Source of the DNA: an uncultured bacterium
Lineage (GTDB): Bacteria > Bacillota_I > Bacilli_A > RF39 > UBA660
DNA length: 64,000 nt
Reading direction: 5' to 3'
Assembly (NCBI GenBank): GCA_949292245.1
Contig: CASEYV010000001.1
Span: 52,433-116,432, forward strand
Shown: positions 1 through 64,000 of the stretch, in pieces
How positions within the stretch are numbered: the first letter of the stretch is position 1
How the letters are laid out: every line of letters begins with the position of its first letter
Made by a program: the position numbers and the translations under genes
Notes under the pieces: model-generated
The model's database searches: none
The model's input: the letters and a program-made list of their open reading frames with translations, nothing else
Told to the model about the DNA's origin: nothing

Positions 1-1993
1 CAATCATCAATACATTATCATTTGTTGTGTAAAAAGTAATATTACCAACATTATCTTTAATTGGATTACCATTTAAATTTAAATCTTTATTTAAAACTAT
101 TGATGGAGTAAATGTTCCAATTTCTTGCCAATATTCAACATTATCTAATCTAATAGTATCACTTGATATATGGTCTTTGATACATTCATATACAGTTAAA
201 GTTTTATCATTTTGTTGTTCTAATCTTGTTCCAACTTTATATTCACGGTCATATTCCCAACCTAAATATTTTGTATAATCAATATTTTTACCTAAATGTA
301 AATCACCATAAGCACCAGCATTAATATTAACATTTTCTATAGGATTAGAACCACCTAATGTTACGGTATTATCATTTGTATCATCACCTTGTTCAAGAAC
401 TAAACTATTAACAACAGGTTTGATACTTTCTTCATCATTAATAATTGTAGAATTATAATGAGTTTGTAATAAGTATTCACCATTTGGATTCATTAAATAA
501 TCAATAAATTGCCAAATAGGTTGTGTAAATTTAAATTGTAATAATCTTTTATCGCTTAATGTTGCATCTAAAATATCAGTGTAATTTAATGAAGATTCTG
601 TTTTGTAAGGTTTTGTTTCAGAAACAAAATTTGTTACTTCTTCATCAAATTTATTATGAATTACTGATACATATTCTGTATTTTCACCCAATGAAATTAT
701 TAATTTAGATGTATTTGAGCAATTATTAAATATATTTTCACTTATTATACTATTAATTATTTTTGCATTTTCATTAGGATTTAAAATAATTGCTTCATTT
801 TTAACATTTTTAAATATACAATTTTTAACAATTAAATGTTCAATAGAATCATATGATATAATTGCTGATTCAGCTGTATTAAAAATACATTTATCAAAAA
901 TAATATGAGATGAATTTGAAACATTTAAGTTATCGGAAATTCTTACTAAATTAGTAATGTCTTTACCAATAAATTCTACATTTCTAAATGTTACATTATG
1001 ACAAGTTGATAATAATAACAATGAAGAAGCCATACTAGATGATACATCTATTGTCATATCTTCAACTGTAATAAATTTAGGTGTTTCAGCATTTAAGCCA
1101 TATTCATTAACTGAACCTAAATTCATATTACTATCCATAGTTGCCATAATAGCATTTAAATAATCAATAGATTTAATAATAGTTCTACCAATTCCTTCAC
1201 CTTTTAAATAAGCTCCGTAAGGTAATGGTAAAGTTTTTGAGGTTATATTATATGTACCAGCTGGGAAAAATAAAGTTCTATAATATCTTGGATTATCACC
1301 AGCTTTATTTAAAGCAACTATTGCATTAAATACAGCATCAGAATCATCAGCAATACCATCGCCAAATGCACCAAAATTTTTAACTGAACAATAGTCATCT
1401 AAAACTTCTTGTAAAGTTCTTTCAGGTGGTAATGATGAAGTTACTGAATAAAAATTATCAGAACCGAAGCCTAATCTTTCAATTATGCCTTGACCATAGG
1501 TTTTACCATTTTCTAATGTTATTTCCGTTCCTGTTGTGATTAAGCCAATAAAAGCATTATTATGAATAAATGCTTTAACATTTAATCCTTCTGTTTTATT
1601 AATTATTTCTACAATTTTTGATATTGAAGAACTTTCTTCAAAATTTACTTCAATAGAATTAATATATAAAGATGTATTAGGAACAATAACTGGATTAGAT
1701 GCTGTTCCGACAACAACAATAGGTAAACGAGCCATAACATCTGTATTAGATTTATAAGTATAAGTAATTTTTTTCAAATTTTCTGTAAATTCTGTTAAAA
1801 TTTGAACATTACCATATGGAAATATATTTGAATCAATTCTTTCCATTAAACCTGGATTATTTGGATTACCGATAAACAATTCATTGGTATCTGTTGCAAA
1901 TCCTAATTCAGCTTCATTTAATTGAGTAGGTAATTCACTCAATTTTCCACGTCTATGTTGTATTAATGCTATTTGTTTTGTATTTTTTGCCAT
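1..1993 (-). CDS. tailspike / tail fiber protein with parallel beta-helix (pectin-lyase-like) region; C-terminus runs off the window start
   Basis: The minus strand translates continuously from ATG (plus 1991-1993) to the window edge. N-terminus MAKNTKQIALIQHRRGKLSELPTQLNEAELGFATDTNELFIGNP resembles the N-terminal motif of the other fiber genes here. The body has stacked short repeats typical of a beta-helix (NVTFRNVEFIG, IIFDKCIFNT, LIVKNCIFKNV, IISENIFNNC). Confidence 0.5.
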   Translation of the reverse strand, partial: MAKNTKQIALIQHRRGKLSELPTQLNEAELGFATDTNELFIGNPNNPGLMERIDSNIFPYGNVQILTEFTENLKKITYTYKSNTDVMARLPIVVVGTASNPVIVPNTSLYINSIEVNFEESSSISKIVEIINKTEGLNVKAFIHNNAFIGLITTGTEITLENGKTYGQGIIERLGFGSDNFYSVTSSLPPERTLQEVLDDYCSVKNFGAFGDGIADDSDAVFNAIVALNKAGDNPRYYRTLFFPAGTYNITSKTLPLPYGAYLKGEGIGRTIIKSIDYLNAIMATMDSNMNLGSVNEYGLNAETPKFITVEDMTIDVSSSMASSLLLLSTCHNVTFRNVEFIGKDITNLVRISDNLNVSNSSHIIFDKCIFNTAESAIISYDSIEHLIVKNCIFKNVKNEAIILNPNENAKIINSIISENIFNNCSNTSKLIISLGENTEYVSVIHNKFDEEVTNFVSETKPYKTESSLNYTDILDATLSDKRLLQFKFTQPIWQFIDYLMNPNGEYLLQTHYNSTIINDEESIKPVVNSLVLEQGDDTNDNTVTLGGSNPIENVNINAGAYGDLHLGKNIDYTKYLGWEYDREYKVGTRLEQQNDKTLTVYECIKDHISSDTIRLDNVEYWQEIGTFTPSIVLNKDLNLNGNPIKDNVGNITFYTTNDNVLMI

Positions 1994-2062
1994 AATAAAT
2001 AACCTTTTAAAACTATATGTATATGATTATTTATTTGAAAGAAGCCATATGTTTTAATGTTT

Positions 2063-2098
2063 TATATATAAAAAATGAGGGAATTAATTCCCCTCATT
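2063..2098 (-). terminator. rho-independent terminator hairpin (gagggaatt/aattcccctc), A-run on plus side = U-run on the minus transcript
   Basis: Inverted repeat immediately downstream (minus sense) of the CDS 2084-2506. Confidence 0.45.
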
Positions 2099-2506
2099 AA
2101 TAACTTCAATCGTTTGTTTGCCCAATTCAATTATCATAGATTTTACTGTATAATCTTCTGTTGAGCAATCATAAACATCATGAACACCTTTTGAATCATA
2201 ATATTTAATATGACATACAAAATCCTCAATATCTTCTGATGGTAATGAACTTTCGTACTCCTCGCCTGTTTTTGTATTTACGAGAGTAATTGAAATTTCA
2301 TATTCATCTAAATAAGCAGTTGTAATTTTATAATCATCTGTTAATTCAATCGGAAATTCTTGTGTAGTCCCATTTACATTTTTATATTCTGTTTTGGAAT
2401 TATAAATAAAATATCCGATAAAACCTACTAAAAAACTAACCAAAACAACCAAGCAAAATTTATTAAAATTTCCAATAAGTTTCATTTTCTTTCTCCAACC
2501 AATCAA
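2084..2506 (-). CDS. hypothetical membrane protein (N-terminal TM helix)
   Basis: 140-aa ORF with the hydrophobic segment KFCLVVLVSFLVGFIGYFIY. Confidence 0.45.
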   Translation of the reverse strand: MIGWRKKMKLIGNFNKFCLVVLVSFLVGFIGYFIYNSKTEYKNVNGTTQEFPIELTDDYKITTAYLDEYEISITLVNTKTGEEYESSLPSEDIEDFVCHIKYYDSKGVHDVYDCSTEDYTVKSMIIELGKQTIEVINEGN

Positions 2507-2810
2507 TCATGTTTTTTACAGCATCTTGTTTTTTTAACCATTCATTCATAATAATTTCTTTATTATTTTTCTTAATTTTATAAGTTTTACCTTTAAATAT
2601 ATCTTCATCATCTATATTAAAAGTTTTTGAAATATAATTCCAATCAGCTGGATTACTATCTGATTTATATATATTCCATTTAGTTTTTAATTGTTTTTGT
2701 TTTAATTTTCGTAAATATAATAATTTTTCATATCTTCTTTTTCTTGTCAAAGAAATATATTCAATTACTTTATACAAAATATATATTAATATTATATTAA
2801 CAACTATCAT
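2463..2810 (-). CDS. hypothetical protein with N-terminal hydrophobic helix
   Basis: 115-aa ORF. Its 44-nt overlap with the downstream gene suggests the true start may differ. Confidence 0.35.
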   Translation of the reverse strand: MIVVNIILIYILYKVIEYISLTRKRRYEKLLYLRKLKQKQLKTKWNIYKSDSNPADWNYISKTFNIDDEDIFKGKTYKIKKNNKEIIMNEWLKKQDAVKNMIDWLEKENETYWKF

Positions 2811-2886
2811 TTTAATCCTTTAAATACAAAATATGTTCAATAAATTTATATAAGATACAGAAAAATATAATATCGATAATTATCAT

Positions 2887-3243
2887 TTAATCCTCACAAT
2901 TTTCTGTTTCTTCGTTATCTTCCCAATCTTCTAATTTTAAAATATATAATGCCATTTTTTCCCATTTACGACTAATTTTATCAAATTCAATTTTAAAGTC
3001 TTCCAATGATGTATTTTCATTAAAATATTGTTTAAATTCATATATAGGAGCGTTTCTACCTCTATTATGTTCATTAATATCCAAGTGAATATATGTGTAC
3101 ATTTTTTTATCAGTTAATACAAATGAACCTTTAAAATTTCTCGCATGTATTTTTCCATATACTTTATTATTATAGATAATATCTTTTTGAAATTCTTTTT
3201 TATCTCTAAAATAATCTTCTTTTAAATCTTTTAATCTGAACAT
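2887..3243 (-). CDS. hypothetical protein
   Basis: 118-aa ORF in the minus-strand gene array. Confidence 0.35.
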   Translation of the reverse strand: MFRLKDLKEDYFRDKKEFQKDIIYNNKVYGKIHARNFKGSFVLTDKKMYTYIHLDINEHNRGRNAPIYEFKQYFNENTSLEDFKIEFDKISRKWEKMALYILKLEDWEDNEETENCED

Positions 3244-3304
3244 GAAAAATACTCCTATATTGATTATAGGAGTATATTATATCAAAAAAATAAATTGTCA
3301 ACAA

Positions 3305-3589
3305 TTATTTTTCAATCATCGTAGCAATAATACCTTGACCGATAAAATCTGCTTTTTTAGGCTTACCATTTTCATAAAAAAGAATTGAAATGTCACCTTC
3401 AGAAGAATTTTTAATATATGTTATTCCGTCATATTTCCAAATAATTTCACCGGTAAATGAATTTACAATAATAATTTCTCGTCTTAATTCACCATAATCA
3501 CTTTGATAATTTTTCTTAGTCATTTCCCATGAATTTCCACAACCAGAAATCATTAAAATACAAAGTAAAATACCCCACAATTTTTTCAT
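3305..3589 (-). CDS. putative lipoprotein / secreted small protein
   Basis: Signal peptide MKKLWGILLCILMISGCGNS followed by a Cys (lipobox-like LMISGC). Confidence 0.45.
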   Translation of the reverse strand: MKKLWGILLCILMISGCGNSWEMTKKNYQSDYGELRREIIIVNSFTGEIIWKYDGITYIKNSSEGDISILFYENGKPKKADFIGQGIIATMIEK

Positions 3590-3891
3590 TTATTTTCTCC
3601 TTTATATAATTTACTAATAACACTATTCATTCTCATCATAGCAGCACTATTTGCTGAATGAACCAATATAATTTTTGGTAATGGAAAATTATTGATATAA
3701 AATTCTTCTTCTAGCCAATCTAAAACTTTATATCCTTCAGCTAATCCTTCACCAAGGTCATTATCTAATGAAAGAAATTCAACATTTCCTTTATTTTTTA
3801 TTAATTGGTCAATTGTTTCTTCAACTGTATATGTACGAATATCATATATAGCTGGTGTTTTTCTACAATCATCTAAATAAATATTAACCAT
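3586..3891 (-). CDS. hypothetical protein, possible stand-alone receiver (CheY-fold)-like domain
   Basis: The 101-aa protein has acidic and polar residues at receiver-like spacings: LDD at 6-8, SLDNDLGEG at about 41-49, VHSANS at about 77-82 and KGE at about 98. Confidence 0.25.
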   Translation of the reverse strand: MVNIYLDDCRKTPAIYDIRTYTVEETIDQLIKNKGNVEFLSLDNDLGEGLAEGYKVLDWLEEEFYINNFPLPKIILVHSANSAAMMRMNSVISKLYKGENK

Positions 3892-3909
3892 GATATTTTC
3901 CTAAATAAA

Positions 3910-3987
3910 TGGCATTCCCAGAGGGATTCGAACCCCCACTCTTTTCGTTCGTAGCGAAATGCTTTAGTCCAATTAAGCTATGGGAAC
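3910..3987 (-). tRNA. tRNA-Arg (anticodon ACG), CCA encoded
   Basis: The reverse complement folds as a cloverleaf. Acceptor stem is GTTCCCA/TGGGAAT, D-stem GCTT/AAGC with a GG loop, anticodon stem TTTCG/CGAAA around loop CTACGAA (U33, A37). T-arm is GGGGG TTCGAAT CCCTC, followed by discriminator G and CCA. Confidence 0.85.
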
Positions 3988-4041
3988 ATTGTATTATTTA
4001 GGATAAGTATAATAACTATTTTATAAAATGTCAATGGTTAT

Positions 4042-4563
4042 TTATCTATTAGTTGAACCTAACCCACCTTTTCTTTCACCATCAGTTTCATCATCATAAG
4101 TTATACCATATGGCAAGAAAATTCCTTGGCAAAATGCTTTTCCTCTCTCTAAATCAATTATTTTATCACCATCATTTTGAATTTTTACCCATATATGACC
4201 TTCATTATTTTCATTATTATAATAATCTTCATCAATAACTCCAATAGAATTACCAAGTCTTAATGAATATTTAAAACCTAACCCTGATTTTGGGAAAATA
4301 CCTAAAAACCAACCATTATCAACCATACATTTTAATCCAGTTGGAATTTTTATTGATTGGTTTGGCTCCAAATAAATTCCAATTGGAGTTACTATATCAT
4401 ATCCAGCCGAGCCTTTAGTTGCTCTTGTTGGTAATTTGATAATATCATTTAATGTCGTTGATTGAAATGATTTACCACTTTCATTATCTGTAAATAAATG
4501 TGCAGTATCTTTTTCCCATTGTTCAATACTAATTTTTTCGAATTTTCCAACTCTTACTGTCAT
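4042..4563 (-). CDS. dut: dUTP diphosphatase (dUTPase)
   Basis: dUTPase motifs are present: SAGYDI (motif I), GVIDEDY (motif III) and C-terminal RKGGLGSTN (motif V). Confidence 0.85.
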   Translation of the reverse strand: MTVRVGKFEKISIEQWEKDTAHLFTDNESGKSFQSTTLNDIIKLPTRATKGSAGYDIVTPIGIYLEPNQSIKIPTGLKCMVDNGWFLGIFPKSGLGFKYSLRLGNSIGVIDEDYYNNENNEGHIWVKIQNDGDKIIDLERGKAFCQGIFLPYGITYDDETDGERKGGLGSTNR

Positions 4564-4585
4564 TATTTTTTCCTTTATAAAATAA

Positions 4586-4615
4586 AAAAGTCTATCAAAA
4601 TTATGATAGACTTTT
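4586..4615 (-). terminator. bidirectional rho-independent terminator hairpin (aagtctatca/tgatagactt) flanked by A-run and T-run
   Basis: Perfect 10-bp inverted repeat between dut and the CBM-repeat gene. Confidence 0.5.
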
Positions 4616-4640
4616 TTTAATTTATTAGCAATATTATATT

Positions 4641-5372
4641 TTATAAAACTTCAATATAACAATCAACTAATTCTTCATCTTTGCAGAATGCACCTTCGAA
4701 ACCATCATCGCCTTCTGTTAAATCATATTTGTATGTTAAAACTTCGCCATCAAATGTTTCAACTACATTTCTTACGATTTTTTTAGCATATTTAGTTTCA
4801 GTTCCAGTGATTTTAGTAACTTTAATATAACCTGTTCCAGCAACAGTAGCTTCAGTATTGTCAACTAACATAACAACACCTTGTCTATTTTCATCAGCAA
4901 CAGCAGCAACTAAATATTTGTTATAACCAACTTGTTTAATGATTTTAGCATCTTCTAATGCACCACCACCTAATGTATATTCTGTCCAATATACAACTAA
5001 TGTATATGATTTCCAATTAGCTGAATCAGTTGCAAATGCTTCACTAGAAGTATGTTGTTTTGTACATTCATATTGTTTACCAGATTCAGTTACTTTATCA
5101 CCAATTTGATATTCATGTGTAGCTTGCCAAGCAGCAGGAGCAGCTTCTTTTGCTAAGAAAGTTGATTGGTTATTTGCAGTTTTGCAGATATAATTTTTTC
5201 CACCTTGTGCTACTTTATCACCAACATTATAGTCAGTATTTTTTACCCAAGCAGCAGGAGCATATTCTTGTTCTAAAAATGCATGAATTTTTACTTTTTC
5301 AAAATTTTCTGTTTCTGCATCGAATCTTTTTTCGGCATTAAAAAATCCAAAACCAGCTAAAGGTCTTCCCAT
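4641..5372 (-). CDS. protein with two chitin-binding type-3 / CBM5_12-like repeats
   Basis: Two repeats, AAPAAWVKNTDYNVGDKVAQGGKNYICKTANNQS and AAPAAWQATHEYQIGDKVTESGKQYECTKQHTS, match the W..Y..GD.V...G..Y.C carbohydrate-binding signature. Confidence 0.5.
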   Translation of the reverse strand: MGRPLAGFGFFNAEKRFDAETENFEKVKIHAFLEQEYAPAAWVKNTDYNVGDKVAQGGKNYICKTANNQSTFLAKEAAPAAWQATHEYQIGDKVTESGKQYECTKQHTSSEAFATDSANWKSYTLVVYWTEYTLGGGALEDAKIIKQVGYNKYLVAAVADENRQGVVMLVDNTEATVAGTGYIKVTKITGTETKYAKKIVRNVVETFDGEVLTYKYDLTEGDDGFEGAFCKDEELVDCYIEVL

Positions 5373-5403
5373 TAAATTCTCCTTAAATAAATTATACAGA
5401 TAA

Positions 5404-5436
5404 CAATTTATTTCATTATCTGTATATATTTATTAT
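5404..5436 (-). terminator. hairpin (atacagataa/ttatctgtat) followed by U-rich tract on the minus transcript
   Basis: 10-bp inverted repeat downstream of the methyltransferase gene 5442-6227. Confidence 0.4.
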
Positions 5437-5441
5437 GGTAT

Positions 5442-6227
5442 TTAACTATTTTTAATTCTATCAATAGCATATTCACATTGATTTTCAGATATTTCACTAC
5501 CATAGCAATTTAAATTTAATTGTTTACAAGCAACACCTGTTGTTCCACTTCCCATAAATGGGTCATAAACTATTGAATTTTCAGAAGCATATATATTTAA
5601 TAATTTAGAGCAAAGCTCGCTAGAATAAGTTGCTTTATTTAATTTGCAAGGTCCGTCATTATTTGGGGCTTCAATAAAATTATAAATATTTTTATAAAAT
5701 GTTTGTCCAGTTTTTCCAATTTGTGAAATAGGTTTATTACAATTAAATGTTTTATATTCATTTTTACGACAAAACACAAACACATCTTCAACAATTCTTG
5801 TTAATTTATTTTTACTTGCATTATTTGGTAATGCTGTTCTTTTTTTCCATATGATTCTATCAGCTGTTACAAAATTAGTATTCCTAATAATATCAGCTAT
5901 TGTTAACCAAACTAATCCAATGCCTTCTTTATTTACAGAGCAATCAGAACCATATGAAACATTCCATAAAATTACACCGTTTGTTGACAATACATTATCA
6001 AATTCATTAAATAATTTTACACACCAATCACAATATTCTTGTTGTGTCATATTATCAATATGAATATCATACTTTCCTTCATAATTTTCACGACTTCTAT
6101 CGGTATTAGAAGGACGACCTGTATTATATGGTGGTGAAGTTAAAATAATATCTACTTTAACATTATCTTTTTTAAAATTTTCAATAGTGTCAAAACAATT
6201 TTCATTAAATATTTTTATTTCCGACAT
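5442..6227 (-). CDS. DNA methyltransferase, beta-class amino-MTase (SPPY motif; N4-cytosine or N6-adenine)
   Basis: N-terminal catalytic motif ILTSPPYN and C-terminal AdoMet motif DPFMGSGTTGVA. The order (motif IV before motif I) is beta-class. Confidence 0.8.
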   Translation of the reverse strand: MSEIKIFNENCFDTIENFKKDNVKVDIILTSPPYNTGRPSNTDRSRENYEGKYDIHIDNMTQQEYCDWCVKLFNEFDNVLSTNGVILWNVSYGSDCSVNKEGIGLVWLTIADIIRNTNFVTADRIIWKKRTALPNNASKNKLTRIVEDVFVFCRKNEYKTFNCNKPISQIGKTGQTFYKNIYNFIEAPNNDGPCKLNKATYSSELCSKLLNIYASENSIVYDPFMGSGTTGVACKQLNLNCYGSEISENQCEYAIDRIKNS

Positions 6228-6924
6228 TTTCTACCTCTTTTAATAATCTTTCAACAGCCATATTAAAATATGTTTCATTTTGTTCAATACCAATAAATTT
6301 TCTATTTGTTTTTATGCAAGCTACACCTGTTGTTCCACTTCCCATAAATGGGTCAAGAACAATATCATTTTCATCTGAACCAATAGGAATCATATTTTCA
6401 ATAGGTTCTAATGGTTTTAATGCTGGATGATTCCATTCTTTATTACCACCTATATTCCAATGATAATCTGTTTTTTTCTGATGATATGTTCCAGTTAATG
6501 TTCTGCCTTTCCAAAGATGAACACAATAATCTTTATCCTGATATTTTCCTCTAACATTAGGCAACGCATTATTTCTGTATAAGCATATATCTTGCCAATT
6601 CCATTTATTTTCTTTTGCCATAATTAAGTAATCAATAAATTGTTTTTTAGAACACCATATTTGATAATTTATAGCTTTACATACTCTTTTAAATTCAGTA
6701 AATAATAAATCGATATTAAAACCATCTGATATATTAGCTTGAATTAATTTATCATATGATTTTCTAGCTTTCTTTTCCATTATTTCACCCATATTATCAT
6801 CACTGTGAATAATATAAGGTGGGTCAGTATGAATTAATGTTACTGAATTATCTTCTATTTCTTTAATTACTTCTTCACAATTACCATGATACAATACGCA
6901 ATTTTCAATTATTACTTTTTTCAT
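6205..6924 (-). CDS. DNA N6-adenine methyltransferase, beta-class (DPPY)
   Basis: HTDPPYII near the N-terminus and DPFMGSGTTGVA near the C-terminus. Confidence 0.8.
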   Translation of the reverse strand: MKKVIIENCVLYHGNCEEVIKEIEDNSVTLIHTDPPYIIHSDDNMGEIMEKKARKSYDKLIQANISDGFNIDLLFTEFKRVCKAINYQIWCSKKQFIDYLIMAKENKWNWQDICLYRNNALPNVRGKYQDKDYCVHLWKGRTLTGTYHQKKTDYHWNIGGNKEWNHPALKPLEPIENMIPIGSDENDIVLDPFMGSGTTGVACIKTNRKFIGIEQNETYFNMAVERLLKEVENVGNKNI

Positions 6925-6926
6925 AA

Positions 6927-7334
6927 TTATCTTTCAATTCCTCTAAATGTATTATTATAAAATTTAATTTGGTGCTGTGCAATTAAATTCATTTGATTAT
7001 CAAAATCTGTTTTACTTTTTTCAATATTTAATTGTATATTTTTTTCTGATAAAAATCTATTAATGTATTCATCTTTATTAATAAGAGATTTTAATTCTAA
7101 AATATTTTCATCTTTAATAGATGTATAATATTCTATATCATTATTAGCATGTAAAGGTTTATTAAATTTAACAAAACTTAATGCTCTTTTAATTCCATAT
7201 AAATGTGCTGATAATTCATTATTAGTTTGTAATTGATTTCCATTCATCATATAAATTTGGTCTTTATCTCCAACTAAAACAACACCAACATAAGTATTAA
7301 ATTTATTTTTTTGGACTTGCGTATATATTTTCAT
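6927..7334 (-). CDS. hypothetical protein
   Basis: 135-aa ORF. Confidence 0.35.
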   Translation of the reverse strand: MKIYTQVQKNKFNTYVGVVLVGDKDQIYMMNGNQLQTNNELSAHLYGIKRALSFVKFNKPLHANNDIEYYTSIKDENILELKSLINKDEYINRFLSEKNIQLNIEKSKTDFDNQMNLIAQHQIKFYNNTFRGIER

Positions 7335-7358
7335 ATTTCCCCCACAATAAAATACATT

Positions 7359-7817
7359 TTATATTTCAATATTATCTAATCCAGCACATTGTAATTTTAC
7401 TAAATTTGATAATTGCCAATTTTTAGTTTCAAATCCTTTTGATAAAGATATAAATTTATTTCTTATTAATGCAATATCATTAATAATTAATTGTAATTCT
7501 ACAATATTTTTATCACCATCAATATATTGTTTTATATCGGTTGCATTTAATGCTCTTTGAGAAGTATTCATATATTTTTGATATAATGAAGAACGAATCC
7601 CTTTTAATTTTATATCAAAAAATTCTAATATTGCTTCTAATTCTTGTAATTGTGAATATCTCATTTCATACAAAGATGGCAATTCTGAAATATTTCTATT
7701 TAAATTTCCCTTTATTTTCATTTCATTTTTAGCCAAATTATATTCTTCTTCAAAATGTTCTATTACTTTTGAAATATTATTGGCATTATCTTTAATTAAT
7801 TTTAAATATTCAGACAT
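7359..7817 (-). CDS. hypothetical protein
   Basis: 152-aa ORF. Confidence 0.35.
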   Translation of the reverse strand: MSEYLKLIKDNANNISKVIEHFEEEYNLAKNEMKIKGNLNRNISELPSLYEMRYSQLQELEAILEFFDIKLKGIRSSLYQKYMNTSQRALNATDIKQYIDGDKNIVELQLIINDIALIRNKFISLSKGFETKNWQLSNLVKLQCAGLDNIEI

Positions 7818-7819
7818 TA

Positions 7820-8056
7820 TTAATCCTCATAATCTAAGTCTAATTCGTTTTCTTTAATGAATCTTTTTATACATTTTAAAAATACTTCATCAGTTTCTTC
7901 ATCCCAATCTTCGGCATGAGCTTTCAATTCATTTATATCACAAATTTCATATTCATACAAATAATTTAAAAAATCTTCGATAGCAGATGTTAAATCTTTA
8001 TTACTAATATATGTTGAAAAAATTTTCCATATATTATATAGTTGTTCTTCTTCCAT
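7820..8056 (-). CDS. hypothetical acidic small protein
   Basis: 78-aa ORF rich in D/E. Confidence 0.3.
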   Translation of the reverse strand: MEEEQLYNIWKIFSTYISNKDLTSAIEDFLNYLYEYEICDINELKAHAEDWDEETDEVFLKCIKRFIKENELDLDYED

Positions 8057-8123
8057 ATATAACTCCTTTAATATTACAAAATAATTTATCTAATTATAAT
8101 TAAATATTTTCATTTCAACAATA

Positions 8124-8152
8124 AAAAAGAGGAGATTTTTCTCCTCTTTTTA
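8124..8152 (-). terminator. rho-independent terminator (aagaggag/ctcctctt) with flanking A/T runs
   Basis: Hairpin immediately downstream (minus sense) of the uvsX stop. Confidence 0.55.
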
Positions 8153-9256
8153 TTCTACTTCTTCATTGGTATCTATGGAAATAACTTTTTCTAATTTTTG
8201 GCTATTTTCCCAATCTTCCCAATCTTTCATAATCATATCATAATCTTCATTAGTAATAGATTTACGATATTTTTTCCAAACCTGTTCATCGTTTTTCAAA
8301 GAATAATAAACACAGTATGAACCTTCTTTCATAATTACTGGTCTATCTTTATATTTTAATGTTTCTGTAAATAGCTCAAATAAACCAGAGTATCTATCTA
8401 ATCCTGAATCCCAAGGAATATTACATTCGGCATCTTGGAATGGTTTTGTATATCTTGTTTTACGACAAACAGCTTTTACTTTAATACCTTTAACATCAGT
8501 AGTTTTAACACCGTTTTCATCTTCTTTTAATTTTGCTTTTTGTAATGCTACAATAATAGATGGTGCATATTCCATCGCTCCACCACCGGCAATAATATCT
8601 TCTGGTTTAAAAATAGATTGTGAAGCATATGTATGGTTTGTCGCTAAAACTCCAATAGGTTGGTCTGAACAAGAAGCTAAGAAATTACGGCATAATGAGA
8701 ATAATTGCTTTGGTTTTTTACCCATATCACCCTTCATTTCACCTTTTTCAAATTGTTCTTGTTCAACAGATGTTGTTGCCATACCCAATGAATCAATTAT
8801 AAATAAAATTTTTGGTCTTTCTTCATACGGAATAGCATCATATGCTTTTTTATATTCTTCAATAAATGATGAAATAATGGCAGCCATATCATCTAATAAT
8901 GAAACAGAAATTCTAACAATTTTTGATTCATCTTCCAAATCTAAACCAAAATTTTCACCCCATTTTTTATCAATAGCATTTTCGGTATCAAGAATAACAA
9001 TTTGAACATTATTATCTTGGCAATATTTTCCCATAACACCAATACTTAATAAACTTTTTCCGGTTCCAGAAGGTCCAACTAATAAATTAAATTTACCATC
9101 TAATGGCATACCTTTATGGAAATCACCTGAAATTATATAATTTAATACATAACTTCCTGTATCAATCCAAAATGATGGGTCACGAAATCCGGATGAAATA
9201 GATGGTAAAGTTTTAGTAATGGATTTTCTGAATTTACTTAAATCCATAGGTTTCAT
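8150..9256 (-). CDS. uvsX: UvsX/RecA-family recombinase
   Basis: Matches T4 UvsX block by block. LLVGPSGTGKS aligns with ILAGPSKSFKS, ILFIIDSLGMATT with VVFIDSLGNLASK, ATNHTYASQSIF with AINHTYETQEMF, and DRYSGLFEL with DPYSGLLDM. Confidence 0.85.
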   Translation of the reverse strand: MKPMDLSKFRKSITKTLPSISSGFRDPSFWIDTGSYVLNYIISGDFHKGMPLDGKFNLLVGPSGTGKSLLSIGVMGKYCQDNNVQIVILDTENAIDKKWGENFGLDLEDESKIVRISVSLLDDMAAIISSFIEEYKKAYDAIPYEERPKILFIIDSLGMATTSVEQEQFEKGEMKGDMGKKPKQLFSLCRNFLASCSDQPIGVLATNHTYASQSIFKPEDIIAGGGAMEYAPSIIVALQKAKLKEDENGVKTTDVKGIKVKAVCRKTRYTKPFQDAECNIPWDSGLDRYSGLFELFTETLKYKDRPVIMKEGSYCVYYSLKNDEQVWKKYRKSITNEDYDMIMKDWEDWENSQKLEKVISIDTNEEVE

Positions 9257-9280
9257 ATAAATCTCCTTATTAATAAATTT

Positions 9281-9308
9281 ATAAAAATAGGGGTGGGTTA
9301 CACCCCTA
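9281..9308 (-). terminator. GC-rich hairpin (taggggtg/caccccta) followed by U-run on the minus transcript
   Basis: 8-bp stem between the SSB-like gene end (9316) and the uvsX start. Confidence 0.5.
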
Positions 9309-9315
9309 TATAATG

Positions 9316-10491
9316 TTAGTTTTGTGGATTAATATTAAATTTATTTAATATATTATTAATAACTGCTTGTGTATCAGTATCAGAAATTGTTTCTGAATTT
9401 TGAGCAATTAACTGTGGAGCAGTCATTTGTTGTTGAGGAGTTGTATTAACCATTTGTTGAATCATATTTTGTAATTCAACAGCTTGTTGTGGATTAAAAT
9501 TCAAATTAGGTTGAACATTATTAACCACAGGTTGTGCCATTGTATTTACATCATTAGCAACATATTGAGTAGTGGTTGGAATTTCAGTTGCTACTGTCGT
9601 AGCATTCTTTCCGCCTTTAACATCTTTAATGTTACCTTGTTCATCAAAGAATACATTATCTGGTTTGAAAATTTTGCCCCAACGAGCTACATCATAAGGT
9701 TCTGAATTATATGATGCTTCGAACAATTCCAACATTACGTTTTCTTGTTCTTTTGTAGGTCTTGATGGAATAAAGTTTTTCAAAACAAATGGTTTATTTT
9801 CACTTAACCATGCTTTTTCAACTTCTGTCAATGGTGATTCATTACTTGACCATTTAGAAGTAGAATAATCTTTAACTTCTTGTGGTTTACCGTTAATATT
9901 AGCAATTTTTTTCGTTACTTTAAGAATAAAATCTCTACCATGTTCCATATCAGATGGTGTATGTTCGATTTCATCATCAGTAATAAATGAATAAATTACA
10001 TTAAACAAATCTTTATTAATTACAAATCTATAAAGTTTTGTTTCGTAACCTTCTGCTCTAATAAATCCTTGAAAAATATATCTTTCTGTTCTTCCAAATT
10101 TATTATATAATTTAGTTCCTTCTTCTGTTCCATCCCATAAAGGTTTAATTTTTTGATTGATTACATCATCAGAACTGTAATACAAATAATCTTCTGGAAG
10201 ATTAGATAAATTAACATCACCCTTTTTGATATTAAATGCTGGAACACTAACAAATGTTCTATTATCCATAATAGTTCCATTTGCCAATTTAATAGAATCA
10301 AATCTTAATGTTCTTGTAGAACGAGTTCTCCAAAAGAAATCATTTGGTTCGCCGTCATCAACGAATCTGATTCTAATTTGGTCTCCAATATTTAATTTTG
10401 AAAATGAAAATATAGATGATGAATCGTAATTTGAATTTGATTTTTGTGATGAGCTAATTTTAGCTCTTAATTCTGCAATAGATAATGCCAT
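9316..10491 (-). CDS. gp32-like single-stranded DNA-binding protein (candidate) with Q/N-rich C-terminal tail
   Basis: N-terminus ALSIAELRAKISSSQKSNSN...GDQIRIRFVDDGE resembles the T4 gp32 N-terminus (TAELAAQMAKLNGNKG...GQAVIRFLP). It sits next to uvsX. The C-terminal 80 aa are low-complexity Q/N-rich. Confidence 0.4.
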   Translation of the reverse strand: MALSIAELRAKISSSQKSNSNYDSSSIFSFSKLNIGDQIRIRFVDDGEPNDFFWRTRSTRTLRFDSIKLANGTIMDNRTFVSVPAFNIKKGDVNLSNLPEDYLYYSSDDVINQKIKPLWDGTEEGTKLYNKFGRTERYIFQGFIRAEGYETKLYRFVINKDLFNVIYSFITDDEIEHTPSDMEHGRDFILKVTKKIANINGKPQEVKDYSTSKWSSNESPLTEVEKAWLSENKPFVLKNFIPSRPTKEQENVMLELFEASYNSEPYDVARWGKIFKPDNVFFDEQGNIKDVKGGKNATTVATEIPTTTQYVANDVNTMAQPVVNNVQPNLNFNPQQAVELQNMIQQMVNTTPQQQMTAPQLIAQNSETISDTDTQAVINNILNKFNINPQN

Positions 10492-10585
10492 TGTGTTCTC
10501 CTTAAATTTGTTTTCAATTAGTTTGTTTTCAATTAGTTTGTTTTCAAAATGTAGTTGGCAACTACATTATATATTTATCAAATAA
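10492..10585 (-). promoter_or_regulatory. 5' leader of the SSB-like gene: a 15-nt tandem repeat (tttgttttcaattag, 2.9 copies at 10507-10549), a perfect palindrome (aatgtagttg g caactacatt, 10548-10568), and an SD AAGGAG
   Basis: Direct reading. The hairpin plus U-run would also terminate the upstream bS21 gene. Confidence 0.4.
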
Positions 10586-10816
10586 TTAGCCAAACATTTC
10601 GGCTTTACGCTGTCTCATACGTTCACGAGAAATAGCTTCTTTCATTTTTCTTCTTCTTTTTTCTGAATTAGATTCAAAAAATCTTTTTAATTTTAATTCT
10701 TTAAGTAATGGAGCTGTCTCATGTCTTAGACGATTTAATGCTTTGTTAATAGCATTTGTATCATTACCTTCAACATAAATGATAGTTCCAGATTTTTTTG
10801 GATTATATTTTTTCAT
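10586..10816 (-). CDS. rpsU: ribosomal protein bS21 homolog (phage-encoded)
   Basis: 76-aa basic protein. IIYVEGNDTNAINKALNRLRHETAPLLKELKLKRFFESNSEKRRRK matches the bS21 consensus (V.V.ENE..EKALRRFKR...K.G.L.E.RRR..YEKPS..RKRK). Confidence 0.75.
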   Translation of the reverse strand: MKKYNPKKSGTIIYVEGNDTNAINKALNRLRHETAPLLKELKLKRFFESNSEKRRRKMKEAISRERMRQRKAEMFG

Positions 10817-10829
10817 TTTCCCTCACTTA

Positions 10830-12047
10830 TTAAAGTTTATTTAATTTATTAAGAACTGATGGAACTTTATAATATAGTTTTTTCAATTCTTCCTTTATTT
10901 TAGGATTCTTTTTAATAAAATCCTTAAAATATTCTGTTTCAATAATAGATTCATTTTCGTCTATTGAATTTATTATTTGATTTAATAATACATCATTTGA
11001 TGTAGTTGTATCAATATTATTTTTATTAATTTTATTTTCAATTTCATCTAATTTTTCAATCAAAACATCATTATTCAATGATTTTTTTATTGTATCAACT
11101 TTTTCAAGTATAGGTGTAAAATCGATAGTTTTATCAGATAATTGTTTTATTATTTGATTATTTTTTTCAATATTTTCTTTTAATTCTTTAATTTGTGTAT
11201 CGTCATTTACTTCAATTATTTTTGATTGATAATTATTTAATATTTTTTTAATTTCATTAATATCTTCATTAGTATAATTATTTTTTGTTTGTATATTAAA
11301 AATAGGTTTATCTTCAATTTTTGAAATCCAATCAGATGTAATCATTAAATACATAGCCAATGTATCAAATACTGTCATAATCATTACAATAAAAATAATT
11401 ACTGCTGTTTCATCATCAACATTAAATAATTTGGCATAATATTTTAAGTGTGCTAATGTTGGAACTTTTTGTTCCATTTCTAATTGTAATTTTGTTATTT
11501 CTTGATTTAATTTTGTTATTTCTTCTCTTTTTTTACGATTATCATCAAATAATCTATTTGTAATTTTTTGCTGTTCTTTTTGAAGATTGACCGCTTTCGT
11601 TACATATCCCATTTCAGTATATTTTAAATATGCTTTATCATCAAATTGATTTAATTGTTCTTCATTCATTTTTATAGAATTGTTTAAAATATCAATTTCT
11701 GATTGTTTTTGTTTTATTACCATTTCAATAGGAATAACTTCTTGTGCTTTAGCAGAATGAGCATTAGCAAAAAATCCATATACACCCATGGCTGATAATG
11801 ACATTGCAATTAATAACATTAATATACCTGGAATTTTTTGATATAATTTTAATTTATCCCAAAAATGATGTAAATCATATAATAATATTACACGACCAAC
11901 TTCAATAACTGTTGCAATACACATTGTTATTAAAGAAGCAGAAGCAAAAACTTTGCCCATACCAATTACGGTACAATATCCTGAAACAATAGATATTATT
12001 AATGAAATTACCATTGTTATTAAAGCTGACCATTTAATTGTTTTCAT
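10830..12047 (-). CDS. membrane protein with 4-5 TM helices and a long coiled-coil
   Basis: The ORF-track start (12086) lies inside the terminator hairpin. The internal ATG at 12047, preceded by GGAG, is the more likely start. TM segments are followed by a heptad-rich region. Confidence 0.45.
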   Translation of the reverse strand: MKTIKWSALITMVISLIISIVSGYCTVIGMGKVFASASLITMCIATVIEVGRVILLYDLHHFWDKLKLYQKIPGILMLLIAMSLSAMGVYGFFANAHSAKAQEVIPIEMVIKQKQSEIDILNNSIKMNEEQLNQFDDKAYLKYTEMGYVTKAVNLQKEQQKITNRLFDDNRKKREEITKLNQEITKLQLEMEQKVPTLAHLKYYAKLFNVDDETAVIIFIVMIMTVFDTLAMYLMITSDWISKIEDKPIFNIQTKNNYTNEDINEIKKILNNYQSKIIEVNDDTQIKELKENIEKNNQIIKQLSDKTIDFTPILEKVDTIKKSLNNDVLIEKLDEIENKINKNNIDTTTSNDVLLNQIINSIDENESIIETEYFKDFIKKNPKIKEELKKLYYKVPSVLNKLNKL

Positions 12048-12065
12048 ATTAACATCTCCAATAAA

Positions 12066-12094
12066 AAACACTTGTGAGTATATCACAAGTGTTT
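12066..12094 (-). terminator. rho-independent terminator (acacttgtga/tcacaagtgt)
   Basis: 10-bp stem with loop gtatat and flanking A/T runs, downstream of fiber gene 12121-13446. Confidence 0.55.
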
Positions 12095-12120
12095 TTATTT
12101 ATACAAAATATTTTTTATAA

Positions 12121-13446
12121 TTAAGCAATAGTAATAATTCCTCTTGCAGATAATGCATCAATTAATGCTTCTAATGAAGTTTTAACTTGAGCAACTTCTT
12201 CTCCTGCTGGTTTAGAAACAGTAGCACTTGCTTTTGTGCCTGTCATAATTTTATCACCACTTGGAATAGCTGTTTTTAAAGCATATTTTCCATCAGCATC
12301 TGTTTTTGTATAAGCATCGGTAATTCCATAACCATTTAAAGTTGTTGATTTATTAGCTTTACCATCTAATGCAGAAGTTGTAGCATAGCCAGATAAACTT
12401 GCTTTTGTTGCATAAGTTGATGTAGCATTAGCTGTTGTTAAATAATCATCTAATGCACTTGTATCGGCTTTATCAGCCAATTCAGATTTTGTTGCATAAG
12501 TTGATGTAGCAGTTTCTGTTGTTACATAAGCACTTAAAGCACTTGGTTGAACAGCTGTATCTGCTTTTGTACCTTGTGCTTTTGTAGCATATTTGCCATC
12601 AGTTTCTGTTTTTGTATATGCATCAGTAATTCCATAACCAGCTAACGTGGTTTCTTTATCTGCTTTGCCATTAAGAGCTGTTTTATCTGCTTTTGCTTCT
12701 AATGCAGAAGTAGTAGCATAGCCAGATAAACTTGCTTTTGTAGCATAAGTTGATGAAGCAGTTTCTGTTGTTACATAAGCACTTAAAGCACTTGTATCTG
12801 CTTTATCAGCTAATTCAGATTTTGTTGCATATGTAGATGAAGCAGCTGTTTTACTTAAATAAGTTGATGTAGCATTAGCTGTTGTTAAATAATCATCTAA
12901 TGTAGCTGGTTGAACAGCCGTATCTGCTTTTGTACCTTGTGCTTTTGTTGCATATTTTCCATCGGCTTCTGTTTTTGTGTATGCATCAGTAATGCCATAA
13001 CCATTTAAAGTTGTTGATTTATTAGCTTTTCCAGATAATGCACTTGTATCAGCTTTATTTGCCAATGCTGAATTCATTGCTTCAGTTGTAGCATAAGCAC
13101 TTAAAGCACTTGGTTGAACAGCTGTATCAGCTTTTGCACCTTGTGCTTTTGTTGCATACTCACCTTTTGCTTGAATTCCTAAATCATCTAATGATTTATT
13201 ACCACTTAATTCAACAGAATTAATTCGTGGTTTTCCTGTTAATGCAGAATAATCAGTAGCTCCACCAGAAGAACCTTCTCCACCAACATATGATAATTCA
13301 CTAAATGAATGTTCACCATCAAAAAGTTTTATTTTATTTGTATCGGTTTCATAAGCAATAACACCTTCTGACATTTTAGGATTTTCAGAAGCCCAATTAC
13401 TACTTGTATCTTGAATAAAATATTTTACATTTAATTTTTTAGACAT
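12121..13446 (-). CDS. tail fiber protein with tandem ~60-aa repeats (GYGITDAYTKTEADGKYATKAQG)
   Basis: N-terminal fiber motif (W..ENP....GVIAYETDTNKIKLFDG) and the INSVELSGNKSLDDLGIQAKGEY module shared with other fiber genes. Three repeats follow. C-terminus LEALIDALSARGIITIA resembles that of the next paralog. Confidence 0.7.
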   Translation of the reverse strand: MSKKLNVKYFIQDTSSNWASENPKMSEGVIAYETDTNKIKLFDGEHSFSELSYVGGEGSSGGATDYSALTGKPRINSVELSGNKSLDDLGIQAKGEYATKAQGAKADTAVQPSALSAYATTEAMNSALANKADTSALSGKANKSTTLNGYGITDAYTKTEADGKYATKAQGTKADTAVQPATLDDYLTTANATSTYLSKTAASSTYATKSELADKADTSALSAYVTTETASSTYATKASLSGYATTSALEAKADKTALNGKADKETTLAGYGITDAYTKTETDGKYATKAQGTKADTAVQPSALSAYVTTETATSTYATKSELADKADTSALDDYLTTANATSTYATKASLSGYATTSALDGKANKSTTLNGYGITDAYTKTDADGKYALKTAIPSGDKIMTGTKASATVSKPAGEEVAQVKTSLEALIDALSARGIITIA

Positions 13447-13474
13447 TTTTTAATCCTTTGTATTTTAATAATAT

Positions 13475-15013
13475 TTATGCAATAACACCTCTTGTTCTTA
13501 ATTGTGCCAAAATAGCATTAAGAGCTTCTATTAATGCTGAAATTTCAGTAACACTACCGCTATCTATATCTTGAACAGTTGGAGCTGTTCCAGACATTAA
13601 TGAAGTTGCAGCTGGAATAGAAGTTTTATCAGCTTTTTTATCTAATTCAGTGGTCATATTTTCAGTTGTAGCATAAGTTGATGTAGCTTCTGTTTTACTT
13701 AAATATGTTGAAGAAACAGATGCTGTTGTAGCATAAGCACTTAAAGCACTTGTATCGGCTTTATTTGCTAATTTACCATTTATCTCTGTTTGTGTATATG
13801 CATCAGTAATTCCGTAACCAGCTAATGTTGTTGATTTATTAGCTTTTCCAGCTAATGATGATGTTAATTCTGATTTCAAAGCATATTGTGACAATGATTC
13901 AGTAGTTGCATAATTAGCCAAAGCACTTGTATCGGCTTTATCATCAAGTAAACCATTTAATACTTCTGTTGTTGTATAATTAGCCAAAGCACTTGTATCG
14001 GCTTTATTTGCTAATTCAGTTTTTAAAGCATATTTACCGTCTGATGTAACTTTTGTGTATGCATCTGTAATTCCATAACCAGCTAATGTTGTTTCTTTAT
14101 CTGCTTTTGCTTCTAATGCAGAAGTTGTCGCATAGTCAGATAAACTTGCTTTTGTTGCATAAGTAGATGTGGCAGTTTCTGTTGTTACATAAGCACTTAA
14201 AGCACTTGGTTGAACAGCTGTATCTGCTTTTGAACCTTGTGCTTTTGTTGCATATTTGCCATCAGCTTCTGATTTTGTATATGCATCAGTAATGCCATAA
14301 CCAGCTAATGTAGTTTCTTTATCTGCTTTTCCAGCTAATGCACTTGTATCAGCTTTATTACCTAATTCAACTTTTGTAGCATATGTTGAATTAGCTGTTT
14401 CGGTAGTAACATACGCTTCTAATGTAGCAGGTTGAACAGCTGTATCTGCTTTTGTACCTTGTGCTTTTGTTGCATATTTGCCATCTGCTTCTGTTTTTGT
14501 GTATGCATCTGTAATTCCATAACCATTTAAAGTTGTTGATTTATTTGCTTTTCCATTAAGAGCTGTTACATCGGCTTTTTCAGCTAATTCAGTTTTTGTA
14601 GCATATGTTTCATTTAATTCAGATTCTGTTATAAAACCTTTTTCGTTTAATTCAGTTTCTGTTACATATTCAGCTGGAACAGATGTTAAGAAATTACTAT
14701 CATTTTGTAATTGAGAAACTTTTGTAGGTATAGCACTTGTATCAGCTTTATTTGCTAATTCAGATTTCAAAGCATATTCACCTTTTGCTTGAATACCTAA
14801 ATCATCTAATGATTTATTACCACTTAATTCAACGGAATTTATTTGTGGTTTATTAGATAAAGCAGTATAATCGGTAGTTCCACCAGATGTTGTTGAACTT
14901 AAAGTTCCATCACCAGATATAGCTAATCCAGAACCAACTTTAATACCACCTAATTGACTTGAAGAAGCAATAGGTAATACATATTCAGATGGAATAACTG
15001 GTTTATCTTCTAA
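13475..15013 (-). CDS. tail fiber distal module (paralog of 12121-13446 and 16551-18836); start unresolved, possibly fused to 15018-15650 by a +1 shift or disrupted
   Basis: The ORF track begins at a TTG at 14770, but the frame stays open and homologous upstream to 15013 (YNDLEDKPVIPSEYVLPIASSSQLGGIKVG...). There it meets an in-frame TAG where the paralog 16551-18836 has its TTG start and a Gln codon. Confidence 0.5.
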   Translation of the reverse strand, partial: LEDKPVIPSEYVLPIASSSQLGGIKVGSGLAISGDGTLSSTTSGGTTDYTALSNKPQINSVELSGNKSLDDLGIQAKGEYALKSELANKADTSAIPTKVSQLQNDSNFLTSVPAEYVTETELNEKGFITESELNETYATKTELAEKADVTALNGKANKSTTLNGYGITDAYTKTEADGKYATKAQGTKADTAVQPATLEAYVTTETANSTYATKVELGNKADTSALAGKADKETTLAGYGITDAYTKSEADGKYATKAQGSKADTAVQPSALSAYVTTETATSTYATKASLSDYATTSALEAKADKETTLAGYGITDAYTKVTSDGKYALKTELANKADTSALANYTTTEVLNGLLDDKADTSALANYATTESLSQYALKSELTSSLAGKANKSTTLAGYGITDAYTQTEINGKLANKADTSALSAYATTASVSSTYLSKTEATSTYATTENMTTELDKKADKTSIPAATSLMSGTAPTVQDIDSGSVTEISALIEALNAILAQLRTRGVIA

Positions 15014-15017
15014 GTCA

Positions 15018-15650
15018 TTATACTAATGAATCTTTATCTGCTTTAGCATTTAACATATCATTAACATCACTTGTAGTTGCATAACCTTTAGCTTTTAATT
15101 CAGTTTCTGTTACATATTCAGCTGGAACAGATGATAAAAATCCAGAATCATTTTCTAAATCTGATACTTTTGTTGGTATTGATGTAGAAGATGGTAAAGC
15201 ATTAACATCTTCGGCAGTTAAAACAATATTAGCATTCAATGGTTTTAAATTAATAGTTCTTGCTGTTGGAACATATTGTTCTAACATTAATTGAATTTCT
15301 TCTTTTGTATTAAATTTATCAAGAGCTTCGTTTCTTTCCATATAATTTTTTGAAGCTAATTCTTCTTCATCAATATATTTTAATTCTTCAATTTCTTCTT
15401 TTGTATATACTGATTCTTTATCAGCTTTTTCTTCTAATGTTGTGTTAATAGAAGAAATTTCTTGTTTGATAGCTGTATCGTTATAAGATTCTCCTTTTAA
15501 ATAAGGTAAATCTTTCCATGCGGTCATTCCATCACCAACTTTTATTTTATTAGTTGTTGTTTCATAACCAATTTCAGCCATATCTAAAATTGGATTAACT
15601 TCTAACCAATTTTCAGATGAATCATTTCTAATTTGTAATTTTGTTGCCAT
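15018..15650 (-). CDS. tail fiber proximal / attachment module
   Basis: N-terminal motif MATKLQIRNDSSENWLEVNPILDMAEIGYETTTNKIKVGDG is shared with 18826-19842. The gene ends 1 nt out of frame with the following distal module. Confidence 0.6.
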   Translation of the reverse strand: MATKLQIRNDSSENWLEVNPILDMAEIGYETTTNKIKVGDGMTAWKDLPYLKGESYNDTAIKQEISSINTTLEEKADKESVYTKEEIEELKYIDEEELASKNYMERNEALDKFNTKEEIQLMLEQYVPTARTINLKPLNANIVLTAEDVNALPSSTSIPTKVSDLENDSGFLSSVPAEYVTETELKAKGYATTSDVNDMLNAKADKDSLV

Positions 15651-15735
15651 AATTTTATCCTTAAATATTATAATTTATAATAATATTTATTGAATAAAAA
15701 AATAGCACTTATCTTTTTAATAAGTGCTATTTTAA

Positions 15736-16551
15736 TTATCTTTCATTCATAGGAACTTCAGAATTTTCATAAACAAATCTTGCATAAGTAACAGTAGCAT
15801 TTTTAATTTCAAAAGTAACGGTTTGACCTTTTGAAACAGGTAAATATAATCTTAAATTATCACCTATTCTATTAGCATTCATATGTATTGGTAATGCTGT
15901 TATATACATACCGATAAAACCATCGGCAGCAGAACTTGCACCAGATATACCTATATAACCATTATATAATACTTCATATGTTCCGTTATTTGTAACACTT
16001 GATGATATATCAATATATTTTGAACTTGGTTTATTTAATCCAGGACCAGAAATTTGATACCATGGTGTCCAACTTGATTGTTCATCATCATATGTATTTA
16101 AATTTCTTGCATATATATATTGTCCAGAACCAAAGTTTGATTCAGGTCTGCCACTAAAATGTGCATATTGCCAAGTTGCTTCTTTTAAATAAGAATCCAT
16201 TAAAAATTGTTGATGAACATCGATAAACCATTCACCACGAACAGAAGTATTAACAGGACAATTTAATGTATCTCTTGAATTAGCATCTATTGATACTTTA
16301 TATAATCCAGTTTCATGTATGGAATTAAAATCTGTATCAGCAGATAATGTTATAATATTTAATTTTTTATCTAATTCAGCATTAACATATTCATTAGTAG
16401 CATATTCACCTTTTGCTTGAATACCTAATTCTTCAAGTGTTTTATTACCATTTAATTCTATTGAATTAATTTGAGGTTTATTTAATAATGCAGTATAATT
16501 GGTATTATCTACGTTTCCTGCTATTATTTTATTACCTTGTCTTATACTCAT
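15736..16551 (-). CDS. tail fiber-associated protein sharing the INSIELNGNKTLEELGIQAKGEY module
   Basis: The 125-bp DNA segment 16367-16490 is nearly identical to 17688-17810 inside the next gene. Confidence 0.5.
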   Translation of the reverse strand: MSIRQGNKIIAGNVDNTNYTALLNKPQINSIELNGNKTLEELGIQAKGEYATNEYVNAELDKKLNIITLSADTDFNSIHETGLYKVSIDANSRDTLNCPVNTSVRGEWFIDVHQQFLMDSYLKEATWQYAHFSGRPESNFGSGQYIYARNLNTYDDEQSSWTPWYQISGPGLNKPSSKYIDISSSVTNNGTYEVLYNGYIGISGASSAADGFIGMYITALPIHMNANRIGDNLRLYLPVSKGQTVTFEIKNATVTYARFVYENSEVPMNER

Positions 16552-18836
16552 TATTTTACTCCTTCGTCGTAAACAAAGATGAATGAATATTCATCTTCTA
16601 TTGTACCTTTATATGTTACCCTAAGAGCGTCTCCCTTTTTACAAGGAATGAATATATAATGACCAATTTGTCCATTGACATTAGCTTCTACACTTCTTAT
16701 TCTTAATTGACTAGTTAAATTAATGAAATCAAGTGAACTAAAATTTTCAGAAGCTGAAGTAGCTCTTAGAGTTACCGATGCAGTATACCACCCATTAGCT
16801 GGAGCTGTATAAACAGTACCACTAGCTTCTAGAGTTAATTCTTCATATCTGGTGCTAGGCTTTCCTTGAGTGCTTACCCACTCTGTATCGTTTCTATCAA
16901 CAGCTTGGAACACGTTCTTAGGACTGAATGAGGTTATGCGACTGTTTTCACAAGTAAACGAAGCACAAATCATTGATTCTTGGATAGACCAATTAGTTGT
17001 TTGATTTCCTACATACATAAAGTTTTTGGGAACTAAATAATAGACAGACCAACCAGTTAAAGAGGTATAACTTGGAAGGGCATTAACTTCTTTATATAAA
17101 CTTAAATCTACAATACCTAGTCCAATTTTGATTATTTGCAGTACGAACTCGCCAGTAGTAGTATCAGCAAGTGTATATACAAGAACATTGTTGATAACTT
17201 GTTTAATATTGTTCAAACTACCATCAGTATTTCTGCCGTTAGGTATTAATCCCTCTACACCCGGTAAAGCAAAGATAGTGCTACCTATATAGCCAAAGCC
17301 GTTAAATGTTTCAACAGTTTTATCAGAATAAATGATTGCGATTGGCAACGAGCATACTGTAATATCCCCAGAATCAGCTTTAAACTTAACTTCTTTGGTT
17401 GTAGTGTTGTACCATAGATAGCTTGAATTAGATGGCTCTGTATCTTGGCTGAAAGATAAAGATGGCGGAACAGCTTTAATTGTGTTATCTTCACCATACA
17501 CTAAAAGATATTCAGTAGCAACAGAAGCAATATCAAGAGTAACATCAGAAGAAACTGTAAAGAAACTACTATCAGCCTTGTAAGGTTTACTTCCTGATTT
17601 TAATGTTAATACCGTGTCTGATGTTTCTATCTTAATATCTTGTGGAATTTTAGTTAAGCAATTTGTAATTTGATTTGTATTTAATTTTTTATCTAATTCA
17701 GCATTAACATATTCATTAGTAGCATAATCACCACTTGCTTGAATACCTAATTCTTCAAGTGTTTTATTACCATTTAATTCTATTGAATTAATTTGAGGTT
17801 TATTTTCTAATTCTTCATAATTTGTTGTACCACTTGGAGACATATTATAATCATCGGTAATAATATATGTTATATCATCACTATATTCTGGTAGTGAATT
17901 ATATTCACTCAAAGTTCCTTTCCATAATTTAGCATTAACATAATTATCAGATAATACAACATTATCAGGAACGTTAATTGTTGCTGAAATAGTATCATCA
18001 ACAATAGATATACCTTCACCAGCTGTTAATACATTTTGTTTAGATAATAATTTATCAGATAAATTTTTAACTGTTATTACAGATGATTCACTTAATCCTT
18101 CATTTAATTCTTCAACAGAAGCTAATTTAACAATACCTTTTGTTGTATCATTACTTTCTGGTAATGTTGACCAAAAAGCAGATGTTCCATTTGTTGATAA
18201 AAATGTTCCTTGTTTATCAGCTTGTGCAGGTAATGAATCTTTTTCAGCTATTTTAACATCAACTTCTTCTTTTGTATAAGCATCAGTAATTCCATACCCA
18301 GCTAACGATGTTGATTTTAAAGCATATGGAGTTAAATCAATAGTTTCAGATAACTTATCCCATTTATCTCCGTCCCAAGCATAATTAGCACCTGTATCTT
18401 CAACATTATAAACATCACCGATTACATTATTTTCTAATGGTAAATGGTCTATTGTTGGAACACTACCTTTAAATTTATAAACAGATGATAATCTAGCTTC
18501 AACTTCTTCTTTTGTATAAGCATCAGTAATTCCATACCCAGCTAATGTATCAGCTTTATCAGCTTTTAAATTTAAAGCTGATTGTGTTGCTTTTGAAGTT
18601 GCTAAATCCAAATCTTCGGCAGTTTGACCTTCAATTAATGTTATACCGCCGATTGATGGTTTGTGTTCCAAATCATTATAATTTATTATTGCTGTTTTAA
18701 CTGATAGTGTACCATCTGTTTCTGATATATTTAATCCAGAACCAACTTTAATACCACCTAATTGACTTGAAGAAGCAATAGGTAATACATATTCAGATGG
18801 AATAACTGGTTTATCTTCTAAGTCATTATATTGCAA
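16551..18836 (-). CDS. tail fiber distal protein (761 aa), TTG start overlapping upstream stop
   Basis: N-terminus MQYNDLEDKPVIPSEYVLPIASSSQLGGIKVG, GYGITDAYTKEEV repeats and the INSIELNGNKTLEELGIQ module. Confidence 0.65.
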   Translation of the reverse strand: MQYNDLEDKPVIPSEYVLPIASSSQLGGIKVGSGLNISETDGTLSVKTAIINYNDLEHKPSIGGITLIEGQTAEDLDLATSKATQSALNLKADKADTLAGYGITDAYTKEEVEARLSSVYKFKGSVPTIDHLPLENNVIGDVYNVEDTGANYAWDGDKWDKLSETIDLTPYALKSTSLAGYGITDAYTKEEVDVKIAEKDSLPAQADKQGTFLSTNGTSAFWSTLPESNDTTKGIVKLASVEELNEGLSESSVITVKNLSDKLLSKQNVLTAGEGISIVDDTISATINVPDNVVLSDNYVNAKLWKGTLSEYNSLPEYSDDITYIITDDYNMSPSGTTNYEELENKPQINSIELNGNKTLEELGIQASGDYATNEYVNAELDKKLNTNQITNCLTKIPQDIKIETSDTVLTLKSGSKPYKADSSFFTVSSDVTLDIASVATEYLLVYGEDNTIKAVPPSLSFSQDTEPSNSSYLWYNTTTKEVKFKADSGDITVCSLPIAIIYSDKTVETFNGFGYIGSTIFALPGVEGLIPNGRNTDGSLNNIKQVINNVLVYTLADTTTGEFVLQIIKIGLGIVDLSLYKEVNALPSYTSLTGWSVYYLVPKNFMYVGNQTTNWSIQESMICASFTCENSRITSFSPKNVFQAVDRNDTEWVSTQGKPSTRYEELTLEASGTVYTAPANGWYTASVTLRATSASENFSSLDFINLTSQLRIRSVEANVNGQIGHYIFIPCKKGDALRVTYKGTIEDEYSFIFVYDEGVK

Positions 18837-19842
18837 CTGTTGCTAAATTAGGTTTGTTAATAATAACAGCATTACCTTCTTCTGCCAACCAATCTGATTG
18901 AACATTTGGAACTGTATTAGTAATAACATTATTTTCAATAGATATACCATAACCTGTTGTTAAATTATCTTGTTTTTCATTTAATGCTGTTTGCATAGCT
19001 ATTGAAATAGGTTTATTAATATCAGAAGTATTGTTTACATTTCCTAATCCTATTTGTTCTTTTGTTACTTTATGAGGATTTAATGTATTTGAAATGTGAG
19101 AAATTAAATCTGATGCTTCTGCTTTACTTGAAATATCAGATTTTAAAGCATATTCATCTAATGTATCAGTTAAATCATTTTTTAATACATAATTGTCTAA
19201 TGAATTTATTGATGCTTTTGTGTCAACTTCTTCTTTTAATAATTCTAAATCTTCCTTAATAGGTTGGTCATCATAATTAGAAACATTAGCTAATCTTTCT
19301 AATTCTGATATAGATATTAATGAATATCCATCAATTTTATCAACTTTTTTATCTAATTCTTCATTTAATTTATCAACAGATACTATATCACCGGTAATAT
19401 CAGACCAAACAATTTCACCTTGTAATACTTTTAAGTATTTTCCTTCTTGGTCTTCAATAGCTGGTATTTTTAATAAATTATTAAAAAATGTATCAACATC
19501 AGATTTAGAATATGTATTATCAATGTCAGCTTTTAAAGCTAAACCATTAACAACATCTTCATATGAAGCATAATTTCCGATTGGTTGAATACCTAAATCA
19601 ATTAAAGAAACATTTCCATTTAATTCAATATTATTAATTTGAGGTTTATTAATAATATCATAATAATTTATGGTGTCAGCAAAATACTCTAAGTTAGAAT
19701 ATGTATCTACACCATTACCTATTTTTATTTTAGTTTTACCATTATCTAAATATTCAATACCCATTTCACCTTTAGCTAATATAGGATTGATTTCATACCA
19801 ATTTTGTGTAGTATCACGTCTAATTTGTATTTGAACTGCCAT
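18826..19842 (-). CDS. tail fiber proximal module
   Basis: N-terminal MAVQIQIRRDTTQNWYEINPILAKGEMGIEYLDNGKTKIKIGNG is the conserved phage fiber N-terminal motif. It also carries the INNIELNGNVSLIDLGIQ module. Confidence 0.65.
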   Translation of the reverse strand: MAVQIQIRRDTTQNWYEINPILAKGEMGIEYLDNGKTKIKIGNGVDTYSNLEYFADTINYYDIINKPQINNIELNGNVSLIDLGIQPIGNYASYEDVVNGLALKADIDNTYSKSDVDTFFNNLLKIPAIEDQEGKYLKVLQGEIVWSDITGDIVSVDKLNEELDKKVDKIDGYSLISISELERLANVSNYDDQPIKEDLELLKEEVDTKASINSLDNYVLKNDLTDTLDEYALKSDISSKAEASDLISHISNTLNPHKVTKEQIGLGNVNNTSDINKPISIAMQTALNEKQDNLTTGYGISIENNVITNTVPNVQSDWLAEEGNAVIINKPNLATVAI

Positions 19843-19856
19843 AATTAACCTTTAAA

Positions 19857-20450
19857 TTAATTTTTTAATATTTCTTCAACTGTAATTAATGCTTCTGCTG
19901 TTGCATAACTATCACAAGGACCTTCAACAACTAATTCTTTTAATTGCCATCCTAAAGGATTACCAGATGGTGTTTTTGTATTATCAAAATAATTTGCAAT
20001 AACATTAAAATCTTCAACTAATGCTTTAGCAATTAATCTTTTAATAGCTTTTGTTCCAATAAAGAATACTCTACCATCTCTTAATTTAACTATTTCTTCT
20101 TCATCGGCATATTCTGAACTATCAACTTGAACCATTAAACCATCAGCTTGTGTATATACTAATTTGAAATTCATTTTTGTTGGAGGAGTTATATGATTTG
20201 CTCCTTCAGTAGTTACTTCAACCAATGTATCTAAACCTCTTTGTAAATTTAAACACATTTGATTAAATCTTACCAATCCACGGGCTTTAATTTTGTATTG
20301 TTCCAATGTTTCACTTTCGATAGGTTGTGTCATTATATCAAAATCTGAATAATCTGATACTTTTAAATTATCTAAAAATCCTTTTCGAGTATCAGAAGAA
20401 CCAGCGGCGTTTGCTATACTAACTTTATAAATTTTTGTTCCTTGAATCAT
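19857..20450 (-). CDS. hypothetical protein within fiber locus (possible fiber-associated/assembly protein)
   Basis: 197-aa ORF between fiber genes; assignment is from context only. Confidence 0.3.
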   Translation of the reverse strand: MIQGTKIYKVSIANAAGSSDTRKGFLDNLKVSDYSDFDIMTQPIESETLEQYKIKARGLVRFNQMCLNLQRGLDTLVEVTTEGANHITPPTKMNFKLVYTQADGLMVQVDSSEYADEEEIVKLRDGRVFFIGTKAIKRLIAKALVEDFNVIANYFDNTKTPSGNPLGWQLKELVVEGPCDSYATAEALITVEEILKN

Positions 20451-20503
20451 TTTATTTCCTTATAAAAATATTTTTATAAAAATATTTATTAGATTCAGAA
20501 TTA

Positions 20504-22612
20504 TTATGCTTGTTCTAAATTTTCTACTCTTGATGTTAATTCAGTTATTGAAGTTTGCAAGTTTGCAACTTGAGTAATTAAATCCGAAATTGCTTGTGCA
20601 ACACTTATTACACCATCACTATTAATAGTAATTGTATCTTCATCTATTTTAACACCACCTAAAGCCGTTGTAGTAGCGATTGGTAAAACGTATTCAGAAG
20701 GAATAGTTGGCAATCCTGACAAATCGTTGTATAAACCGCTGGTCGCAACGGTTGCCAATGAAGTTGTCAAAGTATAATTTGTCAAATTGTTTACAGAATT
20801 TGTGATAAATCCTGAATCGTTATCTAAATCGCTAACTTTTGTTGGAATGGTTGGCTGATTACTTAAATCATTATATGAACCGCTTGTTGCTACATTAGCT
20901 AAATTCGATGTCAAAGTATAATTTGTCAAATTGTTTACAGAATTTGTAACAAATCCACTATCATTGGTTAAATCACTAACTTTTGTTGGAATAGTTGGCA
21001 ATCCTGACAAATCGTTGTATAAACCGCTGGTCGCAACGGTTGCTAAAGACGATGTTAAAGGATAATTAACTAAATCATTAACTTGATTTGTGATAAAACC
21101 TGAATCATTAGTTAAGTCCGAAGTATTTTCTGGTAATTCTGATTTAAGAGCATAATCACCAGTTGGTTGAATACCTAAATCTGCCAATGATTTATTGCCT
21201 GTTAATTCTATTGAATTAATTTGTGGTTTATTACTTAAATCATTATATGAACCGCTTGTTGCTACATTAGCTAAATCAGTTGTATTCGCTTTCAAATTTA
21301 AAGCGTTTTGAACTGCAGTTGAAATGGGTTTATCAGCGTCAGAAGTATTATCAACATTACTTAATCCGACTTGAGCTTTTGTAACATTATGTGGGTTTTC
21401 AGTATTTGTTGTATGAGTTGTTAAATTTGTTTGGATTGTTTGTTCAGCATTTTGAGCTCTTGTTGATTCCAATGATAAATCAGCAGCTAATTCTCCTTCT
21501 GCCTTTTTAGCTCTAATTTCTTCATTAACAATATCCTCATTCAAAGTATGTTCGGCAGCAGTAGCTCTATCTATTTCATTATCAATTTTTGTATCCAATG
21601 TTTGTTCAGCAGAAGTAGCTCTATCTGTTTCATTATCAATTTTTGTATCCAATGTTTGTTCGGCTTGTGTTGCACGATTAACTTCTGCATCAATTTTATC
21701 ATCAATGTTATCAATATTTTCTTGTAAAGTCTGCTCTGCTTGTTGTGCTCTAGTAATTTCATTATCAATTTTTGTATGAAGATTATCAGTAACTGGTTTT
21801 AATGTTGCAGGAGTAACAGGTTTAACAGTATCAGTACCTGTATTAACCTCTGTTTGTGTTGCTATTTCAACAACACCCATACGAGATGTTGTTGCTTCAT
21901 AAACATTAATAGTATCAGTCATTTTATCGGCTTCGGATTTTGTTAAATAAACATTTTTACCAGCCTTTATAGTTCTCTGAATATCAAAATCTTCTAAAGT
22001 TTTTGCATTAATAAGCTCAACACCGTTAATAGATGGTTTATTATATGTCAAATTATAATCAATAATAGCAGTATTAAATTCTGCTGAAATAACATTGTTT
22101 TCAATTTTTATATTTTTACCAGCAGTTAATTCATCTTGTTTTGAATCTATTGCATTAGCAACTGTTATACCATTATGGTCAATATCTTTAGATGTTAAAA
22201 TTACATTGCCTATTTTACCATTAACGGAAGTAACAGCATCGGAATTATCAATTTTTTGCCAAGAATTATCAGTAGCAATTATCCAATCACCTGTTTCAAA
22301 TGACAATCCAAATCTTTCTCCACCTTGTGATACAACCCAATATTGTCCTTTTTTTGATGGAACTAATGGTAATTGTGGATTATTATTTTTAGCATCCCAA
22401 ACTCCTTGAAATTGTAAATTTCCTAATAAAGAATCATCAATTTCTTCTAATGGGACTTTACCATTTTCATTTAAGTGTGCATAATTTCCGGCAGGTTGAA
22501 TACCATAATCAGCTAATGATTTATCACCCTCAACTACTACTTTGTTAATTAAAGGTTTATTAATTAATTCATTATAATCAATATAATTTGTATATTGGAA
22601 TAATTTTACCAT
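20504..22612 (-). CDS. tail fiber protein with coiled 21-aa repeats and three ~42-aa repeats
   Basis: INKVVVEGDKSLADYGIQ and INSIELTGNKSLADLGIQ modules. The IDNEIDRA..AEQTLDTK repeats occur five times. The SDLTNDSGFITNSVNNLTNYTLTS..ATVATSG.YNDLS repeats occur three times. Confidence 0.7.
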   Translation of the reverse strand: MVKLFQYTNYIDYNELINKPLINKVVVEGDKSLADYGIQPAGNYAHLNENGKVPLEEIDDSLLGNLQFQGVWDAKNNNPQLPLVPSKKGQYWVVSQGGERFGLSFETGDWIIATDNSWQKIDNSDAVTSVNGKIGNVILTSKDIDHNGITVANAIDSKQDELTAGKNIKIENNVISAEFNTAIIDYNLTYNKPSINGVELINAKTLEDFDIQRTIKAGKNVYLTKSEADKMTDTINVYEATTSRMGVVEIATQTEVNTGTDTVKPVTPATLKPVTDNLHTKIDNEITRAQQAEQTLQENIDNIDDKIDAEVNRATQAEQTLDTKIDNETDRATSAEQTLDTKIDNEIDRATAAEHTLNEDIVNEEIRAKKAEGELAADLSLESTRAQNAEQTIQTNLTTHTTNTENPHNVTKAQVGLSNVDNTSDADKPISTAVQNALNLKANTTDLANVATSGSYNDLSNKPQINSIELTGNKSLADLGIQPTGDYALKSELPENTSDLTNDSGFITNQVNDLVNYPLTSSLATVATSGLYNDLSGLPTIPTKVSDLTNDSGFVTNSVNNLTNYTLTSNLANVATSGSYNDLSNQPTIPTKVSDLDNDSGFITNSVNNLTNYTLTTSLATVATSGLYNDLSGLPTIPSEYVLPIATTTALGGVKIDEDTITINSDGVISVAQAISDLITQVANLQTSITELTSRVENLEQA
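20690..21110. repeat. about 126-bp tandem DNA repeat, 3 copies, inside fiber gene
   Basis: Near-identical copies are visible, e.g. the recurring segment ggcaatcctgacaaatcgttgtataaaccgctggtcgcaacggttgc. Confidence 0.6.
21480..21790. repeat. about 63-bp tandem repeat, 5 copies (coiled-coil repeats of the fiber)
   Basis: The segment tgtttgttcagcagaagtagctctatctgtttcattatcaatttttgtatccaatg recurs. Confidence 0.55.
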
Positions 22613-22616
22613 ACTA

Positions 22617-22928
22617 TTATCCTTGCAAAATACCTAAATCTTCTAAAACTTCTATACCTGTAAGGATAATATCTGTTGCTTCACCACGACAATATATATA
22701 TGATGGAATAACTTCAAAAGAAGCAAAACCAGAAACATTATGGTTAACTACTGGTAAACACATTTCATCAATTAAAGTTGGAGCTATATCAGCATTTAAG
22801 CCATATATATTGACTTTACCATTAACCATAATGTTTGGTTCAATTTGTTGGTTGGCAACTAAACTATTTAATTTTCTTACTCTATATAGTCTATTTGGAA
22901 CTATTCTAAATTGATATTGTTCAAGCAT
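22617..22928 (-). CDS. hypothetical protein
   Basis: 103-aa minus-strand ORF. It is preferred over the overlapping low-complexity plus ORF 22588-22914. Confidence 0.3.
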   Translation of the reverse strand: MLEQYQFRIVPNRLYRVRKLNSLVANQQIEPNIMVNGKVNIYGLNADIAPTLIDEMCLPVVNHNVSGFASFEVIPSYIYCRGEATDIILTGIEVLEDLGILQG

Positions 22929-22957
22929 ATATATCCTTTAAGTATATCTAATGATAT

Positions 22958-23722
22958 TTACTTAATTTTTCTTATACTTGGATTCAAGTTTTTAATATTT
23001 TTATTAAAAATAATATTATATGCTCTATCAATAATTTTACTATATTTTGCAATATTTTTATTATTATGAATAATTCCTTCTTTTAAAGACATATATGAAT
23101 GCTTACCAATTTGAATTGTTAATTGTCTTTTATCAATCCATTTTGGTCTTTTAGAATCATATAGCAATGGTGTTACAACATAATGTTGTAATTTGAATTC
23201 TTTTGCTAATTGTCTATGTATTGGATTATTATATAGTTCTAAAGCCAAACGCTGTGCTTTTTCCCATGCAATTTTTTCACCATACAATTTAACATTTGGC
23301 TTTGGTATAATATTACCATTTGTCCAACAAAATTGCCATCTGTCAAATATAATATTGCAGAGATTATGCTCATTTTTCACCAAAGTTAGAGGATAATTAC
23401 CACTTTCATATCTATTAAAAACAACATATGTAGTAGCAATTTGGTCTTTCACCGATGAACCACGAGCTTCGTGGTACATATTTAAAGCAAGGCATACCAC
23501 ATCTTCCTGCTTATCTTTCCTCAACTTCTTTACTTCGGTTAATATTAAATCTTCTTTTTCAAGAGTATTTAATATTGTTATTTTCTTTTGTGTTTGCAGG
23601 TCACTTATCTGAACATTACTTTCCATTTTTGTTACTGCTTTTGTCTGACTAGCAGATTGAGCGGTATATGAAAAGATACATAAAGATAAAACAACAAACC
23701 CAATAAATTTCAATATTCTCAT
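22958..23722 (-). CDS. secreted cell-wall hydrolase, SleB/Hydrolase_2-like domain
   Basis: Signal peptide MRILKFIGFVVLSLCIFSYTAQSAS. CLALNMYHEARGSSVKDQIATTYVVFNRYESGNYPLTL...QFCW matches the SleB-type motif (IY.EARGE...Q.AVA.VV.NRV.S..FP.T......QFS). Confidence 0.55.
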   Translation of the reverse strand: MRILKFIGFVVLSLCIFSYTAQSASQTKAVTKMESNVQISDLQTQKKITILNTLEKEDLILTEVKKLRKDKQEDVVCLALNMYHEARGSSVKDQIATTYVVFNRYESGNYPLTLVKNEHNLCNIIFDRWQFCWTNGNIIPKPNVKLYGEKIAWEKAQRLALELYNNPIHRQLAKEFKLQHYVVTPLLYDSKRPKWIDKRQLTIQIGKHSYMSLKEGIIHNNKNIAKYSKIIDRAYNIIFNKNIKNLNPSIRKIK

Positions 23723-23850
23723 ATAACCTTTTTAAGTTGTTGTAAATCTATTTACCATTTTTATATTAAAAAAATCATATTGTCAATATATAAAATAATT
23801 CATCAAAAGGGTAAATATTATTATAATTTACTCTAAAGTATAGGAAAACC

Positions 23851-25038
23851 ATGGAAAATTCAATCAATTTTTTACATCCAATCGATATGTTAAAATCTTC
23901 CACTGATGGAAAATTATATAAAAAAATTGAAAACAGTTGGAAAGAAATATCTAATGTTTTATATAAAAGTGAAAAAAAATTACCTACACCTGAATTAGGT
24001 AATAAAGGCGATTATTATGCAAAATATTATAGAAAATATAATTTCTTTTTATATTCAGAAGATTTTACACAAAATGCTTGGAATAAAGTTAATTGTAATT
24101 TAAATAAAGAATCAACCATAATGTTTCCTTATAATGCTTCAACAAAATTAACTGCTACAACAGAAGTATCACAACATGGTTTAGAATACTTATTTTATAA
24201 TGAATTAAGAACTCCATATACATTTAGTTTATATGTTAGAAAAAACGAAATTAGACATATATCTTTAATTTTATCTGAACAAGATGATAATTATGGATAT
24301 AGAATGAAAGCCAATTTAATTAACAATACTGTTTCGCATGAGCAATTTGGAGAAACATCGGATATTAGTAATGGCTCTGCCAATATTGAAGAAATAGATG
24401 AAAATGTTGTCAGAATTTGGGTAACCGCTCAATTTAAAACTACATTGATATTAAAAGCATCTATTAAATTATTAGATGAAGATGAAAATTATGAATTTTC
24501 AGTTCCTAATGAAACATATGGATTATTCATAAATGGTGCTCAATTAGTCCAATCATTAAAACCTGAAAGTTATATTTTATCTAATGGTAAATATGCTACT
24601 GCATTAATGTTGGAAGATTTATATTGTAAAAATGAATCTTGGAAAAAAACAAGTAACAAAGTAATTTATTTAAACAATGGTTTAAATAATTCTTACGGTG
24701 ATAATGGTGATATTGCTTGTTTAGATGCTATAATAACATTTAAACCTTTAATATTAGCTGGTTCATCCGATAATATTAATCGTTGGCATAGACCAGTTGG
24801 AACTTTACATTATAATAAAAATAAAGATAAATGGTATGTTACAACAAAACGTGGTGATTATTCTTTAGAATTTTTAAAACCAAAACCAAGATATAAAGAA
24901 GCTGCCATGGCTATATCATTAAACCAACAAATATATCAAACATATGATAGATATGGTCGTCCATCTTTATTTAAAGGATTTAATACAGGTGGTAATTATA
25001 ATTTCTGGATTAGAAATACTGGAAAAACACGATTATAA
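23851..25038 (+). CDS. hypothetical protein (395 aa)
   Basis: Long plus-strand ORF opening a small plus-strand island. Confidence 0.45.
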   Translation: MENSINFLHPIDMLKSSTDGKLYKKIENSWKEISNVLYKSEKKLPTPELGNKGDYYAKYYRKYNFFLYSEDFTQNAWNKVNCNLNKESTIMFPYNASTKLTATTEVSQHGLEYLFYNELRTPYTFSLYVRKNEIRHISLILSEQDDNYGYRMKANLINNTVSHEQFGETSDISNGSANIEEIDENVVRIWVTAQFKTTLILKASIKLLDEDENYEFSVPNETYGLFINGAQLVQSLKPESYILSNGKYATALMLEDLYCKNESWKKTSNKVIYLNNGLNNSYGDNGDIACLDAIITFKPLILAGSSDNINRWHRPVGTLHYNKNKDKWYVTTKRGDYSLEFLKPKPRYKEAAMAISLNQQIYQTYDRYGRPSLFKGFNTGGNYNFWIRNTGKTRL

Positions 25039-25039
25039 T

Positions 25040-25342
25040 TTATTTAGATAATTCAAGTAATTTCATAAATCTATTTTTATAATCTAAATCAGATTTAGAT
25101 AATGATTCATCACTTTTTGATAGAAATTCATCAAAAATATAAGTTAAATAATTTTTTATTTCTTTATCTGGGTTTTTTATTTCTTTACCAGTATATCCAT
25201 CATTAATTGACGGAATACTTAATTCACCAGCTTTTGTTTTTAAATCATAACATAAAAAATTATCTATAGTTATTTTGAGAGGTTCTTTAAATTTAAATAT
25301 TTTATCTTTATATTTAAATTTTTTTATTGTATATGTTTTCAT
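25040..25342 (-). CDS. hypothetical protein
   Basis: 100-aa ORF. Confidence 0.35.
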   Translation of the reverse strand: MKTYTIKKFKYKDKIFKFKEPLKITIDNFLCYDLKTKAGELSIPSINDGYTGKEIKNPDKEIKNYLTYIFDEFLSKSDESLSKSDLDYKNRFMKLLELSK

Positions 25343-25346
25343 TCAT

Positions 25347-25691
25347 TTAATCCAAATGTAAAATTTTTCTTTTAATTCTTTTTTCAGAAAGGTTTTTTAA
25401 TTTTATCCCTTCAAAACCTTGTAAAATAGAATAATCATTATTGGATAAATGATACTTACAATAATCAAATTGGTCAAAAATATTTTGATAATAAATTGAA
25501 ATTGGCAACATGGGTTCATTTTTCCACCAATTTTCTGCCAATCTTATAAATCTTTCTCTATCCATCGCTTTAAGTTTATCTAAATAATAATAAGATACAT
25601 AATTTTTAGATACTGATTGAATTAAACATACAAATTTTTCATCTGTTTTTTTATTATATATTTCTGTCAAATATGGATATTTTAAATTCAT
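25347..25691 (-). CDS. hypothetical protein
   Basis: 114-aa ORF. Confidence 0.35.
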   Translation of the reverse strand: MNLKYPYLTEIYNKKTDEKFVCLIQSVSKNYVSYYYLDKLKAMDRERFIRLAENWWKNEPMLPISIYYQNIFDQFDYCKYHLSNNDYSILQGFEGIKLKNLSEKRIKRKILHLD

Positions 25692-25725
25692 TGTATTTCC
25701 TTATTTTTTATAAAAATATTTATAC

Positions 25726-25753
25726 TTGACATTTTTGATTTTTTGAATATAAT
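25726..25753 (+). promoter_or_regulatory. near-consensus sigma70 promoter TTGACA-N16-TATAAT
   Basis: ttgaca at 25726-25731, a 16-nt spacer, tataat at 25748-25753, then AGGAG and the ATG at 25786. Confidence 0.5.
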
Positions 25754-25785
25754 AAATTTATACTTAATATTTTAGGAGATTTATA

Positions 25786-26124
25786 ATGACCATCGGTAAG
25801 ATTCTTCATGAAATGCTTGAACAAATTCGTTTTAGTAAACAAAATAAGTTTTTAACGATTAATATGGAAGATATAGCTTTACATGAAGCTCAAATTAAAT
25901 TATCAAAATTTTTAGAAACTGCTTCTGAAAAAGATAAAATAGAAGCATATAAATATGCTCATTTCTTATTAAATAAATGGGCTGAAGAAGGAGAGATATA
26001 CAAATATTTTGATAATAAAACTAAAACTGGTTTTATTATTCAACCATCTGAATCAACTAACATGGTTTTACCAGAACAATATACTCTTGATATTCTTGAC
26101 GAATGTGAAGATATTATAGCATAA
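25786..26124 (+). CDS. hypothetical protein
   Basis: 112-aa ORF downstream of the consensus promoter and SD. Confidence 0.45.
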   Translation: MTIGKILHEMLEQIRFSKQNKFLTINMEDIALHEAQIKLSKFLETASEKDKIEAYKYAHFLLNKWAEEGEIYKYFDNKTKTGFIIQPSESTNMVLPEQYTLDILDECEDIIA

Positions 26125-26138
26125 TAAGGAGAATAAAA

Positions 26139-26474
26139 TTGAGTTCAATAACACTTGGTAATGTTAATTATAATATTTCATTAACAACACAATCTAATGC
26201 TGAATTAGGGGAAGGAAATCGTGGAAGAATTTGGTATGAAAAATTAACAATGTATATTGATAAAAATTTACCAGAAGAACTAAAAATTCAAACATTATAT
26301 CATGAACTTGCCCATGGAATTTGTGAAGAAACATCTTTTAATAGTATGTTAATGGATAAACTTGGTGAAAATGGATATGAAATTTTTATTGATTCGTTAG
26401 GTAAAACAATATATAATATGATTCATATGAATAATATGAATCTAATTGAAGATTATATTAAAAAATCAAAATAA
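26139..26474 (+). CDS. small zincin-like protein with HExxH motif (ImmA/IrrE-like or other minimal metallopeptidase)
   Basis: TLYHELAHGICEE has H-E-x-x-H plus a downstream Glu. Confidence 0.35.
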   Translation: MSSITLGNVNYNISLTTQSNAELGEGNRGRIWYEKLTMYIDKNLPEELKIQTLYHELAHGICEETSFNSMLMDKLGENGYEIFIDSLGKTIYNMIHMNNMNLIEDYIKKSK

Positions 26475-26501
26475 TAAGAATAATTTAGAAACGGATGCCA
26501 A

Positions 26502-26531
26502 AAGAGATAGAATTGCCTTTCTATCTCTTTT
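26502..26531 (+). terminator. rho-independent terminator (aagagatagaa/ttctatctctt) followed by a T-run
   Basis: 11-bp perfect stem, loop ttgcct, then tttg tt. Confidence 0.6.
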
Positions 26532-26576
26532 GTTATATTTATTCAAATAAATATCTTTATAATATAAGGAATAGTA

Positions 26577-27386
26577 ATGCAGGTTGTTAATTTATATATT
26601 AAAAAAAACGTATATTATAATTTAGCTTCAATAAAGTATGGAGATAAAATGAATTTACCAATGTATAATAAAGATATTAAATTATTTAAAGGTATTGAGA
26701 ACAAAATTCAATTTTCAATAAGAGACCATGATAGAAAAGCATACCCATTAAGAGATAAAGAAATATTCTTAAATATAATTAATCAAAAATTAAACACCAA
26801 AATAACTAAAAAATTTTGGTGTTTAGATGCATACAAAGGTTTATATGAAGTTATTTTTTCTGAATCAGAAATGAGAGATTTTGAACCATCAACATATACA
26901 GCAACAGTATATGCAAAAGATTTAGAAGGTAACGAAGATTTATTATATTCAGGAACTGATTGGAATCCAGTTTTCCATATAGAAGTTGTTGATGGTGTTA
27001 TGGATGTATTTAAACCATCTATTAAATTAAATCCACAAGAATTTTTACATAATTTTTATATCAATAAAGAAGATGGACAACGATATGATTATTATGTTTC
27101 ATCAAGATTAAAAGCCGATGAAACTCAATATCATACCGCTTCAATAACTGTAGAAGATTATTTCTTAGGTAAAATAACAATGGAAGGTTCTATGGAACCA
27201 AATCCATTAGATACTGAATCAGATTGGTTTGTAATTGATGAAAAAGAATATACAGATGAAAATAAAGTAAAAGAAGAAACATTTCAATTCAATAATGAAT
27301 TAAATTGCTTATGGGTAAGATTTAAATATACTTTAAAATCTGCTAATTTCCGTGGCAATATTTCAGAAATATTGTATAGAAATTAG
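26577..27386 (+). CDS. hypothetical protein
   Basis: 269-aa ORF. Confidence 0.4.
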   Translation: MQVVNLYIKKNVYYNLASIKYGDKMNLPMYNKDIKLFKGIENKIQFSIRDHDRKAYPLRDKEIFLNIINQKLNTKITKKFWCLDAYKGLYEVIFSESEMRDFEPSTYTATVYAKDLEGNEDLLYSGTDWNPVFHIEVVDGVMDVFKPSIKLNPQEFLHNFYINKEDGQRYDYYVSSRLKADETQYHTASITVEDYFLGKITMEGSMEPNPLDTESDWFVIDEKEYTDENKVKEETFQFNNELNCLWVRFKYTLKSANFRGNISEILYRN

Positions 27387-27628
27387 TATTAAGCAAAAGC
27401 AATTTCTTTGATTTCTTTTTTAACAGCAAAACGAACTTTTTTGTGGTAATGTTTAACCATTTTTTAACAGATTTGTTATCACCAGAACGGCGGTAATCAT
27501 CTTTGAATTCTTCATCAGGTTTAACATCAATAATTTTATAGCCTTTAACCATTGTTTTATCTTTCATATAATTGATTTCAACTTATGAATAGATAATATA
27601 TCAAATAAATTTATTGTCAACTAAAAAA

Positions 27629-28216
27629 TTAATTAAATTTACTCATAGCTACAATAATTGATAGAGCATAAGCTATGGCATGAGATTTTTTGTATTGGTA
27701 ACCGTTATTTTCTTTTAACCATATTTTATCTATAATAGATTCCCAACCATTTTTCAAAACATCGTCTATTAAATATTTTTTTCCTGGACGAATAATGGCT
27801 ATAAACATCGCAAGTTTTTCAACAGAATCAATTAAAGGTAATTGATTTAATAATGTATAATAATTATTAATATGTGGTAATTTCTCAACAATTTCTTTTT
27901 TATATAATAAACCCCAATTTGGTTCTTTATTTAAACTATCAATAATTTCATTACGAGAATTAAAATCATCATAAACAGTATTATGTAAGAAATCTATTTT
28001 AATATATCCTAAATCTTCTTCTGCGTGTTTATAATCTATTGAAGCTAAACCAGATATTCTATCTTGTGGAATATCACACATATATATTCCAACACCATGC
28101 GGAAATATACCTTTTTCATTTATTTTTGAAGCAGGTATATGATGTAGTTTTTCTAACATATCTTCTCTTGATTTTTGTGATATATCTATATCCAAATCTG
28201 GTATAATATATGTCAT
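27629..28216 (-). CDS. hypothetical protein
   Basis: 195-aa ORF. Confidence 0.35.
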   Translation of the reverse strand: MTYIIPDLDIDISQKSREDMLEKLHHIPASKINEKGIFPHGVGIYMCDIPQDRISGLASIDYKHAEEDLGYIKIDFLHNTVYDDFNSRNEIIDSLNKEPNWGLLYKKEIVEKLPHINNYYTLLNQLPLIDSVEKLAMFIAIIRPGKKYLIDDVLKNGWESIIDKIWLKENNGYQYKKSHAIAYALSIIVAMSKFN

Positions 28217-28217
28217 A

Positions 28218-28814
28218 TCAATTTCCTAATGATAAATTAATACCTTGGAATTGGTCGTCCATTAATAATGCTCTAACTTCAACCCATTGCGAATCATCAA
28301 GTTTTTCACGAGCATTAAATCCACAATGATTGAGATATTTATAACTAATATTTCCGTATTTTAAAGATAAAAATAAACGATTTGAAGAAATATTGTCAAG
28401 TGTTAGATTTAAAGCATCTAAATAATCGGCACTTCTTTTTATAGCAATAGCTTCTGGTTCTTTATGAATAAATTCATATAACCAACAATGATATACACGA
28501 CTGTCTTTCCAAGAATCTATTTTAATATCATGATTTTTCAAAAATGAAATATATTCAAATAAATTTATAACATTTACTTCTAATACCCATTTTGTAAAAT
28601 CTATAATTTTATTATAGAATGTATCATTTATAAATGCCATTTTTTTCTTTTCATCATTTTTTGGAATATTGATTCTAAATATATTAGATATCATAAGCCA
28701 TACACGATATGCGACTTCATCAAACTCAACATATCGTCTTTTTTTCTCACACATATGATTTTGAAAACCTTTTTCGGTTTTTAATACTTTGTTACAAAAA
28801 ATACATTTTGGCAT
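28218..28814 (-). CDS. hypothetical protein with N-terminal C2H2-like zinc finger
   Basis: CIFCNKVLKTEKGFQNHMC. Confidence 0.35.
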   Translation of the reverse strand: MPKCIFCNKVLKTEKGFQNHMCEKKRRYVEFDEVAYRVWLMISNIFRINIPKNDEKKKMAFINDTFYNKIIDFTKWVLEVNVINLFEYISFLKNHDIKIDSWKDSRVYHCWLYEFIHKEPEAIAIKRSADYLDALNLTLDNISSNRLFLSLKYGNISYKYLNHCGFNAREKLDDSQWVEVRALLMDDQFQGINLSLGN

Positions 28815-28876
28815 TATTATACATCCTTATTATTATAAATAATTTATATAACATTTTTTAGGAAAAGTCAATTAAA

Positions 28877-30493
28877 ATGGTGAAAAAAGGTAATACTATT
28901 AGATTTGGTAATAAAATATTTGTTATCGAAAATTTCGATTCTGATAATTTTTTATTAAAAGATAAAGAAACAAATATCATAAATTGGGTCAGTAAAAAAG
29001 AAGTAAAAGAAAATTTAGAACCAATAAATTTTTCTTCATCTATATTATTAGAATCAAATTGTCGTAAATCCTCATTTAATAATAATTATATCACAATCAA
29101 TTTATATGAAAATAATAATAGTTCTACATTTGAAATAATTGACGGTAAAAATATATATACTAAAACATATGATTATAATAAAAATCGTGCTATATATGAA
29201 TTTAATAAATTTTTTAAATATACCAATGAATTAACACCATTTAGATTAAAAAAATATGGTTTTTTGTTAAAAGAATCTGAAAAAGAACCTAAATTTAATG
29301 ATGCTTTTTGGAAATGGTTTGGTAATAGTGTATATAAAAACAGTAGAGGTAATCCTTTAATTGCTTATCATAATTCTCCAAATAAATTTAATGAATTTGA
29401 TATTAATAAAGTTGGTTCTCGTGATTTTGGATTTTATGGTTATGGTATTTATTTTTCAACACATAAAAGTATAGCTAGTCAATATGGAAAAAATCATTAT
29501 GCTGTTTATTTAAAAATGGAAAATCCATTTATGTTTGACCGTGAACATTATAAATATTCTATCACTGAAGAAGCATATGCTATTGTTAAAAAATATGAAG
29601 AATACAATTTATTAACAGAAGATGAATTAAATATAGTTCATGAATTAGAAAATATTTTTAATAATACAAAAATTCAAGAAGAAAAAACAACAGTTATTGA
29701 AAATGGACGAACATATCCAACAACAGTTTATCATTTACAATATAAAGATAAAACATATTCAACAGACCCACATATGGTATTAGATGAAAAAGATGCTATG
29801 ACTCAATTTATATATAATGATTTTGGTAATTTATTAAAATCATTAAAACAAATATATAATGTTTGTATGAGACAACGTAATAAACAATTTGCTCAAATGT
29901 TACAAAAAAATGGTTATGATAGTATTTGGGCTGGAACAGAAATAGTAGTATTTAATCCAAAGCAAATTAAATCTGTTAAAAATGTTGGAACATGGAATCC
30001 TGATTCAAATAATATATATGAATCAATGAATGTTATAGAAACAAAAGAATCTCCAATATATATTACAAATAATATGTATGATATTTTAAAATTACAGAAA
30101 AAAATGACATCATTAAGAGTTCTTATTGATGAACAAAAGAAAATATATATGATTGGTAATGCTTTATATCATATTCATGGAGAACTTTTTGATGAAGCTA
30201 TTGAAGCAGGATATTATAATTTTAATAACGAAAGAGAAAAAGATATATATTGGGAAAATCTTCCAGCTATTATAATTGATACAGATGATTTTTTAAAACA
30301 AGAAAGAAAAGATGATTATTTTGATGGAATACTTCGTTGTAATGGTTTTGTTGTTTATTATAGAACTAATAATTATACAGAAAGCGATTTTACTAAAACA
30401 AAACTTTATAATTTATTAGTATCAAAATATAATGGTAAGCAAGAAATAAATGAAAATAAATTATCTATTGGGGATATAGTAAAGAGCAAATAG
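28877..30493 (+). CDS. protein with a PARP-like (H-Y-E class) ADP-ribosyltransferase signature
   Basis: Residues 163-205 are IAYHNSPNKFNEFDINKVGSRDFGFYGYGIYFSTHKSIASQY. The PARP catalytic signature is LLWHGSRTTNF......[20 protein letters not shown]. They share H-x-S, the N-F pair, G-x-GIYF-[AS] and the KS-A-Y tail. Confidence 0.45.
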   Translation: MVKKGNTIRFGNKIFVIENFDSDNFLLKDKETNIINWVSKKEVKENLEPINFSSSILLESNCRKSSFNNNYITINLYENNNSSTFEIIDGKNIYTKTYDYNKNRAIYEFNKFFKYTNELTPFRLKKYGFLLKESEKEPKFNDAFWKWFGNSVYKNSRGNPLIAYHNSPNKFNEFDINKVGSRDFGFYGYGIYFSTHKSIASQYGKNHYAVYLKMENPFMFDREHYKYSITEEAYAIVKKYEEYNLLTEDELNIVHELENIFNNTKIQEEKTTVIENGRTYPTTVYHLQYKDKTYSTDPHMVLDEKDAMTQFIYNDFGNLLKSLKQIYNVCMRQRNKQFAQMLQKNGYDSIWAGTEIVVFNPKQIKSVKNVGTWNPDSNNIYESMNVIETKESPIYITNNMYDILKLQKKMTSLRVLIDEQKKIYMIGNALYHIHGELFDEAIEAGYYNFNNEREKDIYWENLPAIIIDTDDFLKQERKDDYFDGILRCNGFVVYYRTNNYTESDFTKTKLYNLLVSKYNGKQEINENKLSIGDIVKSK

Positions 30494-30588
30494 AAAAATT
30501 AAACCTTTGCGATAAATTAAAACAAATATATCCGAATGGTTATAAATTAGAAAACGAATGGTAAAAAGAGGAGCAAATGCTCCTCTTT

Positions 30589-31116
30589 TTATTCAATATT
30601 TATAAGTTTAATTTCTTCTTCTTTTTCTTTTTTATCTTTAAATTCAATAGTCAAAAGACCATTTTCCAATGAAGATTTGACAAATTCTAATGAATCACAC
30701 ATCTTCCATGAATTTTCAAATTCTCTCATTGCGATACCTTTATAGCAATATACTCTTCCTTCACCATCACAAAAAACTCCACTTCCTTCCATAGTAAAAT
30801 CGTCTTTGCCCCTTTTTCCTTTTGAACCTTTAACAGTCAAGACATTAGTTTTTGTATTATATGTTATTTTTAACATATCTTTGGTATATCCAGCACAAGC
30901 TAACTGAATAAAAGTATGAACTTCTTTATGACAATCTGCTTCTTTACCATTGTCATTACAAACATTTACTTCTTCTGTAAAAATACTATATGGTGGGAAA
31001 GTTGTTTCTTTAAAAGAATTACTAAATTTATCTAAATCATCAAAAAAATCTGAAAATCCAATAAGATTACGTTTATTATTAAAGACATCAAAAAATGTCA
31101 TCAAATTATTTGCCAT
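30589..31116 (-). CDS. small heat-shock protein, Hsp20/alpha-crystallin family
   Basis: Alpha-crystallin-like core (ITYNTKTNVLTVKG...REFENSWKMCDSLEFVKSSLENGLLTIEF) and a C-terminal I-x-I motif (LINIE). Confidence 0.6.
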   Translation of the reverse strand: MANNLMTFFDVFNNKRNLIGFSDFFDDLDKFSNSFKETTFPPYSIFTEEVNVCNDNGKEADCHKEVHTFIQLACAGYTKDMLKITYNTKTNVLTVKGSKGKRGKDDFTMEGSGVFCDGEGRVYCYKGIAMREFENSWKMCDSLEFVKSSLENGLLTIEFKDKKEKEEEIKLINIE

Positions 31117-31202
31117 AATTATCTCCTTATAAAAAGCAAGTTAAGTTCTTGTAAAAGACCTATTAAAGCATCTTTTACAAGAACTATTTATCATGCTTTT
31201 TA

Positions 31203-32456
31203 TCAATTTTCAATATTATTTGACAAATATTTTATCATTTCTTCGTGATAAATTTCACCAAATTTTTTTCCAGAAAATTTAGAAAGTCTTTCTTGAACTT
31301 TTTCTGGTAAATCTTTTAAAGTTATGCCGTGCATAACATCAAAAATTTTTAACATTCTTTGTTCAATTTTTTGTCTTTCTATTTTTTCTTCATCTGAAAC
31401 TGTTAATGCTCTACCATAACAATCACATCTAGTTACTTCAATGAAATCAATCAATCTTTGACGATTTTTGAAATTTAATGAAATAGCTTTAATCATATCG
31501 TATTGCTTTCTTAGCTTCATTTGATGAAATCTATGAGCATTCATATGATAACGACAAGATATTAAAGCAAAATCACGATATTCATTTGGAATTTTAACTC
31601 TATCACATAATTTTTCAATTACTGATAATCCATTAAATTCATGACCATGATGAGCTGGTAAAATATCTTGTGGAGTTAATGCTTTACCTAAATCATGACA
31701 CAATACAGCAAATTTAACCATTGGAGATAATTGATTCCAATCAGCAACTCGCAAACACAACATTGTATGTTCAAAAGAATTACCTTCTGGATGATATTCC
31801 AATTTTTCTGGAGTATCAATTAAAGCATACAATTCTGGAAGAACAATTTTTAATGCTCCACTTTCTTGGAGATTTCTAATGAATTTTTCTGTTATACAAT
31901 TAGATTGTAATGCTTTTTCAATTTCTTTCCATACTCTTTCTTCTGTTAAGTGTTCAATCATTTTATTTTCAACCATCGTTTGCAATAAATTCATAGTATT
32001 TCTTTCAATATTAAAATCTAATTGAGCTGAAAAACGGCAAGCTCTTAATAATCTTAATGGGTCTTCGATAAAAGTTTCATCACGAACAGCTCGTAATAAT
32101 TTATTTTTTAAATCATCTTGACCATTAAAATAATCAATTACATTTCCATTTTCATCTAATGCCATAGCATTAATTGTAAAATCTCTACGAACTAAATCAT
32201 CTTCCAAAGAAACATCAGATGAAAATTCAAATTCAAAATCAGTATGTTTATCACCAATTTTTCTTTCTTTTCTTGCTAAAGCATATTCTTCGTTTGTTTC
32301 TGGGTGTAAAAACACAGGAAAATCTTTACCTACTTGGTGAAAACCAAGAGATTCCATTTCGGAAATAGAAGAACCAACAACAACATAATCATTATCATGT
32401 GATGTTCTATCTAATAATTTATCTCTAACTGCCCCACCAACTAAATAAGTTTTCAT
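31203..32456 (-). CDS. cca: CCA-adding tRNA nucleotidyltransferase (class II, with HD domain)
   Basis: N-terminal LVGGAVRDKLL, the RRDFTINA-type head domain and an HD motif (CHDLGKALTP, HHGHE). Confidence 0.85.
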   Translation of the reverse strand: MKTYLVGGAVRDKLLDRTSHDNDYVVVGSSISEMESLGFHQVGKDFPVFLHPETNEEYALARKERKIGDKHTDFEFEFSSDVSLEDDLVRRDFTINAMALDENGNVIDYFNGQDDLKNKLLRAVRDETFIEDPLRLLRACRFSAQLDFNIERNTMNLLQTMVENKMIEHLTEERVWKEIEKALQSNCITEKFIRNLQESGALKIVLPELYALIDTPEKLEYHPEGNSFEHTMLCLRVADWNQLSPMVKFAVLCHDLGKALTPQDILPAHHGHEFNGLSVIEKLCDRVKIPNEYRDFALISCRYHMNAHRFHQMKLRKQYDMIKAISLNFKNRQRLIDFIEVTRCDCYGRALTVSDEEKIERQKIEQRMLKIFDVMHGITLKDLPEKVQERLSKFSGKKFGEIYHEEMIKYLSNNIEN

Positions 32457-32467
32457 TTAACAATCCT

Positions 32468-32701
32468 TTATAAAATATCTTTCATATATAAAAATCTTAA
32501 AATTTGTATTGAATATGGTTTATTTACTTCATTGATATTAATATCAAAATTAGAATATCTTAAAAATAAATTATTATTTTGTTGCTTAACTATAAAAGAT
32601 TGATATTCATGAATTGGTTCTTTAATGCCAAATTCTACTAAAATCAAATCTCCGTCTTTTAATTTATTTTTATTATTTTCCCAATTTAACCATTTACTCA
32701 T
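32468..32701 (-). CDS. hypothetical protein
   Basis: 77-aa ORF. Confidence 0.3.
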   Translation of the reverse strand: MSKWLNWENNKNKLKDGDLILVEFGIKEPIHEYQSFIVKQQNNNLFLRYSNFDININEVNKPYSIQILRFLYMKDIL

Positions 32702-32772
32702 TTAATTCTCTTAAAAATAAAATACACTCATTTAAATATTATGAGTGTATTTTATCAGAAATTATTTTAATG

Positions 32773-33924
32773 TCAAGCATTTTTAATAAAATCTTCAACC
32801 ATATCGGCTAATTTATCATAAGTTAAATCGCTAATATATTGCATAGCACAATCGTATTTGTTATCGATAGCTTTAAACATATAATTAGAGAACTTACAAT
32901 TTTTTAATATGTATTGAGCTTTATCTTTTCTGCTTTCTAATGAATTGATGTAATCAATATTAGAGTTATATTCATCATCGATTGCGTTAATCAATGAGTG
33001 ATATCCATCTAACATTCTTTGAATATTTAATTTATATTCAGAGAAATAATTTAAGAATTCATCAATTTCATTATTGACAATTAATATCATTGCTTTTTTA
33101 GGAGTTAAAATTCCTTGTCCTTTCAAATGATGCACTGCAACATAAGATGGAGATTTAACTTTAACTCTATTGAAATTTTTATCTACAACGACATATCCTT
33201 CTTCTGTATATGGTAATTCATTTGCTGCCAAAATACATTCATTTAATGATTTAAAACCATATTGTTTTGGAGTTTTAAATATTTTTGCCAAAGGATGGTC
33301 ATAAATTAAAATTTCTTCTAATGATTTGTTATTTCTAACACCAATCAAGCATAAATTAATTCCTTCATAAGGAATAACAACTTTATTATATGGTGAAATT
33401 AATTCAAACATATAAGTATAGTTTTCTTCGAATAAATCTAACCATTTATCTTTTGAAATTGATTTTAATGGTTCAGCATTTTCAATTAATTCCTTATAAT
33501 TAGAATATTTAAAATCTAAATTTTGAGCAACTTCGGCTTTTGAAGCATCGATAGTTCCATTAGTAGAAATCAACAAATCATTACCCAATCTAACTATTTT
33601 AATTAAAGAACCGTCAATTTTTTGAGTAATTTTAGCAGATTTCCAATCTATTTCTGGACAATATGATTCACCATAATTTCCAAATTTGTAGAATGGAACA
33701 GATACTGGTTCTAATGAATCAATATCAATAATCAATCCACGGCATTCTCTAACGATTTCATTATTAAAATCAGAAGAAATTTGGTTATATTTTAATAATG
33801 CTAAATTTCTACCATACATATTATCTTTAGATACAGATATACAATATGGAGATTGAGCTAAATCATCTTCCCAATTTTTATGTGATTTAATATATTCAAT
33901 AACTTTTAACATTTCAATCTCCAT
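32773..33924 (-). CDS. rnlA: RNA ligase 1 (T4 RnlA-like)
   Basis: Motif I TQKIDGSL (KxDG). ECRGLIIDIDS aligns with T4 ECRGIMFEMDG. EGYVVVDKNFNRVKVKSPSYVAVH aligns with [24 protein letters not shown]. Confidence 0.85.
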   Translation of the reverse strand: MEIEMLKVIEYIKSHKNWEDDLAQSPYCISVSKDNMYGRNLALLKYNQISSDFNNEIVRECRGLIIDIDSLEPVSVPFYKFGNYGESYCPEIDWKSAKITQKIDGSLIKIVRLGNDLLISTNGTIDASKAEVAQNLDFKYSNYKELIENAEPLKSISKDKWLDLFEENYTYMFELISPYNKVVIPYEGINLCLIGVRNNKSLEEILIYDHPLAKIFKTPKQYGFKSLNECILAANELPYTEEGYVVVDKNFNRVKVKSPSYVAVHHLKGQGILTPKKAMILIVNNEIDEFLNYFSEYKLNIQRMLDGYHSLINAIDDEYNSNIDYINSLESRKDKAQYILKNCKFSNYMFKAIDNKYDCAMQYISDLTYDKLADMVEDFIKNA

Positions 33925-33988
33925 TAAAAAAACTCATCTATTTAAGATGAGTTTAATATATCATAATTTATTTTAATGTCAACACATT

Positions 33989-34249
33989 TTATATATTTTC
34001 TTCTGAACTTTCTAAAATCAAATATTTACCTTCATTAAGACCTTTTTCATAAGATTCATTTTTGATTTTTTCTTCAATTCTTTCATCTATTTCATCTAAT
34101 GAATGAATTAAATATTCTTTAATCAACTTTAATTCCGATAATGAACAATTATTAAGCTCATTATCATTGGTTTCATTCATAATACCACCAAATTCTTCAC
34201 AGTCAGCATTGACAATAGAAATGTATGTTTTCAATGTTTTTATTGACAT
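33989..34249 (-). CDS. hypothetical acidic protein
   Basis: 86-aa ORF. Confidence 0.3.
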   Translation of the reverse strand: MSIKTLKTYISIVNADCEEFGGIMNETNDNELNNCSLSELKLIKEYLIHSLDEIDERIEEKIKNESYEKGLNEGKYLILESSEENI

Positions 34250-34250
34250 A

Positions 34251-34847
34251 TTATTCTCCCAATATTTTTATTTGCTGATATATAGTTTCTTCAGCTTTTA
34301 AAATCATTTGCTTGTAAATTTTAAACATTATTGAAGAATCATCTTGAAACAATTCTTTCGCTCTCTTAATAAATTCTTCTTTTTCACCAAGATACTTTTT
34401 AGCAAATGAAGAATCTCTTTTAACAATATCATGACAGTTGTCAATAATATCAGCCAATTTAACAATTATAGAATCAATACTACCTTTTAAAGTATGTTCC
34501 ATATCTATCATTTTTCTAATTTTGCGATTTCCATCTTCTGGTTTAGAAATGTTTGTTAAATATTCAACATTTTTACTATAATATTCTCCAAATAAACTTT
34601 CTATTTCTTCCAATGTAGCATCAGTATCTTCAACAGTATCATGTAGATAAGCCAATTCTTCTAAACGATAGATTATATCCAAATCCATAGGTTGAATATC
34701 AGAGCAAATTTTACTAATTATTTTAGCAACACTAATAGGGTGAGTAATATATGATTCACCTGTATATTTTCTTGTTTGACCTTTATGTTTTTCAGTCGCA
34801 TAATCTAATATTTTATCGTGTTTAAAATCTCTATATTCACTACTCAT
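34251..34847 (-). CDS. small alarmone hydrolase, RelA/SpoT-type HD domain (Mesh1/SAH-like)
   Basis: KHKGQTRKYTGESYITHPISVAKII aligns with SpoT HRKGQFRKSGEPYITHPLAVAEIL. AYLHDTVEDTDATLEEIESLFGE aligns with ALLHDVVEDTDVTLEEIEERFGP. IIVKLADIIDNCHDI aligns with ILIKLADRLHNMRTL. Confidence 0.7.
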   Translation of the reverse strand: MSSEYRDFKHDKILDYATEKHKGQTRKYTGESYITHPISVAKIISKICSDIQPMDLDIIYRLEELAYLHDTVEDTDATLEEIESLFGEYYSKNVEYLTNISKPEDGNRKIRKMIDMEHTLKGSIDSIIVKLADIIDNCHDIVKRDSSFAKKYLGEKEEFIKRAKELFQDDSSIMFKIYKQMILKAEETIYQQIKILGE

Positions 34848-35028
34848 TTTTTAATATCCAATCATTTGATAATATATATTCTGTTTTTAATCCGTAAATT
34901 GGTAAATCATTTAATCCATCATTTACAAATAATTGATTACCAACAAAATAAAAATAATTTGTAGTTAATGATGGAATATAACAATGATTTCCTTGCTTCA
35001 TTTTTGGTAAAATTTCTTCAAATGTCAT
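34840..35028 (-). CDS. hypothetical small protein
   Basis: 62-aa ORF in a tandem array of small ORFs. Confidence 0.3.
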   Translation of the reverse strand: MTFEEILPKMKQGNHCYIPSLTTNYFYFVGNQLFVNDGLNDLPIYGLKTEYILSNDWILKNE

Positions 35029-35036
35029 TTTTATTC

Positions 35037-35246
35037 CTAATTAATTATATCAGAATCTGAAATTGATGCGAAATCATATGTATATAATACATCAGGTTTT
35101 TTAATTGTCAATGGAAATGTTTTATGGTCACTATTTTGCATAATAGCTTCCATAAAATCTTTTTTAGTAGTTGCATTTTCTACTTCCAATACAACACTTT
35201 CCACATATTTAACTGTTCTATTGATTATTACTTTTCCCATCTTCAA
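35037..35246 (-). CDS. hypothetical small protein
   Basis: 69-aa ORF. Confidence 0.3.
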   Translation of the reverse strand: MKMGKVIINRTVKYVESVVLEVENATTKKDFMEAIMQNSDHKTFPLTIKKPDVLYTYDFASISDSDIIN

Positions 35247-35433
35247 TTCCCAATAATTTTTTATAATTAATATCCATAACTTTGTTTGTTATTTCGGATT
35301 CTTCATAAAATCTGTCTTGACCATCAACAATTCCTAATGCCCACAATAATTGAATAAATCGTAATTGAGGACAAGCATCGACAATTTTAGATATTTTTTC
35401 TACAATTTGTTTATTTTCTTCAAGTCTTGACAT
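35218..35433 (-). CDS. hypothetical small protein
   Basis: 71-aa ORF. Confidence 0.3.
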   Translation of the reverse strand: MSRLEENKQIVEKISKIVDACPQLRFIQLLWALGIVDGQDRFYEESEITNKVMDINYKKLLGIEDGKSNNQ

Positions 35434-35473
35434 ATTTTTTCTCCATTATTGTAAATCTTCTTGTGATACCATT

Positions 35474-35671
35474 TTATTTCCCTTTATTTTTTAAGTCTTT
35501 TAATGCTTTATTATAAAGTTTATTAGCAATTAATTCATTTCTATAATGAAATTTATTCTTTTTAATTTTTTCAATTACATTATCAATATCAATTTTATCT
35601 GAACCTCTTTCTTTTTTAGATAATTCTTCATTAAGTTTTTCAACTTCTTCATATTCAAATTCGTCTTGCAT
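35474..35671 (-). CDS. hypothetical small protein
   Basis: 65-aa ORF. Confidence 0.3.
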   Translation of the reverse strand: MQDEFEYEEVEKLNEELSKKERGSDKIDIDNVIEKIKKNKFHYRNELIANKLYNKALKDLKNKGK

Positions 35672-35679
35672 ATAAATCC

Positions 35680-36177
35680 TTATCTATGTAATTTAATATT
35701 ATATTGTTCACAATCTTTTTTAAACATATCAAATGTTTCATCTTCACCAACTAAAAATAACCAAGAACAAGTATGTTCATTTCTGGTGCAATTAATCATA
35801 CCATAATTATCCATAGTTGCATTATCGCATACTGTAATATCATATTTTTGTTTAGTTTTTGTATCCATTAAATCCAATAATTCTTTTTGAGCTTTAAATG
35901 GATATGTGCTATCCATAATATGACCTTGACACCATTCATCTGTATATTTAAACAAAAGATTCCAAATATCTTTATTTGAACCTTCTAAAACTACTGTCGT
36001 TCCAAAACCTTCACCTTCATTTATCCAATTTTGAAAGTATTGATTATCATTTTTATTATTGGAAGACATAAATTCTTTTACAAATTGAGCTGAAGCATGT
36101 GATGCTTGTGCCATGGCTTTTCCAGCATTCAAAGATGGTAAATCATTTCTCATAAAAATATATAAAACTTGTTTCAT
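35680..36177 (-). CDS. peptidyl-tRNA hydrolase, PTH2 family
   Basis: VLYIFMRNDLPSLNAGKAMAQASHAS matches the PTH2 core [25 protein letters not shown]. Confidence 0.6.
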   Translation of the reverse strand: MKQVLYIFMRNDLPSLNAGKAMAQASHASAQFVKEFMSSNNKNDNQYFQNWINEGEGFGTTVVLEGSNKDIWNLLFKYTDEWCQGHIMDSTYPFKAQKELLDLMDTKTKQKYDITVCDNATMDNYGMINCTRNEHTCSWLFLVGEDETFDMFKKDCEQYNIKLHR

Positions 36178-36231
36178 ATCAATATCTCCTATATTGATGA
36201 TAATAACAAATATATATTTTTAAGTCAATAG

Positions 36232-36732
36232 TTATTCGTATGTTTTTTTAAATTTGTGTTTAATTTTTTTAAATACTTTTTCTTGCTCTATTTCTAATCC
36301 AAGTTTTCTATATTCACCAGCTAAATCATCTGCAATATTATTATAGTATGATAATTTGGTTCCATCGTGAATATGACCTTTTATTTGCATAAATTTTACT
36401 TTTTTTCTTGTAAAATCTAAAAAATCATATATATAATTTAGGCAAGATGATTCAAATTCATCTTGCCCTTTATTTCTTTGTGAAATTTTTCTTAACGCAG
36501 TTGCAGAATCAGAAATAATTGTAATTGTTTTATCATCCATTCTATCTACAATTTTATTATTACAAATATATTGAATAGCCATAGCAATTGCAGCAATTTC
36601 CGCTACATTATTATCACGACATTTATTTGTATATGTTCCAAAAGTATGTTCTCTACCTTTATATAAAAGAACCGCACCAAATCCACTCATACGAGGTTTT
36701 AATGAGTGACTTCCATCAGTAAATATAATCAT
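36232..36732 (-). CDS. rnhA: ribonuclease HI
   Basis: IIFTDGSHS...GFGAVL...TNNVAEIAAIAMAI fits the RNase H1 DEDD fold order (TDGS...G.G.V...TNN.AE..A...AL). Confidence 0.7.
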   Translation of the reverse strand: MIIFTDGSHSLKPRMSGFGAVLLYKGREHTFGTYTNKCRDNNVAEIAAIAMAIQYICNNKIVDRMDDKTITIISDSATALRKISQRNKGQDEFESSCLNYIYDFLDFTRKKVKFMQIKGHIHDGTKLSYYNNIADDLAGEYRKLGLEIEQEKVFKKIKHKFKKTYE

Positions 36733-36763
36733 ATTATTTCCTTTGGTGCTTCTATATAATTAT

Positions 36764-37207
36764 TTATTTGTCTAATAATCCTAAAAATTTTTGGATATTT
36801 TTAATTTCATCCGATGTCATTGATTGATATTTTAAATCAAACTCATCATCTGATAAATTTTTATAAAAATTTCTAATTAAATTATAATTTTTATCATTTT
36901 TATTTTTAGATTGAGCTATCCATTGATGTTTAAATGATTTATTTAATCCACAAGTGCATAACAATTTAAATTGTAAATCTTTATATTTTGATAATTCCCA
37001 ATAATGAGTATTAACATTATTATTAACTAATTTTGTTAATTGTATATGTTGTTTTTCTTGTCCATATATTGCCGACATCCAACGACATAATGTATAAGGT
37101 TGAATTTCTTTTTGTTGTTCTGACGATAAAGATTCAAAATATTGATAATTTTTATTATCAATATTTTTTAATACATCAAAAATATCATTTTTATAAGTTT
37201 TAGCCAT
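36764..37207 (-). CDS. hypothetical protein
   Basis: 147-aa ORF. Confidence 0.35.
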   Translation of the reverse strand: MAKTYKNDIFDVLKNIDNKNYQYFESLSSEQQKEIQPYTLCRWMSAIYGQEKQHIQLTKLVNNNVNTHYWELSKYKDLQFKLLCTCGLNKSFKHQWIAQSKNKNDKNYNLIRNFYKNLSDDEFDLKYQSMTSDEIKNIQKFLGLLDK

Positions 37208-37671
37208 TAATTATCTCCATATTTATATAATACACATTTTATTGGAGATTTTGCAAAAATATCTTCAATAATTTTATATACAATATTCCAATCACCACCA
37301 GCTAATCCACAACCTATTTTATAAGGTATAGCCACCGATAAATTATTATATTCGGCATATTCTTTTACTTGATTTAATGATAATTTTAATGATTCATAAT
37401 CCGTTTGTAAACCAGTTCCATATGATAATTGACCAAAACAATTCATAACATATTTTGAATTATCAACATTTACAATTTGAGTATAACCCATTAAACTATT
37501 TGGAAATTTTTTATATAAATCACATAATATTTTATATTTGTCAAAAATTACAGGATATTTTTTTCTTAATTGTAGAGCTAAACCAGCTCCCATTACTCCT
37601 AAACAATTTGTTTGATGGACAATTATATTTTCCGAACAATTTAATATATTACCATTTATAATATCAATCAT
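37207..37671 (-). CDS. macro domain protein (ADP-ribose binding / processing)
   Basis: NIIVHQTNCLGVMGAGLALQL aligns with YmdB VIVNAANPSLMGGGGVDGAI. LSVAIPYKIGCGLAGGDW aligns with TSVAFPAISTGVYGYP. Confidence 0.75.
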   Translation of the reverse strand: MIDIINGNILNCSENIIVHQTNCLGVMGAGLALQLRKKYPVIFDKYKILCDLYKKFPNSLMGYTQIVNVDNSKYVMNCFGQLSYGTGLQTDYESLKLSLNQVKEYAEYNNLSVAIPYKIGCGLAGGDWNIVYKIIEDIFAKSPIKCVLYKYGDN

Positions 37672-37694
37672 ATTAACCCCACAATTTTAATATT

Positions 37695-38684
37695 TTATGC
37701 TTCTGAACTTTTTTCTGCTTCTTTTAATTTCTCCAAGTCACTTACTTTAATATATTTTTCTGGAATTGAAGCAATAAATTGATTTACATTATTTGCCATA
37801 GCATACGCATTTTCTGTATATGGATTTCCTTTTTGAATTTGTGCTATATTTTCAAAATCTACTTTCATTGCTTTTAATATATCCTCTGTTCCAATATGTA
37901 GCCAATTTAATCCCATTGTTGACATAGTTTCTAAATAAGTTTGATATGTTTCATCTATTTGTTTAATAGTGTCCAATGTATCTTCAATTATTTTAGAATC
38001 TTCTAATATTTTTTGTGCTTGTTCTTTTGTTTTATTAACCGCTTCAATATTATCATCAACAACTTTTTTAATTTCTTCATCCGGAATAACAATTTCAGCC
38101 ATTTTTTTATTAGTTAAATCTATGTTTGGTGTTGTTTCACCTTCAAATTTTGATTTCAATTCATCTAAATTTATTTCTTTAACAGCTAAATAATATGCTT
38201 CAACCATATTAAATGGATTCATAATAGTTGCATAAACCATACCAGCTAAAGCCCCAATTAATTGGAAAGCTGTTGTGAATATATCTTTAACAGCACTCAA
38301 ACCAACTATACTTAATGGTGTTGTTATACTTTCTAAAATTGACCCAACTGATTGAGCAGCATCTAATGCTCCTTTTATAGAGTCTAGCATTTGTTGAAAT
38401 GGTATAGGACTACTTAAATTCATTTCTCCACCAGTTAACGGTGATAATTTACTAATCATAGGACCTAATTTATTAAACATAGTCACCATTTCATTTTGAG
38501 CGTTTAACCATTCATTATATGCCATACTTTGCAATGATGGATTATATCTAACCCAATTTGTTTGTTCTTCTTTAGATAATTGTTGATATTCTTCACCAGT
38601 AATTAATTTAATATTTTCAATATTATCAGTTACTAATTCACCACCTAAATCTTTTATTTGTTCATCTTTACCATTAACACTCAT
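37695..38684 (-). CDS. hypothetical protein, possibly virion/baseplate-associated
   Basis: 329-aa ORF directly upstream of the spike gene; assignment is from context only. Confidence 0.3.
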   Translation of the reverse strand: MSVNGKDEQIKDLGGELVTDNIENIKLITGEEYQQLSKEEQTNWVRYNPSLQSMAYNEWLNAQNEMVTMFNKLGPMISKLSPLTGGEMNLSSPIPFQQMLDSIKGALDAAQSVGSILESITTPLSIVGLSAVKDIFTTAFQLIGALAGMVYATIMNPFNMVEAYYLAVKEINLDELKSKFEGETTPNIDLTNKKMAEIVIPDEEIKKVVDDNIEAVNKTKEQAQKILEDSKIIEDTLDTIKQIDETYQTYLETMSTMGLNWLHIGTEDILKAMKVDFENIAQIQKGNPYTENAYAMANNVNQFIASIPEKYIKVSDLEKLKEAEKSSEA

Positions 38685-38693
38685 TTTAAACCT

Positions 38694-40664
38694 TTATTTA
38701 AATAATCCAGATTTTGTTCCATATCTATTAATAGTTAAGCATTGATTTCTTAATGAACCATCCTTATATGAAACATGAACCCAACCACTATTAGGGTCAG
38801 AAGCTAAATTATCAGCATATTCTAAAATTAATTGGTCAAATTGTAAATTTTCTTTTATCCACAATGCTAAATCGTAATTATTTACACCAGCTATTTCAAT
38901 ATCAGCAGCTTCGCCTTTACAGTGTTGAGAAGAAGTAGCACCGCCAATTATAGCGTTTAAAGTTCTACCTCTATATCCACTATTAACTATAACACGTTTA
39001 TTATAATTTGTCCATATTGGTTCTAAAATATTTTCAGCCAACGCTCTTAATTTTGCAATTTCATCGTCTAATGGAACATTAGATATACCGTTTCTATAAG
39101 CCGTATCGGAATAACATAAATCAGCCAACGTAAAGTGTTCCGATAATTGCATTTGAGGTATAGTTGTATCTTTAGATACATCTGGTGGTATAGGTGTTAT
39201 AGGAGCAATTTGATTAGAAACATAATTAGAAGATGATGATATAACCTCATAATTATAAGGTACAGGATTAATATTCAAAATTGGAAATGTTTCATTTCTA
39301 TCATGAACTGCATATGGTTCATGCGAAGGCATAGAACTAACAATAGTATTTTCATTTTTACCTATAATTGTAGGTATAGATTTAACTTCTTCTATATTTG
39401 GTGATACAACATTAGCAGGCGGAACATCAGGTATAGGTTGTGCAACTGGAATAATTCCAGAATTTGTTGCATAATAAGCTGTTCCTTGTAAAGTTCCAGA
39501 AAAAACACCATTCATATTTGCAGAAGCGGAAGTCAATGTCTCAATATTACCAGTTTTGATTGCAATTTCAGGAGCTGAAATAATACTATTTGTTACTATT
39601 CTTGGTGCATCAATATTTATATTACCACTACTTTCAATAGAAAAATCTCCACTTGTTTTTAATACAAATCCTTCATCAGCTTCCATTCTAATTTTTTTCT
39701 TAGAACGTAAATTTATATCACCGTCACAAGCTATATCAGCACTTGTTTTCGCATAACCGTGAATTCTTCCGTCATCAGATATTTCAAACCAAGCTGAACC
39801 ATCTCTATTAATAGCATATATATTACCATCATCAGATATCAATAATTGTGTTCCATTTCGTGTTCTTAATCTAAAACCAGCATTATATCTTTTTTCATCA
39901 ACTCTTTGAGATGGCATTAAACCATCAGAACCTCTTAATTCTGTATTAGTACTGCCCATATTCCAATTTTGTTTATTATCTTCCTCTGACCAACCATCAT
40001 CAATAGTAAAAGAATTTCCTAATGGTGTTAAAAATCCATAACACATACTTGGAGATTCACGCTTAGAACCAGCAGTGGATGGTCCTCTTAATTTATCGTC
40101 TTTTAAACCTTGTTCAGATAATGAATTTTTTAATGGTATATATTCGCATCTTCCTTCTTCTTTTTTTATTAAAGGAGTTCCACGATTAATATATGTTGAT
40201 TGTTCTACTTTATCATTAAGCTCACATAATGGAGTTTTTTCATCATTAAAAAATTGACTTGGTATTCCAGGAACCATTGAATTAATTGAACTATTAATTG
40301 GACAAGAAAACCAAAATGGTGTAATATTTTCACCAGTAATATTTGGATAAAATATAAAAACTTTATTTCCAACAAATGGCATTGGAAACCATATACCAAA
40401 AGATTTTGGAGATGTCATATAATTATTAATTTCAGAAATAGAATAAGGAGATGTTCCAAAAAATGGGGAAGCATAAGAAGCAGTAATCCATCTTTTTTGG
40501 TCATCTCTTGGAATATCAGAGCCCATTATCCATACTTTTATTTCACCAGCTCTTGTAACATTTCTAGTGTCCATAACTTCTGCCATATAAATACGACCAG
40601 GGTCTAATGTTCTATTTCTTGAGCTAAATTCAGCATTTGTAAAATTATTATCTAAACGTGGCAT
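38694..40664 (-). CDS. baseplate central spike protein (gp5/gpV-like OB domain plus beta-helix) with a C-terminal peptidase M15 (VanY-like) cell-wall hydrolase domain
   Basis: N-terminal AEVMDTRNVTRAGEIKVWIMG...RWITASYASPF (Phage_base_V-like). The middle has repetitive beta-strand motifs. The C-terminus has VIVNSGYRGRTLN...SQHCKGEAADIEI (M15 SxHxxGxAxD). Confidence 0.7.
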   Translation of the reverse strand: MPRLDNNFTNAEFSSRNRTLDPGRIYMAEVMDTRNVTRAGEIKVWIMGSDIPRDDQKRWITASYASPFFGTSPYSISEINNYMTSPKSFGIWFPMPFVGNKVFIFYPNITGENITPFWFSCPINSSINSMVPGIPSQFFNDEKTPLCELNDKVEQSTYINRGTPLIKKEEGRCEYIPLKNSLSEQGLKDDKLRGPSTAGSKRESPSMCYGFLTPLGNSFTIDDGWSEEDNKQNWNMGSTNTELRGSDGLMPSQRVDEKRYNAGFRLRTRNGTQLLISDDGNIYAINRDGSAWFEISDDGRIHGYAKTSADIACDGDINLRSKKKIRMEADEGFVLKTSGDFSIESSGNINIDAPRIVTNSIISAPEIAIKTGNIETLTSASANMNGVFSGTLQGTAYYATNSGIIPVAQPIPDVPPANVVSPNIEEVKSIPTIIGKNENTIVSSMPSHEPYAVHDRNETFPILNINPVPYNYEVISSSSNYVSNQIAPITPIPPDVSKDTTIPQMQLSEHFTLADLCYSDTAYRNGISNVPLDDEIAKLRALAENILEPIWTNYNKRVIVNSGYRGRTLNAIIGGATSSQHCKGEAADIEIAGVNNYDLALWIKENLQFDQLILEYADNLASDPNSGWVHVSYKDGSLRNQCLTINRYGTKSGLFK

Positions 40665-40666
40665 TC

Positions 40667-42718
40667 TTAAACCTTTAATCTTGCGGTGTTAATAAATGCT
40701 TGATTTAAAACACCAGTTAATTCTTGTATAAATTTTCCTTCTTCAAAATAAGATACCGATTCAACAATTTGATATATTGAAGAAAAATCCGTAACACTTT
40801 CTAAATCATAAGTACCATCTAATTTTTGGTCTAATGCAGTATTCATTTTAAATGAAAAATGTTGAAAATCACTATATCCTATTGAATTATTAGGTTCATA
40901 TAATGAGTTATCAGATGATACACCTAACCAAAATGGGTCTCCTAAAATTTTTATTTTTAATTCAACTAAATTTCCAGCTTGATGAATATTATTATATCCA
41001 ACCTTAGCAACCTGTGAATCAAATTGAATATTTGATGTATCAGTTAACGGATTACTTTTTGAAAATGGGTCTGGTTTTTCCAATACATTTCTACCAGAAA
41101 GATATTTTTCTTTTGTATTATCTTCAATACAATAATATATATCATCTAAATATAATCTTCCATCCGCTGTTAAATTTCTTATGCCATCTAATGGTTTATT
41201 TGTAAAATTAATAACATAATTCAATTTTTCTTTATATAAAGTTTCTTGACGTATTGTTTCAGCATATTTAATTGCTATATTTGTATTATCTGTTTTAGCA
41301 TCATTATTAAAAGAGTTTTGGTTTATTTCTAAAACATCATTTATTGGAATATTAGAATACCATAATTTATCAATACTTGAATTCATTTCAATTATTGAAG
41401 TATCATGACCATTAAATAACCATTCATATTTTTTTCTTAATGTATTTTTAGAATATAAATTTTGTAATTCTTTTAATTGCATATTTTGAATATTTTGTTC
41501 TTTATTTTGATTATTTTCTTTATAATTCATCATAAAAGTTTCTAAATAATTATTTTTATTAAATACTATATCTATATGTATTCTTTGAACTTCTTGACCA
41601 TTAATATTACCCAAATATTCAGTTTTATACACGGGTCTGGCTGTATAATTTCTTAATTCAATCGTATTAAAACATAATATTTGAAATATTTCATCAAATG
41701 ATGAATTATTATCTGGTCTTATCATACCTACATTATTATCATCTGTATTTTGAGGACTACTTTTAATATCTACCTTAACATCTTCAATATTTAATCCACC
41801 AGAAATTTTTTTTGGATTTTGTTGATAAGTAATTTCTGTTTGTGTTCTAATTTTTCTTTCATTTTCATCTATTGGAGTATAAGGATATTTCGGAACAATT
41901 ATATCAGGATTTTGTTTATTATGTTCTTCAATAAGTTTATGTGCGTATGATGTTGTATCTCCATTTAACAAGTTATCTATTTTAATAAAATCACGATTTG
42001 GAAACATAGATATTAATGCTGGATTTTCTTTAAAAAATTTATCATTCATTAATCTTTCAATTTCTTCTTTAAATCCTTTCATAGTTCCAGATTTAGATTC
42101 AATCATACCCATATTAAATAATGAATTTATATTTTTATTAAATGAAGATTGTGGAACAGGTGACATAATAAAATTATACATTGTTCCAGAAACATCAACA
42201 TTTGTTTTAACTTCTGAAATTAATACTTCATAGGTTAAAACTGTGTCTCCAATTATTTTAATAGGTTTACCAGAACTTTGTTCAAATCCAGAGAACCATA
42301 TATCAACATGAAATGGTTGTAAAATATAACTTTCATATCCAACTAATTTAGATACAGCCGTAATTTTATTAATTAATGAACAACCATTAATTTCTTTAAT
42401 TTTCATATCCATTTGATATGTAGTTGCTGATGAACTATTAGATACAGATGAATGAACAGTTTTTAATATTAACGATGTAATATCATAATTTGTTGATACA
42501 CCTGTTTCTGCTATTATTATTTTACTTGAATCTGGTAAACGATAATTATTTGGTATAATGCCTTTAGCTCTATCTTGTGATAATTTATTTTGATACAAAT
42601 GATTAATCATATAAAATCTAATATTATATGTTACATTATCGTAATATTCCAAAATATTTGGTTCATAATTTATTTTTTTTAACCATTTATTAATTTCATT
42701 AGTATTAAGATTAATCAT
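40667..42718 (-). CDS. large baseplate-region structural protein (hub or wedge candidate)
   Basis: 683-aa ORF adjacent to the spike; assignment is from context only. Confidence 0.3.
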   Translation of the reverse strand: MINLNTNEINKWLKKINYEPNILEYYDNVTYNIRFYMINHLYQNKLSQDRAKGIIPNNYRLPDSSKIIIAETGVSTNYDITSLILKTVHSSVSNSSSATTYQMDMKIKEINGCSLINKITAVSKLVGYESYILQPFHVDIWFSGFEQSSGKPIKIIGDTVLTYEVLISEVKTNVDVSGTMYNFIMSPVPQSSFNKNINSLFNMGMIESKSGTMKGFKEEIERLMNDKFFKENPALISMFPNRDFIKIDNLLNGDTTSYAHKLIEEHNKQNPDIIVPKYPYTPIDENERKIRTQTEITYQQNPKKISGGLNIEDVKVDIKSSPQNTDDNNVGMIRPDNNSSFDEIFQILCFNTIELRNYTARPVYKTEYLGNINGQEVQRIHIDIVFNKNNYLETFMMNYKENNQNKEQNIQNMQLKELQNLYSKNTLRKKYEWLFNGHDTSIIEMNSSIDKLWYSNIPINDVLEINQNSFNNDAKTDNTNIAIKYAETIRQETLYKEKLNYVINFTNKPLDGIRNLTADGRLYLDDIYYCIEDNTKEKYLSGRNVLEKPDPFSKSNPLTDTSNIQFDSQVAKVGYNNIHQAGNLVELKIKILGDPFWLGVSSDNSLYEPNNSIGYSDFQHFSFKMNTALDQKLDGTYDLESVTDFSSIYQIVESVSYFEEGKFIQELTGVLNQAFINTARLKV

Positions 42719-42727
42719 ATATTTCCT

Positions 42728-43021
42728 TTAAAAATAACTTAATAATCTTTCTTTTGTTGGTAATCTTAAAACCATACCTTCTTTTAAATCAAAAATTATA
42801 TCTGAAATTTGATTTCGATTAAAATAAGCTAAAACCCAAGAAAGACGAGGACTACCATATAATGCTTTAGCTAAATTACCTGGTTTATTATTATATTCGC
42901 TTGTAACAATTAAAAAAATATCACTATCATCATATCCTATATCAATAGGATTATAATAATCTCGATAGTAATTATCAGATTTAGTATTACTATATAAACT
43001 ATACTTATTAAATGAAACCAT
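42728..43021 (-). CDS. hypothetical protein
   Basis: 97-aa ORF. Confidence 0.3.
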   Translation of the reverse strand: MVSFNKYSLYSNTKSDNYYRDYYNPIDIGYDDSDIFLIVTSEYNNKPGNLAKALYGSPRLSWVLAYFNRNQISDIIFDLKEGMVLRLPTKERLLSYF

Positions 43022-43030
43022 GCTATATCC

Positions 43031-44557
43031 TTACCATGTAAATCCAGATTTATCAAATTTATATTTTTTAGATGTTAAATTTTTTGAATCTATACCAGCA
43101 TTTACTTTATCTACAACATCTTGTGAAATAAATACAGAAGATTTTCTATTCATAATTTCTTTAACTTTTTTATATGATGTGTCTGACATATTACCCAAAC
43201 CTTCCGCCATAGTATCAGACCCAGCCATTCCAAGTGTATTAACACTTAAATATGAACCAAAAGCTAATTGAGCAGCACCTTTTGTTTTATCCCACCACGA
43301 ATTTTCAACTGACCTCATCATATCAACTTCATAATAATTATTCATACTAAGGTCAATACCAGCAGGCTGTGGTTGATTTGTACAATCTATAACAGTTTCG
43401 GAACCATCAGATGACATAATATTAACACTTGGTTTTCCTTTATATAAATCAATATTATAGATTCCCATTTTATAATAATTTAAATCAAATTGTTTTTTAT
43501 TTTTTAACATATTTGGTTGAACTTCCAACTGAATAGTAAAAATCATTTCTGTTGGCAACCAATTATTAAAATACCAAGCATTATATCTATTAGAAACCAT
43601 AGATGTTGCTTCACTTTGTAATTCTTTTATTGAATTAGCTATACCATTAAGATATTTCATACCCTCTGAACCAGAAGCATTACCATCATAATTATCAATA
43701 AAATTACCATTAACATCTGAATATAATTTTCTATCAGAATATGCTAATGCACTAGAGTCTAAATTTATTCCTAATGAAACATAATCTTTATCTTTTGGTA
43801 ATGAATAAGAAAATGATTTAACCACAACCGGAATATTATCCATAATTTGATTATAACCGTTTAAATACAAAATTGGTGGTGGCATACCAGCAACATTATT
43901 AGAATTAGCCACATTTCCTCTTTCGCCAAAATCGCATTTAGTTACTGCTCTTAAAAACCATAATGCTGATAACATATGTAAAGCATTCTCTCTTGTATCA
44001 GCCGTAAAAGTTGCTTCTATTTGATATGTTGGAGGAGGAGTATTTTTATAATGTAGTAATCTTAAATTTGAATGTGTTATATCTGTCGAATCATAATTAA
44101 CTGAATGTGATACAGATATATTTGGTGTATAAGGAAATATCAATCCACATGATTTAGATAAACAACTATATAAAAATCCATAAACAGTTTGACCACTTGG
44201 CAATGCCGTTCTTCTTAAACCTAATACATATTGAACTCTTTGAGCAAACGATTCTGTACTTCCTAACGGAGAAACATTCAACGATACTCTTTTATCAGTT
44301 CTGGTTTTTTGAAAAGTATATTGATATGGTTTAGACACTCTTTTTGTAGTAGATTTAGATTTAGATTTACTAGAAGAATATGATGTTTTATTAGGTGATA
44401 TTATATCACTTAATTTAATTGGTTCTGTAGGTTTGCACATAGGATTTGAACTAATTTCATATCTTTGAGTAATAGTATCTGGGCTTGAACCTATATAATT
44501 TCCAAGATAATCACTTTTTTTATAATTAGATGTTTTTGTTACATAATTATCTGCCAT
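43031..44557 (-). CDS. virion structural protein candidate
   Basis: 508-aa ORF in the structural block, preceded by a TATAAATA motif. Confidence 0.35.
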   Translation of the reverse strand: MADNYVTKTSNYKKSDYLGNYIGSSPDTITQRYEISSNPMCKPTEPIKLSDIISPNKTSYSSSKSKSKSTTKRVSKPYQYTFQKTRTDKRVSLNVSPLGSTESFAQRVQYVLGLRRTALPSGQTVYGFLYSCLSKSCGLIFPYTPNISVSHSVNYDSTDITHSNLRLLHYKNTPPPTYQIEATFTADTRENALHMLSALWFLRAVTKCDFGERGNVANSNNVAGMPPPILYLNGYNQIMDNIPVVVKSFSYSLPKDKDYVSLGINLDSSALAYSDRKLYSDVNGNFIDNYDGNASGSEGMKYLNGIANSIKELQSEATSMVSNRYNAWYFNNWLPTEMIFTIQLEVQPNMLKNKKQFDLNYYKMGIYNIDLYKGKPSVNIMSSDGSETVIDCTNQPQPAGIDLSMNNYYEVDMMRSVENSWWDKTKGAAQLAFGSYLSVNTLGMAGSDTMAEGLGNMSDTSYKKVKEIMNRKSSVFISQDVVDKVNAGIDSKNLTSKKYKFDKSGFTW

Positions 44558-44561
44558 AAAA

Positions 44562-44597
44562 AATCCTTATAAATCTATAATTGTATTTATAAGGATT
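44562..44597 (-). promoter_or_regulatory. 13-bp inverted repeat (aatccttataaat/atttataaggatt) embedding a TATAAATA late-promoter-like motif (minus strand, 44584-44591), about 27 nt upstream of the ATG at 44557
   Basis: Direct reading. It could act as a terminator for 44611-45114 and/or a T4-type late promoter. Confidence 0.35.
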
Positions 44598-44610
44598 TTT
44601 TATATATTTT

Positions 44611-45114
44611 TTAAGAAATTTTTTTCGGTCTACCACGATTAGCAATTAATTTTATATTATTATCATTATCATATTTTACAGTGAATATTCTATTATTATA
44701 TTTTGGAGTAACATCATTAAGAAAAATAAATCTCTTTCCTTCTTTTAATTCAATACCATCAATACAACCTTCTTTTTTACCTATAACTTCATTAACAACA
44801 TCTGTTTCAATATCAATTTCTTCTATTTTATTATTTTCGGACATATCATACGCTTCTAAAATCTTTTCAACTGGCATATTTTCTATTTTAGATATTAAAG
44901 TATGGGGAATAAAAAATGGTTCTCTATTATTAGGAATAATTTCCTGAAAAATAATATCTATCATAATTTTTTTATTTTTTGTATCATTAATTATTTTATT
45001 AACAAAACAATTTTTATTTTTTATCGCTGGTATATTCACCATAATAATTGAATTATTACTTAAAATATTTCTTTCACATAATTTTTTTGCTTGTTCATAA
45101 GTCAATATAGTCAT
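44611..45114 (-). CDS. hypothetical protein
   Basis: 167-aa ORF. Confidence 0.35.
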   Translation of the reverse strand: MTILTYEQAKKLCERNILSNNSIIMVNIPAIKNKNCFVNKIINDTKNKKIMIDIIFQEIIPNNREPFFIPHTLISKIENMPVEKILEAYDMSENNKIEEIDIETDVVNEVIGKKEGCIDGIELKEGKRFIFLNDVTPKYNNRIFTVKYDNDNNIKLIANRGRPKKIS

Positions 45115-45119
45115 TATAA

Positions 45120-47354
45120 TTATTCCCCAAAATAAATTTTATTATCTTTTATTTTTAATAATATTTTTCCACCATTTTTATATTTTCCAAAAACAATATC
45201 TTTTGCTATCACATTTTTAATTTCATTAGTTATTATATGTTTCATAGGTCTAGCACCGTTATTGGAATTTTCAACCTTTTTAACGATATAATTTATTATA
45301 TCATCATTATATTCAAAATCAATCATTTTTTTTGACAAAATAGATTTTAATTCGTCCAAAAATTTTATGCAAATTGTTTTTAATACATCTGATGACAAAT
45401 TATTAAAAGTAATAGTTGAATCAATTCTATTTCTAAATTCAGGTAAAAATCTATCTTCATAATCTTGGTCAGATGGTGTATAATCATCATTACCAAAACC
45501 AATTCGTATTTTATGAGAATTATACGAACCGACATTTGATGTCATAATTAAATAAACATGCTCAAATGAAACTGATTTACCAGATGATGAAGTCAATTTA
45601 CCATTATCCATTACTTGTAATAAAACATTATGTATTTTAGAATTAGCTTTTTCAATTTCATCTAATAATAAAATACAAGATGGATGTTCATCAATAGCAT
45701 TAATTAATAAACCATTACCTGATTTACCATCTCCGAAACCTTTATATCCAGGAGGAGCACCTAGTAATTTAGACACACTATGTTCTTCCATATATTCAGA
45801 CATATCAAATCTAACCAATGGAATATTCAAAATTTTTGACAATACTTTACATATTTCTGTTTTACCGACACCAGAAGAACCTTTAAACATCAAAGATATA
45901 GCCGTTTTATTTGTTTCTCTTAATCCAGATTTAGAAATAATAACAGCTTCACTGACTTTTTTTACAGCTTCATCTTGTCCAATAATTTCTTTTTTTATAG
46001 TATTTTCTAAATTTTTATAAATTTCTTCTTCTGATAAAGAAATATTATTTAAAGGTATGCCTAATAATATAGACAATACTTTATAAATCATATCTTCTGA
46101 TATTTCTTTTTCATTGTGATATGTAGCATAAGCTCCGACTGTATCTAAAATATCAATCGCTTTTTCAGGAAAAAACTTATTATAAAAATATCTATTACAA
46201 TAATCCATTATTAAATCAATTATTTTTTCTGAAAAAGTAACATTAAAATTATTTTCATATAATGATTTAATATTCATTATAATATTTTTAGTTTCATCAA
46301 ATGATGGTTCTTTAACAGTAAATTTAAAAAAGTTTTTTACAAAATTGTCATCTTTTTCAATAAACCTACGATAATCTTCATTAGTTGTAATGCCAATAAT
46401 TTTAATTTTACCATCACAAAGCATTGGCTTAAATAATGATGATAAATCATTTTGACTTGAATAATCACCATTTCCACACATAAAATGTATGTCATCAATA
46501 ATTAAAACTACATTTTCTTTTTTATTTAAAATATTATGTAATGTTTTTACTCTATTTTCAATTTCACCTTTAACCATAATATTTGCAGTAAAAGATAAAT
46601 TATCTAATAATAGAAATTCTTTATCAGTATATTTTTCACTGTAAATTTTTGCCAAGCCTTCTACTAACTTAGATTTACCAACACCATGATTACCAACAAG
46701 TATAATATTTGGTTTATCATGTCTTAATAAAATATATTGTAACAACTCTAATTCATCATCACGACCAATTAAAGGTTGCCATTCTTTCCCCTTTACTTTT
46801 TCAGTTAAATTAATTGTATATTGTGATAAAAATAATTGTTCTTTTTTATTTGAAGAACCATCTAATGTTTCATTTATAATTTCTGATACACGATTAGACA
46901 TATTAGATGAATAAGATTGATAAATTTTTGTCAAAAATAATGGACTAACATTATTTGACAATAATATTTTTTGAGAAAAAGTTTCTTCCATAAACAAAAA
47001 AGATGCAATGACATTTGTTATAAATAAAACATCTTTATTTATAACAACATCTTCATTACATTTATGACATAGATTGCAATATCCTAAAAATACCAAAACA
47101 TGTGGAGAAATTTCTATATTATCGCTTGAACTTTCTATATGTTCCATTAAAGGATAATTAGAAATAAAATCTTCTAATTCTTTTGTAATTTTTTTATAAT
47201 CAATTTTATATTTTTTAAATAACTTTAAAAAATGTTCGTCTTTCATAACGACATATAAAACATGTTCCAAATGAACATATTTTGAACTATAATTTTGGGC
47301 CACTTTTTTTGATTCATTAATAAGTTCTTGTAATCTTTCAACAAAATCAATCAT
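45120..47354 (-). CDS. ClpA-like AAA+ unfoldase (Clp_N domain, two AAA modules, IGF ClpP-docking loop)
   Basis: D1 Walker A LVGNHGVGKS and D2 Walker A FKGSSGVGKTE. The sensor is GARPMKHII. KIRIGFGNDD...FRNRID aligns with the ClpA IGL loop RKSIGLIHQDN...FRNRLD. Confidence 0.8.
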   Translation of the reverse strand: MIDFVERLQELINESKKVAQNYSSKYVHLEHVLYVVMKDEHFLKLFKKYKIDYKKITKELEDFISNYPLMEHIESSSDNIEISPHVLVFLGYCNLCHKCNEDVVINKDVLFITNVIASFLFMEETFSQKILLSNNVSPLFLTKIYQSYSSNMSNRVSEIINETLDGSSNKKEQLFLSQYTINLTEKVKGKEWQPLIGRDDELELLQYILLRHDKPNIILVGNHGVGKSKLVEGLAKIYSEKYTDKEFLLLDNLSFTANIMVKGEIENRVKTLHNILNKKENVVLIIDDIHFMCGNGDYSSQNDLSSLFKPMLCDGKIKIIGITTNEDYRRFIEKDDNFVKNFFKFTVKEPSFDETKNIIMNIKSLYENNFNVTFSEKIIDLIMDYCNRYFYNKFFPEKAIDILDTVGAYATYHNEKEISEDMIYKVLSILLGIPLNNISLSEEEIYKNLENTIKKEIIGQDEAVKKVSEAVIISKSGLRETNKTAISLMFKGSSGVGKTEICKVLSKILNIPLVRFDMSEYMEEHSVSKLLGAPPGYKGFGDGKSGNGLLINAIDEHPSCILLLDEIEKANSKIHNVLLQVMDNGKLTSSSGKSVSFEHVYLIMTSNVGSYNSHKIRIGFGNDDYTPSDQDYEDRFLPEFRNRIDSTITFNNLSSDVLKTICIKFLDELKSILSKKMIDFEYNDDIINYIVKKVENSNNGARPMKHIITNEIKNVIAKDIVFGKYKNGGKILLKIKDNKIYFGE

Positions 47355-47991
47355 ATTTTTCTCTCATTGCTTCAAAAATTTTTTTATCGTCTTTTTCAAG
47401 ATTTACATTTTTTATTTTAAATTTAATATATAACGGATTTCTTTTCGAAATATTATATCTTTGAGGATAACCGGCATTTTCTATTTTTTTAGAAAACGAT
47501 GAATTAAATAATTCATTTGGTTTTATTTTAATTTTATATTTTTCCCCCAATGATACTATTTCTTTTTCAAAACCAAGAATAACATCAAATAAATTAATTT
47601 CAACTATTTTCGTTATAATTAAATCTGAATATTTACTATCGTATTTTATAATTTCATCATTTTCTGGAATTATATTGACGTATATTTTATATAATACACC
47701 ATTTTTATCTTCAATTTCAATACGATTTTTTTTATTATAAAATTTTTTTGATATTTTGATATCTATTCCATCACAATTTACTACACAACCTTGATATGCT
47801 TGTGTAGTTGTTATATCTATAACTTTATTATTGATTATTTTATTAATAAGACCTGATTGAATAGTAGTATCGTATAAAGATTTATATTTCATGAATAATT
47901 CAGCATTACCAGTTTCTTTATTATCTGGATGATATTTTTTAAATAATTGATTAAATGAATTTTTAAAATCTTTATAACTTTTAAAAAACAT
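47347..47991 (-). CDS. J-domain (DnaJ-like) co-chaperone
   Basis: FNQLFKKYHPDNKETGNAELFMKYKSLYD has the HPD tripeptide in J-domain context. Confidence 0.55.
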   Translation of the reverse strand: MFFKSYKDFKNSFNQLFKKYHPDNKETGNAELFMKYKSLYDTTIQSGLINKIINNKVIDITTTQAYQGCVVNCDGIDIKISKKFYNKKNRIEIEDKNGVLYKIYVNIIPENDEIIKYDSKYSDLIITKIVEINLFDVILGFEKEIVSLGEKYKIKIKPNELFNSSFSKKIENAGYPQRYNISKRNPLYIKFKIKNVNLEKDDKKIFEAMREKYD

Positions 47992-48026
47992 TATTATTCT
48001 CCTTTGTGAGAATAATAAATCATTTT

Positions 48027-48353
48027 TTATTGTTTGTCAATGTTTTTATTCATATTTTTCCATTGTAATCTTTCTTTATTAATTTCATCGACAAATTTTT
48101 CAAATAATAGTTTTTGTTCTCTATTAATTTCTTGATTTTTTAAATAACATTTAAAATTTTCTTCATCAAATCCGATAAAAATGTTCGAATCTTTGTTTTC
48201 AGGCATAGAAAATTTACAAGGAATATTTGATAAAATTAAAGGCGATTCAATTTGTGGTAAATCAGGATAAACATTTTTATAAACTATTTCTGTTCTTGTT
48301 GTTGAACAAGCACATAATGCAAAAGCTATTATTAAAAATATTATTTTTTTCAT
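48027..48353 (-). CDS. putative lipoprotein
   Basis: MKKIIFLIIAFALCACSTT is a signal peptide with Cys. Confidence 0.4.
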   Translation of the reverse strand: MKKIIFLIIAFALCACSTTRTEIVYKNVYPDLPQIESPLILSNIPCKFSMPENKDSNIFIGFDEENFKCYLKNQEINREQKLLFEKFVDEINKERLQWKNMNKNIDKQ

Positions 48354-48362
48354 ACTAATTCC

Positions 48363-49109
48363 TTAATAAACGTATTTTGAACCAACCGATAATAATTTAT
48401 TATATTCATAATTTGTAGAACCGATAAATGTAGAACCATTATATTCTTCAATAATTATTGATTCAACTTTAATAGGTGCATTTCTTTTTAATCTAATTTC
48501 ATCTTCATAATCAGCAACCATTCTTAAATAAATTGTTTGTTTCCAATCAACATTTTCCATAGTTGCTTCACCTTGAAAAACATAATCATATTTTTCATCT
48601 CCACCGTAATATGCTTCTGATGTATTAAAATTTTTTGCCCAACAATTACCAGTTCCATCTTTTTCAATAATAGATATTAAAGTTTGAATATCACCATTAA
48701 ATGATATTCTTCTATATATATTATTATCGATAGCAAATTCTCTCAATAATTCATTTTTTTGCATTTCATAATAATCACTTAAAATATTATAATAAATTTG
48801 ATGGGCTATTTCGTCACTATCATAATTATCAATTACATATTGAAATAATGTATGACTATCATCGGTTCCAAGTTTTTGAATTAATTTAGTTTTTAATCCA
48901 TCATTTTTTGTTTCTAAATAATATCCGATATCATTTTCTTGAACTATTGAATCTAATTCACCATCATTAAAGCATAATTCTATAACTTCATCTTTTATTA
49001 AATCCCAATCAGTAAAATATTTAGCTTCTGCTAAAATACCAATTTCAGCTAAATTAAATATTTCATCTATTTGTTTATTAATAATATTATTTTTTTGATT
49101 ATAAATCAT
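48363..49109 (-). CDS. hypothetical protein
   Basis: 248-aa ORF. Confidence 0.35.
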   Translation of the reverse strand: MIYNQKNNIINKQIDEIFNLAEIGILAEAKYFTDWDLIKDEVIELCFNDGELDSIVQENDIGYYLETKNDGLKTKLIQKLGTDDSHTLFQYVIDNYDSDEIAHQIYYNILSDYYEMQKNELLREFAIDNNIYRRISFNGDIQTLISIIEKDGTGNCWAKNFNTSEAYYGGDEKYDYVFQGEATMENVDWKQTIYLRMVADYEDEIRLKRNAPIKVESIIIEEYNGSTFIGSTNYEYNKLLSVGSKYVY

Positions 49110-49118
49110 ATTATTCCT

Positions 49119-49868
49119 TTATGAATAAACACGAATATTATATCCAGATGGATAAATTTGTTTTAATACTTCTCCAAAATATTTTTTAGTTAAGGATATG
49201 GCTTCATTCTCATCTTCTGAAGGTGATATTTCAGCCCATAATTCAACTAATTTTGGACATAAAACACCAATAATATCTTTATCGGATAAACGTAAATCAA
49301 CATTATCCATGACATCTCCATGAATCCAACGATTACCATTCCATACATATAAAATATTTTTTAATGGATTATATATAAATCTTAAATCATTTTTTTCTAA
49401 TTCTGATTGAATCCAATTAATAGATGGATTTTTAATTATTCTCAAATTTTCAAATTTTTCAGAAGCACTATTATATGCTAAATCATCAAAACATACAGAT
49501 TCTTGAAACTTTTGACGCATTTTTTCAACAGTTTCTTTTGGAACATTATGAACATTTTGATAATTTCCTTCACATACTTTTATTTCAACTTTATAGTTAT
49601 ATTCTTTTGCTAAATCAACATATGGTTGATAATCTTTAACTTTAATAAAAGTATTAGCTACAGCAATAGTAGGACGACCTTCTTGCATATATTTTTCAAC
49701 AGTTTCTTTGCATTTTTGATGAGCCATATGCAATTTAGATGGATGCCATCTATATTCACCGTCTTCATACATAAATTGGTCAGCTTCAACAACATTATCG
49801 GTTAATTTATGTGCCAAAGTTGATTTTCCAGAGCCAGGAACACCACGAATTATGTATAAAATATTCAT
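49119..49868 (-). CDS. P-loop kinase, polynucleotide 5'-kinase-like (T4 Pnk kinase-domain-like), no HAD phosphatase domain
   Basis: MNILYIIRGVPGSGKSTLA aligns with T4 Pnk KKIILTIGCPGSGKSTWA. No DxDxT motif is found. Confidence 0.45.
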   Translation of the reverse strand: MNILYIIRGVPGSGKSTLAHKLTDNVVEADQFMYEDGEYRWHPSKLHMAHQKCKETVEKYMQEGRPTIAVANTFIKVKDYQPYVDLAKEYNYKVEIKVCEGNYQNVHNVPKETVEKMRQKFQESVCFDDLAYNSASEKFENLRIIKNPSINWIQSELEKNDLRFIYNPLKNILYVWNGNRWIHGDVMDNVDLRLSDKDIIGVLCPKLVELWAEISPSEDENEAISLTKKYFGEVLKQIYPSGYNIRVYS

Positions 49869-50248
49869 TATTGTATCTCCAAATTACATTTTATTGATGG
49901 ATTTAAACTATTTTTAGCCATACAAACTTCATAATTATTAATTTTCATTAATATAATATCTTTATTTTCATTAAATTTCATTGAATCAATTTTTAAATTT
50001 GATTCAGAAATATATTTTAACGATTCTTTTTCATTTACACGCATTTGTTCTAATTGTTCTATAGTAACATTAGAAGCATGAGTTATACTTTCTATTCTTG
50101 ATAATAACTCAGAATTTTCAGTTGTCAAGCAAATATTTTGTTCTTTTGCTTTTGATAATTCTGATGACATATATTTAAATCCACCATATATTCCATACCC
50201 TAAAGCTATTATTAATAAATACGGCAACAATTTTAAAAATATATTCAT
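49868..50248 (-). CDS. hypothetical membrane-anchored coiled-coil protein
   Basis: N-terminal TM helix LKLLPYLLIIALGYGIYGGF. Confidence 0.35.
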   Translation of the reverse strand: MNIFLKLLPYLLIIALGYGIYGGFKYMSSELSKAKEQNICLTTENSELLSRIESITHASNVTIEQLEQMRVNEKESLKYISESNLKIDSMKFNENKDIILMKINNYEVCMAKNSLNPSIKCNLEIQ

Positions 50249-50370
50249 AAATCATCCTTCTTTTAATTTAACAACATAAATTCTTAATATATTATAAATT
50301 TGATATTTAATTGATTCATTTATTTTATTATTTGATTTAAGAGATTGTTTATTACAATTTAATCTCATAA

Positions 50371-51093
50371 TTATTCTTCTCTTAACATTAAAATTTTATC
50401 TTTTTTAATTAAAAATATATTACTATCTGTTGTTATTACTTGATATCCAGGAAATGCACTTTCAATTAAATAAATTTCAGAATAATCTTTATTATTTAAT
50501 GAATCGGATTCAGTAATAAATTTATTCAATTCTTCTTCTGAAATATATCTTTCTGGAATATATTGTCTTTTCCAACCATGGTCATTAATTGTAAATGATT
50601 GATATGATTCATTTTTTGCTTCTTTATTTTTTTCTTTATCTTTATTATTCAAATCTTCATCATTTATATCTTCAACAGATGAATTTCTTAATTTAGCCAA
50701 TCTAACATATTTTTGAATATTATCCAAAGATAAAGTTGCTTTATCGTGCATACCAAAAGTTTTAAATTTCCAATCTTTATTATCAGTTAAATTATTAATT
50801 GAATCAATCATATCCATTAATAATTTAGGAAATGTAATATTTCTTTCAAATTCTACAAATAATATATATTTGTTATCTTCTGTTAATGAATCAGATATTT
50901 CAATATCACGAATTTCTATATAATAGATTTTTTCAATAAAATCTCTTAAATCTTCGGCAACTTCTTTTTCATTACAAAAAAATGCAACTGTTATATTATC
51001 ATCGTCTAATTTAGAAGTATATTGGTCAATACTGATATAGTTAGAAACCAAATATTTTAAATCATTTATTCTTAATCCTTCATTTAAATTCAT
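50371..51093 (-). CDS. hypothetical protein
   Basis: 240-aa ORF. Confidence 0.35.
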   Translation of the reverse strand: MNLNEGLRINDLKYLVSNYISIDQYTSKLDDDNITVAFFCNEKEVAEDLRDFIEKIYYIEIRDIEISDSLTEDNKYILFVEFERNITFPKLLMDMIDSINNLTDNKDWKFKTFGMHDKATLSLDNIQKYVRLAKLRNSSVEDINDEDLNNKDKEKNKEAKNESYQSFTINDHGWKRQYIPERYISEEELNKFITESDSLNNKDYSEIYLIESAFPGYQVITTDSNIFLIKKDKILMLREE

Positions 51094-51713
51094 TATTGAG
51101 CTCCCATTTCATCATTATTAGATACAACACTTTCTAAATTATCATCTGTATCTTGGTCATCTTCTAATTTGTTTTGTATAGCTTCTAAATCATATACATT
51201 ATTATTAATAATATGTTTATTTGGAATTAATATATCAACTAACCATATTTTTTCTTTTTTTAATTTTGGTCTTTGACGACCAGTTTTATTATCGACAACT
51301 ACATCTTTTTCAGATTTTACATCAACCGGAAGCATTTCATATGATTTAGTATATTCTACTTTACAATCATATTTTGTTAAAATAACACCTGCTTTTGGGT
51401 CAGGACATTTATCTTCTTTTTTATCATCGCTTCTTGGAGATTTAATAACAATATTTGTAAAATATTTCATAAATTTTACATCAACTACTTCTGCATCCAA
51501 CCAATTAGGAAAAGCATATATATGTAAAATATCAAAAAAATCATCAATGTTCATTAAAACATCTAAATAACTTTCATTCTTATAAAGTCTTTGAATAAAT
51601 TGATATTGTTGTAATAAATATAGATTCATTTTATATCCTCGTATTTTAATATAAAAATATTTATCTTGTATATTTTCTTTTATTACCTCAAATTTTATAA
51701 TTAAATATCTCAA
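51093..51713 (-). CDS. hypothetical protein
   Basis: 206-aa ORF. Confidence 0.35.
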   Translation of the reverse strand: MRYLIIKFEVIKENIQDKYFYIKIRGYKMNLYLLQQYQFIQRLYKNESYLDVLMNIDDFFDILHIYAFPNWLDAEVVDVKFMKYFTNIVIKSPRSDDKKEDKCPDPKAGVILTKYDCKVEYTKSYEMLPVDVKSEKDVVVDNKTGRQRPKLKKEKIWLVDILIPNKHIINNNVYDLEAIQNKLEDDQDTDDNLESVVSNNDEMGAQ

Positions 51714-51750
51714 AAATATAGATATAAATATTTTTATAAAGGATTATGAT

Positions 51751-52161
51751 ATGAAATATAAAACAAATATGTGTAATAATAAAAAATATGAAATTAATGA
51801 TGATATTTTAATAAAAATAAAATCTTTAAATAAATTTCATAATAAAAACATTAAATTAAATTTAATGTCAGGTAGTTATAAAATCGCTGCTACTTATAAA
51901 ATTAATAAATTAAAAAATGTTACATTATTTTTACCATCATTTATATCACAAATGTATTCGCCCAATATAATTGCCGAGGGATTTGATTTTGAAGAATTAA
52001 AATTTATTTTATCTTCTAAAAGATTAAATCACCCAATCAATATAAAAAATAATTTTTTAGAATTATTTGATAATGGCTTTTCTATTAAAAATAAAAATAT
52101 TAAAATATTTCCATCATATTTCTTTAATCAAATAACTGGTTTATTTTTTGATTGTGAATAA
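51751..52161 (+). CDS. hypothetical protein
   Basis: 136-aa plus-strand ORF convergent with the next gene. Confidence 0.35.
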   Translation: MKYKTNMCNNKKYEINDDILIKIKSLNKFHNKNIKLNLMSGSYKIAATYKINKLKNVTLFLPSFISQMYSPNIIAEGFDFEELKFILSSKRLNHPINIKNNFLELFDNGFSIKNKNIKIFPSYFFNQITGLFFDCE

Positions 52162-52163
52162 TA

Positions 52164-52189
52164 AAAAAGCTACTCAATGAGTAGCTTTT
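52164..52189. terminator. bidirectional rho-independent terminator (aagctactca/tgagtagctt) between convergent genes
   Basis: Perfect palindrome flanked by an A-run and a T-run. Confidence 0.55.
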
Positions 52190-52733
52190 ATAATATCAAT
52201 GCACTTCCAGTTATTTCTTTTTTAAGAAAATATAAATCATCTTTATCATCAAAATGATAAATTTCTTCTGTCGTTGGTTTAATGGCAATTAATCTATTGT
52301 CATCATCTTCTGAAATAACGTAACCTTTATCTCCAAACATTTCAATATAAGATTTACCATCTTCTAATTTTATGTTATAAGGTTTCATAACTTCATTGAT
52401 TTTTGATTCTAAGTCATTCAATATAGTTTTTTCTGCTTCATTCCAAAAAGTATTAACAGATTTAGCTACAATATCTCCGACAGCATTTTGAATATTTAAA
52501 CAGAAATCATTGTCATTATAATATGCTTCTTTTCCTTCTGGAACTTCCATATCAAATTCGACTTCTCCTTGTTCATTCCATTCAATGTTACCAACTTTTG
52601 CTATGACATCTTTATATTTTTCATCTTTTAACTGAATAAAAATTGTATCTTTTTCAGTATTAATCATAATTTTATAATTTGATGTTGAATCTTGATTAAT
52701 GTTCATCATCCAACTCCTTTTCTTCATCAACAT
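52188..52733 (-). CDS. hypothetical protein
   Basis: 181-aa ORF. Confidence 0.35.
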   Translation of the reverse strand: MLMKKRSWMMNINQDSTSNYKIMINTEKDTIFIQLKDEKYKDVIAKVGNIEWNEQGEVEFDMEVPEGKEAYYNDNDFCLNIQNAVGDIVAKSVNTFWNEAEKTILNDLESKINEVMKPYNIKLEDGKSYIEMFGDKGYVISEDDDNRLIAIKPTTEEIYHFDDKDDLYFLKKEITGSALIL

Positions 52734-53202
52734 TAATTAAATTATCATAAATTTCTTTAACATCTGTTCCGAATGTTATATCTTCAGATGCCCCTTTAAA
52801 TATAATTTGAGAAACTTTAGCCCAAACTTTAAAATTAAAAGGATTAGCTTTTGGTCTATTCATTAATGGAGAAAATTCTAATTTTTCAACACTACAAGAT
52901 TTATAAATATAATCAATTTTATTTGGATTGGACAATGATAATTCAATATCAAAGTTTGTTCTAAATAATAAATCATATACTTCTTTTTCTACTGAACCAT
53001 CTTGTGTTGAACGCAATGTTATTTTAATATATTTGTTTAGATATTCTTCATCCATATCTGTTGTTAATATTTCTGGTAATTCAATAACAAAAATATTATT
53101 AGGTATCTTCGCCAAACTTTTGCCGTTTTCTAATTTAAATCTAACGCTAAAGTTATTATCCCAATTCAATTTTAGTTTTTCTATATCTTCTAACTTATTC
53201 AT
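52696..53202 (-). CDS. hypothetical protein
   Basis: 168-aa ORF. Confidence 0.35.
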   Translation of the reverse strand: MNKLEDIEKLKLNWDNNFSVRFKLENGKSLAKIPNNIFVIELPEILTTDMDEEYLNKYIKITLRSTQDGSVEKEVYDLLFRTNFDIELSLSNPNKIDYIYKSCSVEKLEFSPLMNRPKANPFNFKVWAKVSQIIFKGASEDITFGTDVKEIYDNLINVDEEKELDDEH

Positions 53203-53254
53203 ATCATTCCTTTAATCTTTCTTTTACAAAGATATTATGATATAAAATTATAAA

Positions 53255-53596
53255 TTATTCAATATTATATTTTGGAAAAAATATACTTTCAAATTCTTTT
53301 ATATGTTCTTGGGTATTCATATCTGAAAGTTCTTTTTTTATAATACATTTATATTCTGGATGTTTTTCAACAAAATTTGATAATATTTTGCTTGAAATAT
53401 AATTTTTAAACATTATAGATGAAGCAGATTTCAAATAATCATAAATGATAGTTTTGACAAAATATTTGTAATATATTTCATCTTGGAAATCGACAACAAT
53501 ATCTAATGTATCTTTACCTGATTGAAACTCCTTGATTAAATTATCAACAGCATTATTTTCTTGTAATTTTATGTCCGCAATTTTAACATTAAACAT
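53255..53596 (-). CDS. hypothetical protein
   Basis: 113-aa ORF. Confidence 0.35.
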   Translation of the reverse strand: MFNVKIADIKLQENNAVDNLIKEFQSGKDTLDIVVDFQDEIYYKYFVKTIIYDYLKSASSIMFKNYISSKILSNFVEKHPEYKCIIKKELSDMNTQEHIKEFESIFFPKYNIE

Positions 53597-53928
53597 TAAT
53601 CATTCTCCATAGATATAATTAAAGAAGCATCTTTATTTCTTCTATCATTAAAAGAAGCATATTCTTTTTTAATTCTTTCATCAAACAATTCTTTACCATT
53701 TTCTAAACAAAATTCTTCTGGTGTTAAATAATGAGTTGTAGGTATATATTCTCCTCTGCACATAATTCCACACTCAATCACAATAAAATCAGAACCATCT
53801 GCAACATAAACAGAATCAAATTCTCCACCTTTAAGATTAAATTTTGAAACTAATTCATATGCTCTTTCATTAATTTTTTTATCTAATTCCATATATAATT
53901 TTAATTCCTCAACAGACAATTCAATCAT
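53596..53928 (-). CDS. hypothetical protein
   Basis: 110-aa ORF. Confidence 0.35.
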   Translation of the reverse strand: MIELSVEELKLYMELDKKINERAYELVSKFNLKGGEFDSVYVADGSDFIVIECGIMCRGEYIPTTHYLTPEEFCLENGKELFDERIKKEYASFNDRRNKDASLIISMEND

Positions 53929-54302
53929 TAATCTTCCTTTAAAATATTATTTAAATTTATATAAATTATATTATCAGGGTTTTTAGGATTAAGAAATCCT
54001 TGAATACTTCCTTTTAAAACAGAATTTAACCACCAATGTGGATAATTTGGGTCATTATATAATTCTTCAAAATATAATAACCCATTTTTCATATCTTCTT
54101 TCCAAGAAGTTACTTGTAAATTAAGAATTTTCTTTCCTAAAAAATATCCATTTCTTTCATCTACAAAACCTTCTCCATATGTTTCATAAAGATACATAGC
54201 TTCTTTTGCTTTATCACTAAAATCAATGTCTGCACTTGCAAATTCCTTTGCAAACATTTCATATAATGGTATCATTTTTTTAAATTTTTTACCAAGTTTC
54301 AT
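53928..54302 (-). CDS. hypothetical protein
   Basis: 124-aa ORF. Confidence 0.35.
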   Translation of the reverse strand: MKLGKKFKKMIPLYEMFAKEFASADIDFSDKAKEAMYLYETYGEGFVDERNGYFLGKKILNLQVTSWKEDMKNGLLYFEELYNDPNYPHWWLNSVLKGSIQGFLNPKNPDNIIYINLNNILKED

Positions 54303-54304
54303 CT

Positions 54305-55003
54305 TTAATTACCCATAGCAACAAGAACTAATGAATTAGCTTTAACTTCAACCTCTGATTCTCTTAATAATTTTTTTTCAAATTCATTAAATGCAGAATC
54401 ATCAAATCTTACTAATTTTCCATTATTTTTTAAACAAAGTAATCTTCCATTAGCATCAAATTTTTTATCAGCAACAACGTGATAACCATTTTTAGTTTCA
54501 AATGTTTCAAGATAATCTTCCCCACATAATTTTTTTATAACATTTAAAACATTTTCATCTTTAGTATCAACATCAAACATCCATCTTTTTTCTCCATCAG
54601 AAGATTCAGAAACTTGGGAAGCAGATGGTATTAATTTATTAAGCATACGAACACTTACCGAAGCATTTTCACTCATGACAAAATGGTCTAAACATTCTGT
54701 AAGTTTATTTCTTGCATACATCATTGTTTTGACAGTGGATTTTCTGTCTGTTGTCATATACAAACGACATTTAAACATTTCAGTTACAGCTAACATATCC
54801 GGTAAGCATTTATCCAATGCTTCTTCACTATCAACCAACCATTGTCTAACAAAAACTTCCTGCTTTTCTGTATTTGTTAAAACTGGTTTTTCGTCTCCAT
54901 CTTTATAATCTTTTGCTCTTATTAAAGCAACAAATTTATAATAAGATTTTTGGGGATTAAACACCATAACTTTTTTCAATTTAGAAGTATTATCAACTAA
55001 CAT
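54305..55003 (-). CDS. hypothetical protein
   Basis: 232-aa ORF. Confidence 0.35.
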   Translation of the reverse strand: MLVDNTSKLKKVMVFNPQKSYYKFVALIRAKDYKDGDEKPVLTNTEKQEVFVRQWLVDSEEALDKCLPDMLAVTEMFKCRLYMTTDRKSTVKTMMYARNKLTECLDHFVMSENASVSVRMLNKLIPSASQVSESSDGEKRWMFDVDTKDENVLNVIKKLCGEDYLETFETKNGYHVVADKKFDANGRLLCLKNNGKLVRFDDSAFNEFEKKLLRESEVEVKANSLVLVAMGN

Positions 55004-55071
55004 ACTTTATCTCCAAAAATTAAACCTATCCATTTAAGATAGGTTTAATATATACTAAATATTTTTAATTG

Positions 55072-55539
55072 TCAATGATTATTATTCATCATAATATTCA
55101 TTCCTAAAAATAACATCGAAAAAATGAACACTCCAAAACAAGTTGTATTAATCATAAAAGTTAAAACTAACGATAAAATTGATAGAACAAATAATAAAAA
55201 ATTAAAAATATGAAAAATACTAAAATTAAAAATATGAAAAATACTAAAATTAAAAAAATTAGTTTTATCTTTATATTTTTTATTATCGATTTTTATTCTA
55301 TCATTCAAAAATACTTTATTTAACCATAAATTATACGAATCAGTTTGAGTATTACTTTTTATCAACCTAATAATATTTTTTAACTCATAAAAATTCAAAT
55401 ATTTAACAATGTTTTCATCGTCAGTAAGATTATTCTCATAACATTCTAATCTATAATTCATAGAAGATTCGAATAATTCACTTTCATCTTTAAAATCTTT
55501 TGTAAAATATTTTTTAACCAACTCGTTTCTATTTGCCAT
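55072..55539 (-). CDS. hypothetical protein with C-terminal TM segment; contains a 24-bp tandem repeat
   Basis: aaaaatatgaaaaatactaaaatt occurs twice at 55203-55250, encoding FNFSIFHIFNFSIFHIFNF. Confidence 0.3.
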   Translation of the reverse strand: MANRNELVKKYFTKDFKDESELFESSMNYRLECYENNLTDDENIVKYLNFYELKNIIRLIKSNTQTDSYNLWLNKVFLNDRIKIDNKKYKDKTNFFNFSIFHIFNFSIFHIFNFLLFVLSILSLVLTFMINTTCFGVFIFSMLFLGMNIMMNNNH

Positions 55540-55584
55540 TTTTAAACTTACCTTTTTCAGTAAAAGGGGAGAAATCCCCTTTTA

Positions 55585-56277
55585 TTATTTTACTTCAATA
55601 TTTTTCAAGAATTCATCCATTTCCTCAACTGAATTAAAATCAGTAGTTTCAATGATAGGAATTTCTTTACGAATTAGTTGAGATTTTGTAGTTTCACGAA
55701 CCAAATCGTCATCCAGTTCTTCCTTAATTTCAGTAATAGTAGTCGTATTATCAGAACCATTTGGAAGATGAATATCAGCCATAGTATTATTAATTTCTTT
55801 CATAGATTCGTAAGTTTTTTGTTTAGCTTCAATAATATCAATTTCATATTTCAATTTATTAACATCTTGTGTCAACAATTTAATATTTTCATTAATAGTT
55901 TTTTCAGCTTCCTCGTATGCCAATACAACTTTTTCTTGTTCTTTGAACAATGAATCTTTTGCTTTATAACTCATTGCCAATTCATTAAATTTAACTGTAT
56001 CACTTTTTTCACGAGCCTTTTGTAAATCTTTGGTAAGTTTTTCTCTTTCTTTTGCCAATTTATCCATTTTATTCTTATGAACACTTTTTTCTTGGGCAAT
56101 TCCAACTAACTTATCCCAATTAGTTTTAAGATTAGCATTACACTCGTTGAGTTTAACTTTCATCAACTGAACCCTAAACTCTTTACGAGTTTCTTTATTG
56201 AGTTTAATCAATCCAAAAGAAAGCAAACTCAAAATTGTAGCAAAAATATTTTTAATTCCATTAATCAAAGTTTTCAT
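55585..56277 (-). CDS. coiled-coil protein with N-terminal hydrophobic helix
   Basis: 230-aa ORF dominated by heptad-like K/E-rich sequence. Confidence 0.35.
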   Translation of the reverse strand: MKTLINGIKNIFATILSLLSFGLIKLNKETRKEFRVQLMKVKLNECNANLKTNWDKLVGIAQEKSVHKNKMDKLAKEREKLTKDLQKAREKSDTVKFNELAMSYKAKDSLFKEQEKVVLAYEEAEKTINENIKLLTQDVNKLKYEIDIIEAKQKTYESMKEINNTMADIHLPNGSDNTTTITEIKEELDDDLVRETTKSQLIRKEIPIIETTDFNSVEEMDEFLKNIEVK

Positions 56278-56341
56278 TTATATTCTCCAAATATTGTTAT
56301 CTCATTTACATTTATTGTTATAATGTATTTAATTTTAATTG

Positions 56342-57001
56342 TCAACAACTAAATACAAAATCAATCCATTTTTTAAAATTAGGATATTTTTCATATCTAT
56401 TTTCTTTTATAACTTTTAACATATTTAAAATATCTTTTTTATCATAGTTATATTTTTCAAATGGATATTTTATATCTGTTTTTTTATTTTTGTATCTTTT
56501 TAAACGATATTTTACAATTTCATTAAATATAATATCAAAATTTTTATCTTTAATATTATTGACCAAAGTAATTAACTCTATATCATCATTATTTAATGAT
56601 TCAAAATCATCGTTTTGATAATACATTGCTTTTTGTCTATTATACAGAATATTTAATTTATATGCTTGCATTGAAGTTAATTGTATATCGACATTATCAA
56701 AATAAGTTGAAGTATTATTTTCATTATCAATAAAATATATGTCTTTAATACTCTCAAAATTATCAACAATAATGTAGCAATTATAATTTATACTAAAAAA
56801 AGCATATTTTTTATTTCTAATATCACTCCATTCATGCATGAAATTTAAAGTATCAATATGAACTTCATCCAGAATATCACTAATAACAGATTCAAATCGA
56901 GTATATATTTCAAGTTGCTTAAAATCGTTTTCTGACATTTCTTTATTCATATAATCCATATCCATATACGGGTTTACAAATTGTTTAAAATCAATGTGCA
57001 T
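56342..57001 (-). CDS. hypothetical protein
   Basis: 219-aa ORF. Confidence 0.35.
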   Translation of the reverse strand: MHIDFKQFVNPYMDMDYMNKEMSENDFKQLEIYTRFESVISDILDEVHIDTLNFMHEWSDIRNKKYAFFSINYNCYIIVDNFESIKDIYFIDNENNTSTYFDNVDIQLTSMQAYKLNILYNRQKAMYYQNDDFESLNNDDIELITLVNNIKDKNFDIIFNEIVKYRLKRYKNKKTDIKYPFEKYNYDKKDILNMLKVIKENRYEKYPNFKKWIDFVFSC

Positions 57002-57714
57002 TAATTATACTCCGTAGTTTCACCTTTACGCAATTTATATGCTTCAGAAACCGATTTTACAAAGCATCTTCCTAAATCATCAACATATCTTTCATTAAGA
57101 GGTCTAATAACAACACCTTCTCTAATTTGGTCTTTATTAGTTCCCAATGTTGTTTTACCAGATGTCAATTCCATAACTTTATCATAAGAATATGGACCAA
57201 CATAAAGAGATGGAACTCTTTCAATTCCAACTTCATCGGCAAATTGCTTGCATTCTTCAAAATTAAGGAATCTTCCTTGTCTTGGTTTTCCAACATAAAC
57301 ATCAAATAATCTATATCCAACTTTACCATTTGTCAAACCATATTTCAAATCTTGCATACCATATGTTTCACCAAACAAAGTAACCATATCATTTTCTTGA
57401 TAAAGTTTTGAATTTACAACTTTTTCTTCGATATTATTTTCTTTAAATGCCCTAACATAATATGCGTTTTCATTAGAAGCATTATTTTTAAAGAATAAAC
57501 CTTTATCTCCTTGACCCTTTGAAGCAATATAAATATCTTTATTTTCGCCAAATGTTTCATCATTTGAATTACCTTTTGCAAAAATAAATCTTGTTTGAGA
57601 ATTGTGTACTAAAATATCATTAGCAAAAAAATTATGATTATATTCTACTTCAATATCATAACGTTTAGAATCATTTTTAATTTTCTTTATATTCTTTATT
57701 GTAAAAACCTTCAT
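57001..57714 (-). CDS. split-intein C-fragment (about 38 aa) fused to the C-extein of an Rnl2/Rnl5-type RNA ligase
   Basis: The start is probably the ATG at 57714 (RBS AGAGGTG). RYDIEVEYNHNFFANDILVHN|S matches intein blocks F and G ending in HN plus Ser. The extein carries ligase motifs III LFGETYG, IV YRLFDVYV and V EGVVIRP. Confidence 0.8.
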   Translation of the reverse strand: MKVFTIKNIKKIKNDSKRYDIEVEYNHNFFANDILVHNSQTRFIFAKGNSNDETFGENKDIYIASKGQGDKGLFFKNNASNENAYYVRAFKENNIEEKVVNSKLYQENDMVTLFGETYGMQDLKYGLTNGKVGYRLFDVYVGKPRQGRFLNFEECKQFADEVGIERVPSLYVGPYSYDKVMELTSGKTTLGTNKDQIREGVVIRPLNERYVDDLGRCFVKSVSEAYKLRKGETTEYN

Positions 57715-58920
57715 TTTCACCTCTTTCTATAAATTTTTTAATTATATCTTTAACTTTATCAAAATTTTCTTTAATATCTTTTTCCCAAACATATAAAACA
57801 TCATATCCCAAATGTTTATATTCCTTAAATTTTTGATAATCTTTATCCCACAATAATTTCGCTTTATCATTATAACCCCAAAATCTTATTAAATCATTTG
57901 ATTTGTAAATTTTTGGATTGGCGTGATAAATATCCCCATTAACTTCAATAATCTTATTGTTTATAACACAATCTGCATATTTAACTTTGTTATTACATAA
58001 TATTTTTTTATTGTTTATAACATCATATCCTTCACTAATTAAAAAATCAAGAACTTTCTTTTCAACTTTTGAAATTTTTCGTAATTGTGTTTTTCCTTTA
58101 TGATGAAATAATGAAATATGAGATTTAAATTTAATATCTTCTCTTTGAAAAATATTTGTTATCCCATAATCATCAAATAATTGTTGTTCCCATTTTTTAC
58201 GACTTTCAGTATTTTTACAAAAATTATGTTCATAACCAAAATTTTTTAAACAAGTTTCTTTATATCTTTGTTTTCTTTCAGCTTCATTGCAAGATTCTTT
58301 AATAGTTCTTGTATCAATATTAAAAAATTTCATTTTTTTAATAATTGCTTTTGTATTAATGCCTGTTTGTTCGCTTATCCATTTGGCAGAATGTCTATTA
58401 ACAATATATTCATTATATAAATATTCTTTTGTTAATATTTCATTTTTATATTTTTGATATTCATTACATTTTGCAAGATGTCCTTGCATAGAACCTTTAT
58501 GTCCATCTTTTTTTATTTCAACTTTCTTATGACAATATTTACAAATTTCGGTGTGCATCTTTTCTCCTTATTTTTAAAATATTTATCAGAAAAGATGCAC
58601 GATGTATCTTTTCAGTTATTATCAATTAATACAGTTTCTGTTCCATCTAAATCTTCAACTGCTCTATAAGCATTTAAGTTTTCACACCATACTAAATGAT
58701 TTCCTGTTAATTTAATAATTGAACCATCTTCTAACTCAATTAAATACCAATTATCAATATTTTCTTGTATAGATGTTCCTAAAACAGGACGATATTCAAT
58801 TTCTTTAGTATCTAAATTATAAGATTTTACCATATCATTTGTAATATCTTTTTCAACATATTCACCGATTTTTATTTTACCATATTTTAAAGAATCAATA
58901 ATAGTATTATAATCTGCACA
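57601..58920 (-). mobile_element. split mini-intein (IntN 58615-58920, IntC 57601-57714) flanking a free-standing homing-type endonuclease gene
   Basis: Canonical intein blocks A, B, F and G sit in two separate ORFs with an endonuclease ORF in a third frame between them. The insertion point is immediately after ligase motif I (KVHG|S). Confidence 0.7.
57677..58558 (-). CDS. free-standing endonuclease, Vsr-like/DUF559 (PD-(D/E)xK) with N-terminal zinc ribbon, inserted between the two intein halves
   Basis: Own RBS AAGGAG. CKYCHKKVEI....HLAKC is the zinc ribbon. C-terminal HLGYDVLYVWEKDI resembles the GYxVLRFWExE motif of Vsr/DUF559 endonucleases. Confidence 0.55.
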   Translation of the reverse strand: MHTEICKYCHKKVEIKKDGHKGSMQGHLAKCNEYQKYKNEILTKEYLYNEYIVNRHSAKWISEQTGINTKAIIKKMKFFNIDTRTIKESCNEAERKQRYKETCLKNFGYEHNFCKNTESRKKWEQQLFDDYGITNIFQREDIKFKSHISLFHHKGKTQLRKISKVEKKVLDFLISEGYDVINNKKILCNNKVKYADCVINNKIIEVNGDIYHANPKIYKSNDLIRFWGYNDKAKLLWDKDYQKFKEYKHLGYDVLYVWEKDIKENFDKVKDIIKKFIERGENEGFYNKEYKEN

Positions 58921-59544
58921 TCCATGAACTTTTTCAGTCGCTTCAAAAATTTCACCATCAATAAAAGCATCCATATATTTTTGAATTGGTTCTACATCAT
59001 ATGGAACAACAATTTCAGTTCCACCATTAAAGATTTCACCACCCATACTAGCAGGAATTGGTTGTTCATATTTTGTAATACCAAGAAAATCGGCAACATT
59101 TTCACCTTCGACAGCAGGTAGCCAACTTATATATGAAGTTTTTTCTGAAATAATAAATTTTTGGTCATCAGAATAACCCCATTGTTTAGCACAACCATGA
59201 CAACCCTCATCATATTCAGTTTCAGTCATAGCTGGATATAAAACACCTTCAGAAAAAATACCACGAAGTTTTAATGGTTTAACACGATTACCGTCTTTAC
59301 CAGCTAAAATACCTTTATTTTTTTCAAAATCCCAAAAATTCATTCTTTTAAGCAACCATTCAGGAAGAACAGCATTTTCAGGAATATATACTACCAAATC
59401 GCCAACATTATAACGGTCTGAACCATCTTCTAATTTATTGGAAATACAAGTATATCCACCAATTTTATACAATGTTAGTCTATCAGCATTTGGGTGATTT
59501 TCTTTTTCATCAATTTTAACTACTTTACATTCAAAATTTGCCAT
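58612..59544 (-). CDS. N-extein of an Rnl2/Rnl5-type RNA ligase (N-terminal HPNADRL domain plus motif I KVHG) fused to a split-intein N-fragment (about 102 aa)
   Basis: N-extein ..VVKIDEKENHPNADRLTLYKIGG...GDLVVYIP...EATEKVHG, then intein block A CADYNTIIDSLKYGKIKIGE and block B GSIIKLTGNHLVW, then stop. Confidence 0.8.
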   Translation of the reverse strand: MANFECKVVKIDEKENHPNADRLTLYKIGGYTCISNKLEDGSDRYNVGDLVVYIPENAVLPEWLLKRMNFWDFEKNKGILAGKDGNRVKPLKLRGIFSEGVLYPAMTETEYDEGCHGCAKQWGYSDDQKFIISEKTSYISWLPAVEGENVADFLGITKYEQPIPASMGGEIFNGGTEIVVPYDVEPIQKYMDAFIDGEIFEATEKVHGCADYNTIIDSLKYGKIKIGEYVEKDITNDMVKSYNLDTKEIEYRPVLGTSIQENIDNWYLIELEDGSIIKLTGNHLVWCENLNAYRAVEDLDGTETVLIDNN

Positions 59545-59624
59545 TACTTTTCTCCAATAAAAAATACCATATTTTATAATATGGTATTTTATTAAATTTA
59601 TTTAAAATTGTCAATAGTTATTTT

Positions 59625-60320
59625 TTACCAATCAATAGCCATATACAATTCAGCAATAGAATCTTCCATATATAAATTATATGAGGTAACAGCAAAACCA
59701 TTGGACTTCAAATGATTAGCAACTCTTTCCAATACTTTTAAAACAGTTACCAAACGAACATTAAGCAACAAAGCATCCCATTTCTTATCCATGAAATCAT
59801 ATTCAAGTGAACCTTTACTTGCATTTGACTTAATATCAGAATAAATTGTTGTCAAAATTTTTTCAGCTGTTTTATTTACATTAATCAAACGAACCTTGCT
59901 TTCTTTTAAAGAATCAGCTGTAAATGAATTAGCAACATTTAATTTATTCTTCTTTGTATTGCAATCATTACAATCACAATCTTCAACAGTTTTACCACAT
60001 CCACAACCACACATTTCTTCTGATTTCATTTTATCTCCTTTTACATCCAATGGACTATCAATAAGAATTTTTCTTTCTTTATTTTTAACCTTTTCCTCTG
60101 CATTTTTAATATTTTGATTCATTAAATCAGAAGCATATTTTAATCTGTCTTTAAAAGTATCTTCTTTTTTATCTTCATTTAATAAATCTTCAATCGACAA
60201 TTCAGAATCCAAATCTAAATCCGAATCTGCAGTTTCATCAGTTGAATTTAATTTCTGTAAAGCAACATGTAGCATATCTTTCATCAAATCGCCAAGCATT
60301 TCAACATCATTTTTTAACAT
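59625..60320 (-). CDS. hypothetical protein with Cys-rich cluster
   Basis: MCGCGCGKTVEDCDCNDCNTKKNK. Confidence 0.35.
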   Translation of the reverse strand: MLKNDVEMLGDLMKDMLHVALQKLNSTDETADSDLDLDSELSIEDLLNEDKKEDTFKDRLKYASDLMNQNIKNAEEKVKNKERKILIDSPLDVKGDKMKSEEMCGCGCGKTVEDCDCNDCNTKKNKLNVANSFTADSLKESKVRLINVNKTAEKILTTIYSDIKSNASKGSLEYDFMDKKWDALLLNVRLVTVLKVLERVANHLKSNGFAVTSYNLYMEDSIAELYMAIDW

Positions 60321-60330
60321 TTATTTTCTC

Positions 60331-60609
60331 CTAATCAATATAAAATTCATTTTCATGTGAATATTTAATGTTTAAATAACAAAATAATAAGTAAGCAAAA
60401 TTTTCTGGCTTTAAATTTAATTTTAAAAAGTCAGTATCAATAAAAACTTTATCCAAAACAGATGATTTATTATTAAACCAATATTTCTTTTTAACTTTAT
60501 TTGTTTGTTCATCATATACCAAAGATGAATATACTTCCAATTTATATTTTTTTAACAAACTAAATGCTATTGGTTTTTTATCTGTATCGCTCATATATGT
60601 TTCACTCAT
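60331..60609 (-). CDS. hypothetical protein
   Basis: 92-aa ORF. Confidence 0.3.
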   Translation of the reverse strand: MSETYMSDTDKKPIAFSLLKKYKLEVYSSLVYDEQTNKVKKKYWFNNKSSVLDKVFIDTDFLKLNLKPENFAYLLFCYLNIKYSHENEFYID

Positions 60610-60821
60610 AATTGTTTTCCTCGTTTATTAATACATAATAACTATATTTTTTTATTAAGTCAATAATCATTTTGATTAAGAGTAATAAAAATACAAAATA
60701 ATAAAAAACTACATACAATCAATAATCCCATAATATATTTGATAGCAAACAATTTACATCCTTTTTTTACATATTTTAATTATAAATAATAATATATTAT
60801 AATAAAAAAGGCAAATATAAA

Positions 60822-62714
60822 ATGATTGAAAATATCGTGTTTAGTAAATTATATAAAAATAAAAGATATTTAAAAAAACTTTATGAACATTCTGAATCAT
60901 ATGAAGAAATTAAACAACAACTTTTAAATGGAGAACTTATAAATAACGAACCATTACAAAATTTTTTATATAATGTTGGAAATACTTTATTGTTTAATGA
61001 AACAGATGAAGAATTATCATTATTAACCGGTATTGAATATCGTAGTGCAGATGAAAGAATAGATTCTTTAAATATGACTTTAAATGAATTTAAAAAATTT
61101 ATTTATGATGACTATTCAAATTATATTAATAAACAACCACAAATTCGTAATAACCAAATTATATTTTTTAATTTATTTAAAAGTGAATTTGAAAATAAAA
61201 AAGCCAAATTTTGTCGTTACAGATTATTTAAAAGAATAACTATTAATAAAAAAACCGCTTCATCAAAAATAGATGCTATATTATGCTATGGAATATTTCA
61301 ATATGCTTCACATGCAAATGATACCGAATATTTTAACAAATATATTAATAAAAGATTAAATGTTAGAAAAATTGGTTGTAATGGGAGAAAATATAATTTT
61401 TATTTAACACCAAATTTTTTTGAAAAAATAAAATATTTATTATTCTTACCAACTGAAACTAATATTTCTCAAAATATTCAAAAAAATACAACTTATAAAA
61501 AAAGAGAAGTTCCAAATTTATGGAAATATAATGTTGAAACTACTGATGATACAGACTCAAAACCTTCTTCAGAAGTATCCATGCACATAAAATCATATAA
61601 AAATATGGACGGTGTTTTACCATTTATATATACAAATGAAGCTGTTACCGATGATAAAGCAAGAAAATATTATGATGTTTGTAATATGGTTGAAAATAAT
61701 ATTACAACGCTAGAAGATAAATTACTGGATAATCTTTCTTCGACTATAAAATATAATAAAAAAAATATTAATATAACAAATGATATGAAAGTAGATATTC
61801 ATGATGAATATAAAAATAACATAGAAACAATAGATAATATTAATTATATTAAAGACTTTAATTACTCTTTAAATGGGACAACATCTTTACAAGATGCACG
61901 ACATATGAGAAAAATTGCTATTAATGTGTGTGATGTTTATTTAAGAGCAATGGCTGATGCTAAAAAACATATTTTTGATAAAGATTATAAAAATTCAAAA
62001 GGATTAAATTATAATATACATTTATATTTAACAGAAATATTATCTCCATTAGTTGTCGTTGCTAATAAATGCGAATGGAACGAATTAAATGAAAATGAAG
62101 GATTTAAAATTTTTCGTAAATATGTTAATTTACCAAATAATGAAAATTTTATTAATGAAGCATATATCAATTATCCAACTGAATCTAATTTCCCATTAGC
62201 TGATTCAGCTATTTATATAAATGGATATCGATTATATGTATCAACTAAAGCTGGATTAAATGGATTAGGGGCAAGTGCTTCAATAAAATCATTAAAACAA
62301 TTTTTATATAATCCTAATAATGGAGAAATGACAGGATTAGCCAAAGAAATGGAACAAGAATTTAATGAACAATTTAATTTATTTAAAATTTTTTTAGATA
62401 AAAGCATACAGCAATTTAATTGGAAAGAAATAGAAAAAATAACACACAATCAAGTTTCAACTAGATATGAATTAAAAAAATATTTAGAATTAAATAAAGA
62501 TATTTTTACAAAAATAATTATGAATATTTTGCAAGCAGCATCTTTTCAATTTGTTCAAGTTAATTGTAAAGCATCTAGTACAACCGAAGATTTCCATTTT
62601 AATTATAGAGTTCAATATCCGGCTATATTTAAAGGAAATGTAGATATAGAATTACCATCTGAAGATAAAAATTCTGGTGCGGTTAAATTCCATATTGTTG
62701 AATCAAATAAGTAA
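60822..62714 (+). CDS. hypothetical protein (630 aa)
   Basis: Long plus-strand ORF. A TATAAATA motif lies at 60781-60788, about 34 nt upstream. Confidence 0.45.
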   Translation: MIENIVFSKLYKNKRYLKKLYEHSESYEEIKQQLLNGELINNEPLQNFLYNVGNTLLFNETDEELSLLTGIEYRSADERIDSLNMTLNEFKKFIYDDYSNYINKQPQIRNNQIIFFNLFKSEFENKKAKFCRYRLFKRITINKKTASSKIDAILCYGIFQYASHANDTEYFNKYINKRLNVRKIGCNGRKYNFYLTPNFFEKIKYLLFLPTETNISQNIQKNTTYKKREVPNLWKYNVETTDDTDSKPSSEVSMHIKSYKNMDGVLPFIYTNEAVTDDKARKYYDVCNMVENNITTLEDKLLDNLSSTIKYNKKNINITNDMKVDIHDEYKNNIETIDNINYIKDFNYSLNGTTSLQDARHMRKIAINVCDVYLRAMADAKKHIFDKDYKNSKGLNYNIHLYLTEILSPLVVVANKCEWNELNENEGFKIFRKYVNLPNNENFINEAYINYPTESNFPLADSAIYINGYRLYVSTKAGLNGLGASASIKSLKQFLYNPNNGEMTGLAKEMEQEFNEQFNLFKIFLDKSIQQFNWKEIEKITHNQVSTRYELKKYLELNKDIFTKIIMNILQAASFQFVQVNCKASSTTEDFHFNYRVQYPAIFKGNVDIELPSEDKNSGAVKFHIVESNK

Positions 62715-63326
62715 ATAAAGTTGTTTTAAAAATAAAATAAAATATTTTTTATTATTTTCTTTATCTTGTTTATAAAAATTATAATAATCTTTAAATATTG
62801 CCGATTGGCGAGCCAACTTTACCCATGAAGTTGGCTTTTTTATATTGTTTAATAAAAAATCTTTACTATAAGAGCATTTTAATTCTGAAGCTGATAATTC
62901 AGCCAATTTATCCATTTTAATAATTAAATAATCATTGAAATCATGTGTTTCATCATCTTGAACTATACTTTCTATTTGTTCAATTATTTCATTAAGATAT
63001 TCGGTATAATTAGAATAATTACCGGATAAAATATTTTTTATTTTATCATAACACAAATATATTTGAATTTTTTCTTTTTTATCATCAAATATTTTTTCAA
63101 TTAAATTATTATCATTTTTTGGTAATAAAATCACAACATTAAATGATTTATTAAATTTAACATCAATATATTTTGATAATTCTTTTCTAATGTAATTAAC
63201 AAATCTTCTTAAATTCAATGAATTAAATCCAGTATTATAAAATTTCATATGTATATCATTATCAATTTTTGATATGAAATTTTCATACTCTGAAATATCA
63301 TTTAAATAATAAGAAGATATTTTCAT
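62703..63326 (-). CDS. hypothetical protein
   Basis: 207-aa ORF. Confidence 0.35.
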   Translation of the reverse strand: MKISSYYLNDISEYENFISKIDNDIHMKFYNTGFNSLNLRRFVNYIRKELSKYIDVKFNKSFNVVILLPKNDNNLIEKIFDDKKEKIQIYLCYDKIKNILSGNYSNYTEYLNEIIEQIESIVQDDETHDFNDYLIIKMDKLAELSASELKCSYSKDFLLNNIKKPTSWVKLARQSAIFKDYYNFYKQDKENNKKYFILFLKQLYLLI

Positions 63327-63346
63327 TGATTGTCCTTTATATATTT

Positions 63347-63940
63347 TTATTTACTATTTAATATTTCATTTAAAACATATTCACCAAGTTCTGGTTTAAC
63401 ACAATTTCTTAAAACTTGTCGTTTATTGCTTATTCTACTATTCGCAACAATTTCATAATTATCAAAATCACTTATTTTATTTTTTGTTCTAATAGCATCT
63501 TTAGCAAATTCTTTTTCTCGTATTGGTTTATTACTCCAAAACAAATGTCTTTGTAATAAAACAGTTGGTTCTACTAATGGTTTATAGTATGGAACAACAT
63601 TTTCAACACACCAATCGCCTTTAAAATAAGTTTTTAAAAATATTATAATAGAATATAAACCCATATCTGGTAATATTGGAGCAAAACCTTTTCCCAATAC
63701 ACCAACATTATGTCTATATTGACCGTGAGACTGGCAAGGTGGTGAAGCCCATATAAAATCAAACTCACTATAATGCTTTTCTAAATATTCTAACGCATCT
63801 CCAACTATCATAGTATCATTAGGATATAATTTAGAATAAACTTCAGCAATTTTTTCATCTAATTCAACAGATGTTATTTCATGCCCTTTCCATAATGCTC
63901 TATTACCACCAATACCAGAATATAAATTTAATATTTTCAT
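63347..63940 (-). CDS. DNA cytosine-5 methyltransferase-like protein (short form)
   Basis: Motif I ILNLYSGIGG, motif IV ASPPCQSHG (catalytic PC) and motif VI CVENVVP. At only 197 aa, no clear TRD or motif IX-X is seen. Confidence 0.55.
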   Translation of the reverse strand: MKILNLYSGIGGNRALWKGHEITSVELDEKIAEVYSKLYPNDTMIVGDALEYLEKHYSEFDFIWASPPCQSHGQYRHNVGVLGKGFAPILPDMGLYSIIIFLKTYFKGDWCVENVVPYYKPLVEPTVLLQRHLFWSNKPIREKEFAKDAIRTKNKISDFDNYEIVANSRISNKRQVLRNCVKPELGEYVLNEILNSK

Positions 63941-64000
63941 ATCGTTTCTTCCTCAATGGTTGTAAAACCTTGTTCTTTAATTATTTTTAATAATTCTGAT

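Follow-up and report, generated by a model that had tools for sequence, protein, structure and literature searches.

A ClpA-like unfoldase with a degenerate D1 ring and a predicted ClpP-docking loop, encoded next to a minimal J-protein in a large-phage gene block

In this study, we analysed a 64,000-nucleotide window recorded as from an uncultured bacterium (GCA_949292245.1, CASEYV010000001.1:52433-116432), the whole stretch of DNA from whose first letter all positions are counted. Positions 45120-47991 of this giant-phage DNA hold two overlapping open reading frames, both on the minus strand: one for a ClpA-like double-ring AAA+ unfoldase (45120..47354; 744 aa plus stop codon) and, upstream of it, one for a J-protein of minimal class-B Hsp40 type (47347..47991; 214 aa). 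The J-gene stop and the clpA-like start overlap by 8 nt (ATGATTGA), and the two genes may be translationally coupled. They form the head of a baseplate/tail gene block, a position suggestive of late expression. Directly upstream of the J gene stands a promoter-like TTGACA-17-TATTAT (11/12 matches) followed by the Shine-Dalgarno sequence AAAGGAG (48012..48040, minus strand); the AT-rich region holds 106 sites of this kind where shuffles predict 106.6, hence no enrichment, and the motif may at most hint at a promoter. Shine-Dalgarno-like motifs precede 59 of the 73 ORFs, against a 7.7% background, which presumably argues against a Bacteroidota-type host. A related scaffold of 280,967 bp carries a 99% identical ClpA-like protein (P0001). 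We did not assign the phage to the "Moraphage" lineage, which has ClpA plus DnaJ and Hsp20 at its core and predicted Bacteroidota hosts, because that scaffold is absent from the lineage's table and the Shine-Dalgarno frequency speaks against such a host. No match came from GenBank phages when 20 kb were searched by megablast, or from IMG/VR in an exact 31-mer search. Downstream of the pair, a 167-aa ORF was considered as a ClpS-like adaptor and as homologous to the structural protein that PA5oct encodes at the same position, and both readings were rejected: it has no similarity to ClpS or to that protein, and none in PDB, Pfam or PHROGs.

The sequence-only reading had described the 744-aa product as ClpA-like, with a Clp_N domain and two AAA+ modules, and the profile searches agree. 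It matches the NCBIfam ClpA model TIGR02639 over its full extent (model positions 3-733 of 734, 607.2 bits, E 4e-182); since this score falls below the curated equivalog cutoff of 993.15 bits, we call the protein "ClpA-like" and not an equivalog. The phage "ATP-dependent protease" family phrog_4871 is likewise matched over its full length (E 3.7e-194, residues 6-741 vs profile 10-753 of 764), and Escherichia coli ClpA (1ksf) aligns in a single colinear stretch (E 2e-121, residues 12-737 vs 10-737). Pfam finds Clp_N (PF02861; one repeat, 22.3 bits vs a cutoff of 20.7), AAA, AAA_lid_9, AAA_2 and ClpB_D2-small. The resulting architecture is N-domain, D1, D2 and D2-small, with the coiled-coil M-domain absent. 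The N-domain (aa 1-148; 46911..47354, minus strand) is a Clp_N-type helical bundle, all-helical in the AlphaFold model with pLDDT ~90 and ~16% identical to bacterial ClpA N-domains; a disordered linker follows (aa 151-167, pLDDT <50). The modelled protomer can be superposed on ClpA as solved in ClpAP complexes (7uiz_F, TM 0.89, rmsd 3.4 A). A ClpB/Hsp104 disaggregase was rejected: against ClpB models and structures the alignment breaks into two pieces, whereas ClpA aligns colinearly throughout and the protein carries an IGF loop; ClpV models, too, match only as two separate stretches. Compared with E. coli ClpA (1ksf, 7uiz, 6uqe), the window protein is ~32-38% identical and shares the colinear domains, the position of the docking tripeptide, the full D2 motif set and the fold; its gene, unlike E. 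coli clpA, has an upstream J-protein gene and no adjacent clpS.

The two AAA+ modules have fared very differently. D1 (aa 191-440; 46035..46784, minus strand) keeps its ATP-binding motif, with Walker A GNHGVGKS at 46671..46694 (minus strand), and its catalytic and substrate-gripping residues are degenerate. When aligned with E. coli ClpA, the pore-1 loop reads IMVKG instead of the canonical TKYRG (46566..46580, minus strand; KYR to MVK), with V261 as the tyrosine equivalent; Walker B, LIIDDIH, has Asp for the catalytic Glu (46485..46505, minus strand; DE to DD); and the arginine-finger positions are K340 and N341 in place of RR (46332..46337, minus strand). The D1 loop, MVKGEIENR, may resemble that of ClpV/TssH, a likeness for which the literature searched offered no confirmation. 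D2 together with D2-small (aa 441-744; 45123..46034, minus strand), on the other hand, has all motifs intact: Walker A GSSGVGKT, pore loop GYKG (GYVG in E. coli ClpA), Walker B LLLDEIEKA, sensor-1 LIMTSN, the Arg finger in PEFRNRID and sensor-2 GARPM.

This asymmetry extends to the clade, represented by 34 full-length members of 46-99% identity. Position 261 is L, V, I, M or F in 34/34, none having KYR, and Y in 7/7 bacterial ClpAs; the D1 Walker-A lysine is kept by all 34, and the D1 Walker-B Glu by only 16/34. Walker-B Glu and Arg fingers are lost jointly (E with RR in 15, neither in 14, mixed in 5); about half of the clade keeps an intact D1 catalytic set, and in a neighbour-joining tree built without bootstrap the losses fall on several separate branches; the joint loss apparently occurred repeatedly. 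D2 Y537, K538, E566 and R643 are kept in 34/34, and no region of the clade proteins is more conserved than the D2 large domain. Within the clade, pairwise identity amounts to 0.77 in D2 against 0.57 in D1, an order reversed in bacterial ClpAs (D2 0.60, D1 0.66). Canonical D1 rings occur in the ClpAs of PA5oct (KYR, DE, RR, with GYVG in D2), Atu_ph07 and Rak2-like phages and, again with GYVG, in the IMG/VR loci L010-L088; judged by these alignments, the degenerate D1 ring is what sets the clade apart from other phage ClpA-like proteins. Published work on ClpA identifies D2 as the principal motor, able to function while hydrolysis in D1 is switched off; the D1 pore tyrosines are needed for engaging substrates directly and for building the high-affinity ClpS complex (PMC8666677; bioRxiv 10.1101/585554). 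The window protein may thus work with D1 inactive. A partly crippled ring that keeps its docking loop might also be imagined as a decoy, capping host ClpP, blocking host ClpXP and ClpAP and so protecting phage proteins. We consider this very improbable: the loss of the D1 catalytic residues and pore tyrosine would suit it, but a passive cap needs none of the D2 motor (Walker A/B, pore tyrosine, Arg finger, sensor-2), which is invariant in 34/34, and the D1 catalytic set is still intact in about half of the clade.

The sequence KIRIGFGNDD had been assigned to the position of the ClpA IGL/IGF loop, and alignment with E. coli ClpA, the test set for that assignment, bears it out. The tripeptide I618-G619-F620 (45495..45503, minus strand), in the predicted ClpP-docking loop, aligns with ClpA I617-G618-L619; it sits in a flexible segment after D2 sensor-1 (aa 607-626; nt 45477..45536), modelled by AlphaFold as coil with pLDDT ~58-66. 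Since IG[FL] is expected 0.59 times by chance anywhere in a protein of such composition, the evidence lies in position and conservation, not in presence. Within the clade, I is found in 33/34 members and G and F in 34/34, one member having LGF, amid flanking residues that vary. IGF is also kept in PA5oct and Phosso, and [ILMV]G[FL] stands at the loop position in every relative among the best 80 of >570 in IMG/VR; RaK2 ClpA has IGV in place of IGF. The ClpP-docking loop thus appears to be under strong selection in phages. These comparisons support the view that the protein has the features needed by a ClpP-docking unfoldase, a conserved IGF loop and an intact D2 motor, and it may well dock onto ClpP. 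Competence to dock is nonetheless no proof of a proteolytic role, since ClpA also has chaperone activity in the absence of ClpP.

The neighbouring gene had been read as encoding a J-domain protein, and so it does: besides the 8-nt overlap, the product has an invariant HPD motif and an Hsp40 fold. The HPD codons (H21-P22-D23; 47923..47931, minus strand) were verified by translation, and KYHPDN is invariant in 20/20 homologs. Pfam matches stay below their cutoffs (DnaJ, PF00226, 17.7 vs 27.8 bits; DnaJ_C 24.8 vs 26.6), and the DnaJ match, beginning only at profile position 14, shows that the J-domain lacks helix I. In the AlphaFold model (pLDDT 86.8), the short J-domain (aa 1-52) has two long helices, II and III (6-20, 30-45), with HPD between them, and one further short helix; aa 56-195 form the two beta-sandwiches, CTD I and CTD II, and aa 200-213 a C-terminal helix. 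A profile search of the PDB returned J-domain proteins only, and the best 45 Foldseek matches are all Hsp40/DnaJ, with CTD matches to Sis1, Hdj1 and Thermus thermophilus DnaJ (4j80, E 8e-12) in the range 1e-8 to 8e-12. The sequence has no G/F linker, no zinc finger and no CxxCxGxG repeats, the J-domain running to ~aa 52 and CTD I starting at ~56. By motif and modelled fold, the 214-aa protein is a minimal class-B Hsp40. It shares HPD, CTD I/II and a C-terminal dimerisation helix with class-B Hsp40s (T. thermophilus DnaJ2 4j80, Sis1, DNAJB1/Hdj1), and differs from them in its missing G/F linker, reduced J-domain, short length and 11-20% identity. Recruitment of DnaK is the role that its HPD motif would suggest. 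Another phage-encoded J-domain protein, that of phage RB43, is cited in PMC12619734. This protein, named Rki, has been proposed, or shown, to interact with host DnaK; it is not known to be linked to a ClpA-like gene.

The DnaJ and ClpA-like pair is already known, being common and annotated in large phages; the sequence-only reading mentioned neither this nor the degenerate D1 ring. DnaJ adjoins ClpA in the annotations of PA5oct, Atu_ph07 (gp293 and gp292, respectively) and Phosso, and the same order is found in L001-L005 and L009. In PA5oct, whose genome of 287 kb is similar in size to the one analysed here, EST35_0297 encodes a ~230-aa J-protein directly upstream of the ClpA gene EST35_0298, with virion structural genes after it; its ClpA is 33% identical to the window protein, and the J-proteins align over the J-domain only (E 5e-4). 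Among the matches listed from IMG/VR (L010-L088), an HPD protein is encoded upstream and on the same strand in 65/67 evaluable loci. The HPD gene is directly adjacent in 23 of the loci listed, and elsewhere a peptide deformylase gene mostly lies between. Here the genes overlap, which leaves no room for an intervening peptide deformylase, and Pep_deformylase is absent from the Pfam survey of the window. The IMG/VR loci differ further in their full-length J-proteins (median 276 aa), which score above the Pfam DnaJ threshold, and in a GC content of 0.32-0.47 against ~0.25 here. The window pair is best read as a compact form of DnaJ-(peptide deformylase)-ClpA, a proteostasis module that is widespread among large phages. 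ClpA is highly conserved in Rak2-like jumbo phages (PMC6102473), and in RaK2 it is embedded among tail and virion genes as well, with no J gene found within 6 kb of clpA.

This setting bears on whether the protein works with ClpP at all. The hexamer, J-protein and DnaK might unfold, remodel or disaggregate large virion proteins for assembly, with no degradation; E. coli ClpA alone can remodel proteins. The conserved place beside baseplate, tail and virion genes here, in PA5oct and in RaK2 fits such a role, as does gene coupling with a co-chaperone rather than a protease, and translocase or virion-assembly roles have been suggested by Iyer et al. (PMC7824862) and Attai et al. (PMC6102473). Yet a near-invariant IGF amid varying flanks is hard to explain without ClpP. 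ClpP-independent Hsp100 proteins have no such loop: ClpB, which also has none, binds ClpP only with an engineered ClpA loop, and the only ClpP-bound ClpB structures among the matches are such ClpB-ClpA chimeras (5ofo, 4d2q). The window protein also has no M-domain for Hsp70 coupling, and the IGV of RaK2 may hint at relaxation in the RaK2 lineage only. We therefore regard a ClpP-independent assembly chaperone as quite unlikely.

Where a partner ClpP would come from is less easily settled. The statement that the window has no ClpP holds: tblastn with E. coli ClpP and ClpS gave nothing credible even at E<=10, neither family was found in a Pfam survey of 62 other ORFs, and a check for clpP/clpS in the rest of the genome, covering flanks of ~10 kb at the high end and ~7 kb at the low end from near-identical contigs, found none. 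These searches covered ~81 of the ~281 kb of the genome (the window plus ~17 kb of flanks). The step from there to host ClpP is weak, because only this part was inspected and because cultured ClpA-bearing jumbo phages carry a distant ClpP of their own, full-length and with its catalytic triad intact. PA5oct ClpP (46% identity to E. coli ClpP) lies ~13 kb from DnaJ-ClpA and is flagged as MS-detected in virions; that of Atu_ph07, which also has ClpS, ClpX and ClpB, is 64% identical; those of K64-1 and other RaK2-like phages (35-38%) lie up to ~250 kb from clpA. Per-genus record counts of ClpA and ClpP matches are nearly equal. In IMG/VR, the ClpP-bearing and ClpA-bearing contigs, each among the best 80 of >570, have none in common.

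A phage without its own ClpP, whose unfoldase redirects host ClpP against host proteins such as defence systems, seems unlikely to us. It would account for the conserved IGF loop, the lack of ClpP in the ~81 kb and the rarity of a ClpP within 10 kb of the clpA-like gene (2 loci among the best 80 of >570 in IMG/VR); a substrate range unlike that of host ClpA is implied by the changed D1 pore loop and by the divergence of the N-domain (16% identity to those of bacterial ClpAs), and Iyer et al. propose that ClpS of some jumbo phages steers host ClpAP (PMC7824862). Against it, besides the ClpP genes of cultured ClpA-bearing jumbo phages and the nearly equal per-genus counts, the search covered ~81 of ~281 kb and the genes lie in a late structural block, not among early takeover genes. 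Defence proteins had been put forward as substrates, but nothing points there: no defence-related signal was found, and the genes head a baseplate/tail block as in PA5oct and RaK2. We place the choice between a ClpP encoded by the phage in the unseen ~200 kb and that of the host at roughly even, leaning slightly to the former. As for the Hsp20 suggested as a further chaperone partner, its gene is real (30589..31116, minus strand; PF00011, 28.1 bits), but it lies 14 kb away and outside the conserved synteny. In sum, of the sequence-only reading the docking features and the J-protein coupling are supported, and the host-ClpP step, the defence substrates and the Hsp20 link are not.

From the observed domain architecture, motif states, conservation and synteny of the ClpA-like protein and its locus, we favour, with moderate confidence, a D2-driven, ClpP-coupled unfoldase working beside host DnaK in a compact DnaJ-(peptide deformylase)-ClpA module. 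The HPD motif of the J-protein would switch on host Hsp70 (DnaK), while client polypeptides would be held by its two C-terminal beta-sandwich domains. The ClpA-like protein would form a hexamer in which D1 has ATP bound, mostly not hydrolysed, and the D2 ring alone threads the substrate; six IGF loops would dock the hexamer on the ClpP tetradecamer, where the threaded chain would be degraded. As the D1 pore-loop tyrosine is absent, substrates probably enter otherwise than by the ssrA and ClpS routes that host ClpA uses, more likely with the help of the divergent N-domain or of delivery factors. To our knowledge, a functional hand-off from the J-protein or DnaK to ClpA would have no precedent: Hsp70-ClpB coupling runs via the M-domain, which this protein does not have. 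The module could serve quality control or morphogenesis.

A bolder extension, which we consider speculative and rather improbable, is that the clade is a natural "single-motor" ClpA, part of an Hsp70-ClpA-ClpP relay built by the virus. The D1 pore tyrosine would have been lost at the base of the clade, followed by repeated D1 decay, leaving D1 as a ring able to bind ATP but not to hydrolyse it or to grip substrate; substrates would come from the co-translated J-protein and host DnaK instead of the ssrA/ClpS routes, and the relay would be used for degradation or quality control. If true, the near-universal DnaJ-(peptide deformylase)-ClpA linkage in the large-phage loci listed would reflect such an Hsp70-ClpA-ClpP relay.

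Given that the gene pair is known, the original observation is ordinary, and what is added here is the linkage evidence and the degenerate D1. As a natural experiment, the clade shows a D1 ring that lost first its pore tyrosine and then, repeatedly, its hydrolysis residues, with D2 intact; this decay independently supports the D1/D2 division of labour inferred from ClpA mutants. That the unfoldase is almost always linked to a J-protein gene, and frequently to a peptide deformylase too, suggests a phage module devoted to nascent-protein handling and proteostasis. The literature searched contained no experimental study of any phage ClpA-like protein, widely annotated as these genes are. For phage biology, the question is whether large phages bring their own ClpAP protease or take over that of the host, and what it targets; the linkage, loop and D1 results make that question easier to test.

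The genes for a 214-aa J-protein (47347..47991, minus strand) and a 744-aa ClpA-like protein (45120..47354, minus strand) share 8 nt (ATGATTGA) within the interval 45120-47991, and the ORF pair, profile, alignment and fold matches together confirm the observation of the sequence-only reading, a ClpA-like unfoldase with an IGF loop beside a J-domain protein. The ClpA-like protein spans positions 3-733 of the 734 of the NCBIfam ClpA model with 607 bits, under the equivalog cutoff of 993 bits, matches phrog_4871 (E 4e-194), and is colinear with Escherichia coli ClpA (residues 12-737 vs 10-737; E 2e-121). In its AlphaFold model (pLDDT 83.5), residues 1-148 form a helical N-domain, which a disordered linker separates from two AAA+ modules; an M-domain is absent. 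The model overlays the ClpA protomers of ClpAP complexes (7uiz_F, TM 0.89, rmsd 3.4 A), and models of ClpB and ClpV align to it in two pieces only. Its partner is a minimal Hsp40. Both the Pfam DnaJ and DnaJ_C matches of the J-protein fall under cutoff and its homologs were found only within the same phage clade, with the KYHPDN motif unchanged in 20/20; the family profile, searched against the PDB, returned J-domain proteins as its sole matches. The confident model (pLDDT 86.8) runs from helix II, HPD and helix III through CTD I and II to a C-terminal helix, with neither G/F linker nor zinc finger, and matches class-B Hsp40s (Thermus thermophilus DnaJ, E 8e-12; the CTDs of Sis1 and Hdj1), the best 45 structural matches being Hsp40/DnaJ without exception.

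This arrangement is not confined to the window. Across the five fully examined clade loci (L001-L005, from metagenomic contigs), a lipoprotein gene is followed by the J gene, the ClpA-like gene, an ORF of 162-172 aa, and virion and baseplate genes; a sixth, L009, keeps the order J gene, ClpA-like gene, 162-aa ORF and virion-protein-like ORF. Among GenBank phages, PA5oct carries DnaJ, EST35_0297, directly 5' of ClpA, EST35_0298, followed by structural proteins, and Phosso has a DnaJ-like gene, peptide deformylase and Clp in succession. In Atu_ph07, ClpA (gp292) adjoins DnaJ (gp293), and a passage of the same source calls ClpA highly conserved in Rak2-like phages (PMC6102473); ClpA, ClpX and DnaJ are also named among jumbo-phage chaperones in a passage of Iyer et al. 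(PMC7824862). At the 67 IMG/VR ClpA-like loci that, among the matches listed, extend 1.5 kb or more upstream, we looked for an HPD protein within 3 kb: one lies upstream on the same strand in 65/67. Among these matches the HPD gene stands immediately beside the ClpA-like gene in 23 loci, the remainder mostly having an ORF of ~165 aa in between, which is a peptide deformylase (PF01327, E ~1e-40) in all three representatives scanned (L029:9502-10008, L012:9543-10001 and L078:2897-3394); only three of the loci listed look bacterial, with clpS-clpA and IGL. Given the GenBank examples and the 65/67 IMG/VR loci, the pair belongs to a widespread, already annotated phage module. In many uncultured phage contigs and in Phosso, the gene order suggests a three-gene module of DnaJ, peptide deformylase and ClpA-like protein handling nascent proteins. 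No paper on the DnaJ-ClpA linkage itself, or testing its function, was found in the literature searched.

Flanking genes share in this conservation. The J gene is immediately preceded by one (48027..48353, minus strand) for a 108-aa protein whose signal peptide (MKKIIFLIIAFALCAC...) is of the lipoprotein type and which is strongly conserved in L002 and L005. On the downstream side, only 5 nt separate a clade-conserved 167-aa ORF (44611..45114, minus strand) from the ClpA-like gene, which its counterparts overlap in L002, L005 and L009. The ORF ends with a conserved RGRPKK, an AT-hook-like motif; Pfam, PHROGs and the PDB gave no match for it, and it resembles neither ClpS nor the same-position PA5oct protein. 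Its product may act as an adaptor or bind DNA.

Does the unfoldase engage ClpP? Residues I618-G619-F620 (nt 45495..45503), in a low-confidence coil of the AlphaFold model, align with I617-G618-L619 of ClpA, placing the tripeptide, as first proposed, in the position of the ClpP-binding loop. Since 0.59 IG[FL] per protein is expected by chance from composition, mere presence of the motif carries little weight. Across the 34 full-length clade members (46-99% identity), however, G and F are kept in 34/34 and I in 33/34, amid variable adjacent loop residues; [ILMV]G[FL] occurs in 80/80 IMG/VR relatives among the matches listed, and the tripeptide reads IGF in PA5oct and Phosso and IGV in RaK2. ClpB, unlike the ClpA-like protein, has no such loop; where ClpB structures among the matches are bound to ClpP (5ofo, 4d2q), they are engineered ClpB-ClpA chimeras. 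Docking on ClpP is thus a well-supported prediction from loop position and conservation. An assembly chaperone independent of ClpP, for which the virion genes downstream might speak, seems quite unlikely in a protein with so constant a loop. The suggested partnership with Hsp20 is not supported, because the Hsp20/alpha-crystallin gene (30589..31116, minus strand; PF00011, 28.1 bits; 29% identity with IbpA of E. coli) is 14 kb off, outside the conserved synteny.

Which ClpP would be engaged is another matter. As the sequence-only reading stated, there is none in the window; none was found either in ~17 kb of flanks from near-identical contigs, which with the window cover ~81 kb of the ~281 kb genome, or within 10 kb in L001-L005. 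Yet a full-length ClpP, sharing 35-64% identity with that of E. coli and with the catalytic triad intact in 3/3 aligned, is encoded by PA5oct, Atu_ph07, K64-1 and many RaK2-like phages themselves, and GenBank phage records with ClpA-like protein and with ClpP are almost equal in number per host genus (Pseudomonas 11/11, Klebsiella 11/10, Salmonella 10/9, Erwinia 8/8). Because clpP lies 13 to ~250 kb from clpA in these phages, its absence here is no proof that host ClpP is used; the docking competence proposed earlier stands, and the step from a missing ClpP to the host's does not follow. We therefore regard hijacking of host ClpP against host or defence proteins as unlikely. The PA5oct homolog, PQE65_gp212 (L091, NC_071039 180349-181020; 46% identical to E. 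coli ClpP, triad intact), is labelled 'head maturation protease' and bears the ESI-MS/MS flag that marks virion proteins.

The two AAA+ rings have fared differently, a degeneracy of the first (D1) that the sequence-only reading missed. D1 retains its Walker A, but has IMVKG for the TKYRG pore-1 loop of ClpA, IDDIH for IDEIH in Walker B, and K340 and N341 for the RR arginine fingers. Across the clade, the pore tyrosine is replaced by L, V, I, M or F in 34/34 members (Y in 7/7 bacterial ClpAs), the Walker-A lysine is kept in 34/34 and the Walker-B glutamate in only 16/34, glutamate and arginine fingers being lost jointly (E with RR, 15; not E with no R, 14; mixed, 5). In a neighbour-joining tree without bootstrap, the whole clade shares the pore-loop change. 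The catalytic losses fall on several distinct branches, with intact lineages between them, a pattern suggesting that the D1 catalytic site decayed repeatedly and independently. The second ring (D2) is intact in all members, with a clade-specific GYK[G/D] pore loop in place of GYVG. Compared pairwise, clade members share an identity of 0.57 in D1 large and 0.77 in D2 large; the corresponding values among bacterial ClpAs are 0.66 and 0.60. By this measure, constraint has moved between the rings. Unlike the clade, PA5oct, Phosso, RaK2 and 79 further IMG/VR relatives among the matches listed have a canonical D1 and GYVG. Since D2 is the chief motor of ClpA and, as passages of two reports indicate, can work with D1 hydrolysis off (PMC8666677; bioRxiv 10.1101/585554), the clade protein is predicted to be a D2-driven machine with changed substrate-entry rules. 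That it merely decoys ClpP is very improbable, the D2 motor being invariant.

The window itself (G+C ~25%) is clearly phage DNA, as its UvsX-like recombinase, SSB, tail-fibre, baseplate hub (with lysozyme) and virion structural genes attest; its nearest relatives sit on metagenomic contigs of 250-290 kb, and no close relative was found among GenBank phages. SD-like motifs precede 59/73 ORFs (background 7.7%), and a single tRNA-Arg(ACG) lies at 3910..3987. RNA/tRNA-repair functions (RNA ligases, a poly(A) polymerase-family (PolyA_pol) nucleotidyltransferase, cREC_REC, PTH2) are encoded along with NAD/ADP-ribose-related ones (Macro, ART-PolyVal) and several DNA methylases. One RNA ligase gene (57001..59544, minus strand) is split by a ~1.3 kb insertion (57598..58920) relative to the intact 407-aa ligase of a 95%-identical contig (L089); the downstream piece opens with a stretch scoring below threshold (26.7 vs 35.8 bits) against the C-terminal portion of the Intein_splicing model. 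Within the insertion lies a 293-aa ORF in a different frame, without Pfam match; no Rfam intron was found. It may be a decayed intein or other mobile insertion. A 98%-identical contig (L090) carries a reverse-transcriptase gene (RVT_1, L090:1-950) at the point of divergence from the window, near ~12276, and encodes a tail-fibre protein of 1208 aa with Mtd_N; Mtd_N is matched by two window ORFs as well, and no RT was seen in the window. These matches suggest that a diversity-generating retroelement acts on tail fibres in this phage group.

Overall, we consider it probable that the J-protein and a D2-driven ClpA-like hexamer form a translationally coupled pair. The J-protein would turn on host DnaK at clients, and the hexamer, driven by D2, would dock through its IGF loops on a ClpP from either phage or host and supply it with substrates, the pair serving proteostasis or morphogenesis in late gene expression. 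The degenerate D1 and the GYK loop of D2 are specific to the clade and make the pair a divergent representative of a phage module already known.

Follow-up and report, generated by a model that had tools for sequence, protein, structure and literature searches.

Organization of the locus

Within the 64,000-nucleotide stretch of DNA analyzed here (the window), an apparent RNA ligase gene is encoded in two pieces, each joined to part of an intein, with an endonuclease gene lying between them. This raises the question of whether an intact ligase can still be produced from the locus and, if so, by what route, and how the gene came to be divided. The interpretation we favor, at a probability of roughly 85%, is that of a fractured gene, in which an RNA ligase has been cut at motif I by a split-intein/endonuclease cassette, its product would be restored by protein trans-splicing, and the cassette would spread by homing. 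The carrier is an AT-rich jumbo phage that has not been cultured; contigs related to it are about 250–285 kb.

The locus comprises three minus-strand ORFs, an N-half, an endonuclease and a C-half, each of which encodes a separate polypeptide (Table 1); all of the ORFs and elements described in an initial annotation were found where it had placed them. The endonuclease gene does lie between the ligase halves in another reading frame and behind its own Shine-Dalgarno-type ribosome-binding site (AAGGAG), as that annotation held, and its 3′ end overlaps the start of the C-half by 38 nt. For the C-half, a mechanical ORF list gives a GTG start at 57720, but the ATG at 57714 is preferred, being favored both by a Shine-Dalgarno sequence (GAGGTG) and by gene calling on related contigs (237 aa). 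The sigma-70-like match upstream of the N-half can be taken only as a candidate start of transcription at this locus; consensus matching around the locus returned 25 promoter-like sites versus 24 expected, and hence no enrichment.

Table 1. Features of the fractured RNA ligase locus (window coordinates).
Feature	Coordinates	Strand	Description
N-half ORF	58612..59544	-	310 aa, 35.2 kDa; N-extein and IntN in frame, TGA stop
N-extein	58921..59544	-	208 aa; boundary from DNA alignment with intein-less L009-L012, which reaches 58921
IntN	58615..58920	-	102 aa, net charge -11; Cys1 (block A), TGNH (block B); missing in intein-less allele
Spacer	58559..58611	-	53 nt, from N-half stop to endonuclease start
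Free-standing homing-endonuclease gene (predicted)	57677..58558	-	293 aa, pI 9.3
C-half ORF	57001..57714	-	237 aa from ATG, 27.4 kDa; IntC and ligase C-extein in frame
IntC	57601..57714	-	38 aa; residues 1-20 net charge +5; blocks F and G
C-extein	57001..57600	-	199 aa and stop; Ser+1 = TCT, 57600-57598; remaining nucleotidyltransferase motifs
Mobile cassette (IntN, spacer, endonuclease gene, IntC)	57601..58920	-	1320 bp; exactly what the intein-less allele lacks
Sigma-70-like promoter match	59586..59614	-	TTGACA, 17 nt, TAAAAT; 11/12 positions; upstream of N-half

The split intein

The N-extein ends in ...ATEKVHG and is followed by intein Cys1, block A (CADYNTIIDS...) and block B (TGNH, intein residues 72–75), before the N-half stops at a TGA after 102 intein residues. 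The terminus of IntC is YDIEVEYNHNFFANDILVHN, after which the nucleotidyltransferase continues, beginning with a Ser. The presence of intein blocks A, B, F, and G in the two ORFs, originally proposed from the sequence alone, was confirmed by profile search, in which the N-half scored 29.0 bits against TIGR01445 (intein_Nterm; cutoff 24.5) and the C-half 35.2 bits against TIGR01443 (intein_Cterm; cutoff 15.6). When the intein halves are joined, residues 10–140 can be aligned to NrdJ-1, a split intein of known structure (PDB 8ubs; E = 1.4e-11), and the gp41-1, Npu and Ssp DnaE inteins are also matched. For the joined intein, AF2 gave a poor model (pLDDT 65.6, below 50 in the IntC part) because the alignment had no IntC rows, and the model therefore contributes little; the top Foldseek matches of this low-confidence model were the NrdJ-1 and Npu DnaE inteins. 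The profile scores and alignments support classification of the element as a split class-1 intein.

In the mechanism proposed, the acidic IntN at the end of the 35-kDa N-half would combine with the basic start of IntC in the 27-kDa C-half to give one HINT domain, in which Cys1, TGNH, the terminal HN and Ser+1 would carry out protein trans-splicing and free the ligase. Several features argue against a contiguous precursor: further stops follow the N-half TGA in the window, so that read-through would yield a short tail only; the N-half of the diverged phage L007 ends in TAA; and the insert is not a multiple of three in other alleles (1316 bp in L003–L006 and 1321 bp in L007). The ligase probably has to be joined as protein, and trans-splicing would then be needed for its assembly.

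The best 150 IntN relatives among 1.84 billion representatives are without exception split N-halves that end at the IntN C-terminus, and at least 120 of these 150 are located directly behind a ligase motif I (KxDG-like). At one relative locus the RNA ligase is in three pieces.

The interrupted RNA ligase

The N-half matches the OB-fold profile PF21189 (2.1e-9) and the C-half the RNA_ligase profile PF09414 (1.9e-18), and the halves cover complementary stretches of phrog_968 (positions 7–194 and 227–394, respectively). Against TIGR02306 the N-half scores 93.7 bits and the C-half 72.9 bits, and the product spliced in silico (173.8 bits) alone passes the cutoff of 151.15, which bears out the suggestion that both ORFs derive from one ligase family. 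The predicted spliced ligase is 407 aa in length with a computed mass of 46.3 kDa, in agreement with the approximately 46 kDa anticipated. In the N-extein, a PHA02142-type OB-fold domain precedes the first part of the nucleotidyltransferase domain, which extends as far as motif I (E-K205-V-H-G208); the position of this motif was set by aligning the Naegleria RNA ligase 5cot (fevtvKLDGS). By this alignment the intein is indeed placed at the lysine-adenylation motif, as had been claimed, the insertion falling inside motif I three residues past the lysine to be adenylated (K-V-H-G/S).

These matches support identification of the host gene as an ATP-dependent RNA ligase of the TIGR02306/Rnl5-like type, in which an OB fold at the N-terminus is combined with an Rnl2-like nucleotidyltransferase domain. 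The same order of domains, OB first and nucleotidyltransferase second, is found in the Rnl5-type ligases NgrRnl (5COT) and DraRnl (Deinococcus; TIGR02306); the spliced product aligns with NgrRnl through motif I and, as noted, passes the TIGR02306 equivalog cutoff. It differs from the Rnl5-type ligases in having KxHG rather than KxDG at motif I and a linker or insert, about 65 aa longer, that separates the OB domain from the nucleotidyltransferase, and it shows low identity to ligases of solved structure (E about 1e-5). The KxHG motif resembles that of T4 Rnl2 (EKIHGTN). The window also contains, as first reported, a second, intact RNA ligase gene of the Rnl1/gp63 type at 33924–32773 (PF09511, 9.4e-15; phrog_562, 2.3e-54).

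Intein-less alleles and mobility of the cassette

An uninterrupted 407-aa ligase allele (P0039) is found in the same gene neighborhood on contigs of sibling phages (L009–L012). The predicted spliced product aligns with it without gaps and is identical at 403 of 407 positions (99%), the +1 residue being one of the four differences. At the DNA level, the flanks of filled and empty alleles are 97–99% identical right up to the intein boundaries, the blastn alignment of the window with L009–L012 picking up again at 57597, and at the site itself the only differences are the 1320-bp insert (58920–57601) and a change of Thr (ACA) to Ser (TCT) at +1. In the empty allele of L009, ...GAAAAAGTTCATGGA is joined directly to ACACAAACAAGA... 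at the insertion point. The fractured layout recurs on at least 24 contigs from independent samples and in L007.

Between alleles, dN/dS was 0.03–0.37 over the two exteins, the two halves of the intein and the endonuclease (exteins 0.04–0.31, IntN 0.16–0.37, endonuclease 0.14–0.19), ratios indicating that all parts are under purifying selection. Divergence of the cassette is discordant with that of the gene it occupies. Between the window and L003, dS is 0.03–0.10 in the exteins and 0.17–0.32 in the cassette, whereas between the window and L007 it is 0.70–0.84 in the exteins and 0.25–0.28 in IntN and IntC, the IntC protein being 100% identical in the latter pair and the exteins only about 77% identical in DNA. 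Furthermore, the fractured alleles are spread over three separate clades in the tree of N-exteins, with intein-less alleles adjoining each. The discordant divergence and the three extein clades point to the cassette being a mobile element. It is envisaged that in co-infection the endonuclease would cut ligase alleles lacking the intein, at the sequence that codes for motif I or close to it, and that repair of the break would copy in the whole cassette, i.e., homing.

The endonuclease

The protein encoded between the ligase halves carries a CxxC...HxxxC knuckle at its N-terminus, a helix-turn-helix/DUF7487-like middle region and a C-terminal Vsr-like (EDxHD) nuclease domain, in which D196, E205, N207, H212, and D240 are conserved in an alignment of homologues. 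A profile search against the PDB placed I-Bth0305I (3r3p) first (E = 0.0028), and an AF2 model (pLDDT 84) had Vsr (1cw0) and 3r3p as its top Foldseek matches (TM 0.77 on the target, rmsd 2.9 Å); the relationship to solved structures is nevertheless remote, with E about 1e-3 and 18–22% identity. Of the Vsr/DUF559-like affinity assigned in the initial annotation, the Vsr part stands on these structural matches, but the DUF559 match was below threshold (E = 0.038). On profile and modeled structure, the putative nuclease is best filed in the EDxHD homing-endonuclease family rather than in DUF559 as such.

I-Bth0305I is the EDxHD prototype (PDB 3R3P; PMC3239194), and like it the protein described here combines a C-terminal Vsr-like nuclease domain with a modular N-terminal DNA-binding region. 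The five conserved residues correspond to D196, N208, H213, D222, and a Glu in I-Bth0305I (PMC3239194), although the two share only about 20% sequence identity. They also differ in their N-terminal regions, the one described here having the knuckle and homologues that match DUF7487, and in their setting: the I-Bth0305I gene is inside a recA group I intron, whereas this gene lies between split-intein halves.

The spacer

The spacer region contains a hairpin (58613–58589), a conserved GATAAATA (58587–58580) and the AAGGAG ribosome-binding site (58569–58564) of the endonuclease gene. The position of the hairpin is constant across alleles and L003 has a compensatory G-C to A-T change, while in L007 the spacer forms a wholly different 14-bp stem (z = -8.56). 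An alternative pairing of the hairpin's 3′ arm with the ribosome-binding site and ATG is possible in the window (-9.3 kcal/mol). Statistically the window hairpin is weak (z = -2.84 for the local hairpin and -1.80 for the whole spacer) and that of L003 is without significance. It is tentatively suggested that the hairpin and GATAAATA limit or time endonuclease expression; that GATAAATA might represent a phage late promoter is a conjecture from five sites.

Comparison with known systems

The initial annotation regarded the arrangement as unusual, but it is less so than supposed, since this is a published fractured-gene layout and RNA ligase examples are numerous in metagenomes. It equals, feature by feature, that of the loci reported by Dassa, London, Stoddard, Schueler-Furman and Pietrokovski (Dassa et al., 2009; PMC2677866), such as NrdJ-1, gp41-1, IMPDH-1, and DNA-ligase, in which the same three ORFs are found on one strand in the order enzyme-N plus IntN, short spacer, free-standing endonuclease, and IntC plus enzyme-C. 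The hairpin-bearing spacer (53 nt versus 27–51 nt), the endonuclease/IntC ORF overlap (38 nt versus 6–69 bp), and the lengths of IntN (102 aa versus 88–105) and IntC (38 aa versus 33–54) are all comparable with those of the 2009 loci, and the acidic IntN and basic IntC have the same polarity as in NrdJ-1, IMPDH-1, and NrdA-2 (PMC2677866). A Vsr-like endonuclease and a phage origin are common to both, and NrdJ-1 is the best solved relative of the present intein. What differs is the host gene, an ATP-dependent RNA ligase being absent from the host types named by Dassa et al. (2009), and a literature search found no published combination of an intein with this ligase class. The present locus can, in addition, be viewed in its complete genome context and compared with an empty allele that is 99% identical, whereas the 2009 loci are mostly short fragments with one or both ends missing (PMC2677866).

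The cyanobacterial DnaE split intein (Ssp/Npu) is likewise a naturally split, charge-complementary class-1 intein, the parts in this comparison being about 102–123 aa and about 36 aa, and it trans-splices an essential enzyme. The dnaE halves are, however, at separate loci without an endonuclease gene between them, while the halves described here lie next to each other, and their cassette remains polymorphic and apparently mobile. In phage Aeh1 (nrdA/mobE; Friedrich/Gibb/Edgell; Crona et al., PMC3045599), an enzyme gene is reported to be similarly split by a free-standing homing-endonuclease gene, which has a regulatory hairpin before it and overlaps the downstream half; Aeh1 nrdA has no intein, and the halves assemble non-covalently.

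Alternative explanations

Aeh1 nrdA, fragmented by a homing endonuclease and reported to be rejoined via interaction domains derived from the mobile element (PMC3045599), provides a precedent for an alternative in which the ligase halves function unspliced, the intein halves having been domesticated as a non-covalent dimerization module. Catalytic positions can drift in this intein clade, as block B is TGNN or TENN rather than TxxH in the relatives L008, L013, and L015. In the window, by contrast, all of the splicing residues are intact and they are invariant among close alleles; Ser occupies +1 in every filled allele and Thr (ACA) in the nearest empty one, as expected if +1 is a nucleophile tuned to the intein; a break in motif I would leave about 140 intein residues wedged in the active site; and the closest solved relatives, NrdJ-1 and gp41-1, which originate from fractured genes (Dassa et al., 2009; PMC2677866), are published as very fast and efficient trans-splicers. 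Assembly without splicing is accordingly regarded as improbable. Less probable again is a dead gene, wrecked by insertion of an endonuclease or intein and now decaying. Such an element is selfish by nature, and the Rnl1 gene might allow loss of this ligase to be borne, but the dN/dS values given above extend purifying selection to the exteins as well as to the intein halves and endonuclease, six alleles with 81–98% DNA identity are free of frameshifts and internal stops, and ribosome-binding sites are kept at all three start sites. The fractured form is also found on more contigs (endonuclease clusters P0001, 4, and P0002, 48) than the empty allele P0039 (5). The window and all of its relatives come from assembled metagenomes, yet an assembly artefact or chimera can be practically dismissed, given that the same three ORFs with the same junctions are present on many long contigs assembled independently from various samples and with various pipelines, including contigs of 250–281 kb and the diverged lineage L007.

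The remaining alternative bears only on how the cassette moves and does not conflict with trans-splicing. The endonuclease may be a free-standing invader that targets a site within a contiguous mini-intein (Dassa et al., 2009, step II of the model), with no homing into empty alleles, the intein-plus-endonuclease unit spreading or being lost by ordinary phage recombination only. Between the window and L007, dS is 0.67 for the endonuclease as against about 0.26 for the intein halves, and identity falls to about 0.70 over the spacer and 5′ part of the endonuclease gene; this unequal divergence suggests that endonuclease gene and intein are separately exchangeable. An endonuclease-less contiguous allele of the intein was, however, absent from the best 150 IntN relatives among 1.84 billion representatives, the matches of a further search likewise included no contiguous form, and near-identical genomes show just two states, empty or carrying the entire cassette, whose limits coincide exactly with the ends of the intein. 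This alternative is the least unlikely of those considered, and the endonuclease target could be a mini-intein allele instead of an empty ligase allele. If homing into the empty allele is correct, the cassette would convert empty ligase alleles during co-infection.

Organization of the fractured ligase gene

Three consecutive ORFs on the minus strand occupy positions 57001-59544 of the window, where the initial annotation had placed them, and its description of this layout was borne out in every particular. The first ORF encodes the N-half, composed of a 208-aa ligase N-extein and a 102-aa N-terminal intein fragment (IntN), and the last the C-half, in which a C-terminal intein fragment (IntC) precedes the C-extein that starts at Ser+1. 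The N-half carries an OB-fold domain (PF21189) at residues 8-104 (38.2 bits versus a Pfam cutoff of 27; 2.1e-9) and its extein sequence, ending FEATEKVHG, leads directly into CADYNTIIDSLKYGKIKIGE and further on KLTGNHLVW, which represent intein blocks A and B, with the stop codon coming 102 residues past Cys1. The intein profile TIGR01445 scores 29.0 bits (cutoff 24.5) at the extein/intein junction of the N-half and TIGR01443 scores 35.2 bits (cutoff 15.6) on the C-half, so that the blocks A/B and F/G read from the sequence of the two halves are both upheld by profiles above their cutoffs. A mechanical ORF list starts the C-half at a GTG (57720), but a GAGGTG ribosome-binding site and the starts called for this gene on related contigs favor the ATG at 57714 that was originally proposed. 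The endonuclease gene was likewise confirmed to lie between the halves in a different frame with a ribosome-binding site of its own, and its 3′ end overlaps the C-half ORF by 38 nt.

Neither half alone reaches the cutoff of the ligase profile TIGR02306 (93.7 and 72.9 bits versus 151.15), whereas the sequence spliced in silico scores 173.8 bits, which places both ORFs in one ligase family, as had been claimed. Joining residue 208 to Ser+1 yields a 407-aa protein of 46.3 kDa, matching the earlier estimate of about 46 kDa, and the two ligase halves cover complementary parts of phrog_968 (positions 7-194 and 227-394). Among solved structures the spliced protein matches the Naegleria Rnl5 ligase (NgrRnl), with 'feateKvhGs' aligned to 'fevtvKldGs'. 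This alignment places the intein between the motif I Gly and the Ser/Thr after it, three residues past the lysine that is adenylated. The predicted adenylation lysine is K205, which aligns with the KLDG of NgrRnl, and the proposed position of the intein at the lysine-adenylation motif thus stands.

Features of the fractured ligase locus, its genomic surroundings and related fractured ligases
Feature	Contig	Positions	Strand	Length	Description
N-half	window	59544-58612	minus	310 aa	OB fold and first part of TIGR02306, then intein
Endonuclease gene	window	58558-57677	minus	293 aa	between the halves, other frame, own AAGGAG site
C-half	window	57714-57001	minus		38-aa IntC ending YDIEVEYNHNFFANDILVHN, then Ser and rest of PF09414/TIGR02306 ligase
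Rnl1/gp63-type RNA ligase	window	33924-32773	minus		second and intact ligase
CCA-adding/poly(A)-polymerase-like enzyme	window	31203-32456	minus		HD domain; adjoins Rnl1 gene
tRNA-Arg(ACG)	window	3910-3987
GATAAATA copies	window	4039-4046, 10572-10579, 31185-31192, 51658-51665, 58580-58587	minus
Divergent fractured ligase	L008	3-2114
Divergent fractured ligase	L013	369-3040			also in L014
Divergent fractured ligase	L015	2581-5154			also in L016
Three-piece ligase, ORF 1	L019			252 aa	OB fold and IntN-a
Three-piece ligase, ORF 2	L019			322 aa	endonuclease
Three-piece ligase, ORF 3	L019			163 aa	IntC-a, 26-aa extein CQNLASEY...ITEKLDG, IntN-b
Three-piece ligase, ORF 4	L019			335 aa	endonuclease
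Three-piece ligase, ORF 5	L019			201 aa	IntC-b and ligase C part

The window has a G+C content of 21-32% and the contigs related to it are 250-285 kb in size; its UvsX-like recombinase is approximately 45-47% identical to those of the Atu_ph07-like and CBB-like jumbo phages. The separate Rnl1-type ligase noted in the initial annotation is indeed present, and together with the CCA-adding-like enzyme and tRNA-Arg it puts the fractured ligase amid an RNA-repair/tRNA toolkit. Elsewhere in the window, a small ORF (55072-55539, minus strand) with an internal FNFSIFHI repeat encodes 147, 155, or 163 aa among otherwise near-identical phage contigs, a length variation that suggests tandem-repeat slippage.

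The split intein and predicted trans-splicing

The residues of a class 1 intein are all present, namely C1, T72-G-N-H75, the terminal H-N of IntC, and Ser+1. When joined, IntN and IntC match the NrdJ-1 split intein (PDB 8ubs; 1.4e-11) at residues 10-140, nearly their full length, and also match the DnaX, Npu/Ssp DnaE, and gp41-1 inteins. An AlphaFold2 (AF2) model of the joined intein has NrdJ-1 and Npu DnaE as its best structural matches; its confidence is low (pLDDT 65.6) because the alignment contained homologues of the N-half only, and it carries little weight here. NrdJ-1 and gp41-1 use Ser+1 and are among the fastest trans-splicers known. IntN has a net charge of -11 and IntC one of +5 over its first 20 residues, a polarity that is the same as in NrdJ-1, IMPDH-1, and NrdA-2, where the N half is acidic and the C half basic (Dassa et al., 2009; PMC2677866). 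The N-half and C-half are predicted to trans-splice, producing a 46-kDa ligase with the junction peptide EATEKVHGSQTR. Trans-splicing to this ligase, combined with homing driven by the endonuclease, is the best-supported explanation of the locus, to which we assign a probability of about 0.85.

The endonuclease

The endonuclease had been described as Vsr/DUF559-like, and only the first part of this description held. The AF2 model of the protein (pLDDT 84) retrieves Vsr first in a Foldseek search (1cw0, E = 1.3e-3), with a second Vsr structure, 1vsr, in fourth place, and although these E-values are marginal they favor a Vsr-like fold. The DUF559 profile (PF04480) scores 14.3 bits, below the gathering threshold of 20.6 (E = 0.038), over the last 40 residues only, and NCBIfam profiles gave no match to the endonuclease alone. 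The second and third Foldseek matches are to 3r3p, the catalytic domain of I-Bth0305I and prototype of the EDxHD family (TM on target 0.77 with an rmsd of 2.9 Å, and TM 0.75). A profile built from 24 homologues, when compared with all PDB sequences, likewise finds 3r3p first, followed by the DUF559 protein 3hrl, and the endonuclease is therefore related to DUF559 at the superfamily level without membership by the curated threshold.

The endonuclease has 38 homologues at E <= 1e-3. When 24 of these are aligned, D196, G208, and P215 never vary and E205, H212, N214, D240, and W258 scarcely do; D196, E205, H212, and D240 are all invariant or kept in at least 90%. The EDxHD family is defined by a composite motif of Glu, Asp, His, and Asp with a neighboring Asn in the C-terminal domain (PMC3239194). 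The conserved residues of the endonuclease correspond to these family-defining ones, and N207 is part of an IEVNG block to which the equivalent block of 3r3p aligns. The N-terminal part contains a CxxC...HxxxC knuckle, and in homologues the equivalent region has weak HTH/NUMOD1 and DUF7487 signals, which fits the modular DNA-binding and nuclease design of the family. No further copies of the endonuclease or of the intein were found within the window. A homologous endonuclease, P0015 (positions 1-1459 of contigs L017 and L018), is free-standing and occurs without an intein, bordered on both sides by a duplicated host-gene C-terminus of the form ...DSVYAHGGADLRNDEFI[IV]YD...IVEI[SG]N*, and has the appearance of an insertion by which the end of the interrupted gene was restored.

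Empty and filled alleles

A database search using the in silico spliced ligase as query found as its best match P0039, an uninterrupted protein of 407 aa that aligns without gaps and differs at four positions, one of them +1, where P0039 has Thr and the spliced ligase Ser. The P0039 gene shares its flanking-gene neighborhood with the window on four contigs (L009-L012), and their DNA matches that of the window at 97-99% identity as far as 58921 and then again from 57597. At the site, filled and empty forms differ only by a 1320-bp insert (58920-57601) and the replacement of an ACA codon by TCT. These four contigs carry the locus in its empty state, without the mobile element, and show the expected mature ligase. 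A megablast search of 50,697 phage records with the locus as query gave no match and provided no cultured relative, and the RNA ligases retrieved by tblastn, from Caulobacter and Brevundimonas jumbo phages, were all distant (25-36% identity) and intein-less; these matches seem to reach into IntC (query from residue 21), an extension that was judged spurious because the genes concerned encode intein-less proteins of 408-412 aa.

Most intein-less alleles have Thr directly after the Gly of motif I, whereas P0050 has Ser, P0053 Ile, and P0080 Met. P0050, which keeps Ser at +1, is the empty sister of the fractured allele P0097, and its Ser may be the footprint of a precise intein loss or may reflect a pre-adapted site. 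A short palindrome, GTTCATGGAAC, spans the insertion point in the empty allele only and recalls the pseudopalindromic site of I-Bth0305I, but with arms of 4 bp it may well be due to chance.

Selection, mobility, and alternative readings

The fractured ligase is very unlikely to be a decaying pseudogene because the six filled alleles (those of the window, contigs L003-L006, and the diverged contig L007), at 81-98% DNA identity, contain no disruptions, their dN/dS ratios are low, and contigs with the filled form outnumber those with the empty form. Pairwise dN/dS is 0.04-0.31 in the exteins, 0.03-0.37 in the intein halves, and 0.14-0.19 in the endonuclease, and IntC of the window and of L007 show no amino-acid changes between them. 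It was also considered that the TGA ending the N-half might be a recoded codon in a low-GC host, a reading that was rejected because read-through would meet a TAA about 38 codons on, in a frame unlike that of the endonuclease, and because L007 uses TAA instead. That the N- and C-halves share a frame in the window, with its 1320-bp insert, is coincidental, the inserts of other alleles being 1316 and 1321 bp.

Trans-splicing with homing would have the endonuclease cut an element-less ligase allele, its putative target, into which the cassette (IntN, spacer, endonuclease gene, and IntC) would then be copied. Three kinds of sequence comparison point the same way, suggesting that the cassette is mobile and giving indirect evidence for homing. 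Empty and filled alleles occur in almost identical genomes. Divergence within the locus is discordant: between the window and L003-L006 extein dS is 0.03-0.10 and cassette dS 0.17-0.32, and between the window and L007 the exteins have dS values of 0.70-0.84 and the intein halves 0.25-0.28, the endonuclease being intermediate to far (0.67). In a sliding-window comparison with L007, identity is 0.91-0.97 over IntN, the part of the endonuclease gene encoding the nuclease domain, and IntC, and about 0.70 over the spacer and the 5′ part of the endonuclease gene. Finally, in the tree of N-exteins the filled alleles fall into three separate clades, each beside empty alleles. A contiguous (unsplit) or endonuclease-less form of the intein was not found among the IntN relatives searched, and the unit seen moving is therefore the whole cassette.

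Spacer hairpin and expression signals

The spacer is 53 nt long and contains a hairpin that starts directly after the N-half stop codon. In the window this hairpin is weak (z = -1.8 to -2.8); its position is kept in L003, with a compensatory G-C to A-T change, and the spacer of L007 has a wholly different and much stronger stem (z = -8.56). In all three, the hairpin is followed on its 3′ side by GATAAATA and then a GGAG ribosome-binding site. The 3′ arm of the window hairpin can pair alternatively with the ribosome-binding site and start codon (-9.3 kcal/mol), and a GGAG decoy is found inside the 5′ arm of the L007 hairpin. By its resemblance to the translational attenuator hairpins described for free-standing endonucleases, the spacer hairpin may be such an attenuator, a suggestion offered as a lead only.

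GATAAATA is rarer than expected in the window (six copies versus approximately 15); all but one of these copies lie on the strand of the genes, where a start codon or tRNA-Arg follows 20-90 nt downstream. It may be a T4-late-like promoter element of the phage; as a general promoter motif it was set aside, six copies being too few for a conclusion. Downstream of the copy at 10579, a hairpin, tgtagttgccaactaca, is found at approximately 10490-10570 (minus strand), after which three tandem copies of 'ttgaaaacaaa(c/t)t(a)a' lie just before the ribosome-binding site of ORF 10491-9316. Upstream of the N-half, between a promoter-like TTGACA-17-TAAAAT and the ribosome-binding site, is an AT-only hairpin at 59560-59600 (minus strand; ATACCATAT-tataaa-ATATGGTAT, then T6) that may terminate transcription of the upstream gene or act as an operator/attenuator.

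Related inteins in other ligases

IntN alone, when used to query 1.84 billion cluster representatives, yielded 470 relatives at E <= 0.001. The best 150 of these all end at the IntN C-terminus or at most 25 residues beyond it, that is, they are split halves. Directly before Cys1, 108 of the best 150 have K-x-[D/H]-G and 12 more K-x-x-G, so that motif I (K-x-[D/H/E/N]-G) precedes the intein in at least 120 of them; several of the other cases are register slips of motif I or represent a second site, KTDEER|C. This second site is recurrent and lies about 26 aa upstream of motif I. A Pfam scan of 147 among the best 150 (P0184-P0330) detected an Rnl5-type OB fold in 54, an Rnl1 domain in 13, and the adenylation domain of NAD-dependent DNA ligases in 4.

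Homologues of the endonuclease with 37-41% identity belong to the same kind of cassette at the same motif I position in other OB-plus-nucleotidyltransferase ligases, with junctions such as EKMHG|C, EKCHG|C, and LKLHG|C ... IHN|TS. In three divergent fractured ligases (on L008, L013, and L015) block B of the intein reads TGNN or TENN instead of TxxH. The IntN census and these related cassettes indicate that fractured RNA ligases are common in metagenomes, of which the locus in the window is a typical, complete, and well-contextualized example. On this evidence we lean, with some reserve, towards regarding it as one member of a large split-intein clade specialized on the KxDG/KxHG adenylation motif of polynucleotide ligases. 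No description of such a clade was found.

Contig L019 (2227-6124; the same in L020) encodes a TIGR02306 ligase in three pieces. Two split inteins separate the pieces, and each of the two gaps holds an EDxHD endonuclease gene. The product spliced twice in silico is full length and scores 201.2 bits over the full TIGR02306 profile; two orthogonal trans-splicing reactions would be required to assemble this ligase. The literature search turned up no natural gene that depends on two trans-splicing events. P0173 and P0180 are middle fragments of another host protein, each with an N-terminal IntC ending ...HNFFANDILVHN|S and the start of a further intein near the C-terminus, and multi-fractured genes may thus exist outside ligases.

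Comparison with known fractured genes

Like the fractured genes of Dassa et al. (2009), the locus consists of one enzyme encoded in two ORFs on the same strand, colinear with the uninterrupted P0039, with the N-part fused in frame to IntN and the C-part preceded in frame by IntC. A free-standing Vsr-like endonuclease gene with its own translation signals (in fractured genes the endonuclease is of the GIY-YIG or the Vsr-like type) lies between the halves, with a hairpin spacer (weak in the window itself) 5′ of it and an overlap with the downstream IntC ORF at its 3′ end; the sizes of IntN and IntC and the phage origin also match. The fractured hosts named previously are gp41, IMPDH, DnaE, NrdA, NrdJ, DNA ligase, terminase, and one unknown protein (PMC2677866). 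RNA ligase is absent from these types, whereas the host here is an ATP-dependent RNA ligase. A literature search of incomplete coverage found no inteins in ATP-dependent RNA ligases, the only ligase inteins reported being those of the RtcB type. This is therefore a known fractured-gene architecture in an apparently unreported class of host gene, with an unusually clean natural pair of empty and filled alleles.

Near-identical genomes with and without the cassette constitute a natural experimental pair, and from the empty allele both the precise site of homing and the precise splice product to expect can be read, making tests of homing and trans-splicing with synthetic DNA possible. With its Ser+1, its kinship to NrdJ-1 and gp41-1, and its hundreds of diverged relatives, the split intein is also a possible source of new orthogonal protein-ligation tools. 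How split inteins come together with their endonucleases and are exchanged is a long-standing question that the model of Dassa et al. (2009) addresses and to which the discordant divergence of exteins, intein, and endonuclease is relevant, and the three-piece ligase would exemplify two split inteins acting on one protein. The locus appears to extend fractured genes from the DNA-replication and repair enzymes known in 2009 to RNA-repair enzymes, with the break inside a covalent-catalysis motif. If the ligase-specialized clade is real, a single intein/endonuclease lineage would have moved repeatedly from one unrelated ligase family to another via their shared active-site motif, and RNA ligase genes would be a hotspot for this lineage.
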